Notes under the pieces: generated by a model
Seen by the model: the letters and a program-made list of their open reading frames with translations, nothing else
Told to the model about the DNA's origin: nothing
Databases searched by the model: none
Shown: positions 1 to 16,271 of the stretch, one piece after another
Layout of the letters: each line of letters starts with the position of its first letter
How positions within the stretch are numbered: the stretch's first letter is position 1
Sequence record: KY563228.1
Strand: one strand, 5' to 3'
Length of the DNA: 16,271 nt
Position numbers and translations under genes: made by a program

Positions 1-4
1 GTAG

Positions 5-18
5 GCCCTTTATAAAGT
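5..18 (+). promoter_or_regulatory. Archaeal BRE/TATA promoter (T9-like) for the a82-b251 operon, leaderless start
   Basis: GCCCTTTATAAAGT with TATA box TTTATAAA at 9-16, about 23-30 nt upstream of ATG 39. Identical 14-mers occur at 10858 and 12051. Confidence 0.85.
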
Positions 19-38
19 CATTTTCTTTTTTTCATTCA

Positions 39-287
39 ATGAGTGCGTTAGGCGATGTAATCTATGTAATTTCGATTCTCTTTCCCGCGTTTGGTCTCAT
101 CTCAAAAAACTATTTAATCAATTTAATGGGGACATTCCTAGGAGTTTTAGGGTTTTTAGTTTTCGTTCAGGGGTACACTGATATAGCGTTTTCAGGCTCT
201 ACTTTCTATTTAGCGATCTTTCCGCTCTTATTGGGACTGGTGAACTTAGCGTACTTTTTCAATTGGCTGAGGGAAGAGAGGATCTAA
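39..287 (+). CDS. a82: Conserved fusellovirus membrane protein, SSV1 A82 homolog (82 aa)
   Basis: Three hydrophobic segments; recognisable MSALGDVIY start; first gene after the promoter. Confidence 0.9.
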   Translation: MSALGDVIYVISILFPAFGLISKNYLINLMGTFLGVLGFLVFVQGYTDIAFSGSTFYLAIFPLLLGLVNLAYFFNWLREERI

Positions 288-288
288 A

Positions 289-540
289 ATGAGGTGGGGA
301 AGGGATGATACTTATACCGGCAAAATACGCAGAAATAGCCCTAGGTTTCGATTCAATTATGCTGATTATGTCATTACTATTCAGAAAGCCAAAAGGGTGG
401 AAAGAGAGGTCAACATTAGACCGGAAAAGCATAAAACGCTTAGGGTATTATCTGGTCATATCAGCTATCGCTCTCTTAGTCTTGAATCATTATGCTTTTT
501 ACACGAATTATCTAGATTACTTCGAGGGGTTGATGGTTGA
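289..540 (+). CDS. c84: Basic 83-aa ORF, SSV1 C84 homolog, overlapping a92 in another frame
   Basis: Position and size match SSV1 c84. It overlaps a92 by 236 nt, so expression is uncertain. Confidence 0.5.
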   Translation: MRWGRDDTYTGKIRRNSPRFRFNYADYVITIQKAKRVEREVNIRPEKHKTLRVLSGHISYRSLSLESLCFLHELSRLLRGVDG

Positions 541-589
541 CGCTTTCTTCTTTTATTTAGGTCTTAGGGCGGTGATCCAAAATGAATGA
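305..589 (+). CDS. a92: Membrane protein, SSV1 A92 homolog (94 aa)
   Basis: Three hydrophobic stretches; strong SD-like GAGGTGGGG at 291-299; 3' end overlaps the b277 start. Confidence 0.88.
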   Translation: MILIPAKYAEIALGFDSIMLIMSLLFRKPKGWKERSTLDRKSIKRLGYYLVISAIALLVLNHYAFYTNYLDYFEGLMVDAFFFYLGLRAVIQNE

Positions 590-1427
590 TGGAAAATTAG
601 TTTCTGTGTGGGAAGAAGAGATAAAGAAAGCCCAAACATTGGAGGAGTTAAAGCAGAAGTATGAAGAGGCTCAGAAACAGATAGCGGATAGCAAAACGCT
701 TAAACGCTTATACAAAGTTTATGAGAAAAAGCAGACGGAATTATTGTTACAACAGTATAGGCAGATAAAGGCAGAACTGGAAAAGAGAAAGAAGATAAAG
801 AAAAAGGATAAGGCGGATATCAGAGTAAGAATAGTCAAGAAGTGGATAAATTCGCGTCTGTTCACTGCAGAGCATTACGTGGCGATGTTACAACAATCGA
901 AAGATGGTTTACAGTTACTGTTTCTAAGAAAGGCGAAACTGGTGGAAAATCAGGGCTATTTAATGTTAGAGAATAAGAAGATGAGGAAGAGTTGGGTGCT
1001 TAACGGTGAGCCTCTGTTACTTGAAAAGAGTAAGTTTCCATTCGGAAAGAAGTTTGTGGCTGTACACTTTGTCCTACCCGACTTTCCTTACACCCTCAAT
1101 TTAACGGTTGACGACAGAATAAGACAGTTAACGCTGAAAACGCTAAACGCCCCTCAGATAATACACAGTATCGTTAGGACTAAGTTCTTTGAGGCGTTAG
1201 CCAGAGTAGGTGGTGGGCCTGATTTGATGATGTTGATAATCGGCGTAGTGATGGGCATCGGCATCGGTGTGGCGATAGGATTCGGAATAGCCAATGCAAA
1301 CTTGACACATTTACTATCTCAGCACGTGACTAATAGCACAGTAACTACTACGACACACATACCTACAACAACAACTACGTCACCCTCATTTACGATTCCG
1401 TCAAACTCCTCAAAAGGGGTGAGCTGA
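582..1427 (+). CDS. b277: SSV1 B277 homolog (281 aa): basic coiled N-terminus, Gly-rich C-terminal TM helix, Thr-rich tail
   Basis: N-terminus (GKLVSVWEEEIKKAQTLEELKQKYEEAQKQI) matches recalled B277; TM LMMLIIGVVMGIGIGVAIGFGIA; GGTGA upstream. Confidence 0.92.
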   Translation: MNDGKLVSVWEEEIKKAQTLEELKQKYEEAQKQIADSKTLKRLYKVYEKKQTELLLQQYRQIKAELEKRKKIKKKDKADIRVRIVKKWINSRLFTAEHYVAMLQQSKDGLQLLFLRKAKLVENQGYLMLENKKMRKSWVLNGEPLLLEKSKFPFGKKFVAVHFVLPDFPYTLNLTVDDRIRQLTLKTLNAPQIIHSIVRTKFFEALARVGGGPDLMMLIIGVVMGIGIGVAIGFGIANANLTHLLSQHVTNSTVTTTTHIPTTTTTSPSFTIPSNSSKGVS

Positions 1428-1428
1428 A

Positions 1429-1698
1429 ATGATTGAAGAAGAGGTGAAAAGGATTTTGCAGAAAAATGGGTTAAAGGTGGAAAAAGTGGTAATCCTACCG
1501 TCAGACGATACTAATGCAAAATACATTAAGAAATATGAAGGGTTTGTAAGACTCACAGAAATTTACACGGGCGTAGCAGTCGTTGAGGGCATACAGATCC
1601 CGTTTATCGCTCAATACCTTGGAGGTAAGGTACATGTTTACCTTTACCCTGGAAAGGATTTTTATTTGTCACACCTGGTAGGTGAGCTGAATGGCTAA
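1429..1698 (+). CDS. c102a: 89-aa protein, probable SSV1 C102a homolog
   Basis: C-terminus YLYPGKDFYLSHLVGELNG resembles recalled C102a; lies between b277 and a154; SD GGGGTGAG upstream. Confidence 0.75.
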   Translation: MIEEEVKRILQKNGLKVEKVVILPSDDTNAKYIKKYEGFVRLTEIYTGVAVVEGIQIPFIAQYLGGKVHVYLYPGKDFYLSHLVGELNG

Positions 1699-2143
1699 GA
1701 AGGCCCAAACTGTTGAGGAATTAAAGAAAGAGAATGAAGAGTTAAAGAACAAGTTAGCAGAGTTAGAGAGTTTTATTAATAATAATGAGGATGAAAAGTT
1801 ACAAGAGATAGAGAACCCTTACACAGTCACGAATCGTACTATCAGCGAACTCGTTAGCCCTAAGGACACCATGTTCTATTTATCAGGGTCTCAGATATCG
1901 TTAATCTTAACGGCGTTTGAATTTGCCAGACTCCCTAGTTATTTTGGGGAAGAACCCGTAACGGAATTAGCGGAATACGCCAATAAACTAAAGCATTATC
2001 TAGTCTCGAAAGGCGGAAGAGGGCGTAGGGATATACTCAGGGTGTTGAGAGTTAGTAGTGGTCAGGTCAGAGAGAATGTGAATAAGAGTTTATTCAGACA
2101 ACTATTTAACCATGGTGAAGAACATGAAGATGAAACAGAATAA
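1691..2143 (+). CDS. a154: SSV1 A154 homolog (150 aa), N-terminal coiled coil
   Basis: Conserved position directly upstream of the b251 ATPase; SD GGTGAG; overlaps both neighbours. Confidence 0.9.
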   Translation: MAKKAQTVEELKKENEELKNKLAELESFINNNEDEKLQEIENPYTVTNRTISELVSPKDTMFYLSGSQISLILTAFEFARLPSYFGEEPVTELAEYANKLKHYLVSKGGRGRRDILRVLRVSSGQVRENVNKSLFRQLFNHGEEHEDETE

Positions 2144-2864
2144 AGAAAAATGGTTATGGTTAGGGTCAAAGATTATTGACGCTTACGAAACTAACGGGTT
2201 TGAGAGTGCTATAGTTTTCGGTAAACAAGGTGTGGGTAAAACGACTTATGCGTTAAAAGTGGCAAAGGAGGTTTATCAAAGGTTAGGTCATGAACCGGAT
2301 GAGGCATGGCAATTTGCTCTTGACTCTCTGTTCTTTGAACTAAAAGACGCTCTAAGGTTGATGAAGATATTTAGAGAGAACGATAGGACTATTCCGGTTA
2401 TCATTTTTGACGATGCGGGGTTATGGTTACAAAAATATGAATGGCAAAGAGAGGATTTGATGAAGTTCTATAAAGTATATAATATAATAAGGAATATTGT
2501 GAGCGGTCTGATATTTACAACTCCATCGCCAAACGATATAACATTCTATATAAGAGAAAAAGGATGGAAACTAATAAAAATCGTAAGAAACGGGTCAGCG
2601 AAAGGCATCAGGAAAGCCAAGGCGAAAATAGCAGTAAATACAATAACGATTAAGAAAGGGAAAATACAAAATGTGGTTAAATGGAAAACAATAGACGATT
2701 ATACTGTGCATTTGCCAGATTGGGTATTTAAGGAATATCAGGAAAGAAGGAAAATTTACGAAGAGAAAGCGTTAGAAGAGTTAGATAAAATCTTAAGTGA
2801 TGGGGATCCTGAAACTACGTTAAATCCATCCCAACCGCGTAAAATTAATGACCTACTGGAGTAG
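2112..2864 (+). CDS. b251: P-loop ATPase, SSV1 B251 homolog (proposed in the literature as DnaA-like or packaging ATPase)
   Basis: Walker A GKQGVGKT and Walker B IIFDD. The true start could be ATG 2124 or 2130, downstream of GGTGA at 2114-2118. Confidence 0.95.
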   Translation: MVKNMKMKQNKEKWLWLGSKIIDAYETNGFESAIVFGKQGVGKTTYALKVAKEVYQRLGHEPDEAWQFALDSLFFELKDALRLMKIFRENDRTIPVIIFDDAGLWLQKYEWQREDLMKFYKVYNIIRNIVSGLIFTTPSPNDITFYIREKGWKLIKIVRNGSAKGIRKAKAKIAVNTITIKKGKIQNVVKWKTIDDYTVHLPDWVFKEYQERRKIYEEKALEELDKILSDGDPETTLNPSQPRKINDLLE

Positions 2865-2885
2865 TGAAACGGGGGTTAGGTTAGG

Positions 2886-3080
2886 ATGAGAAAGTTATGG
2901 ATCGTCAAAGCAAAGGACACTTACGGCGATGTTGTTTGGATGAAAATGACAAAAAGGAAAAAGAAGGCTGAGAAATATTTAGAGGAATGTCAGGAGTTTT
3001 TTGAGGAATATGGTATAAACTGTGAAATGAAGTTAGGGGAATTCTATACTCTCGATGAAGCTGAACGATTGAATTTATAA
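2886..3080 (+). CDS. Hypothetical 64-aa accessory protein
   Basis: ATG start, protein-like composition, co-oriented with b251, followed by a T-rich terminator. No homolog recognised. Confidence 0.7.
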   Translation: MRKLWIVKAKDTYGDVVWMKMTKRKKKAEKYLEECQEFFEEYGINCEMKLGEFYTLDEAERLNL

Positions 3081-3091
3081 AAGGTCCTCAG

Positions 3092-3142
3092 TTTATTTTT
3101 TTCAAATATAGAAAGGTCCAGACACTGTTTTTTGAAAAAACA
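3092..3142. terminator. Convergent, probably bidirectional T-rich terminator region
   Basis: T7 run at 3096-3102, plus TGTTTTTT-G-AAAAAACA at 3126-3142 (perfect 8-bp inverted repeat giving a T-tract on each strand), between convergent genes. Confidence 0.65.
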
Positions 3143-3155
3143 AAATCTGGTCCTA

Positions 3156-4163
3156 TTAAAAATTGTTACTTATCCATTCTGCGTACTTCTTATACTCTTT
3201 TTTCGCTAAAGTAAGTAAGTCCAAATAATGCTTTGTTAGGATATTCCCGGGTGTCCTACCTTCTAAGAAGTCTACAATTTCTGAGGGGATTCCGAGACTG
3301 AGCAGTTGGGTGGCCACGAATTTTCTGATATACTTAGGTGGGACTAAATTAAGCTTTCTAACATATTTATCCACATAAGCTTTTGAAATCTTAATTTGTT
3401 TTAGCTCTGTAACATGGAATAAGTAGAAACTCTTCTTTTGACCCCTAGTCCAATTGAGTATATATACGCTAAACCCTTCTTCCCTAATTTCGTTTTCCGG
3501 GTTATAATCGTTTAATACTTTAAGTGCTTCAGTTTCTCTTGAACCGCTTTCCAGTAATAACCTATAAAATGTATGAAGAGTAGGATATTGTTTAACGGTG
3601 ATAAAAGTTTGGCGTACTTCTTCTAATGTCGGCACTTTTAGGTCTGGTCTAGTTTTTTTGACTTTCAGAGTTTCGGGCGGGTCTTTGTTCAGCACGAGTT
3701 TGTAGAAGTTACGCCATGCCTTTATACAATTATTTGACCCTTTTCTTCTTTGCTTAATACACGAGATATACTGTTTTATTGTCTCTTCACTGATATTCTT
3801 ACTACGTAGAGCTAATTCGAATTTGAGTAAATCACTTGCGGAAATTTGAATGTTATTATCAGCCGTGCTTTCCGTGTCCTTTGTGATAACTTCTTTCAAT
3901 TCATCGTAATTAGCATGAGGGGTGTTAGGGGGTATCCCCCTAACGCCGGCCTCCCAAGCCGGTGATCCCGGGTTCAAATCCCGGCGGCCGCATAGTGGGG
4001 GAATCCCCCACACCCCCAATGCTATTTCTACTACCTTATCTAAAGAACCTACGTAACGGTCTCTTCTCTGACCGCCATCACCCTTCTCTATTAAGTAAAC
4101 ATAATACTTTCCCTTAACCTCACGAATCCTTATATCACCAAATGTGAAAACTTTATTACCCAT
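3156..4163 (-). CDS. int: SSV-type tyrosine integrase, D335 homolog (335 aa from ATG 4163)
   Basis: Catalytic motifs LESGSRETE (R), KYIRKF (R), GRTP and KHY (Y). N-terminus FGDIRIREVKGKYYVYL is typical. The start was moved from the track's 4253 to ATG 4163, which gives 335 aa like SSV1 D335. Confidence 0.96.
   Translation of the reverse strand: MGNKVFTFGDIRIREVKGKYYVYLIEKGDGGQRRDRYVGSLDKVVEIALGVWGIPPLCGRRDLNPGSPAWEAGVRGIPPNTPHANYDELKEVITKDTESTADNNIQISASDLLKFELALRSKNISEETIKQYISCIKQRRKGSNNCIKAWRNFYKLVLNKDPPETLKVKKTRPDLKVPTLEEVRQTFITVKQYPTLHTFYRLLLESGSRETEALKVLNDYNPENEIREEGFSVYILNWTRGQKKSFYLFHVTELKQIKISKAYVDKYVRKLNLVPPKYIRKFVATQLLSLGIPSEIVDFLEGRTPGNILTKHYLDLLTLAKKEYKKYAEWISNNF
3943..3992 (+). 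other. attP: attP: 3' portion of tRNA-Gly(CCC) embedded in the integrase gene
   Basis: Anticodon stem CCGGC/GCCGG with loop CT-CCC-AA (CCC at 3953-3955); T-arm CCGGG-TTCAAAT-CCCGG; acceptor 3' strand CGGCCGC plus discriminator A. The 5' half of the tRNA is absent. Confidence 0.93.
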
Positions 4164-4370
4164 ACCTTCAGCCCATTTATATTTATCACGTAAGCATTTA
4201 AAAAGGATGATAATTATCTTATCGCCCGTTAAACTGAAAGAAGATGATAACAATTCCTCACTTTTGCAAAAAACCGAATTTCGTGGACAGTGCTGCAGTG
4301 TAAAAATTCAATGAGTCTCATCTAAGGTTTTCTGACTGTCTCAACTAATCTTTATTTAGAGAATTTTTGC

Positions 4371-4644
4371 GTAGTAAGGACAATTTATACTACGTTACTA
4401 CGCTCTTTCAATTCAACATTGATTTTATTAAATTAAAAGTAAAAGTAACGTATGTAGTAACGTAGTATGGTGTAGTAAGGATTTTTATTTGAAGTGTATA
4501 GGCATCTTTATTTTTAATACCCCACTATTACCCCCCGCCTTACTACTTATACTACGTTACTACACGTTAATCCGCGTGTAATCTTATGTTGAAATGAAAG
4601 AAAGGTAACGGCGTAGTATAGCTTCAAAAAGTCTCTTATACTAC
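4371..4644. repeat. Nested inverted-repeat region with 11 TACTAC/GTAGTA hexamers
   Basis: 17-nt direct repeat TTATACTACGTTACTAC at 4385-4401 and 4547-4563; inverted copy at 4454-4468; inverted arms 4404-4419/4586-4601 (15/16) and 4386-4394/4612-4620. Confidence 0.9.
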
Positions 4645-4702
4645 AAAATTTATTCTGTTCCAGAATTTGTTGGTCCATATGTTGGTCCATATGCTGGACC
4701 AT
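4547..4702 (-). CDS. Possible 51-aa ORF (MVQHMDQHMDQQILEQ...) coupled to the nuclease stop; not in the ORF track
   Basis: TGATG stop/start overlap at 4700-4704; open frame to TAA at 4547-4549. It runs through repeat DNA, so it may be non-coding. Confidence 0.3.
   Translation of the reverse strand: MVQHMDQHMDQQILEQNKFCSIRDFLKLYYAVTFLSFQHKITRGLTCSNVV
4669..4702. repeat. 12-bp tandem repeat GTTGGTCCATAT x2 plus a degenerate third copy
   Basis: Copies at 4669-4680 and 4681-4692, then GCTGGACCAT. TGGTCCA (4683-4689) and TGGACCA (4695-4701) are also mutually inverted. Confidence 0.85.
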
Positions 4703-5301
4703 CACTTAATGAAAGCTTTGAGCCAGTTCTTGAATCTTGAGGGTTTCCAAAATTCCTTCCATGGAATTAAGATATACTCGTTTTCCCCTTTCGCAAACTC
4801 CTTAGTACTTATCGCTATGCCCTTCTTCTTCAAAAGCGTAATATAATCCACTGTGATGAACCTTATTTCACCCTCATTATCTGCTATGTTAGCTATAACT
4901 GCTTTTGCTTTATAGTACTGTTGTAAAACTAAGCCTACTGCATGTTTCACTCCTAAAACAGCTACGTAACTTCCTTTCAAATCCATCCCATGTAACCTAG
5001 AACTACTTTGTCTCTTTGTGAACTGAGTACCAGTTATATCAATATACATATTATATTTAGGAATATAGAAATCGTATTTCTTCTTAGGGTCACCTTCCCA
5101 TGTGTCATCAGTTTTCTCATCTGATAAAACGCCTATGCCGTTTACAACTATATCATTTTCAGATAAGTTAAGTGTAAGCATAAGCCACTTACGGGCTATG
5201 TCTTCCCTTATTGTTGTTAAAGTCCATAATTTAGCGTATTTATCTTTTAATGTGTTAGCAAAAGAATTAGCAGTCACGCGGTCAAACCTCCACCTAATCA
5301 C
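4702..5301 (-). CDS. Putative PD-(D/E)XK-fold nuclease, probable SSV1 D244 / SSV-RH D212 family (199 aa)
   Basis: KYDFYIPKYNMYIDITG resembles the PD...(D/E)xK core; syntenic upstream of int. GTG start at 5301; an alternative GTG downstream of GGAGG would give 191 aa. Confidence 0.6.
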   Translation of the reverse strand: MIRWRFDRVTANSFANTLKDKYAKLWTLTTIREDIARKWLMLTLNLSENDIVVNGIGVLSDEKTDDTWEGDPKKKYDFYIPKYNMYIDITGTQFTKRQSSSRLHGMDLKGSYVAVLGVKHAVGLVLQQYYKAKAVIANIADNEGEIRFITVDYITLLKKKGIAISTKEFAKGENEYILIPWKEFWKPSRFKNWLKAFIK

Positions 5302-5710
5302 CTAAGAGTTCATTAATCTTTCTTAGCTTCTCATAATCTAACTTCCCTTCTTTCTTTAACTTCTCAAGTTTCTTTATAATATTGTCAGCTAATCCTTCGA
5401 TATAATATTTCTTTGCCCATCTTTCCAATGCATCACTAATTATTGAAATACTAAAGTGATGTGACTGTCTGACTATTGTATGTATTTTCTTAGCGATTTT
5501 CGCTATATCCAATTTAGAATCAGAATTCGTAATTATTAATGTCACGTCTGCATATGTAGCTATAATTTTGTCTTTCTCTATCTCTATAACGAGTTTGTAG
5601 CCATGCTGATGCGTTATTATAATCTTGTGTGGCTGAATTTCGATTGAAATTGTCGAAGCATTTTTATTGTGTGAATGAAGCTGAGCATATATTTCCGCCA
5701 TAGAAGTCAC
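5294..5710 (-). CDS. Hypothetical 138-aa protein
   Basis: GTG overlaps the d63 stop with SD GAGGGTGA upstream (alternative ATG 5701); its stop overlaps the next start. No homolog recognised. Confidence 0.75.
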
Positions 5711-5901
5711 GGCAGAGTCACCCTCAACAACTGGTACAACTCCATCTCGATTTTTTGCACTTGGAAATAGGCCTTCCCTAATTTCTGCTTATCCAAGTTC
5801 CCTAGTCTGGAGTCTATTGTAATCTCATGTATCAACGTTAATAATTCTCTTGTGTCTTCATCTAACATTCTTAATACTTCGCTCTTCAATACTTCTGTCA
5901 T
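5707..5901 (-). CDS. d63: SSV1 D63 homolog (ROP-like helical adaptor, 64 aa)
   Basis: [16 protein letters not shown]...[23 protein letters not shown] closely matches recalled SSV1 D63. Confidence 0.92.
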
Positions 5902-6359
5902 CAGTTCACCAACCTCCTTAAAGCATCTAATTTCTCTTGTAGATCTTTCATTCTTGAGATTGGCAAAACATACGCGTTCTGCTTTGCGTTAAAGTTGTTC
6001 TTCTGAATCGTTATTAGTAAGCTCTCTAACTCGTTTAACAGTTCCGTCAGCTTTGAGATATCTAATTTGACCTCACTTTTTGCCTCACTTTTACTTATAT
6101 TTATATTGAATACGACATTACTTCCCTGAGTTGACTTGTTAACAATATTTTGAAAAGCTTTTTTCAAGTCTTCAGGAATCTCAATGCCCTTTTCGACCGC
6201 TTTTGATATTATGTACGCAGAAACTAATTGTTTGAGTTCCGCTATATCGTCCTTATTGAGGTCTAAGGCCTCATAGATAACATAAATTGCTGTAGGAATT
6301 CTGACGCCAATAACTTTAGTCCTCTTGGCTTTCAAAATTTTATCTAAAAGATCTACCAT
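5901..6359 (-). CDS. 152-aa protein with an RHH-like N-terminus and C-terminal coiled coil
   Basis: [13 protein letters not shown] is a typical RHH beta-strand followed by a helix; SD GAGGTGA upstream; TGATG coupling to d63. Confidence 0.8.
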
Positions 6360-6366
6360 TTTTTTC

Positions 6367-6702
6367 TCACCTCTCTGAAACTTTTACTAAAACTAACTGA
6401 GTCAAAAATGACGTAAAAGTTGATAATTTACTCAGCCTACGAAAGAGTATATGGGGTATAGTTAGTATTAGAGGGAAAAGTGTTAACAAAGTGTTAACAC
6501 TTTTTATTTTAGTTAAAGTTTGGGGGGGTATACTCTTTTGAAAAGTGAGTAAATAGTAGGAGTTTAACGTTATTTTTGACTCGGGGTTTTTAGACAATTT
6601 TTGACTCAGTGTGAGTAACTTAGAAACGCTATTTGTTGTCATTAGTGACTCAGAGAAATATGACTGAGTAAACATATCGTTTTTGCCTAAATTTTGACTC
6701 AC
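6367..6702 (-). CDS. Low-complexity 111-aa ORF overlapping a large dyad-symmetry element
   Basis: GTGA overlap with the upstream gene suggests coupling, but the S/T/L/K-rich sequence mirrors the DNA repeats and the TGA stop is part of the next gene's SD. Confidence 0.45.
   Translation of the reverse strand: MSQNLGKNDMFTQSYFSESLMTTNSVSKLLTLSQKLSKNPESKITLNSYYLLTFQKSIPPQTLTKIKSVNTLLTLFPLILTIPHILFRRLSKLSTFTSFLTQLVLVKVSER
6387..6701. repeat. Phased dyad symmetry centred at 6490 plus nine T(G/T)ACTC iteron-like motifs
   Basis: Inverted arms 6476-6488/6492-6504 (13/13), 6442-6451/6529-6538 (10/10), 6427-6434/6546-6553 (8/8), 6399-6418/6563-6582 (18/20), 6387-6392/6588-6593 (6/6). Confidence 0.92.
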
Positions 6703-7163
6703 TGAATTTCCACCTCATTTAGTAAATTTAAAATAAAATCAACAATTACCTTACCTTTGTTGGATAATTTATAATATATTCTGGGGTCTGGGCTTACGCT
6801 ATATCTTTGCACTAATCCGAATAATTCTAGTTCATTCAGATACCTCTTGACATACATGCCGTTTGTTTTAGTTAGTTCTTCTATTTTTCTTACATGTAAC
6901 GACCCTTTTCTATATAATAATAGAAGTATCTTTAATTGCTTATCTTCCTTATTATATAAATTATAAAGCGAATAGTGGAAATCGTTAAGCATCTCTAATA
7001 AATTCTTTTGTAGTTTTTTCTTTGGGATAATCTTTATGGATTCTTCTCTCACAACTTCTTCAGTCTCTTCTTCATCCTTAACAACTTCTTCAGTCTCAAC
7101 AACTTCTTCTGTTTCGTTAACTACTTCCTCTTCATCCTTAACAATTTCCTCATCATAATTCAT
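6699..7163 (-). CDS. MarR/ArsR-like winged-helix protein with an acidic repetitive N-terminus (154 aa)
   Basis: C-terminal ILLLLYRKGSLHVRKIEE...VKRYLNELELFGLVQR...RIYYKLSNKGK is a wHTH signature; 21 of the first 42 residues are D/E. Confidence 0.88.
   Translation of the reverse strand: MNYDEEIVKDEEEVVNETEEVVETEEVVKDEEETEEVVREESIKIIPKKKLQKNLLEMLNDFHYSLYNLYNKEDKQLKILLLLYRKGSLHVRKIEELTKTNGMYVKRYLNELELFGLVQRYSVSPDPRIYYKLSNKGKVIVDFILNLLNEVEIQ
7051..7144. repeat. In-frame internal duplications encoding the acidic tail
   Basis: ACAACTTCTTCAGTCTC at 7051-7067 and 7081-7097; TCTTCATCCTTAACAA at 7069-7084 and 7129-7144. Confidence 0.85.
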
Positions 7164-7345
7164 TGCATCACCTCAGCAAATTTTTTCTTAATCTCGTCTT
7201 CATGTTCCTTTAGATAGGACTCTAACGCCTCATTTAGAATTTCCGAGAACGTTACGCCTCTTGTTGACGCAAGAATTTTTCCTTTCAAAAAAAGATCTTC
7301 CTTTATCTTAAGAGTTGTTTTTACATATTTTTCCACTCCACTCAT
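7160..7345 (-). CDS. RHH (CopG-like) transcription regulator, 61 aa from ATG 7345
   Basis: KTTLKIKEDLFLKGKILAST...TFSEILNEALESYL is an RHH pattern; leaderless start about 26 nt below the TATA box; ATGA overlap with the next gene. Confidence 0.85.
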   Translation of the reverse strand: MSGVEKYVKTTLKIKEDLFLKGKILASTRGVTFSEILNEALESYLKEHEDEIKKKFAEVMQ

Positions 7346-7347
7346 CA

Positions 7348-7385
7348 ATTTATCTATCTATCTATCTGACTATATAAATCTTTCT
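7348..7385 (-). promoter_or_regulatory. T5-like early promoter with GATA tandem operator repeats
   Basis: Minus strand AGAAAGATTTATATAGTCAGATAGATAGATAGATAAAT; TATA box at 7371-7378; 34/38 identical to the oppositely oriented promoter at 7868-7905. Confidence 0.85.
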
Positions 7386-7391
7386 GTTCAT

Positions 7392-7574
7392 CTATCTCTC
7401 TTTCTTCAATCTATCGATCTTTTCTAATAATACTTTGAATATCTCGTACGCCTCTTTTGCCTCTTTAGAATCTAGTAAACCTAATATTTTTAGAAACTCA
7501 GCGTAAGGGATAGTTACTGCACTCCCGCCTAAAGCTAGCAGTGTAGATAATAATTCCTTATATTTATTATCTAT
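7392..7574 (-). CDS. Hidden ~60-aa ORF without a canonical start codon (IDNKYKELLSTLLALGG...DRLKKER)
   Basis: Frame is open from 7601 to TAG 7392-7394, fills the gap after e73 and reads as a helical protein. There is no ATG/GTG/TTG near its 5' end; ATA at 7574 is the likely (mutated or non-canonical) start. Confidence 0.55.
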   Translation of the reverse strand: MDNKYKELLSTLLALGGSAVTIPYAEFLKILGLLDSKEAKEAYEIFKVLLEKIDRLKKER

Positions 7575-7575
7575 T

Positions 7576-7797
7576 TCATTTTGCGGGAAAAAACCGCTTA
7601 CCTATTTCATCTATCTTAGGTTTTAATTCGTTAGGTAGTTTTTCCTTATTTTGCATTAGCCATGCTACCACTGCCTCTTCTATTATTTCAGTCATATCTC
7701 TGTTTAAGTATACACTAACTATTTTTAGCGTATGATACACGTCTTCATCAAACGCTAATGTAGTCTTCTTTTTTGTCATCTTTTTACTTTCGACCAA
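7576..7797 (-). CDS. e73: RHH (RH3) regulator, SSV-RH E73 homolog (73 aa)
   Basis: Near-identical to recalled SSV-RH E73 (MVESKK..KKKTTLAFDEDVYHTLK...KRFFPAK); TTG start with GGGGA upstream. Confidence 0.93.
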   Translation of the reverse strand: MVESKKMTKKKTTLAFDEDVYHTLKIVSVYLNRDMTEIIEEAVVAWLMQNKEKLPNELKPKIDEIGKRFFPAK

Positions 7798-7829
7798 GTC
7801 TCTGTCCCCACAGATTATTTAGAGAATTG

Positions 7830-7845
7830 TCTTATATATCTATGT
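7830..7845 (-). promoter_or_regulatory. Candidate promoter for e73
   Basis: ATATATAA at 7832-7839 on the minus strand, preceded by purine-rich GAAAGAC, about 35-42 nt above TTG 7797. Confidence 0.5.
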
Positions 7846-7850
7846 CTTTC

Positions 7851-7911
7851 TTGATAGATTGATAGATAGAAAAATTTATATACTCAGATTGATAGATTGA
7901 TAAATAGAGGG
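7851..7911 (+). promoter_or_regulatory. T6-like early promoter with GATA/GATT repeats
   Basis: TTTATATA at 7875-7882 after BRE-like GAAAAA; GATTGATA at 7857, 7887 and 7895; SD GAGGG at 7907-7911. Confidence 0.85.
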
Positions 7912-7918
7912 TCAAAAA

Positions 7919-8233
7919 ATGTTTGAACCCCAAACTAAGGAATTGTTTGAAGAAGAGATTAATCTGAATTTTTTTATTCAAGTGACAAAAGTCACAACTC
8001 AATCCTTCTCATATCACAAGTTATATGCAAAAATAAAGGACATGAAAAACGAAGGGACTGAAATCACTTATCAATACTTAAGTCCGGATGAAATTAAAGT
8101 AGCTACAATCTTAAAGCAGATTGCAAAATTGTACGACTTATATAAAAATACAAATAATGATGATCTAATCAAAGGCGCAAGAGAAGAAATTCTAAAGTTA
8201 ATAACATTGTTGATCTGGAACATATATCATTAA
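7919..8233 (+). CDS. a100: Probable SSV1 A100 homolog (104 aa)
   Basis: First gene of the T6-like operon; MxxPQT start and KLYDLY...DDLIK..EEIL tail resemble recalled A100. Confidence 0.75.
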   Translation: MFEPQTKELFEEEINLNFFIQVTKVTTQSFSYHKLYAKIKDMKNEGTEITYQYLSPDEIKVATILKQIAKLYDLYKNTNNDDLIKGAREEILKLITLLIWNIYH

Positions 8234-8252
8234 TCATTAGAGGTGAGAGCGA

Positions 8253-8606
8253 ATGATAAGAATGGAAGAAAAAGGTGACAAGGTCTACATATACGTTAAA
8301 GATGAGGATAACGAAATAGAGCCTATTGAGTGGACAGTAATCGTTAACAAACCAGATTTCGAGTGGTGTGTGAAGAAAAAGGAGGAGGCGGGATATGAAG
8401 ACCCAGTAGGATCGGCAATGTTAGACTATGCTATAAGCGATAATTGTTTCATCCCTAAAAAGGAAACACCTAGGGAAAAGGCAATGAAGATATTTAATAA
8501 CATCATCTTGGAAATAGTACAAGGTAGTGACGATGAAATAAAGGTTTTAGAGGAGTTAAAAGACGTTATCAACGATTACATTTTTGCTTACAGTGGTGAT
8601 GAGTAA
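8253..8606 (+). CDS. Acidic hypothetical protein (117 aa)
   Basis: SD GAGGTGA at 8240-8246; lies within the operon; no homolog recognised. Confidence 0.8.
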   Translation: MIRMEEKGDKVYIYVKDEDNEIEPIEWTVIVNKPDFEWCVKKKEEAGYEDPVGSAMLDYAISDNCFIPKKETPREKAMKIFNNIILEIVQGSDDEIKVLEELKDVINDYIFAYSGDE

Positions 8607-8786
8607 ATGAATATTAGATCATTATATAGGCTTTCATTGGCTATAGAGAATCTATTAGATGATATTGCAGATGGGAATGTTGATGACGAGAATGAAGTAT
8701 TAGAGATTCTTCTTGACGCTAAACGTCTAACAGATTTGCTTTCTCAAGAGTTGAATAATTATATCATGAGGGTGACAAAGGGATGA
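8607..8786 (+). CDS. Acidic helical 59-aa protein missed by the ORF track (MNIRSLYRLSLAIENLLDDIADG...MRVTKG)
   Basis: ATG directly follows the upstream TAA; GGTGA at 8595-8599; ATGA overlap with c80; fills the gap exactly. Confidence 0.8.
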   Translation: MNIRSLYRLSLAIENLLDDIADGNVDDENEVLEILLDAKRLTDLLSQELNNYIMRVTKG

Positions 8787-8980
8787 AGGTAAGAGTAGAG
8801 TACATTAAACTCCCGAAATCTTATGGTAGTCGTAAGGATTGGGGCATGGATATAATTTCATTCAGATTACCGCCTGAAATGAATGCAAAATTAGAAAAAA
8901 TAGCCCACAAAAAGAGGATTTCAAAAAGTGAGTTGATCAGAATGGCGATAGTTGAGTATATTTCAAATCATGGGGAATGA
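8783..8980 (+). CDS. c80: RHH regulator, SSV1 C80 homolog (65 aa)
   Basis: MKVRVEYIKLP start and IISFRLPPEMNAKLE...SKSELIRMAI RHH. Confidence 0.92.
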   Translation: MKVRVEYIKLPKSYGSRKDWGMDIISFRLPPEMNAKLEKIAHKKRISKSELIRMAIVEYISNHGE

Positions 8981-9222
8981 GAATGTATAGATGTCCAATT
9001 TGTGGTTTCACAACTATTCGATTATTCGCATTAAAACAACACACACGAAGGAACCATGTGCTAACTAAGTGTCCAGTGTGTAAGAATTCATACATAAGGC
9101 TCAATCAACACCTTTACACTAAATATGATATCGAACATCTCATGTATTGCTATCTATTCTCTACTTACAAGTTACCTAAAAACGTTATGTTGGCAATCAA
9201 ACGCAAATTAGAGGTGGAATAA
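8977..9222 (+). CDS. a79: C2H2 zinc-finger protein, SSV1 A79 homolog (81 aa)
   Basis: CPICG...HTRRNH and CPVC...H motifs; conserved LAIKRKLEVE tail. Confidence 0.95.
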   Translation: MRMYRCPICGFTTIRLFALKQHTRRNHVLTKCPVCKNSYIRLNQHLYTKYDIEHLMYCYLFSTYKLPKNVMLAIKRKLEVE

Positions 9223-9224
9223 TA

Positions 9225-9533
9225 GTGTATCTAAACGAAACTTTACTAGATATAATATTATATTATGGTTTTCAGTTCAATGACTATTGGACAACAATAT
9301 TAGGTGTCAATCTTGGCGGAAGAGAAGTAAATTTTGTAGCAAAGTTGTTTATGAAAAACAGATTAACATTAGCGATCTATAAATTTGATCTCGCCACAGT
9401 TGCTCTATTATTAGCTTTTATGTTAAATGACGTAAAAATGATACAAACGTTTTTACTTATTGTTGATGTTGTTGAATGTCTTGTAACGCTAAACAATACT
9501 CTTACGATATATAGACATAAGGTGAGACGATGA
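9225..9533 (+). CDS. c102b: Membrane protein, probable SSV1 C102b homolog (102 aa)
   Basis: YYGFQFNDYWTT and DVVECLVTLNNTLTI match the recalled SSV protein; GTG start with SD GAGGTGG. Confidence 0.8.
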   Translation: MYLNETLLDIILYYGFQFNDYWTTILGVNLGGREVNFVAKLFMKNRLTLAIYKFDLATVALLLAFMLNDVKMIQTFLLIVDVVECLVTLNNTLTIYRHKVRR

Positions 9534-10147
9534 GTAGATTATTAAACATATTATATAATTATGAAATAGTGTCACAAAACGACACAAAGACTATATGGGT
9601 TACAGAGCTATCGCGGTGTCTAAGACGTTCGTATTTAATGAGGAAGGAAGGCAAAACGAAAGTTGGTTTAAACGAAGCAATGAAGATGCACATCGGTACG
9701 GGTCTACACATGCGTTTACAGAGCTTATTAAGAAAGCACGGTTTTGAGACTGAGGTGAGAGTACAAAGGAAGACTGCTTTGGGTTTTCAAATTGTAGGTA
9801 GGATAGATGTTTACGATAAGGAAGAGAACACAATATATGAGCTGAAATACACGCATAACGACAAATTGGATAGCGTTAGGTTAAACAACTACTTGCGTCA
9901 GCTGAATTATTATATAGAAATGGCTAACGCAATGAAGGGGTACTTAGTCATTGTGCATGCCGATGGCTCAGTTGAAGAAATTAAGAGGGATTGGGCAGAA
10001 ACGGATTTGGAAAAGCGTACAAACGTCTACGGGATCTATGTTGACGAGAACATACTACCACCTAAGAAACCTAAACCTGATAATGAATGCATTGAGTGTC
10101 CATTTTACAACTTCTGTTGGGGGAATAGGAATGGAGTCAGGCAGTGA
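9530..10147 (+). CDS. cas4: Cas4-like RecB-family nuclease with four Fe-S cysteines (205 aa)
   Basis: VTELSRCLRR (Cys1), HIGTGLH, GRID...YELK, QLNYY and C-terminal CIECPFYNFC (CxxC-x5-C). Confidence 0.92.
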   Translation: MSRLLNILYNYEIVSQNDTKTIWVTELSRCLRRSYLMRKEGKTKVGLNEAMKMHIGTGLHMRLQSLLRKHGFETEVRVQRKTALGFQIVGRIDVYDKEENTIYELKYTHNDKLDSVRLNNYLRQLNYYIEMANAMKGYLVIVHADGSVEEIKRDWAETDLEKRTNVYGIYVDENILPPKKPKPDNECIECPFYNFCWGNRNGVRQ

Positions 10148-10514
10148 AAGGCACCTGATTTACAAAAGTAACCATAAGGGGATTACTATTCACGTAACTT
10201 TAGAAGAGTTAGAGCGTTACCATTCTCTGACGCCGGAACAGAAAAGAATAATTAGGGCAATAGTCAAAACTTTGATTTATAACCCCCAACTGCTGAACGA
10301 AAGCTCTTATCTTTACAAATTACTGACGAGTAAAGCAGTCTCGCCTTACGTTTGCCCCCTCTGTCTCATGCCCTTTAGTTCCTCAGTTAGTCTGAAACAA
10401 CACATCCGTTATGCTGAACATACGAAAGTTTGCCCAGTATGTGAAAAAGCGTTTCAGAAGACTGACGCACTCTTAGACCATGTTTGCAAAAAACATAATA
10501 TCTGCGTTAGTTAG
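10131..10514 (+). CDS. b129: Double C2H2 zinc-finger protein, SSV1 B129 homolog (127 aa from ATG 10131)
   Basis: CPLC...HIRYAEH and CPVC...HVCKKH. The start was moved from the track's 9951 to ATG 10131 (MESGSERH), with GGGGG upstream. Confidence 0.93.
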   Translation: MESGSERHLIYKSNHKGITIHVTLEELERYHSLTPEQKRIIRAIVKTLIYNPQLLNESSYLYKLLTSKAVSPYVCPLCLMPFSSSVSLKQHIRYAEHTKVCPVCEKAFQKTDALLDHVCKKHNICVS

Positions 10515-10524
10515 GTGGTTTATC

Positions 10525-10857
10525 ATGGATAGGCTAAAGGTCTTATGGTTCATCTTCATTTTAGGTAATATTTATGATGTCGTAATATCGGCAATAGCGT
10601 GGAGGTATGGGGCTATGGAAATAAATCAAACTTTAATTGATTTAGGCTTATGGTATGGTAACACATCGTTTTTTGCAGTAATGGAAGCATTTGTTGGCGT
10701 CAAATTAATACTAATAGTTGGAGTTTATTGGTTCCTAAAATTATTCGAAAAACTTGGAGTTAGTAAGTATGAATGGTTGGGATTGGTACCATTCGCCATT
10801 GAAACAATTTTTGTTTTAATATATGATACTTATAATTTCGTAATGCATCTTTTTTAG
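10525..10857 (+). CDS. Membrane protein (110 aa from ATG 10525), apparent distant paralog of the 9225-9533 protein
   Basis: SD GGTGG at 10514-10518; three hydrophobic segments; motif D-x3-S-x6-G-x2-E-x-N. Confidence 0.8.
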   Translation: MDRLKVLWFIFILGNIYDVVISAIAWRYGAMEINQTLIDLGLWYGNTSFFAVMEAFVGVKLILIVGVYWFLKLFEKLGVSKYEWLGLVPFAIETIFVLIYDTYNFVMHLF

Positions 10858-10871
10858 GCCCTTTATAAAGT
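10858..10871 (+). promoter_or_regulatory. T3-like promoter for the a291-family gene
   Basis: GCCCTTTATAAAGT identical to 5-18; ATG at 10895 (leaderless or very short leader). Confidence 0.85.
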
Positions 10872-10894
10872 TACACTTTCCTTTTTCGCTTACA

Positions 10895-11791
10895 ATGAGG
10901 AAGTCCCTTCTAGCCCTTCTAACTCTATCCCTAGCGTTACTAATGTTGGCAACGCCTACCGGTGCTATATCTGCAAGTCAGTTAGGTGCAAGTCAAATAG
11001 TATTTACGACTAATCAATTCAACTTTGCCGGCGTTTCATATAGCAATGAATGGATTTCAACCTTCTTCCATGGTTGGAACCCAATCGTATATGATGTTGA
11101 GGGTATCTATTTAGGTAACATCTCTTTAGGGTACGTGAACAACCCTACTGGTAATGGCTATAATGAAATATTTATAGGTATAGGGCTTAGTGCATATGCC
11201 ACCGGGACTTTAGGAGGTGCCGGAACACCGGGACAAATTATAAACAATTCAGTGTTGGCGGGCTTATATATTGTAACTACCAGTAGTGGATACTATTATT
11301 ATGTAGGTGCTGAAACATTACAAAATGGTAATCTTATAGTTGCTAAAGATTCATCACCCATAACCGGTTCTCTTCCAATAAGCCTACAAATACAATTATA
11401 TGATGATGGAAACGGAACTGCAACTGCGTATATAACATTATATTATTCATATGGTCTACTGACATATAGTTTCTATGTCCCATATCCTTTTAATCCTAGT
11501 AACGGATATGCATCATATTCTGCACTCACTTTAATTGGTGCGGTATTGCAATTACCATATATTAGTGGAGGGCTAACGAGTTTTGATTTTGTCTACCAAA
11601 GTAACGGGCAAAACTATGAATGGCCGAATCAGATAGCCTCTGGTACTCAGATCATGGCGGGGGTTTATAGCATATCAGGTTCCGTAAACGAGTTGACACA
11701 AGTAAGTTTGTATAACGGTTTCTTAAATAATGGTTTGTGGTCTTACATCTATAATTTTAGTAATCCATATCCTACCACATATGCACTCTAA
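10895..11791 (+). CDS. a291: Secreted A291-family protein (298 aa), candidate killer toxin
   Basis: Conserved signal peptide MRKSLLALLTLSLALL; Y/G/S/N-rich body with sequons NIS, NNS, NGT and NFS; no C-terminal anchor; own promoter. Confidence 0.85.
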   Translation: MRKSLLALLTLSLALLMLATPTGAISASQLGASQIVFTTNQFNFAGVSYSNEWISTFFHGWNPIVYDVEGIYLGNISLGYVNNPTGNGYNEIFIGIGLSAYATGTLGGAGTPGQIINNSVLAGLYIVTTSSGYYYYVGAETLQNGNLIVAKDSSPITGSLPISLQIQLYDDGNGTATAYITLYYSYGLLTYSFYVPYPFNPSNGYASYSALTLIGAVLQLPYISGGLTSFDFVYQSNGQNYEWPNQIASGTQIMAGVYSISGSVNELTQVSLYNGFLNNGLWSYIYNFSNPYPTTYAL

Positions 11792-11798
11792 GGCAAAA

Positions 11799-11818
11799 TT
11801 TTTTATCCTTTCTTTTTT
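11799..11818 (+). terminator. T-rich terminator, possibly also the promoter of the next small gene
   Basis: T6 runs at 11799-11804 and 11813-11818 directly after the a291 stop. Confidence 0.55.
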
Positions 11819-11820
11819 AT

Positions 11821-12045
11821 ATGTTTAATCAAATGCCAACCGAGTCTATAACAAACGTAACAAACGGGTCTATAATACCGATTGTTAAGACTTATAACCC
11901 CTCCCCACCATCGCCGTTTCAAGTGGTTTATGATTACATCCCTACAATAATTCTATCGATAGGAATAACCCTTTTAGTTCTAACAATCTATCTATCACCA
12001 TCCCTCAGAATAACATTAAGAAAATTCTTCGTAAGACGAAAATAG
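11821..12045 (+). CDS. Small single-pass membrane protein (74 aa, or 70 aa from ATG 11833)
   Basis: N-terminal sequons NVT and NGS, Pro-rich linker, TM IPTIILSIGITLLVLTIYL, basic tail RITLRKFFVRRK. Confidence 0.75.
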   Translation: MFNQMPTESITNVTNGSIIPIVKTYNPSPPSPFQVVYDYIPTIILSIGITLLVLTIYLSPSLRITLRKFFVRRK

Positions 12046-12050
12046 ATTAA

Positions 12051-12064
12051 GCCCTTTATAAAGT
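12051..12064 (+). promoter_or_regulatory. Promoter for the vp4 structural operon
   Basis: Third identical GCCCTTTATAAAGT; ATG at 12085. Confidence 0.85.
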
Positions 12065-12084
12065 CACATAATTTTTATCGCTTA

Positions 12085-14529
12085 ATGAAGTGGGGGCCAT
12101 CTTTACTACTACTAACCCTCTTACTCTTACCTATCTTCTTCTTACCAACAAACGGTGTTATAACCGGGCCTCATCCATACTTTGACGGCGGAGGAGGTTT
12201 TACCGGGCCTTTCTTCAAATACTCTAACACAATTCAAGTTGGATCCTCTACTTTTTCTTCTAAATACAATGGTTCAACCCTTTCTACCGCACCATGGCTT
12301 AACCCAACTTACGTTTCGATATACAACACTTACTACCTTCAAGTTTTACCGAATCAACAGTACATTTCAAATAACGTATCTCTTTCTCTTTCATCATCAC
12401 AAATCGCTCTAAACGTCACATGGTTATTAGCGTCTTCCAGTAATTCCGGATCCTACGGTTCTATCGCAATAGGTTACGGTGTAAATTTTCCTTCAGGATT
12501 TACGGGTAACTATGCACCCGCACCACCTTACGCCTCTGACGGAATTGTAGTTTATTTAGAGAAAGGAGGTTTTCCAACATATAGGCTATTTGTATATTTT
12601 GACGGAGTTAAGCAACTAAATGTTAGTGTGGGTTCTCTGTCTATAGGACAACAAATAGGTTTAGGGTTCTGGTACTTGCCCGCCTCAAACCAACTTTACG
12701 TTTATTACTATAACGGTACTCTAAAGACTTTTTCAATAACGCCGGGTCAAGTTATCAATAATCAATTTTATCCTCTTTCATTGAATACTATAAATAGTAA
12801 TTATGTCATTGATGCTCAAAATGTTGGGCCGGGTTATGGATATGGCCAATGGGTGTTAATATCATACTCAATCTTCCAAACTAAGACATATAGTGCAACA
12901 CTTAGCTATACATCTGTTATTTTAGGCAATGGTATTCAGGCTTTGGCGGGATTTACTGGTGCGTACAACCCTTTAAACGTGTCCACTAATGTGACCTCTT
13001 GGTCTGTTGTAGGTATCGTTAAGGTTGTAAATTATAGTGTTTCAAACTCACAATATTCATTGATAGGTAGTGTGAGTTACTTAACATCAACAAATACTGT
13101 TTACTTCATTCTTAATAATATTTACCCCGCACCTAGTGTAAACACATGGTATCTTAACGTAACGTTAGAGTTTCAGTTTGTAACGCCCTCAAGTACAGTC
13201 TACAAGAATATTACAATTCCGATTTTTGACGGGGGATTTGCGGTTCTTGTCCAAGTAAGCTTACCGCAATCATCATACCTATCAGGTCAAACAATCAGCG
13301 TTTCTAATTCTACAACTATTGAATATCCGCCTAATGCGGGATATTCGTTAGCCTTAAAACCTTTTACGCAAATTAATATTCAGGGGTTGACTAACGGCTT
13401 TGTGCCATTGCCTTATACAATCACACAGACCGTAAGTGTCATAACTACATATTATTACGTTATAAACATACAATTCGGTCAATTCTCTCTAGGTAGTGCT
13501 ACCGGTACGATAACGATATACCCCGTGAGCCAATTACCCGTCATTTTTGTCTCTTCTTATCCTACATCGGTCACCGCGGGTACTAAGGTGACTATAACTT
13601 TTCAATTCACTCTCAATACACCCGTTTCTAACGTAACAATGTCGGCGTTTACTTATTCGACTACTACTTTCGCATGGACTTACGCACAGATAGTTTCATC
13701 TTCATCTCTAATAGAGTTTAAGGGATATTGGCTTAACGCCAGTGATGGGATCATAATCATTACACAAAGTCAAAACTATTTAATTCCCTTCAATTACGTA
13801 GGTTTGACGTTTTATAACAACAGTGTTAACACAATTCAGATCAACATTGTAAATAACGCGTTACAACTGAATGTTAATAATAACGTGCTAAACTTAGCTA
13901 ACTCATCTAAAGTTATAGGATTAGGTTTCTATTACGGTGCGGGGAAGTTAGTGTTAAACTGGTTCTTTGTTAGCGGTATCGTTTTGCAGTCTGCCACTGC
14001 AAATCAGGCGTATACGATTCTCGTAGGTACTTCACTTTCAACATTGTCACAATATACAAATGGATACACGAATGCGTCAGGGTTTGGACAAGTGACAGTG
14101 ACGCTTACATATACTCCTTACGAGTTAGTGGAAATCTATTGGGGCGGATTGCAGAAATACACTATACTCAACATTAGCGTCACTCAGCCTACTACAACTA
14201 CAACTACGACTGTGAATACTACAACAATAAACTACAACTACACTAATCCGTTTAGTAACAACATATCGCCTACATCAACATTATACAACTTCAGTAATGC
14301 CCAACCATGGGCTGAGCTTATAGGGATTGTTGTTACGGTGTTAGTAACTTTACTAGGGTGGAAGTTTGGCGGAAAAGGAGGTGCGTCAGGAGGTGCAGTG
14401 ATGGGGCTAATAATGGTTTCATACTTAGGCTTAGTGCCATGGTACATCTTTTACGTCTTCATTTTCGGCATAGCGTTACTATTAGCGAAAATATTCGTAG
14501 ACAAGTTTATGGGGAGTGATGAAGAATGA
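12085..14529 (+). CDS. vp4: VP4 tail/adsorption glycoprotein, SSV1 C792 homolog (814 aa)
   Basis: Signal peptide; PYFDGGGG; many N-x-S/T sequons; Thr-rich linker; C-terminal TM helices; followed by b78. Confidence 0.93.
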   Translation: MKWGPSLLLLTLLLLPIFFLPTNGVITGPHPYFDGGGGFTGPFFKYSNTIQVGSSTFSSKYNGSTLSTAPWLNPTYVSIYNTYYLQVLPNQQYISNNVSLSLSSSQIALNVTWLLASSSNSGSYGSIAIGYGVNFPSGFTGNYAPAPPYASDGIVVYLEKGGFPTYRLFVYFDGVKQLNVSVGSLSIGQQIGLGFWYLPASNQLYVYYYNGTLKTFSITPGQVINNQFYPLSLNTINSNYVIDAQNVGPGYGYGQWVLISYSIFQTKTYSATLSYTSVILGNGIQALAGFTGAYNPLNVSTNVTSWSVVGIVKVVNYSVSNSQYSLIGSVSYLTSTNTVYFILNNIYPAPSVNTWYLNVTLEFQFVTPSSTVYKNITIPIFDGGFAVLVQVSLPQSSYLSGQTISVSNSTTIEYPPNAGYSLALKPFTQINIQGLTNGFVPLPYTITQTVSVITTYYYVINIQFGQFSLGSATGTITIYPVSQLPVIFVSSYPTSVTAGTKVTITFQFTLNTPVSNVTMSAFTYSTTTFAWTYAQIVSSSSLIEFKGYWLNASDGIIIITQSQNYLIPFNYVGLTFYNNSVNTIQINIVNNALQLNVNNNVLNLANSSKVIGLGFYYGAGKLVLNWFFVSGIVLQSATANQAYTILVGTSLSTLSQYTNGYTNASGFGQVTVTLTYTPYELVEIYWGGLQKYTILNISVTQPTTTTTTTVNTTTINYNYTNPFSNNISPTSTLYNFSNAQPWAELIGIVVTVLVTLLGWKFGGKGGASGGAVMGLIMVSYLGLVPWYIFYVFIFGIALLLAKIFVDKFMGSDEE

Positions 14530-14771
14530 CAGACGCAATTAGTTTAGCCCTTCAAACGGGTTTAGGCCCCGTTATCGCCGTCATCATTATCATAGCAATG
14601 ATGGGTCTGACGTACAAGATGGCGGGCAAAATTCCCGCAATTATAACGGGAATAGCGTCAACTTTCGCACTGATGTTTCTGAACTTTTTGCCGATATTTT
14701 GGGGGATTGCGGTCATATTCGGCTTAATTGCGGGTATGGTTCTAACGGGAGGTGATAGGGATGGGTACTAA
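14526..14771 (+). CDS. b78: Small membrane protein, SSV1 B78 homolog (81 aa)
   Basis: Almost entirely hydrophobic; ATGA overlap with the vp4 stop. Confidence 0.9.
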   Translation: MTDAISLALQTGLGPVIAVIIIIAMMGLTYKMAGKIPAIITGIASTFALMFLNFLPIFWGIAVIFGLIAGMVLTGGDRDGY

Positions 14772-15261
14772 GCTAATAGTCTACGTGTTACTTTTCGATA
14801 TCTTTCTTTCGCTAATGGTAGGTGCTTACGGCGGAATCTCACCGCCGTCAATACCGCCGATACCTAGTTATAGTTTCGATCAAGCTTTAGCCAGTAGTAT
14901 TGTTTGGACTGTAGGATGGCCACCAATCACTTTATGGGGGCCAGTTACACTTATTCCACCGTTTTCGATATTGGGGGCTAATTTTCCGGGGCTAACTTTA
15001 CCGGGTGTAACGATTCCGGGCGTAACACTGTTTAGTATATCGTTTTCATGGTTGGCCCCAATCCTTTATTTTATAGGTTGGTTAACATGGATGTTTCAGA
15101 CAACTGCTAGTGTATTAATGTATCTAATATCTATATTTACTTCTTCCGTGACACTGCTTAGCAGTGTACCGGTAGTAGGGCCATTCCTTACTGCGTTTAT
15201 ACTTATTGTTAATTTCATTCTCATTTGGGAAGTGGTGAAACTGATAAGGGGTGGGCCATGA
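14761..15261 (+). CDS. vp5: VP5, SSV1 C166 homolog (166 aa from ATG 14761)
   Basis: Pro-rich middle and hydrophobic ends. The track's GTG at 14752 lies inside the SD GGAGGTGA; ATG 14761 gives 166 aa. Confidence 0.9.
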   Translation: MGTKLIVYVLLFDIFLSLMVGAYGGISPPSIPPIPSYSFDQALASSIVWTVGWPPITLWGPVTLIPPFSILGANFPGLTLPGVTIPGVTLFSISFSWLAPILYFIGWLTWMFQTTASVLMYLISIFTSSVTLLSSVPVVGPFLTAFILIVNFILIWEVVKLIRGGP

Positions 15262-15596
15262 CTGAGTACAATGCAAACGAAATAAGGGCGAAAATCCTAA
15301 GGAAAAAGATACTGCAGTTAATCGCCGAAAACTACGTGCTGTCAGCATCACTTATCTCTCACACACTCTTACTCTCATACGCCACAGTGCTGAGGCATTT
15401 GAGGGTTTTAAACGAGGAAGGCTATATAGAGCTGTATAAACAAGGTAGGACATTGTATGCAAAAATTAAAGAGAACTCTAAACAAATTCAGATTCTGAAT
15501 TCAGAACTAGGGGGGTTTAAAAAGCTTAGTGATAAGCCCCTATTGACCAAGGATGGGTGTTTGGTCAAAGTTAAAGATAGTAAAGGAGGCAATTAA
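15258..15596 (+). CDS. b115: Winged-helix regulator, SSV1 B115 homolog (112 aa from ATG 15258)
   Basis: ILQLIAENYVLSASLISHTLLLSYATVLRHLRVLNEEGYIEL wHTH; ATGA overlap with the vp5 stop. Confidence 0.92.
   Translation: MTEYNANEIRAKILRKKILQLIAENYVLSASLISHTLLLSYATVLRHLRVLNEEGYIELYKQGRTLYAKIKENSKQIQILNSELGGFKKLSDKPLLTKDGCLVKVKDSKGGN
15493..15523 (+). promoter_or_regulatory. T1/T2-like vp1 promoter inside b115, preceded by a 14-bp palindrome
   Basis: GGGGGG-TTTAAAAA (TATA at 15516-15523) about 30 nt above ATG 15553; TTCTGAATTCAGAA at 15493-15506. Confidence 0.8.
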
Positions 15597-15969
15597 AGTA
15601 GTAAAAGACCCTTACAAGTATTTCACTGAAGAGCAGATAGCCGAGGCTGTTAAGTTATTCTATCAAGCATGGGATGGCAATATTGTTAGATCGGCAAAGA
15701 GGTTTGTAGAGTTAGCACAGAGCAATCCTAAACTTGTAAAGGCTGAGGGAAGCCTCAACGTAGGCATCCTTATAGGGCTATTCATCTTTATATTAATAGG
15801 AATAGTGCTATTGCCCGTCATCACGTCAGAAGTCACCAACCTCACAAGTGGCACATCGCCTCAGGTTACCGGTACTGACGCCACACTCCTACAATTAGTG
15901 CCATTGTTCTACATCTTGGTTTTGATCATAGTACCGGCTGTGATAGCCTACAAGATCTATAAAGAATAA
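15553..15969 (+). CDS. vp1: Major capsid protein VP1 precursor (138 aa), probably processed at Glu65
   Basis: Two hydrophobic helices ([20 protein letters not shown] and [24 protein letters not shown]); conserved Glu (KAE-GSLN) ahead of the mature domain. Confidence 0.97.
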
Positions 15970-15983
15970 AGGGGCGGAAAGGG

Positions 15984-16271
15984 ATGGAGGCAAACATTAA
16001 GACAATAATTTTTTTGTTTATCTTCATCTTAATCGGGATAGTCTTATTCCAGCCAATTTATTCGGAAGTCGTTTATGTCACGACGTCAGGTACTTACACT
16101 ACATATACGACAGTATCAGGCACTGTAACAGAAACTACAAGTAGCTTTGTCCCTAACCCCGCGTACGTAGGCTCAAGTAACGCCCCTATTGTGGCGTTAG
16201 TACCGCTTTTCTATATACTTGTACTGATAATCGTACCGGCGGTTGTAGCGTATAAAATCTACAAAGACTGA
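15984..16271 (+). CDS. vp3: Minor capsid protein VP3 (95 aa)
   Basis: Paralog of mature VP1, sharing [11 protein letters not shown] and [16 protein letters not shown]; directly downstream of vp1. Confidence 0.97.

Follow-up and report, generated by a model that had tools for sequence, protein, structure and literature searches.

A probable plasmid replication origin, captured without its rep gene, in the genome of the fusellovirus SSV10

The window analysed here is the complete genome of SSV10 (KY563228.1, 16,271 nucleotides). Its region 4371–4656, together with a flank starting at 4303, is probably a complete replication origin of a pRN-family/pSSVi-like plasmid of Sulfolobales that was captured by the virus without the rep gene. 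Observed directly are the homology of this DNA, its constant position beside rep, the co-variation of its iterons with Rep, the conservation of the dyad and the lack of a Rep in SSV10. The same DNA was named 'Tori' by Goodman and Stedman (2018), who suggested that replication might initiate at a large stem-loop within 'ORF A49' (PMC6080066). The idea of an origin was thus already published there, as a guess and together with Tn5 data; the paper described the region as new coding DNA peculiar to SSV10, containing five novel ORFs, and made no link to plasmids, Rep or iterons. New for the 'Tori' DNA are its plasmid homology, the rep+ori block and the Rep-linked iteron words. The region remains the published origin candidate of SSV10, and the comparative evidence changes the choice of the experiment to be done on it.

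The hexamer TACTAC/GTAGTA occurs 11 times within 274 bp (at 4371, 4388, 4396, 4454, 4462, 4472, 4541, 4550, 4558, 4613 and 4639), where about 0.2 copies are expected (Poisson P ~1e-15); the whole genome contains 24 copies versus 10.3 ± 3.2 in shuffled sequences. All these positions, the inner and outer arms and the 57-bp spacer with its C-tract end, which were listed in the earlier note, were confirmed on recount. The 11 hexamers fall into three classes of 9-mers: CCTTACTAC, TATACTACG and CGTTACTAC. The spacer (4481–4537) has an A+T content of 82% over its first 39 nt and a 3' end that reads CCCCACTATTACCCCCCG; it is flanked by three minus-strand iterons (4454–4477) on one side and by three plus-strand iterons (4541–4563) on the other, so that the two triplets have opposite orientation. 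The inner dyad is formed by the pairs 4453–4468/4549–4564 (16/16 identical positions) and 4472–4480/4538–4546 (9/9), and the outer one by 4404–4419/4586–4601 (15/16) and 4386–4394/4612–4620 (9/9). One more inverted pair, 4387–4401/4454–4468 (15/15), was absent from the earlier list. The predicted fold of single-stranded 4355–4660 has an energy of -48.9 kcal/mol versus -23.8 ± 3.1 kcal/mol for shuffled sequences (z = -8.2).

The array lies, as had been supposed, between a nuclease gene and int: F199 is a VirArc_Nuclease protein (PF12187) of the PD-(D/E)XK type, and 3156–4253 codes for an SSV-type integrase. A second dyad of SSV10 is located at 6390–6709 and is common to other SSVs. Since its repeat words (GAGTCAAAAAT) differ from those described above, the two dyads are unrelated, in agreement with the earlier reading of the genome. 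GC skew was also considered as an indicator of the SSV10 origin and was dropped, as it tracks the coding strand and is uninformative. The parts of the element and the ORFs annotated over it are collected in Table 1.

Table 1. Features of the int–nuclease interval of SSV10 (window coordinates).
Feature	Position	Strand	Comment
Conserved block upstream of int, GTTGAAAGAAGATGATAAnAATTCCnCACTTTTGCAAAAA	4237–4275		Shared by other SSVs and by the integrative plasmid L276
Plasmid-derived flank	4303–4370		Common only to the closest plasmid copies, L236 and L266
Left small dyad	4371–4403		Inverted iteron GTAGTAAGG (4371–4379) facing two direct TATACTACGTTACTAC (4386–4401)
TCTTTCAATTCAACAT box	4404–4419		Pairs with 4586–4601; helix 2, 96% paired
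Left inner arm	4442–4480		AAGTAACG and three minus-strand iterons (4454, 4462, 4472); helices 4 and 5
57-bp spacer, presumed unwinding region	4481–4537		AT-rich 39 nt, then CCCCACT..TTACCCCCC
Right inner arm	4538–4575		Plus-strand iterons CCTTACTAC, TATACTACG and TTACTAC, and a degenerate CGTTAAT
ATGTTGAAATGAAAGA box	4586–4601		Partner of 4404–4419; TGAAAGAA invariant in the homologue alignment
Right small dyad	4612–4644		CGTAGTATA facing TATACTAC; helix 8, 94.5% paired
AAAATTTATTCT tail	4645–4656		End of all plasmid homology (alignment); plasmid Rep stop within ~6 nt
ORF E51/E52	4547–4702	-	Two thirds read from the origin element; probably no conserved gene
ORF A49, ATT start	4432–4581	+	Probably not a gene

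Homologues of the element were found by a palindrome-pattern scan of metagenome contigs followed by local blastn of the loci found. Window 4346/4371–4656 has 71–87% identity over 285–354 bp to eight hot-spring metagenome contigs, which include two overlapping copies of one sequence. The edges of the homology coincide with the edges of the dyad. In the two closest copies it extends further: 4303–4656 corresponds to 2113–2477 of L236 at 87% identity, and 4346–4665 matches L266 at 85% (blastn). L236 is a circular 5.2-kb plasmid of the pRN family (127-bp terminal overlap), which encodes the family marker PlrA (PF05584, E = 2e-27); an E61-like ORF precedes its rep gene. The stop codon of its Rep (TCA at 2481–2483) aligns to window 4660–4662. 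Other searches gave no relatives: phage and plasmid collections queried by blastn with this DNA returned SSV10 itself and chance Borreliella matches only; exact 15-mer and loose triple-hexamer scans of IMG/VR gave single chance matches and tandem repeats of unrelated viruses; the palindromic pattern in viral contigs and in genome contigs (one genome per species) gave unrelated, mostly bacterial matches; and Rfam gave only sub-threshold miRNA-hairpin noise.

In all eight contigs, as well as in two contigs with a more distant Rep (family B) that have no blastn homology to the element, the element begins 60–120 nt past the stop codon of a large ORF, which measures 600–664 aa in those homologues that have it complete and 803 aa in family B. 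The distance from the right inner arm to the Rep stop codon is 86–98 nt in 8/8 homologous contigs. Nothing else is conserved from contig to contig: Rep and the element together make up a block of about 2.2 kb, which starts exactly at the left edge of the element. Two parts of the earlier note are borne out by these data: the origin-like character assigned to inverted short repeats around an AT-rich core, as the relatives adjoin a replication helicase gene in plasmids, and the alternative of a 'captured module', as the homologues lie 3' of plasmid rep. Several of the relatives are integrated. Split SSV-type int genes and a tRNA gene mark the ends of L276 and of the S. tepidarius copy; int fragments together with a tRNA gene are present in L276, L292 and L293, and the S. 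shibatae copy has int fragments and the same gene order. The gene order in the integrated elements is int–ori–rep, and that in SSV10 is int–ori.

A MITE, or a functionless chance or duplicated palindrome, could account for the inverted terminal hexamers and for the position of the DNA in the int–nuclease slot, which is variable among SSVs. Such an origin of the repeats is extremely improbable: the element is single-copy per replicon and keeps a constant distance from the 3' end of rep in at least 15 loci, target-site duplications were not observed, and the architecture is conserved despite differing words and is accompanied by compensatory changes.

Judged from its sequence and model, the ORF beside the element is a plasmid replication helicase, with a P-loop ATPase core (Walker A motif GKxKTGKTT) and a predicted C-terminal winged-helix-like domain. 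In tblastn it matches the helicase half of pIT3 RepA (E = 8e-34) and a pKEF9 protein (E = 3e-42). A protein of S. shibatae B12 that contains Prim-Pol and pRN1_helical domains is 57% identical to it; the N-terminal half of this protein matches pRN1 ORF904 with E = 1e-125. Since no Pfam or PHROG family matched the plasmid Rep and its profile found no PDB sequence, a fold search was needed. The AF2 model (pLDDT 79.6) has its best PDB folds in the SCCmec helicase Cch (2e-10), poxvirus E5/D5, PriRep1 and the SaPI5 primase-helicase. The C-terminus of the model has a helix-helix-strand-strand layout, and this domain is the most divergent part of Rep (26–44% identity versus 53–68% for the ATPase). The 'DNA helicase' of SSV7/SSV9/ASV1 was rejected as a relative of Rep, its alignment being limited to the Walker A motif.

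The iteron words of the relatives differ. The S. tepidarius element, with a Rep of 63% identity, carries GTAGTAAGG; TTAGTAAGG is the word in S. shibatae and S. islandicus, and TAAGAAGG, TACGGAAGG, TAAGGTGGG and TATCCAGGG are found among other relatives. The identity of these other Reps is 46–57% over the full length, and 66% for a truncated S. islandicus copy. The layout of three inverted iterons, a spacer of 57–90 bp and three more iterons is kept in all relatives, and distant ones also have a TTTCAATT box after the iteron arms. The motif CCCCACT..TTACCCCCC of the spacer is conserved and asymmetric, with the minus strand reading GTGGGG; a CCCAC(T)CT-like motif is present at the same place in L236, L286, L276, L256, S. 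shibatae B12, L295, L296 and L297, and the version of pRN1 is CCCACCGTG. Across Reps of 46–66% identity there are six words, and a correlated change is seen, in a small sample, in one C-terminal helix (LI[SG]D[LI]G versus [LI]x[KRN]EL[GN]). The repeat word thus appears, from these alignments, to change along with the plasmid Rep and not with a cellular initiator. A simple rule of one word per Rep is blurred, because the family B Reps (~24% identical) use the same GTAGTA word.

This dependence bears on the label given earlier to the array, namely an ORB-DUE origin of the chromosomal type, which would be read by host Orc1/Cdc6 or WhiP. The inverted repeats, the AT-rich region and the G/C-tract do fit a generic archaeal origin (PMC4010727), and the plasmid system shares with it the pairing of replicator and initiator, with inverted repeats flanking an AT-rich region beside the initiator gene. 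However, the label did not survive the comparison, and such an origin is very unlikely here. The word follows the plasmid helicase, which is SF3/MCM-like and not Orc1/Cdc6; the element of SSV10 has an integrase and a nuclease as its neighbours and no adjacent initiator gene of the Orc1/Cdc6 or WhiP type; and the iterons are 9-bp units spaced 8–10 bp, unlike the longer ORB repeats as described in a review (PMC4010727). The palindrome scan of one genome per species gave only bacterial chance matches. Chromosomal copies of distant Rep relatives do occur in three cultured Sulfolobaceae, and all genomic relatives found via Rep belong to integrated plasmids bounded by int fragments, none being at a chromosomal origin.

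The dyad itself is under constraint. Across the 8 homologues 94.5% of the cells are paired, with compensatory changes in 10 pairs, and neither the paired fraction nor the covariation score was equalled in any of 500 shuffles. Helix 1, the left small dyad, is paired in 98.6% of cells (8 homologues) and forms the left edge of the block common to all homologues. The SSV10 copy keeps all 11 hexamers and 57 of 64 Watson-Crick pairs, whereas 57–59 pairs are found in 6 of 7 plasmid copies and 49 in the integrated L276. It has 7 lineage-specific changes, two of which (alignment columns 196 and 105/221) improve or preserve the symmetry. Decay of the SSV10 copy was considered and dropped: with its pairs like those of the plasmids it is neither clearly decaying nor clearly selected.

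What SSV10 lacks is the initiator. Its six-frame translation searched with the Rep profile gave a best E of 0.27 and no Rep-like ORF, and Rep relatives were absent from the phage records and IMG/VR contigs searched. Since Rep is missing and the homology stops near the Rep stop codon, SSV10 holds an orphan copy and not a complete replicon. The integrase was not acquired together with the origin; this possibility was dropped, as the SSV10 gene is of the usual SSV type (74% to SSV2 int and at most 45% to plasmid ints), and for the same reason only the origin is considered to be captured. The 4237–4275 block is likely the left crossover point. Window 4235–4279 has 91% identity to L276 257–302, and in the alignments the homology between SSV10 and MK054227 stops directly after this block. 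In SSV2 the same junction carries a 62-bp x 4.5 tandem repeat, and the palindromes that MK054227 has there are unrelated. On the right side, the minus-strand T-runs 4625–4629 and 4645–4648 are candidate terminators, and this end of the element may terminate the T5 transcript.

Blastn of 4254–4700 against 50,697 phage records found SSV10 only, without any other fusellovirus record. Those lacking the element presumably include SSV1 and SSV2, which act as helpers in the packaging of the satellite plasmids pSSVx and pSSVi. Packaging into SSV particles was reported for pSSVx (PMC2926602). That the virus shares the element with plasmids of the kind packaged by SSVs would be expected of a packaging or segregation site common to SSVs and satellite plasmids; a packaging or segregation site was among the earlier suggestions. 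We consider this function very improbable: we found no evidence for it, the DNA is absent from all other fusellovirus records, and a role in replication is indicated by its constant place and by the way it co-varies with Rep.

The Tn5 data bring in two further explanations. Insertions at 4468 (left inner arm) and 4619 (right small dyad) were non-functional, 0/3 each, while those at 4545, inside the right inner arm, and at 4699 were tolerated (PMC6080066). From the table of that work the probability that a functional mutant fails all three trials is ~0.03–0.06, and that both 4468 and 4619 are false negatives is ~0.003 or less. Since two false negatives are improbable, something in the region probably matters to SSV10; the tolerance of the 4545 insertion speaks against a need for an intact dyad.

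One possibility is that the region matters by encoding the small essential proteins E52 and/or A49, with the repeats being incidental. All four Tn5 results fit it: the lethal 4619 insertion falls in the middle of E52, the tolerated 4699 one hits codon 2, with ATG codons downstream, the tolerated 4545 one lies beyond the E52 stop by 2 nt and near the end of A49, and the lethal 4468 one is early in A49. Nevertheless such a coding function is unlikely. The E52 frame contains stops or frameshifts in 7/7 homologous elements, and that of A49, which requires an ATT start, is broken in three (L236, L256 and L261); E52, A49 and A35 have zero Pfam or PHROG matches. The CSNVV peptide of A49 mirrors the C-terminus of E52 because of the palindrome and is a by-product of it, and what is conserved beside rep is a non-coding dyad. 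Two or three of the 'novel ORFs' of SSV10 (E52, A49) are most likely, as their alignments suggest, read-outs of a non-coding palindrome.

The other explanation follows the 'Tori' idea, in which the element was exapted as a viral origin fired by the DnaA-like C250, by other viral proteins or by host proteins, without the plasmid Rep. The non-functional 4468 and 4619 insertions agree with it, as do the two lineage-specific changes in favour of symmetry and a copy as intact as those of the plasmids in its 57/64 pairs and 11 hexamers. It is possible but doubtful that this is the case. No other fusellovirus record has a relative of the DNA or of Rep, yet all fuselloviruses must replicate; elsewhere the element is always tied to a Rep that co-varies with the iterons; and the tolerated 4545 insertion splits the inner dyad. 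The dyad at 6390–6709, being common to other SSVs, is at least an equal candidate for a family-wide site.

The presumed captured origin has its nearest functional parallel in pRN1, the origin of which is an essential 100-nt stem-loop 3' of orf904 that works with Rep in trans (PMC4234260, PMC3869888). Re-reading of this origin gives two inverted 21-nt arms and a 58-nt spacer of 78% A+T with the CCCACCGTG motif, 53 nt past the stop codon. It thus has in common with the SSV10-type origins a location just downstream of the rep stop (53 nt in pRN1, 60–120 nt in the SSV10 type), long dyad arms and an AT-rich spacer of ~58 nt with a CCCAC/GTG motif, and in both cases the replicons are pRN-family plasmids of Sulfolobus, as the PlrA of L236 indicates. 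In contrast, no sequence similarity of the two origins is detectable, and the SSV10 type shows 11 explicit iterons and is flanked by two additional dyads, while SSV10 itself has no rep. The SSV10-type Rep is devoid of the prim-pol half, and BLAST detects no similarity between its helicase half and that of ORF904; the two are joined only via pIT3 and the S. shibatae chimera. pRN1 was stated to have no iteron structure (Berkner et al. 2014, PMC4234260), and specific binding of ORF904 to the origin could not be demonstrated. The arms of pRN1 contain two TGTCCA units, and TGTCCA is the word of which the pIT3 iterons consist. The enigmatic 'stem-loop' of pRN1 may be an identical device in which each arm carries two iterons.

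In architecture the element resembles the SaPI origins, in which 6–12 iterons of five or six nucleotides directly follow rep; they are split evenly between the two sides of an AT-rich centre, point in opposite directions and are read by a C-terminal winged helix (PMC9371898). The number of iterons, the AT-rich centre and the opposed orientation downstream of rep are alike in the SaPI/SCCmec systems, and the modelled Rep of the SSV10-type plasmids matches the folds of Cch, PriRep1 and SaPI5 PriRep. However, those hosts are bacterial and the identity is 9–14%, and the relationship exists at the level of fold only. Among archaeal elements, L276 and those of S. tepidarius and S. shibatae resemble pSSVi/pXZ1 in that int, ori and rep are contained in ~5–6 kb at tRNA genes. 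pSSVi and pXZ1 are integrative plasmids similar to pRN, have integrases of the SSV type, and live alongside fuselloviruses, with which they trade genes. Closely related int genes are known in pXZ1 and a fusellovirus (PMC8371274, PMC2926602); a transfer of int from SSV4 to pXZ1 was reported by Peng (2008), and SSV2 infection leads to extra replication of pSSVi (PMC8371274). The SSV10 case differs from that of pXZ1, as the transfer would have gone from plasmid to virus and moved an origin rather than int.

By analogy with the SaPI/SCCmec helicases and the pRN1 origin, the C-terminal domain of Rep would read the 9-bp iterons with the core GTAGTA, one Rep hexamer being loaded per three-iteron arm with the arms facing each other. 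The 57-bp AT-rich spacer between them would then melt, and priming may begin at the conserved GTGGGG/CCCCAC motif. As the Rep gene is missing, SSV10 would be unable to fire the captured origin alone. The element would fire only with a cognate GTAGTA-type Rep supplied in trans from a co-resident or integrated plasmid, and otherwise would be silent cargo in the variable int–nuclease slot; the failures at 4468 and 4619 count against silent cargo, which does not predict them. It is conceivable, although we rather doubt it, that SSV10 exploits the origin. In this case the Rep of a co-resident or integrated pRN-type plasmid would over-replicate the viral genome, or the iterons would titrate Rep and serve as an incompatibility weapon against plasmids parasitising fuselloviruses. 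If the virus does exploit it, the failures at 4468 and 4619 would represent a real cis requirement in Rep-carrying hosts, and over-replication by a plasmid Rep would reverse the usual relation of helper and satellite.

We know of no fusellovirus origin that has been mapped functionally. The comparison leads to re-annotation of the 'Tori' DNA as, most probably, a plasmid origin for which the virus has no initiator; a replication origin would have moved from plasmid to virus, to a place beside int, where exchange between viruses and plasmids is already documented. It also defines a family of origins with the layout of three iterons, spacer and three iterons in plasmids and integrated elements of Sulfolobales, and their Rep-specific words make the specificity of initiator for origin directly testable. 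In fold and architecture these archaeal replicons are similar to the bacterial SaPI/SCCmec elements with self-loading helicases, a likeness that spans two domains of life. Should the orphan origin prove active in trans, this would be a new kind of interplay between archaeal viruses and plasmids.

The window (16,271 bp) and the complete circular genome of Sulfolobus spindle-shaped virus Lassen (SSV10, KY563228.1) have the same sequence. The TACTAC/GTAGTA iteron region (the element) lies in it between the integrase gene and the nuclease gene F199, and two small annotated ORFs run across it (see the table). The eleven hexamer positions reported in the earlier note were all exact on recount. This hexamer occurs 24 times in the genome as compared with 10.3 ± 3.2 times in shuffled sequences, and 11 of the 24 copies fall within 274 bp where ~0.2 would be expected (Poisson P ~1e-15). 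The hexamers are embedded in three recurrent 9-mers, CCTTACTAC, TATACTACG and CGTTACTAC, whose order a-b-c is identical on both inner arms with a spacing of 8–10 bp. All four arm pairs of the proposed nested dyad were confirmed and a further one was found, as was the 57-bp spacer, the first 39 nt of which are 82% A+T and the end of which is CCCCACTATTACCCCCCG. As single-stranded DNA the element folds 8 standard deviations better than its shuffles. The SSV10-specific filler at its right junction contains a direct repeat ATTTGTTGGTCC/ATATGTTGGTCC and an inverted TGGACCA, and makes up the N-terminus of annotated E52 (MVQHMDQHMDQ...).

Features of the SSV10 element and its surroundings (window coordinates; Tn5 data from PMC6080066)
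Feature	Position	Strand	Remarks
Integrase gene (int)	3156-4253	minus	Phage_integr_3 and SSV1_ORF_D-335 domains
~40-bp block	4237-4275		GTTGAAAGAAGATGATAAnAATTCCnCACTTTTGCAAAAA, upstream of int
Additional arm pair	4387-4401/4454-4468		15/15 identical
A49	4432-4581	plus	small GenBank ORF, overlaps E51/E52
E51/E52	4547-4702	minus	small GenBank ORF, overlaps A49
Filler	4657-4704		right junction
F199			VirArc_Nuclease, on the side opposite to int
Tn5 insertion	4468		0/3 positive trials, non-functional
Tn5 insertion	4545		2/3 positive trials, functional
Tn5 insertion	4619		0/3 positive trials, non-functional
Tn5 insertion	4699		5/9 positive trials, functional
Second nested dyad	6390-6709		inside annotated ORF F102; words GAGTCAAAAAT/TTTTTGACTC
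Inner dyad of the latter	6426-6451/6529-6554		26 nt
GC-skew sign change	6301-6750		unlike flanking minus-strand genes

No relatives of the element were found by blastn in phage and plasmid collections, and short-word scans of IMG/VR gave chance matches only. A self-complementary pattern with two hexamers on either side of a 70–100 nt gap was then scanned against the metagenome collection. Amid unrelated matches it recovered eight contigs, including two overlapping copies of one sequence, which align to window 4346/4371–4656 at 71–87% identity. The limits of homology are those of the dyad, and the flanking genes are mostly unrelated to SSV10. In every homologous contig the element is situated directly 3' of a large ORF (600–664 aa where complete), designated Rep. 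Conservation between contigs is confined to this ORF and the element (~2.2 kb), the block starting exactly at the left edge of the latter. The arrangement is alike in two contigs (family B) with a much more divergent ORF of 803 aa and no blastn homology to the window.

Rep possesses a Walker A motif and gave no match in Pfam or PHROG. By tblastn it is related to the helicase half of pIT3 RepA (E = 8e-34) and to a pKEF9 protein (E = 3e-42). A database search yielded 42 relatives, some of them on chromosomes (Sulfuracidifex tepidarius, Saccharolobus islandicus and Saccharolobus shibatae B12). The best PDB matches of the AlphaFold model (pLDDT 79.6), namely the SCCmec Cch helicase, poxvirus D5/E5, PriRep1 and the SaPI5 primase-helicase, are all initiator helicases of mobile elements. 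The Rep of the plasmid integrated in S. shibatae B12 (L292 4001–6580) carries Prim-Pol and pRN1_helical domains; its N-terminal half (prim-pol and helix bundle) matches pRN1 ORF904 with E = 1e-125, and its C-terminal half belongs to the helicase family found beside the SSV10-type origin. Judged by its sequence, this protein is a chimera, indicating domain shuffling among Sulfolobus plasmid initiators.

Among the carriers, contig L236 is circular (5.2 kb, with a 127-bp terminal overlap) and encodes the pRN-plasmid signature regulator PlrA (PF05584, E = 2e-27); a small E61-like ORF precedes its rep. Contig L276 and the copy in S. tepidarius represent integrated elements bounded by two halves of an SSV-type int and a tRNA gene; int fragments and tRNA-like sequence occur in the same order around the S. 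shibatae copy. The gene order in the integrated elements is int–element–rep, with which SSV10 agrees in int–element.

For Rep relatives at 46–66% identity, the DNA that follows rep does not resemble SSV10 in sequence but retains the layout. A small dyad, a TTTCAATT box and three iterons are followed by a spacer of 57–90 bp (AT-rich, then a CCCAC(T)CT-like motif), three inverted iterons, a second TTTCAATT box and a small dyad, with the rep stop 70–170 nt away. The iteron word is GTAGTAAGG in the SSV10 group and S. tepidarius, TTAGTAAGG / TTAGTAATG in S. shibatae and S. islandicus, and TAAGAAGG, TACGGAAGG, TAAGGTGGG and TATCCAGGG in loci L296, L295, L297 and L299, respectively. The most divergent part of Rep is its C-terminal 68 residues (26–44% identity versus 53–68% in the ATPase domain). 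One predicted helix of this part reads LI[SG]D[LI]G in Reps of the GTAGTA type versus [LI]x[KRN]EL[GN] in the others, a difference which appears to track the type of iteron word, though this is suggestive only. Across eight close homologues 94.5% of dyad cells are paired and 10 dyad pairs show compensatory changes (e.g. AC/GT versus TT/AA between iterons); neither the paired fraction nor the covariation score was reached by any shuffle.

Two variants of the layout were also seen. Family B (L233 2865–2976; L247 2705–2816; Rep ~24% identical) shares the GTAGTA word but arranges it as six direct GTAGTAAT units and two inverted ones separated by an AT-rich gap, with further units within the 3' end of rep. 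In contigs L256 and L261 the left half of the spacer consists of G-tracts (GGGGGTGGGGGTGGGGGG) that can pair with the conserved C-tracts; these lengthen the hairpin and possibly create a G-quadruplex-forming run.

The earlier note had likened the element to an ORB-DUE origin, a reading that was not supported: it is very unlikely to be of the Orc1/Cdc6 type. In pRN1, a stem-loop of 100 nt immediately downstream of orf904 was found by two groups to be essential, to be required intact, to be movable and to support replication with Rep in trans (PMC4234260, PMC3869888). Analyzed with the same script, it consists of two inverted 21-nt arms of two TGTCCA units each around a 58-nt spacer (78% A+T with CCCACCGTG), 53 nt past the stop codon. 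Plasmid pIT3 (L291 44–267) has six 11-bp ATGTCCATTGT iterons and inverted copies right after the rep gene. The pIT3 iteron word also makes up the arms of the experimentally validated stem-loop in pRN1 (TTATGTCCATAGTGTCCAACT; L300 5050–5200), suggesting that pRN1 carries this device in a form with two iterons per arm. In SaPI origins the iterons are halved around an AT-rich centre in opposite orientations and are recognized via a C-terminal winged helix, two hexamers being thought to load, one per side (PMC9371898); in its iteron layout the SSV10 element fits this description point for point. By analogy, it may work in the mode of the iteron origins of the SaPI/SCCmec self-loading helicases and of the pRN1 origin. 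In pKEF9 (L290 5003–5363) the place of the iteron dyad directly after the Rep homologue is taken by a six-repeat mini-CRISPR array (24-nt repeat, 63–67 bp period).

It is well supported by sequence homology that the element is a member of the origin accompanying the pRN-family/pSSVi-like Rep. SSV10 itself has no Rep (a six-frame search with the Rep profile gave E = 0.27 at best), and none of the phage records and IMG/VR contigs yielded a Rep relative. The captured module that the earlier note offered as an alternative is the reading borne out by the comparison. Since the adjacent rep, one defining feature of a replicon, is missing, the element is an orphan origin. Plasmid homology stops at 4656, a few nucleotides from the position of the Rep stop codon in plasmids. 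On the left, SSV10 resembles the Yellowstone SSV MK054227 from int through the ~40-bp block (~285–325 in MK054227), which lies upstream of int in plasmid L276 (257–302) as well, and then diverges. This block is probably the int promoter/regulatory region and a virus–plasmid recombination point; it is the probable crossover point. Similar GTGGAGTTGAAAG...AATTC strings also precede int(N) in the S. shibatae and S. tepidarius elements. The SSV10 int is an ordinary fusellovirus one (74% to SSV2, ≤45% to plasmid ints), hence only ~350 bp of plasmid DNA were captured. The same slot holds a 62-bp unit repeated 4.5 times in tandem in SSV2 (NC_005265 2901–3181) and unrelated palindromes, CTCCTAAGGAG and GCTGCATGCAGC, in MK054227 (326–556); the int–nuclease junction is a repeat-laden variable cargo site in other fuselloviruses. 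The GCTGCATGCAGC motif also lies beside the origin of plasmid L276.

According to Goodman and Stedman (2018, PMC6080066), five novel ORFs lie in the region upstream of int; the authors assigned three of them to a hypothetical transcript "Tori" and drew no link to plasmids. The dyad and the guess of an origin were thus already published; the nature of the element was not. Our literature search found no earlier account of explicit iteron architecture in this archaeal plasmid family, of its Rep–word co-variation or of a Rep-less copy of such an origin in a virus genome.

The Tn5 evidence of that study on the element is mixed. As computed from its own table, a functional mutant would fail 3/3 trials with P ~0.03–0.06, so that two false negatives, at 4468 and 4619, are unlikely (P ~0.003 or less). 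Exaptation of the element as a viral origin is ranked second among the readings; the insertion at 4545, which splits the inner dyad, was tolerated, although it would be expected to disable a pRN1-like origin. The third-ranked reading, that the small proteins E52 and A49 are both essential, agrees with all four insertions but clashes with the lack of frame conservation: the E52 frame has stops or frameshifts in 7/7 homologues and that of A49 is broken in 3/7, so by sequence neither is a conserved reading frame. The second nested dyad is shared among SSVs, with 79–85% conservation in SSV-RH (ORF D110) and several Yellowstone SSVs, and on that ground is a candidate cis element of the virus itself.

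The SSV10 copy has kept every iteron, with seven lineage-specific changes, and 57/64 Watson–Crick pairs as compared with 57–59 in six of seven plasmid copies (49 in integrated L276), which fits recent capture or continued selection alike. In the first-ranked reading, the element is an orphan origin that would need a plasmid Rep in trans and otherwise stay silent in SSV10, and it may serve as the terminator of transcript T5 too.

Follow-up and report, generated by a model that had tools for sequence, protein, structure and literature searches.

An apparent protein-binding DNA element in the early T5 operon of the fusellovirus SSV10, with D152 and D154 as candidate ligands

Ribbon-helix-helix (RHH) operators, such as those of Arc, Mnt, CopG, and omega/ParG, are built from sub-sites that are each read by a dimer, with the N-terminal strand setting specificity. 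A MarR-family operator, by comparison, is a single palindrome of 16 to 20 bp that overlaps a promoter and has half-sites about 10 bp apart. In lambda, the ori iterons lie inside gene O, which is a real gene, and O is a proven initiator. Among archaeal genetic elements, the PlrA-family operator motif, TTAA-N7-TTAA, occurs at sites upstream of the regulator's own gene, and two or more molecules bind the ORF80/Stf76 operator cooperatively along a single helix face (PMC4027180). SSV1 F55, a small RHH regulator, acts at tandem-repeat operators of the T5, T6, T-ind, and T-lys promoters (PMC9608457). The pleolipovirus SNJ2 has a hairpin origin recognized by RepSNJ2, whose MarR-like domain is the proposed reader (PMC13107129). 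SSV10 has neither F55 nor B49, and no fusellovirus origin has been mapped to date (PMC6080066).

The window analyzed here, 16,271 nt in length (KY563228.1), is the complete genome of SSV10 (SSV Lassen). The locus of interest (6376 to 6701, no strand assigned) lies between the D152 ribosome-binding site and the D154 stop codon and was examined as one composite, putatively protein-binding element. Compared with SSV-RH and M.14.25, it was the most conserved DNA within 5700 to 7350; dS was 0.16 to 0.24 in the element and 0.5 to 1.8 in the flanking genes, a 4- to 7-fold difference. Elements homologous to it occupied the equivalent position in 13 SSV genomes and in several contigs from metagenomes, and the full comparison covered ∼20 related viruses plus metagenome contigs. 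A Shine-Dalgarno-like GGTGAG for D152 can be read at 6366 to 6371 (minus strand), 6 nt upstream of the ATG (6357 to 6359, minus strand), and it was kept in all relatives, even where no frame is open through the element. The module was absent from SSV1 and was undetected in most other fuselloviruses. There was one copy of the element per virus, and a MITE or other mobile palindromic element, for which multiple dispersed copies would be expected, was rejected for this reason. Searches were also extended to other genomes. A core pattern scan of 185,579 species genomes returned a single chance match in Pseudomonas, and no relatives of D152 were found in the species genomes. Plasmid searches with the element, D152, and the "Tori" region gave no match, and a 35-nt query against plasmids at E ≤ 10 gave mostly chance matches in Bacillus. 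Five of the nine matches from a core pattern scan of IMG/VR were unrelated, terminator-like hairpins and were discarded: L009, L015, and L016 had a common core and flank, with terminase, portal, and GroEL-like genes present in L015, and the arms of L012 and L014 were noncomplementary.

A first-pass annotation of this DNA had described five inverted-arm pairs around a common axis at 6490, and all five were present: 13/13 (6476 to 6488 and 6492 to 6504, with a 3-nt spacer), 10/10 (6442 to 6451 and 6529 to 6538), 18/20 (6399 to 6418 and 6563 to 6582, coordinate sum of 12981), 6/6 (6387 to 6392 and 6588 to 6593), and a pair given as 8/8 that is in fact 9/9 (6426 to 6434 and 6546 to 6554). The tandem 11-mer (6477 to 6487 and 6488 to 6498) and the G7 tract (6522 to 6528) were exact, as was the 16-bp palindrome at 6488 to 6503, which has its own axis at 6495.5 rather than sharing that at 6490. 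Nine T(G/T)ACTC motifs do exist, with several of the starts first assigned to them off by 1 to 4 nt. In TGAGTMA form, their positions are 6398 (+), 6428 (−), 6546 (+), 6602 (−), 6612 (+), 6646 (−), 6665 (+), and 6695 (−), along with a degenerate TGACTCG at 6577 to 6583. At the 6490 axis, 59 of 110 positions were complementary, the maximum of ∼32,000 axes in the genome (mean, 28.9; standard deviation, 4.8; next best, 50), and gapped alignment of the element to its own reverse complement scored z = 12.4 against shuffles. Eight of the ten genome copies of TGAGTMA fell inside 304 bp, and the 326-bp element as a whole holds two core sites and eight to nine heptamer boxes.

The symmetry was lost beyond about ±95 bp, with one arm unit to the left and about 3.5 to the right. 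Symmetry held in register, which the first-pass annotation had stressed, is not the selected feature: the 10/10 arm is lineage specific and does not hold in M.14.25, a central palindrome is missing altogether from SSV15 and SSV6, and the core is kept as two identical duplex sites that may be direct or inverted. Directional features were also retained. The left GGGGTATA(G) box (6453 to 6460, plus strand) keeps its orientation in nearly every relative, and the asymmetric right-hand G7 tract plus TATA box (6522 to 6532, plus strand) is oriented like it, so that the left and right GGGGTATA boxes share one orientation. Because the right box reads GGGGGTATAGTG in M.14.25 and SSV4, it is the direct repeat, and not the 10/10 inverted arm, that is conserved. 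A T/A-rich tract (TTTTTATTTTAGTTAAAGTTT; 6501 to 6521, plus strand) adjoins the core on the right, and a run of T5 to T7 to the right of the core was present on the plus strand of every variant.

The core (6476 to 6504, no strand) contains two identical 8-bp sites, TGTTAACA, at 6481 to 6488 and 6492 to 6499, spaced 11 bp center to center; it also reads TTAA-N7-TTAA, with TTAA at 6484 to 6487 and 6495 to 6498. Like the RHH operators, the core thus comprises two sub-sites one helical turn apart. Core variants matched variants of the D152 N terminus 7 to 7, one-to-one, with no exception in ∼20 sequences. The paired sites were always identical, whether direct (L024 to L026, L023, and SSV20 core 2) or inverted (M.14.25, SSV3 to SSV5, and L027), and those of SSV10 are direct and inverted at once. 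Because identity holds in either orientation, neither the hairpin nor the tandem repeat is the conserved thing. In six classes the sub-sites were 11 bp apart, whereas the 13-mer class had a spacing of 15 bp, and the sites fit TGTNNACA or TGTCTGWCAGACA, with 2-fold symmetry inside each sub-site. SSV6 and SSV15, which belong to different genera, have in common the strand SLLAFRIN and an identical 22-nt core. The minimal pair L021 and L025 showed only three differences, two of which were the same A→G change in both core sites; the type-1 N terminus of D152 (KVIGVRIP) would be expected to favor TGTTAACA, and type 1b (KVVSIRLP, in L025) would be expected to favor TGTTGACA. The D152 residues that co-varied with the core were exactly those of the predicted N-terminal strand and first helix. 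This correspondence suggests that the core is the docking site of D152.

D152, the putative core-binding protein, is encoded immediately downstream of the element (5901 to 6359, minus strand). Its dN/dS was 0.15 to 0.22, and for SSV10 versus M.14.25 the substitutions by codon position were 59/29/84 (dN/dS of 0.22, dS of 1.79). An AlphaFold2 model built with 18 sequences (pLDDT of 64) showed an extended segment followed by helices at residues 23 to 32 and 36 to 56. The model points to a strand-helix-helix N terminus, possibly RHH-like, and a C terminus that forms a helical hairpin or coiled coil. Foldseek comparison of the model with the PDB yielded no match below E = 0.4, only coiled-coil noise came from a profile search of the PDB, Pfam did not match the N-terminal halves, and hhalign against SSV RHH proteins placed the RHH register correctly at a probability of only 7.5%. 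Because these fold, family, and profile searches were weak or empty, we infer the RHH assignment rather than take it from a match. D152 also differs from Arc, Mnt, and CopG in its size (152 amino acids) and its extra C-terminal domain.

The arms, to which no strand was assigned, are made of units of ∼37 to 50 bp that each carry a pair of inverted 7-bp boxes. The left unit (6398 to 6434; TGAGTCA-N23-TTACTCA) repeats the first unit on the right (6546 to 6583; TGAGTAA-N24-TGACTCG) in inverted orientation. Farther to the right are a half unit (TTTTAGACAATTTTTGACTCA; 6588 to 6608) with direct-repeat families D1 to D3, a second unit (6612 to 6652; TGAGTAA-N27-TGACTCA), and a third (6665 to 6701; TGAGTAA-N23-TGACTCA) that ends at the D154 stop codon, is present in M.14.25, and is truncated in SSV-RH. 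The paired heptamers are ∼31 bp apart center to center in SSV10 and ∼21 bp apart in SSV4 and SSV13, a difference of one helical turn. These distances depart from those of a MarR-family operator, and a search of the element for a convincing archaeal promoter identified none.

D154 (6699 to 7163, minus strand), the candidate arm-binding protein, has an acidic N-terminal tail and a winged helix of the MarR/Lrs14 type, with a Pfam MarR match at E = 3e−4 and PDB profile matches to an Lrs14-like protein and MarR family members. Substitutions between SSV10 and M.14.25 were 42/18/59 by codon position (dN/dS of 0.17, dS of 1.2). D154 homologs were found in exactly those genomes bearing heptamer arms; L028, SSV6, and SSV20 had neither a D154-type gene nor heptamer arms. 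Genomes with MarR type A had TGAGTMA heptamers, those with type B had TGGGTAA, and replacement of the winged helix was accompanied by GGGACTA; changes of the heptamer within a lineage hit all copies at once. These patterns suggest that the 7-bp boxes (TGAGTMA) are bound by the winged-helix protein encoded upstream, D154. The module order in M.14.25 and L021 is D152 of type x, arm of type y, core of type x, arms of type y, and winged helix of type y; because core and arm types are interleaved in this way, simple linkage is not the explanation of the co-variation. The flanking 152- and 154-amino-acid proteins had been suggested earlier as possible binders, and modular co-variation across ∼20 genomes lends that suggestion strong backing. 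E62 was also considered as a ligand of the arms or core and was rejected because it is ∼80% identical across viruses that differ in both and is replaced in NL14 with the element unchanged.

We favor the reading that 6376 to 6701 is a composite docking platform of double-stranded DNA. At its center are the two identical 8-bp sites one helical turn apart, which would be occupied cooperatively by two D152 dimers, and in its flanks are the inverted pairs of 7-bp boxes, about three turns apart within a pair, where D154 would sit on the TGAGTMA sequences. The GGGGTATA boxes and the T-rich tract give the element its direction, and the long dyad symmetry is a by-product of the layout of dimer sites rather than a requirement for a hairpin or cruciform. 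Within the early T5 operon, the bound complex would be an operator or roadblock that gates D152 and later genes and thereby provides autoregulation. That the element is protein-binding DNA acting in cis, and that its ligands are D152 and D154, is very likely, judging from the comparative data; to the full statement, in which this platform also has a transcriptional role in the T5 operon, we assign a probability of about 50%. Against an operator, the element lies mid-operon in SSV10 and not at a recognized promoter, and the T5 promoter (7344 to 7420) has different repeats. The fold of D152 is tentative, and the ligand assignments for D152 and D154 rest on co-variation among related sequences; both points also weigh against this reading. 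If correct, it provides two concrete candidate protein-DNA pairs in a family in which almost no regulatory circuit is known outside SSV1 F55, and natural specificity variants (seven core and three arm) are available for both.

The element is spanned by ORF F111 (6367 to 6702, minus strand; F102 in GenBank, 6367 to 6675), which is probably not a functional protein-coding gene. For SSV10 versus M.14.25, its substitutions by codon position were 21/18/20, with a dN/dS of 0.91 and a dS of 0.24. Overall, dN/dS for F111/F102 ranged from 0.59 to 0.91 without third-position bias, compared with 0.07 to 0.24 and a strong third-position excess in neighboring genes. The homologous DNA of SSV13 and SSV15 is open in a different frame with a nonhydrophobic product, L024 to L026 have one to seven stops in each sense frame across the element, and no CDS was called over it in SSV3, L025, L026, or L027. 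A Pfam search with F111 gave no match. The dN/dS and codon-position tests, together with the stops in the sense frames of relatives, agree with the first-pass proposal of a cis element whose symmetry coding does not explain. The companion idea that iterons are hidden inside a real gene did not hold, as the ORF itself is not conserved. F111/F102 is thus probably cis-acting DNA rather than a gene, and the "essential transmembrane protein" of SSV10, along with D110, ORF64, and further counterparts, would be re-annotated accordingly, which alters the reading of the published transposon map.

Several other explanations were weighed against a docking platform. F111/F102 has been annotated as "transmembrane, replication complex," and it could be a genuine small membrane protein whose coding sequence tolerates the repeats. 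A frame open for 111 codons is unlikely by chance in DNA of 32% G+C (estimated at ∼2e−4 per frame), which supports a gene and counts against our reading; a PHROG family exists (phrog_26550), and the frame stays open in SSV-RH, NL14, and M.14.25. SSV10 and SSV-RH differ by a 3-nt deletion and a 3-nt insertion that keep the frame, and therefore translation through the element may matter. A Tn5 insertion at 6453, inside the left GGGGTATA box, was lethal in SSV10, as were insertions in all four module genes (PMC6080066). Such lethality exceeds the expectation for a dispensable regulator, although polarity on D152 could explain it. A protein nevertheless appears very improbable given the even spread of substitutions over codon positions, "synonymous" sites 4 to 7 times more conserved than those of the neighbors, a compensated core change in M.14.25 that alters two residues, the use of another frame or stops in all sense frames in the relatives listed above, and the location of the core in plainly noncoding DNA in L028 and SSV20. 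Alternatively, the element might work through a folded single strand. An RNA hairpin, made of the core stem and the U run of the plus strand, could be a terminator, attenuator, or processing site, or else a hairpin or cruciform of DNA could be a recognition structure. Folding was much stronger for both strands than for shuffled sequences (z = −7.9 and −8.8), the T run that follows the core in every variant is at a position equal to that of the annotated alternative T-ind terminator in SSV1 and the L028 virus, two broken pairs in L024 to L026 become G·T wobbles on the plus strand, and the core stem is compensated in M.14.25 and SSV4. That stem is not maintained in all relatives, however: SSV15 and SSV6 have no hairpin yet have two tandem sites at 11 bp, and L023 and SSV20 core 2 are direct repeats. 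The 10/10 arm is uncompensated in M.14.25, the heptamers are kept as sequences and not as pairs, units outside the symmetric zone form only 5-bp stems, and an Rfam search of the element found no family, all of which leave a folded strand an unlikely explanation. The likeness to SNJ2, an archaeal virus whose palindromic element ends an operon and has a MarR-like winged helix as its proposed reader, is also incomplete, as RepSNJ2 joins that winged helix to a rolling-circle endonuclease bearing a catalytic tyrosine, whereas D154 is an acidic tail and winged helix only and Pfam and PHROGs searches found no nuclease in the SSV10 module. SSV10, like other fuselloviruses, persists as an episome, and repeat units with inverted 7-bp boxes confined to one locus recall partition sites of the sopC or parC type, at which small DNA-binding proteins bind arrays of short boxes. 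A role of the element as a centromere, in packaging, or in other handling of the genome nonetheless seems as improbable as a coding F111, since no partition NTPase was detected by Pfam or PHROGs among the seven T5-operon products beside the element, the module is absent from many fuselloviruses, and nothing ties it to virion genes.

Two further alternatives accept a protein-binding element and differ from an operator of D152 and D154 in the ligand or in the function. The SSV10 core matches site A of the pRN1 ORF80 operator at 22 of 26 positions and site A of pSSVx Stf76 at 17 of 20, shares its TTAA-N7-TTAA geometry and 11-bp sub-site spacing, and likewise lies upstream of the gene for its presumed binder; the plasmids and SSV10 occupy the same host genus, and pSSVx is a satellite of fuselloviruses (PMC4027180). 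With a core nearly identical to the ORF80/Stf76 operator, a plasmid-type winged helix is conceivable as the true core ligand: a PlrA/ORF80/Stf76-type protein from a co-resident pRN-family plasmid or the host would dock on the core, D152 would act elsewhere, and the result would be virus-plasmid cross-talk. We regard this as unlikely, marginally more so than a folded strand. SSV10 encodes no ORF80 or Stf76 homolog (best phmmer E value of 0.07, below the inclusion threshold, for pRN1 ORF80 against all six-frame SSV10 ORFs; no Pfam Sulfolobus_pRN match among the module proteins), D152 is unrelated in sequence, has a predicted C-terminal coiled-coil part, and has no homologs on plasmids, and the SSV10 core is set between arrays for a second protein. 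Moreover, only the TTAA class resembles the operator, while the other six core classes lack TTAA and pair with their own D152 N termini. The near identity does suggest possible cross-talk between virus and satellite plasmid. The first-pass proposal of a replication origin, or an origin selector, carries more weight and is a serious, though less probable, alternative. Here D152 would bind the central sites as the origin-binding protein, with D154 as an auxiliary on the boxes. Strand opening would take place in the T/A-rich tract or in easily melted DNA next to it, replication proteins of the host or of the virus (B251 type) would be brought in, and specificity would be exchanged as modules as in lambdoid ori/O-protein pairs. 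The element is the strongest dyad of the genome, has the clustered repeated sites for a sequence-specific protein that mark iteron origins, and carries two classes of such sites flanking an A/T-rich tract with G-strings. Only one other 60-bp window of the genome is less stable than 6720 to 6779, which is 20 bp from the last arm, and the sole published SSV10 candidate origin (4260 to 4700) is conserved in no other virus; the essential module genes and 6453 site are also consistent with an origin. On the other hand, scans with Pfam and PHROGs revealed no replication enzyme or initiator-like domain in or beside the module: D152, D154, and E62 gave regulator-type matches or none, with no Rep, AAA+, primase, or helicase domain. 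The module is missing from SSV1 and undetected in most other fuselloviruses, although these viruses share the conserved DnaA-like gene, which in SSV10 is 3.5 kb away from the element (PMC6080066). The presumed ligands are members of regulator families, the core matches a characterized autoregulatory operator, and the core and T tract are only slightly less stable than average (−70 to −73 kcal for 60 bp at the core, where the genome averages −75.5). No ORB-like boxes were seen in the element in a weak test; the mini-ORB-like pattern TCCAGTGGAAAC, a consensus that does not come from a curated source, had 12 genome matches with ≤3 mismatches versus 11.1 expected, none of them in 6376 to 6701. GC and AT skew follow gene orientation, with 6250 to 7000 departing from the skew of its minus-strand neighbors, and GC skew cannot locate an origin because gene orientation dominates it.

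The comparison with the lambdoid ori/O system is similarly mixed. In both, dyad-symmetric repeats lie inside an ORF and adjoin an A/T-rich stretch, and the site sequence and N-terminal domain of the protein are exchanged together between related viruses; unlike lambda, the SSV10 ORF has no coding constraint, the binder is encoded beside its sites, and a replication role is only a candidate. A more specific proposal, in which the element is the replication origin of this fusellovirus group and a two-key lock (D152 for the core, D154 for the boxes) whose keys and locks are swapped as independent modules, with the core linking replication control of helper virus and satellite, is more speculative still. 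Whether the element is an origin or, as we favor, an operator of the T5 operon, the search area for a fusellovirus origin or early switch is narrowed.

The SSV1 F55 system, in which a small RHH regulator binds tandem repeats in a fusellovirus early control region, offers a last point of comparison. The SSV10 element differs from the F55 operators in both repeat sequence and protein, and it lies within the T5 operon, whose promoter is ∼850 bp away. In the L028 virus, the core is located exactly between the homologs of B49 (T-ind) and F55 (T-lys), which favors an origin, as the B49/F55 (T-ind/T-lys) region has been proposed as the SSV1 origin (PMC9608457). The L028 core is thus in a region long proposed but never shown to be that origin. 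GATAGA-type repeats, as in the F55 system, flank the D152-core position in the L028 virus and the equivalent place in SSV1.

The window matches KY563228.1, the complete genome of Sulfolobus spindle-shaped virus Lassen (SSV10; 16,271 bp), at 100% identity. The element (6376-6701) lies between D152 (5901-6359, minus strand) and the MarR-like gene D154 (6699-7163, minus strand), the genes that flank it in the minus-strand early operon named T5 in the SSV10 paper (PMC6080066). The ORF across it is annotated in GenBank as F102 (6367-6675); as F111 it was predicted to be a "transmembrane protein, replication complex," and a Tn5 insertion at 6453 yielded a nonfunctional virus (PMC6080066). A literature search on the element found no description of it, and the SSV10 paper handles the stretch as a protein gene.

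Coding status was assessed by Nei-Gojobori counting between SSV10 and SSV-RH, NL01B.C01.14, and M.14.25. Substitutions in F111 were evenly spread over the codon positions (21/18/20 versus M.14.25), with dN/dS of 0.6 to 0.9 and dS of only 0.16 to 0.24, whereas the neighboring genes D152, D154, and E62 showed a strong third-position excess (dN/dS, 0.07 to 0.24; dS, 0.5 to 1.8). Because of this difference in dS, "synonymous" F111 sites are several-fold more constrained than those of the real neighboring genes. The constraint lacks codon periodicity, and no other stretch of the 5700-7350 region is conserved as well as the element. Across the conserved left part, SSV13 and SSV15 are open in another frame, whose product is nonhydrophobic. 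Stops occur in every sense frame across the element in three metagenome relatives (L024 to L026), no gene is called over it in L025 to L027 and SSV3, and its central part lies in plainly noncoding DNA in SSV20 and the L028 metagenome virus. The first-pass annotation had held that coding does not explain the symmetry, which the even codon positions, the dN/dS values, and the stops in L024 to L026 bear out; its 111-aa ORF around the iterons did not hold up as a gene, having no coding constraint and a different frame in SSV13 and SSV15. On this sequence evidence, F111/F102 is probably not a functional gene. The frame runs for 111 codons with no stop, and SSV10 and SSV-RH differ in it by a 3-nt deletion and a 3-nt insertion, which preserve it; translation through the element may be favored for coupling or against polarity, and a real F111 protein is very improbable.

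In SSV6, the D152 homolog has also annexed the central part, which it carries as a low-complexity extension of its N terminus. Such extensions (KQTSNKQTQTNPQTNP and similar; SSV6 6690-6823 and SSeV gp22) are translated repeat element; these ORFs have annexed cis-acting DNA.

All of the arm pairs previously noted on axis 6490 are present. With 59 of 110 positions complementary, this axis is the top one of ∼32,000 possible in the genome (mean, 28.9; SD, 4.8; runner-up, 50), and gapped alignment of the element to its own reverse complement gave a z of 12.4 against shuffles. The heptamer TGAGTMA has 10 genome copies, 8 of them within 6398-6701. The element is asymmetric, with one TGAGTAA-N23-27-TGACTCA unit to the left and about 3.5 to the right; a second asymmetry comes from the two GGGGTATA boxes (6453 and 6525), which share one orientation. 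One extra GTGTTAACAC palindrome, the half-site of the core (6476-6504), is found at 13823-13832 inside a large tail-fiber-like gene (12085-14529), probably by chance. In NL01B.C01.03, the left arm and GTATAG block are duplicated (83 nt; ∼1740-1830, within the element, with an N at the joint); the duplication shortens the annotated ORF and may be an assembly artifact or a true tandem duplication.

Comparison with relatives showed that the dyad symmetry is itself not invariant. In M.14.25 and SSV3/4/5, the central 13/13 palindrome becomes AAAAGTGTAGACA-AAG-TGTCTACACTTTT, a double change that is compensated in the palindrome and loses the tandem 11-mer. Alone, this change would argue for a hairpin, but it is countered by direct repeats elsewhere: L024 to L026 carry both copies as TGTTGACA in direct register (tandem repeat kept, palindrome broken), L023 has two direct 13-mers at the place of a perfect 17/17 palindrome in the closely related L027, and the sites of SSV15 and SSV6 are a pair of tandem 11-mers that form no palindrome. 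The sole invariant is two identical duplex sites at a constant spacing of 11 bp (15 bp where the sites are 13-mers), whatever their orientation to each other. Such an arrangement would be expected if two copies of a dimeric protein recognize double-stranded DNA, and would not be expected of a hairpin, cruciform, or simple iteron; a function through single-strand structure is accordingly given little credence.

In the D152 family, the N terminus (predicted extended segment and first helix) varies, and the C-terminal part is conserved. Its seven N-terminal classes correspond one-to-one to seven core classes, with no exception among about 20 distinct sequences. The strand KVIG[VI]R[IL]P or RTIGIRLP occurs with two copies of TGTTAACA, KVVSIRLP with two of TGTTGACA, R[IV]FSVRIP with TGTAGACA/TGTCTACA, SELFFRVHS with two of TGTCTGWCAGACA, TEIFFRTST with TCTGWCAGA pairs, SLLAFRIN with GTTTGTTTGAC GTTTGTTTAAC, and TRIEFRISV with the SSV13 core. 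SSV6 (a betafusellovirus from Iceland) and SSV15 (Kamchatka) share the same strand and an identical 22-nt core. In the minimal pair L021/L025, 3 of ∼146 positions differ to the right of the left arm; two of these are the identical A-to-G change in both core sites, and the 5' end of the adjacent D152 gene is heavily different. We infer that D152 is the putative ligand that reads the core. D152 of M.14.25 has its N-terminal half in common with SSV4 and its C-terminal 50 residues in common with SSV13 and SSV15, a sequence mosaic that indicates recombination within the gene. The D152 model (pLDDT, 64) has an extended segment, two helices, and then a helical hairpin; the segment and two helices would be compatible with a ribbon-helix-helix (RHH) fold. 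Foldseek, Pfam, and PDB searches with D152 gave no family or fold match, and its profile matched SSV RHH proteins weakly. D152 is read as a putative RHH protein mainly because the specificity-linked variation falls where RHH proteins read bases.

The heptamer boxes change together, as a set: TGAGTMA (pair spacing, ∼31 bp) in SSV10, SSV-RH, the NL viruses, and M.14.25; TGGGTAA (∼21 bp) in SSV3/4/5, SSV13, and SSV15; and GGGACTA in L021 and L023 to L027. These sets match three upstream proteins, namely, two variants of MarR-like type and one in which the winged helix is replaced and the acidic tail kept. D154-type genes and heptamer arms occur in exactly the same 13 database viruses; L028, SSV6, and SSV20 have a D152 homolog, no D154-type gene, and a core without heptamer arms. 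M.14.25 and L021 are arranged as D152 of type x, left arm y, core x, right arms y, and winged helix y, an interleaving that makes simple linkage by recombination blocks a poor explanation. E62 covaried with neither core nor arms. The pattern suggests D154 as reader of the arms, so that the earlier idea of the flanking 154- and 152-aa proteins as binders gains strong support from covariation, with both standing as putative ligands. D154 combines a MarR/Lrs14-type winged helix with an N-terminal acidic tail of ∼45 aa; this glutamate/valine-rich tail is kept at the D154 position in all homologs (including L021 and L023 to L027), even where the winged helix following it has been exchanged. In SSV-RH, the coding region at this position carries an annotated direct repeat ("unique element").

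The SSV10 core is a TTAA-N7-TTAA site, like operator site A of pRN1 ORF80 (22/26 identity) and of pSSVx Stf76 (17/20 identity). Both plasmid regulators bind these sites cooperatively, upstream of their own genes, and the TTAA centers are 11 bp apart (PMC4027180). SSV10 encodes no ORF80 homolog (none was found among the window's ORFs), and a plasmid-type ligand on the core seems most unlikely. The near identity of the core to pRN1 418-445, in a family that includes the fusellovirus satellite pSSVx, makes virus-plasmid regulatory cross-talk possible.

We favor a transcriptional operator, at a probability of roughly 0.5. The replication origin proposed in the first-pass annotation is a less likely but serious alternative. 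It draws on the architecture of the element, a duplex window 20 bp away from the last arm that ranks second lowest in stability genome-wide, and the essentiality of all four module genes, for which polarity on D152 could account; in L028, moreover, the core lies between F55 and B49 homologs, in the intergenic region formerly suggested to be the SSV1 origin (PMC9608457), and the published SSV10 candidate (4260-4700) is conserved in no other virus. However, no replication domain was found in the module, which itself went undetected in most fuselloviruses, the putative ligands belong to regulator families, and the core matches a characterized autoregulatory operator; the element also has no ORB-like boxes, a weak test. 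Arrays of sites for small DNA-binding proteins are a well-known kind of element, and a partition-like role is far-fetched here. What is new is this element, its putative two-ligand modular code, and the reannotation of F111/F102.

Among the dyad clusters of the genome, the published candidate ("Tori"; ORF A49 with its flanking sequence) ranks second in strength. It contains three copies of ATACTACGTTACTAC as well as a 16/16 inverted repeat (4453-4468/4549-4564) that surrounds an AT-rich stretch; searches of other phage and plasmid records gave no match to it, so it is unique to SSV10.

L028 (contig ERZ27247208 k141_47264) encodes SSV1-like F55 (95% identity) and B49 (80% identity) homologs at 1978-2145 and 2306-2455, and its core lies exactly between their 3' ends, flanked by GATAGA/TATA repeats like those at the T5 and T6 promoters. 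F55 and its promoter were described as unique to SSV1 (PMC6080066). L028 combines an SSV1-type switch with the D152 module; a search of SSV1 found neither D152 nor the core. In SSV10, a 56-nt inverted repeat (7344-7420 and 7853-7908; 82% complementary) with 8-bp GATAGA/TCTATC-type repeats around TTTATATA boxes sits at the divergent T5 and T6 promoters. Repeats of this type also border the L028 core and the SSV1 T-ind/T-lys intergenic region, and the 56-nt repeats probably serve as operators for an F55-like protein or another early regulator.

Follow-up and report, generated by a model that had tools for sequence, protein, structure and literature searches.

The window analysed here, i.e., a whole stretch of 16,271 nucleotides, corresponds to the entire SSV10 genome (Sulfolobus spindle-shaped virus Lassen, KY563228). 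Between positions 10858 and 12064, this genome carries a cassette of two genes, B298 and A74, located upstream of the gene for the end-filament protein VP4. The features of the cassette and of its surroundings are as follows:

5..18, + strand: T9-equivalent promoter box, GCCCTTTATAAAGT, 34 nt upstream of the ATG of ORF C82 (homologue of SSV1 A-82)
10450..10514, + strand: 3′ end of C129, a zinc-finger gene homologous to SSV1 B-129; conserved island
10522..10857, + strand: A111, small multi-pass membrane protein (phrog_8567); type-A viruses inherit it together with B298 and A74
10854..11002, + strand: conserved left arm, from the T3 box through leader and start codon into the signal-peptide codons; 84–95% identity
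10858..10871, + strand: T3 promoter core (BRE and TATA), TTTATAAA, assigned by homology with SSV1 T3
10895..11791, + strand: B298, 298 aa, fusellovirus T3 toxin family; predicted to be a secreted beta-sandwich protein, signal peptide at about residues 1–26
11792..11832, + strand: intergenic T-rich stretch, at the position of the SSV1 terminator between A-291 and C-124
11821..12045, + strand: A74, 74 aa, or 70 aa if translation starts at the internal ATG at 11833; predicted single-pass membrane protein, N-out, basic tail
12051..12064, + strand: T4 promoter core and right edge of the variable cassette, 34 nt upstream of the VP4 ATG
12085..14529, + strand: A814, i.e., VP4, end-filament protein (phrog_6848); conserved right flank

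This locus is the published fusellovirus secreted “killer toxin” locus, described by DeWerff et al. 2021 (PMC8628083). The toxin and the neighbouring candidate “antitoxin” are both known, also from SSV10, and the SSV10 protein has already been modelled, as “SSV10 ORF 299”, by Abshier et al. 2026 (PMC13431529). Since toxin and neighbour were both published, a first-pass annotation of this sequence, which had described a secreted protein and a small membrane protein as a candidate exchangeable toxin/immunity module, adds little as written. What is new is that the edges of the cassette lie at shared promoter sequences, which are sites of swap or deletion, and that the toxin resembles an acid protease stripped of its catalytic residues. 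We consider it probable (about 0.7) that a single joint explanation, i.e., that 10858–12064 represents the fusellovirus T3 toxin locus in SSV10, covers the whole region, including cassette exchange and the view of immunity given below.

We evaluated the first gene through its hydrophobicity profile (Kyte-Doolittle, 19-residue window, threshold 1.6). Residues 1–27 formed the only hydrophobic stretch and the mature protein contained no transmembrane segment, which makes B298 a signal-peptide protein without an anchor, as the first-pass annotation had it. Its placement in the A291 family was likewise borne out: B298 is 41% identical over its full length to the experimentally toxic SSV11 p29, and with signal peptides removed it matched the A291 group at an hhalign probability of 94.6% (E 7e-8), with no significant match to the B310 group past the signal peptide. 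B298 also matches phrog_11028, carries four sequons, and has the traits of the family, namely a conserved N-terminal signal peptide, a length of ~300 aa and no anchor. Its gene occupies the slot between a B129-type zinc-finger gene and vp4, directly 3′ of the T3 promoter. SSV9 B310, SSV11 p29 and SSV1 A291 are found in this same slot (B129 homologue, toxin, VP4) behind a T3 promoter, and resemble B298 in their MRK... signal peptide, their ~300 aa and the small membrane-protein gene that follows. From this, we infer that B298 is secreted and toxic: the host Sec pathway would export it, and it would be released as a beta-sandwich protein of ~270 residues. Members of the A291/p29 toxin superfamily in SSV9, SSV11 and SSV1 inhibit or kill uninfected Sulfolobus (PMC8628083; PMC13431529), and wild-type SSV10 forms halos (PMC6080066), while the lack in B298 of a Gln/Glu pair found in most of its relatives points against killing by this particular protein.

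The same two genes could alternatively act as VP4-linked accessories of virion assembly, egress or adsorption, with no antagonism module involved. Both adjoin VP4, are expressed late together with the coat proteins in SSV1, and are listed under “virion assembly/egress” in the SSV10 paper (PMC6080066); the anchor at the C-terminus of A74 is kept from one cassette type to another, and DeWerff 2021 suggests such an accessory role for the small membrane-protein gene, hereafter gene 2 (PMC8628083). However, SSV1 lacking a291 and c124 replicates and forms normal virions (PMC13431529), SSV15 has neither gene, and IMG3300027932 has no gene 2. In addition, the “5 TMH” annotation of B298 was not reproduced, as the hydrophobic span covers the signal peptide only and the protein is modelled as all-beta. 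We consider an accessory role very unlikely. Separately, the idea that the toxin is a copy of a VP4 receptor-binding domain was rejected, since B298 showed no similarity to VP4.

Two identical 14-bp repeats had been reported at 10858 and 12051. Both are exact, and a third exact copy of the 14-mer, at 5–18, had been overlooked. Allowing ≤2 mismatches, these three box matches compare with 0.24 expected, and none of 200 shuffles yielded three. Every copy lies 34–37 nt upstream of an ATG, and together they occupy the positions of three promoters mapped in SSV1, i.e., T3 before A-291, T4 before C-792/VP4 and T9 before A-82 (X07234 annotation), which substantiates the proposal that the repeats are also promoters. 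In >20 SSV genomes, the box is conserved at these promoter positions. The 14-mer is a common BRE/TATA core of the T3/T4/T9 promoter class of alphafuselloviruses and not a dedicated recombination site. In SSV1, the T3, T4 and T9 transcripts begin 1 nt upstream of the ATG (X07234 annotation); by analogy, the B298 mRNA driven by T3 would start 1–2 nt upstream of the ATG at 10895 and thus be leaderless, and T4 would then drive VP4. A74 would probably be made from its own, weaker transcript: a separate Tx transcript is given to this gene in the SSV10 paper (PMC6080066), and the T-rich stretch at 11792..11832 also matches, judging by its position, the start region of such a transcript.

The first-pass annotation had further proposed that the promoter boxes act as recombination points at which toxin types are swapped, with identity breakpoints at the boxes. 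Across SSV genomes, this was partly supported. At the right edge, homology resumed −14 to +1 nt around the start of the T4 box in eight of nine comparisons between different cassette types, while at the left edge it was lost 53–144 nt past the start of the T3 box; this left edge did not coincide with the T3 box but came after the start codon or the signal peptide, or fell at the C129 3′ end. The left arm (10854..11002) retains its 84–95% identity between viruses whose toxin bodies are unalignable as DNA. The C129 3′ end forms the left edge of a recently shared block A111-B298-A74, which in SSV7 extends over ~10460–12070 in a sliding-window identity plot, and viruses without A111 have their left junction there too. 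A111 belongs to the co-inherited block of SSV10, whereas SSV1 lacks it, as do SSV2 and SSV12. The backbones of SSV17, SSV13, SSV12 and SSV15 are 92–98% identical, yet their cassettes are non-homologous or absent. Between SSV10 and the other type-A viruses, dS was 0.03–0.27 for A111, B298 and A74 vs 0.33–1.57 for C129 and VP4, and dN/dS was 0.3–0.6 for the block vs 0.09–0.17 for the flanks. In SSV15, the cassette is missing exactly between the T3 and T4 boxes, and the single box left there has the left flank of its relatives’ T3 and the right flank of their T4. SSV8 and MK054236 carry an additional gene (gene 3) with a duplicated box.

We infer that whole cassettes are swapped between SSV backbones through short, highly conserved islands, with the T4 box and the VP4 start acting as the right homology arm. 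The left one would be either the region from the T3 box through the leader and start codon to the signal peptide, or the C129 3′ end. Recombination between the T3 and T4 boxes within one genome would then delete the cassette, as seen in SSV15, and deletion between direct repeats is documented for SSV1 vp1/vp3. A stretch of 14–18 identical bases is short for homologous recombination, which counts against recombination at the boxes, and replication slippage could be an alternative origin of the SSV15 junction. Purifying selection on regulatory sequence alone would also yield boundaries placed at promoters: promoters, leaders and signal peptides would be kept by selection while coding DNA diverged in place, and the boxes would have no role in recombination. 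The conserved islands are indeed functional elements (promoter, leaderless start, Sec signal), and the raised dN/dS of the block is in line with such divergence. However, the block dS is 3- to 30-fold below that of the flanks, which in-place divergence is unable to produce. The unalignable cassettes within near-identical backbones, the clean box-to-box junction of SSV15, and the duplication of the box along with the extra gene in SSV8 and MK054236 also argue against this alternative, which we regard as highly improbable.

Short conserved regulatory sequences that flank variable genes and lie at recombination junctions are a feature of the lambdoid “linker” model and of the PeSL mobile promoter cassettes of T4-type phages. 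The SSV boxes differ from these phage elements in consisting of archaeal BRE/TATA sequences with leaderless starts, in being present in three copies per genome, and in that one of the arms enters signal-peptide coding sequence.

The second gene of the cassette matched its earlier description (70–74 aa, one pass through the membrane, sequons near the N-terminus, basic tail): A74 has a single hydrophobic span (residues 35–62), sequons at N12 and N15, and six of its seven K/R residues within the last 12 residues. Its PHROG profile match starts at residue 5, which corresponds to the ATG at 11833. The A74 family consists of diversified, proline-rich small membrane proteins present in nearly all cassette types, and A74 itself would be N-out, single-pass and probably glycosylated. 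The first-pass annotation took A74, or alternatively A111, for a cognate membrane immunity protein, i.e., one half of a bacteriocin-like toxin–immunity pair. Several patterns fit this model: B298 (gene 1) adjoins an A74 homologue in all seven type-A viruses examined, a gene 1/gene 2 linkage also reported by DeWerff 2021 (PMC8628083); dS is equally low in A111, B298 and A74; and gene 2 also occurs as “orphan” copies in SSV8, MK054236 and SSV13, much as orphan immunity genes do. However, gene 1 and gene 2 types are uncoupled in one chromosomal remnant (L028), where a P0010-type toxin is paired with a gene 2 type that otherwise accompanies D-type toxins, and the toxin of IMG3300027932 has no gene 2 beside it. 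For SSV9, C108 alone was unprotective while the toxin gene B310 alone was protective (PMC8628083), and SSV13, which carries a C108 homologue 82% identical, is still strongly inhibited by B310. Deletion of, or insertion in, SSV1 C124 had no phenotype (PMC13431529). SSV10 with a Tn5 insertion at 12003, inside A74, was still functional and formed halos (PMC6080066), although partial A74 function is possible since the insertion falls at codon 61 of 74. As for A111, its flank sequence is identical across E-type, F-type and cassette-less viruses. The proposed immunity function was thus not supported for either protein, and we consider it distinctly unlikely.

Instead, producer protection would most likely come from expression of the toxin gene itself, by analogy with what was shown for SSV9. 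A parallel with yeast killer viruses has been drawn by DeWerff 2021 (PMC8628083): in the K1/K28 systems, too, a secreted viral toxin kills virus-free cells and toxin gene expression protects the producer. The yeast proteins and hosts are however unrelated to those of SSVs, and in K1/K28 it is the toxin precursor that confers immunity.

For the toxin fold, the top three Foldseek matches in the PDB were the same for both structure models, i.e., 2IFW, 2IFR and 1S2B, all scytalidoglutamic peptidase (E ~1e-6, TM-score normalised to target 0.53–0.62). As modelled, B298 has the beta-sandwich fold of the eqolisins, and the toxin fold matches these glutamic peptidases better than glucanases. The GH16 beta-glucanase fold (3AXD), proposed as a model by Abshier 2026 (PMC13431529), has the concanavalin-A-like beta-sandwich superfold in common with the SSV toxins but came below the G1 peptidases, at rank 12 for the B298 model and from rank 38 for the better model. 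GH16 membership was rejected, as the catalytic ExDx(x)E motif, which in GH16 lies on the concave sheet, occurs neither in B298 nor in any of the 32 SSV toxins checked, and the structural match is weaker than that to G1. Thermopsin (MEROPS A5), the UniRef name of the relative P0010, was also rejected: no family member had any Pfam match, and none of the thermopsin motifs listed in PMC3842238 was seen in the family alignment, read by eye. Foldseek against the viral BFVD library returned generic lectin/glucanase-like matches only, with no recognisable SSV toxin.

The likeness to eqolisins (MEROPS G1: scytalidoglutamic peptidase, 1S2B/2IFW; aspergilloglutamic peptidase, 1Y43) extends to collinear motifs (NWAG, WV(A/G), xxQ(A/T)G, I(V/I)E) and to activity of a secreted protein in acid surroundings, secretion being a prediction for B298. 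Among 21 family members, 15 keep a Gln and a Glu that line up with the catalytic dyad of G1 peptidases, Q53 and E136, in an hhalign alignment that is collinear but non-significant; collinearity was obtained in local/greedy mode only, which is not significant alone, while the global-mode alignment is meaningless. Unlike these 15 relatives, B298 has lost both residues: a Leu replaces the Gln, and the segment with the Glu is deleted. The SSV proteins are also ~70 residues longer than eqolisins, and their sequence link to G1 peptidases was not significant (E 0.12–0.23). Pfam scans of B298, A74, A111 and sets of 10 and 21 family members yielded nothing useful, with no Pfam family at E ≤10, Peptidase_G1 included. 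PDB sequences gave no match to the family profiles, and when 1.84 billion representative proteins were searched with a profile, only 33 relatives emerged, all from this one small family and none linking it to peptidases or glucanases.

B298 might on these grounds be a catalytically dead descendant of a glutamic-peptidase-like toxin, whose main role would be to protect, as a decoy or by blocking a receptor, against active toxins of related viruses rather than to kill. The structural match, the retention of the Gln/Glu pair in most members and its loss from B298 are consistent with this, as are three experimental observations: SSV13 p30, the only other dyad-less protein assayed, failed to inhibit uninfected cells; SSV13-infected lawns withstood SSV11 p29; and toxin expression protects the producer. 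Against it stand the non-significant G1 sequence link without a Pfam match, the halos given by wild-type SSV10 (PMC6080066), and SSV1 A291, which also lacks the canonical pair (Glu and Ser there) yet is needed for halos (PMC13431529). We hold this possible but unlikely. The broader proposal, which derives the SSV toxin superfamily from secreted glutamic peptidases of the eqolisin kind, with pair-keepers killing by surface proteolysis and pair-losers acting as decoys, is similarly doubtful. If true, the p29, SSV12 and ASV1 types, which keep the pair, would kill by cleaving cell-surface proteins at acid pH, while B298 (SSV10, SSV7, SSV8), SSV2 ORF305 and SSV13 p30 would be pseudo-enzymes persisting as protective decoys. 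The SSV10 cassette would then serve immunity and not attack, and the same reason would account for the remnants kept in host chromosomes.

Three chromosomal remnants of the cassette were found in two Sulfolobales genomes, raising the possibility that hosts have domesticated the module. Read as the T3 toxin locus, the region explains how chronic archaeal viruses can benefit their hosts, i.e., through the killing of uninfected competitors, and how SSVs form plaques without lysis. The peptidase-like fold, combined with the pattern of dyad presence and loss, provides a first testable catalytic hypothesis for SSV toxins, and dyad loss might account for the harmlessness of SSV13 p30 to naive cells. 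Finally, the island edges at T3 and T4, together with the natural SSV15 deletion, offer a concrete account of how toxin types turn over in otherwise near-identical viruses.

The 16,271-bp window was 100% identical to KY563228.1, i.e., Sulfolobus spindle-shaped virus Lassen (SSV10), an alphafusellovirus with a circular genome, in whose record the region is annotated as C129 (zinc finger, SSV1 B-129 homologue), A111, B298, A74, and A814 (VP4, end-filament protein). The two ORFs from which the first-pass annotation had built a secreted toxin and a small membrane protein, B298 (10895–11791) and A74 (11821–12045), were both found. In B298, residues 1–27 form the sole strongly hydrophobic stretch, the remainder is predicted to be all-beta, and there are four sequons; A74 has a single hydrophobic span (residues 35–62), sequons at N12 and N15, and 6 of its 7 basic residues within the last 12 positions. 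A74 matches its PHROG profile from residue 5 onward, so its true start may be the ATG at 11833. Assignment of B298 to the A291 family was borne out: SSV11 p29 is 41% identical over the full length, B298 matches phrog_11028, and the A291 group (SSV1, SSV12, MK054215, and the IMG/VR contig IMG643692045, locus L004) aligned with the B298/p29 family at 94.6% probability (E 7e-8) after removal of signal peptides. The B310 group showed no detectable sequence relation to B298/p29 beyond the signal peptide. The family is small, with 33 matches when 1.84 billion representative proteins were searched by profile.

The SSV10 locus is a known fusellovirus toxin cassette. Transcription of the gene at this position is high in carrier-state cells, supernatants of cells expressing SSV9 B310 or SSV11 p29 singly inhibit uninfected S. 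islandicus, and the toxin gene expressed alone protects the expressing cells; the small downstream gene C108 gave neither inhibition nor protection, toxin alleles and small downstream genes are linked, and Lassen and Yellowstone viruses carry “divergent homologues of SSV11 p29” (DeWerff et al. 2021, PMC8628083). In SSV1, a291 is required for halos and dispensable for replication and virions, its signal-peptide cleavage site is required, and no phenotype was found for c124 (Abshier et al. 2026, PMC13431529). An SSV10 Tn5 mutant with an insertion at 12003, inside A74, is functional (Goodman and Stedman 2018, PMC6080066). Given these three studies, the core idea of a toxin/immunity module is thus a hypothesis already published; recombination, promoter boundaries, SSV15, and a peptidase-like fold are not mentioned in the cited toxin papers. 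An antisense small RNA, T3E, has been mapped inside SSV1 a291 and proposed as an RNA antitoxin (bioRxiv 10.64898/2026.06.17.732947), and a 46-aa ORF lies on the minus strand inside B298 (11343–11483).

In the database copy of SSV9 (SSV9/K1, L011, 6755 onward), the toxin frame runs into a stop after seven codons, and SSV14 (L020) has ACG in place of the toxin start codon at 2989, both in agreement with the re-annotation and “mut” calls of DeWerff 2021 (PMC8628083). GenBank MK054236 (L016), titled “strain SSV10”, is an 18.5-kb Yellowstone virus distinct from SSV10 (SSV-Lassen), a name collision that may mislead literature comparisons.

The identical 14-mers reported on either side of the cassette, GCCCTTTATAAAGT, are exact at 10858 and 12051, and a further exact copy, absent from the first-pass annotation, lies at 5–18, 34 nt upstream of ORF C82 (SSV1 A-82 homologue). 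Three matches compare with 0.24 expected, a number reached in 0 of 200 shuffles, and every copy stands 34–37 nt from its downstream ATG. The matching positions in SSV1, whose transcripts have been mapped by experiment, are box A of T3 (transcript start 1 nt upstream of A-291), of T4 (which precedes C-792/VP4), and of T9 (which precedes A-82). The SSV1 T9 box is the identical 14-mer, those of T3 and T4 each differ at two positions, and the box is kept at all three places in >20 SSV genomes. This placement and conservation uphold the claim that the boxes are promoters: they form the BRE/TATA core shared by a single promoter class, from which leaderless mRNAs are made. The copy at 5–18 corresponds to the T9 promoter, which makes the box the mark of a class with three members rather than a pair flanking the cassette.

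Cassette boundaries were located by blastn between viruses of unlike cassette type (A, B298; B, p29; C, SSV2 ORF305; D, A291 group; E, B310; F, SSV13 p30). At the right edge, homology restarted −14, −2, −2, −2, 0, 0, 0, and +1 nt from the first base of the T4 box, the sole exception being SSV17 vs SSV13, which have gene 3 in common. The left edge fell 53 nt past the T3 box start for E vs F, just 3′ of ATG-AGG-AAG, 140–144 nt past it, beyond the signal peptide, for A vs B or C, and, where one partner lacked A111, at the zinc-finger stop codon. The T3 island was 84–95% identical in virus pairs with neighbouring core genes only 70–88% identical, and the Kamchatka viruses SSV17, SSV13, SSV12, and SSV15, with flanks 92–98% identical, carry type E, type F, type D, and no cassette, respectively. 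The proposal that the boxes serve as recombination points stood in modified form: the elements that matter are the conserved promoter-plus-start islands, joined on the left by the signal-peptide codons or the C129 3′ end, and the left edge is not at the box. Such islands would mediate exchange from one genome to another and deletion inside a single genome.

Within type A, dS relative to SSV10 was 0.03–0.08 for A111, 0.10–0.15 for B298, and 0.08–0.27 for A74, vs 0.51–1.14 for C129 and 0.33–1.57 for VP4, i.e., 3- to 30-fold lower in the block than in its flanks (10125–14529 against L007, L015, L016, and L027). In the same comparison dN/dS was 0.17–0.58 (mostly 0.3–0.5) in the block vs 0.09–0.17 in the flanks. 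Identity to SSV7 in a sliding window was 92–100% at about 10460–12070 and 70–80% outside, with a dip over the divergent A74 start (about 11810–11870). The low block dS and the SSV7 pattern cannot stem from divergence in place and show recent transfer of A111–B298–A74 between divergent backbones.

SSV15 provides one case of a box-linked REARRANGEMENTS. In this virus (MK054207, L025, 3119–3500), a lone box separates the zinc-finger gene and an A111 homologue from VP4, and there is no toxin cassette. On its left the box is bordered by 20 nt that are the same as in the T3 left flank of SSV17, SSV13, and SSV14, and on its right by 26 nt that are the same as in their T4 right flank, and the blastn segments overlap over the repeat only; in these three viruses the T3 and T4 boxes have 18 identical bases in common. 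The junction is the product expected of recombination or slippage between two direct-repeat boxes, and direct-repeat deletion is documented in SSV1 vp1/vp3. SSV8 and MK054236 have an extra small membrane-protein gene of C82 type before VP4 with a duplicated box 5′ of it (SSV8/RH, L003, 7922–8273; MK054236, L016, 3578–3929).

The module also occurs in host chromosomes:

Saccharolobus caldissimus AP025226.1, L028, 7538–9602: zinc-finger stub, A111, T3 box, toxin, gene 2, T4 box, VP4 stub
Saccharolobus caldissimus AP025226.1, L029, 6307–9310: the same elements apart from gene 2, with two toxin cassettes in tandem
S. islandicus CP002426.1, L030, 3567–8441: integrase fragment, zinc-finger stub, A111 homologue (A111-sized ORF), split B298-type gene, 67-aa ORF in the A74 position, further ORFs

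At the AP025226.1 loci, nothing else of an SSV is left but the toxin module with intact boxes, and gene 2, the small membrane-protein gene 3′ of the toxin, is present at one of the two. These remnants adjoin cellular genes and an IS110 element, and at L028 toxin and gene 2 are of unlike types. The parts listed for CP002426.1 were identified solely by ORF size and Pfam hits; its B298-type gene is split into 89-aa and 218-aa pieces ~1 kb apart.

Gene 2 products of different cassettes are remotely related. A74 matches SSV8 C82 (E 4e-8), gene 2 of IMG3300025341 (1e-7), and a 72-aa protein of SSV12 and IMG643692045 (2e-4 to 8e-4), and further links reach SSV1 C124 and C108; common to these products are a proline-rich stretch, a PPPWY-x-QY-x-PE-like motif, a TM helix, and a Y-x-SP-x-x-R basic tail. 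B298 is paired with an A74 homologue in 7/7 type-A viruses examined, but linkage is not absolute: the C82-type gene added in SSV8 and MK054236 elsewhere accompanies p29-type toxins, SSV13 has an additional C108-type gene, IMG3300027932 (L013) has a toxin without gene 2, and L028 joins a P0010-type toxin to the kind of gene 2 that other loci pair with D-type toxins. A74 or A111 as immunity factor found no support, and published experiments with homologues (C108, C124) for the most part run counter to it; SSV13-infected cells are strongly inhibited by B310 though carrying a C108 homologue (PMC8628083). The C-terminal two thirds of A111 (10597–10851) are not DNA-alignable between type A and type B (L012, L021), whose backbones are otherwise 88–96% identical, yet Kamchatka viruses have the same A111 whether they are of type E, of type F, or without a cassette, which makes the association of A111 with toxin type inconsistent.

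“SSV10 ORF 299” has been modelled, and a glucanase-like “hydrolase” fold reported (PMC13431529). Our B298 model was moderate (pLDDT 66.7, pTM 0.70), and that of a p29-type relative (IMG/VR contig IMG3300025341, L012, ~85% identical to p29) was good (pLDDT 88.4, pTM 0.86). For both, the top three PDB matches (2IFW, 2IFR, and 1S2B; E about 1e-6; target-normalised TM-score up to 0.62) were scytalidoglutamic peptidase, the founding eqolisin (MEROPS family G1), followed at lower ranks by B. subtilis protease CPAVM1 and YncM. Glucanase 3AXD ranked 12th for B298, GH16 entries first appeared at rank 38 for the better model, and the GH16 E-x-D-x(-x)-E motif was in none of the toxins checked.

The catalytic G1 residues Q53 (in AILQTG) and E136 (in AEFIIEDF) were located by counting in reference sequences from PDB. 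The best local hhalign match of the viral family to the G1 pair was NFVQAG/AILQTG (E 0.12), and a greedy alignment was collinear across 191 columns, pairing NWAG/NWGG, WVALSP/WVGIDG, Q120/Q53, and E209/E136, with an E of 0.23 that is non-significant by sequence alone; the alignment counts only as agreement with the modelled structures. Both residues occur in 15 of 21 family members, Glu only in two, Gln only in none, and neither in four. In B298 and its close relatives, Leu stands in place of the Gln and the Glu segment is deleted, and SSV2 ORF305 and SSV13 p30 also lack both residues. In the assays of DeWerff et al. (PMC8628083), uninfected cells were inhibited by p29, in which the pair is kept, but not by the dyad-less p30. 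A simple rule is countered by SSV1 A291, which carries Glu and Ser here and is nevertheless needed for halos. The point of most interest is whether the toxins are eqolisin-like peptidases, and whether B298, without the pair, is still a toxin.
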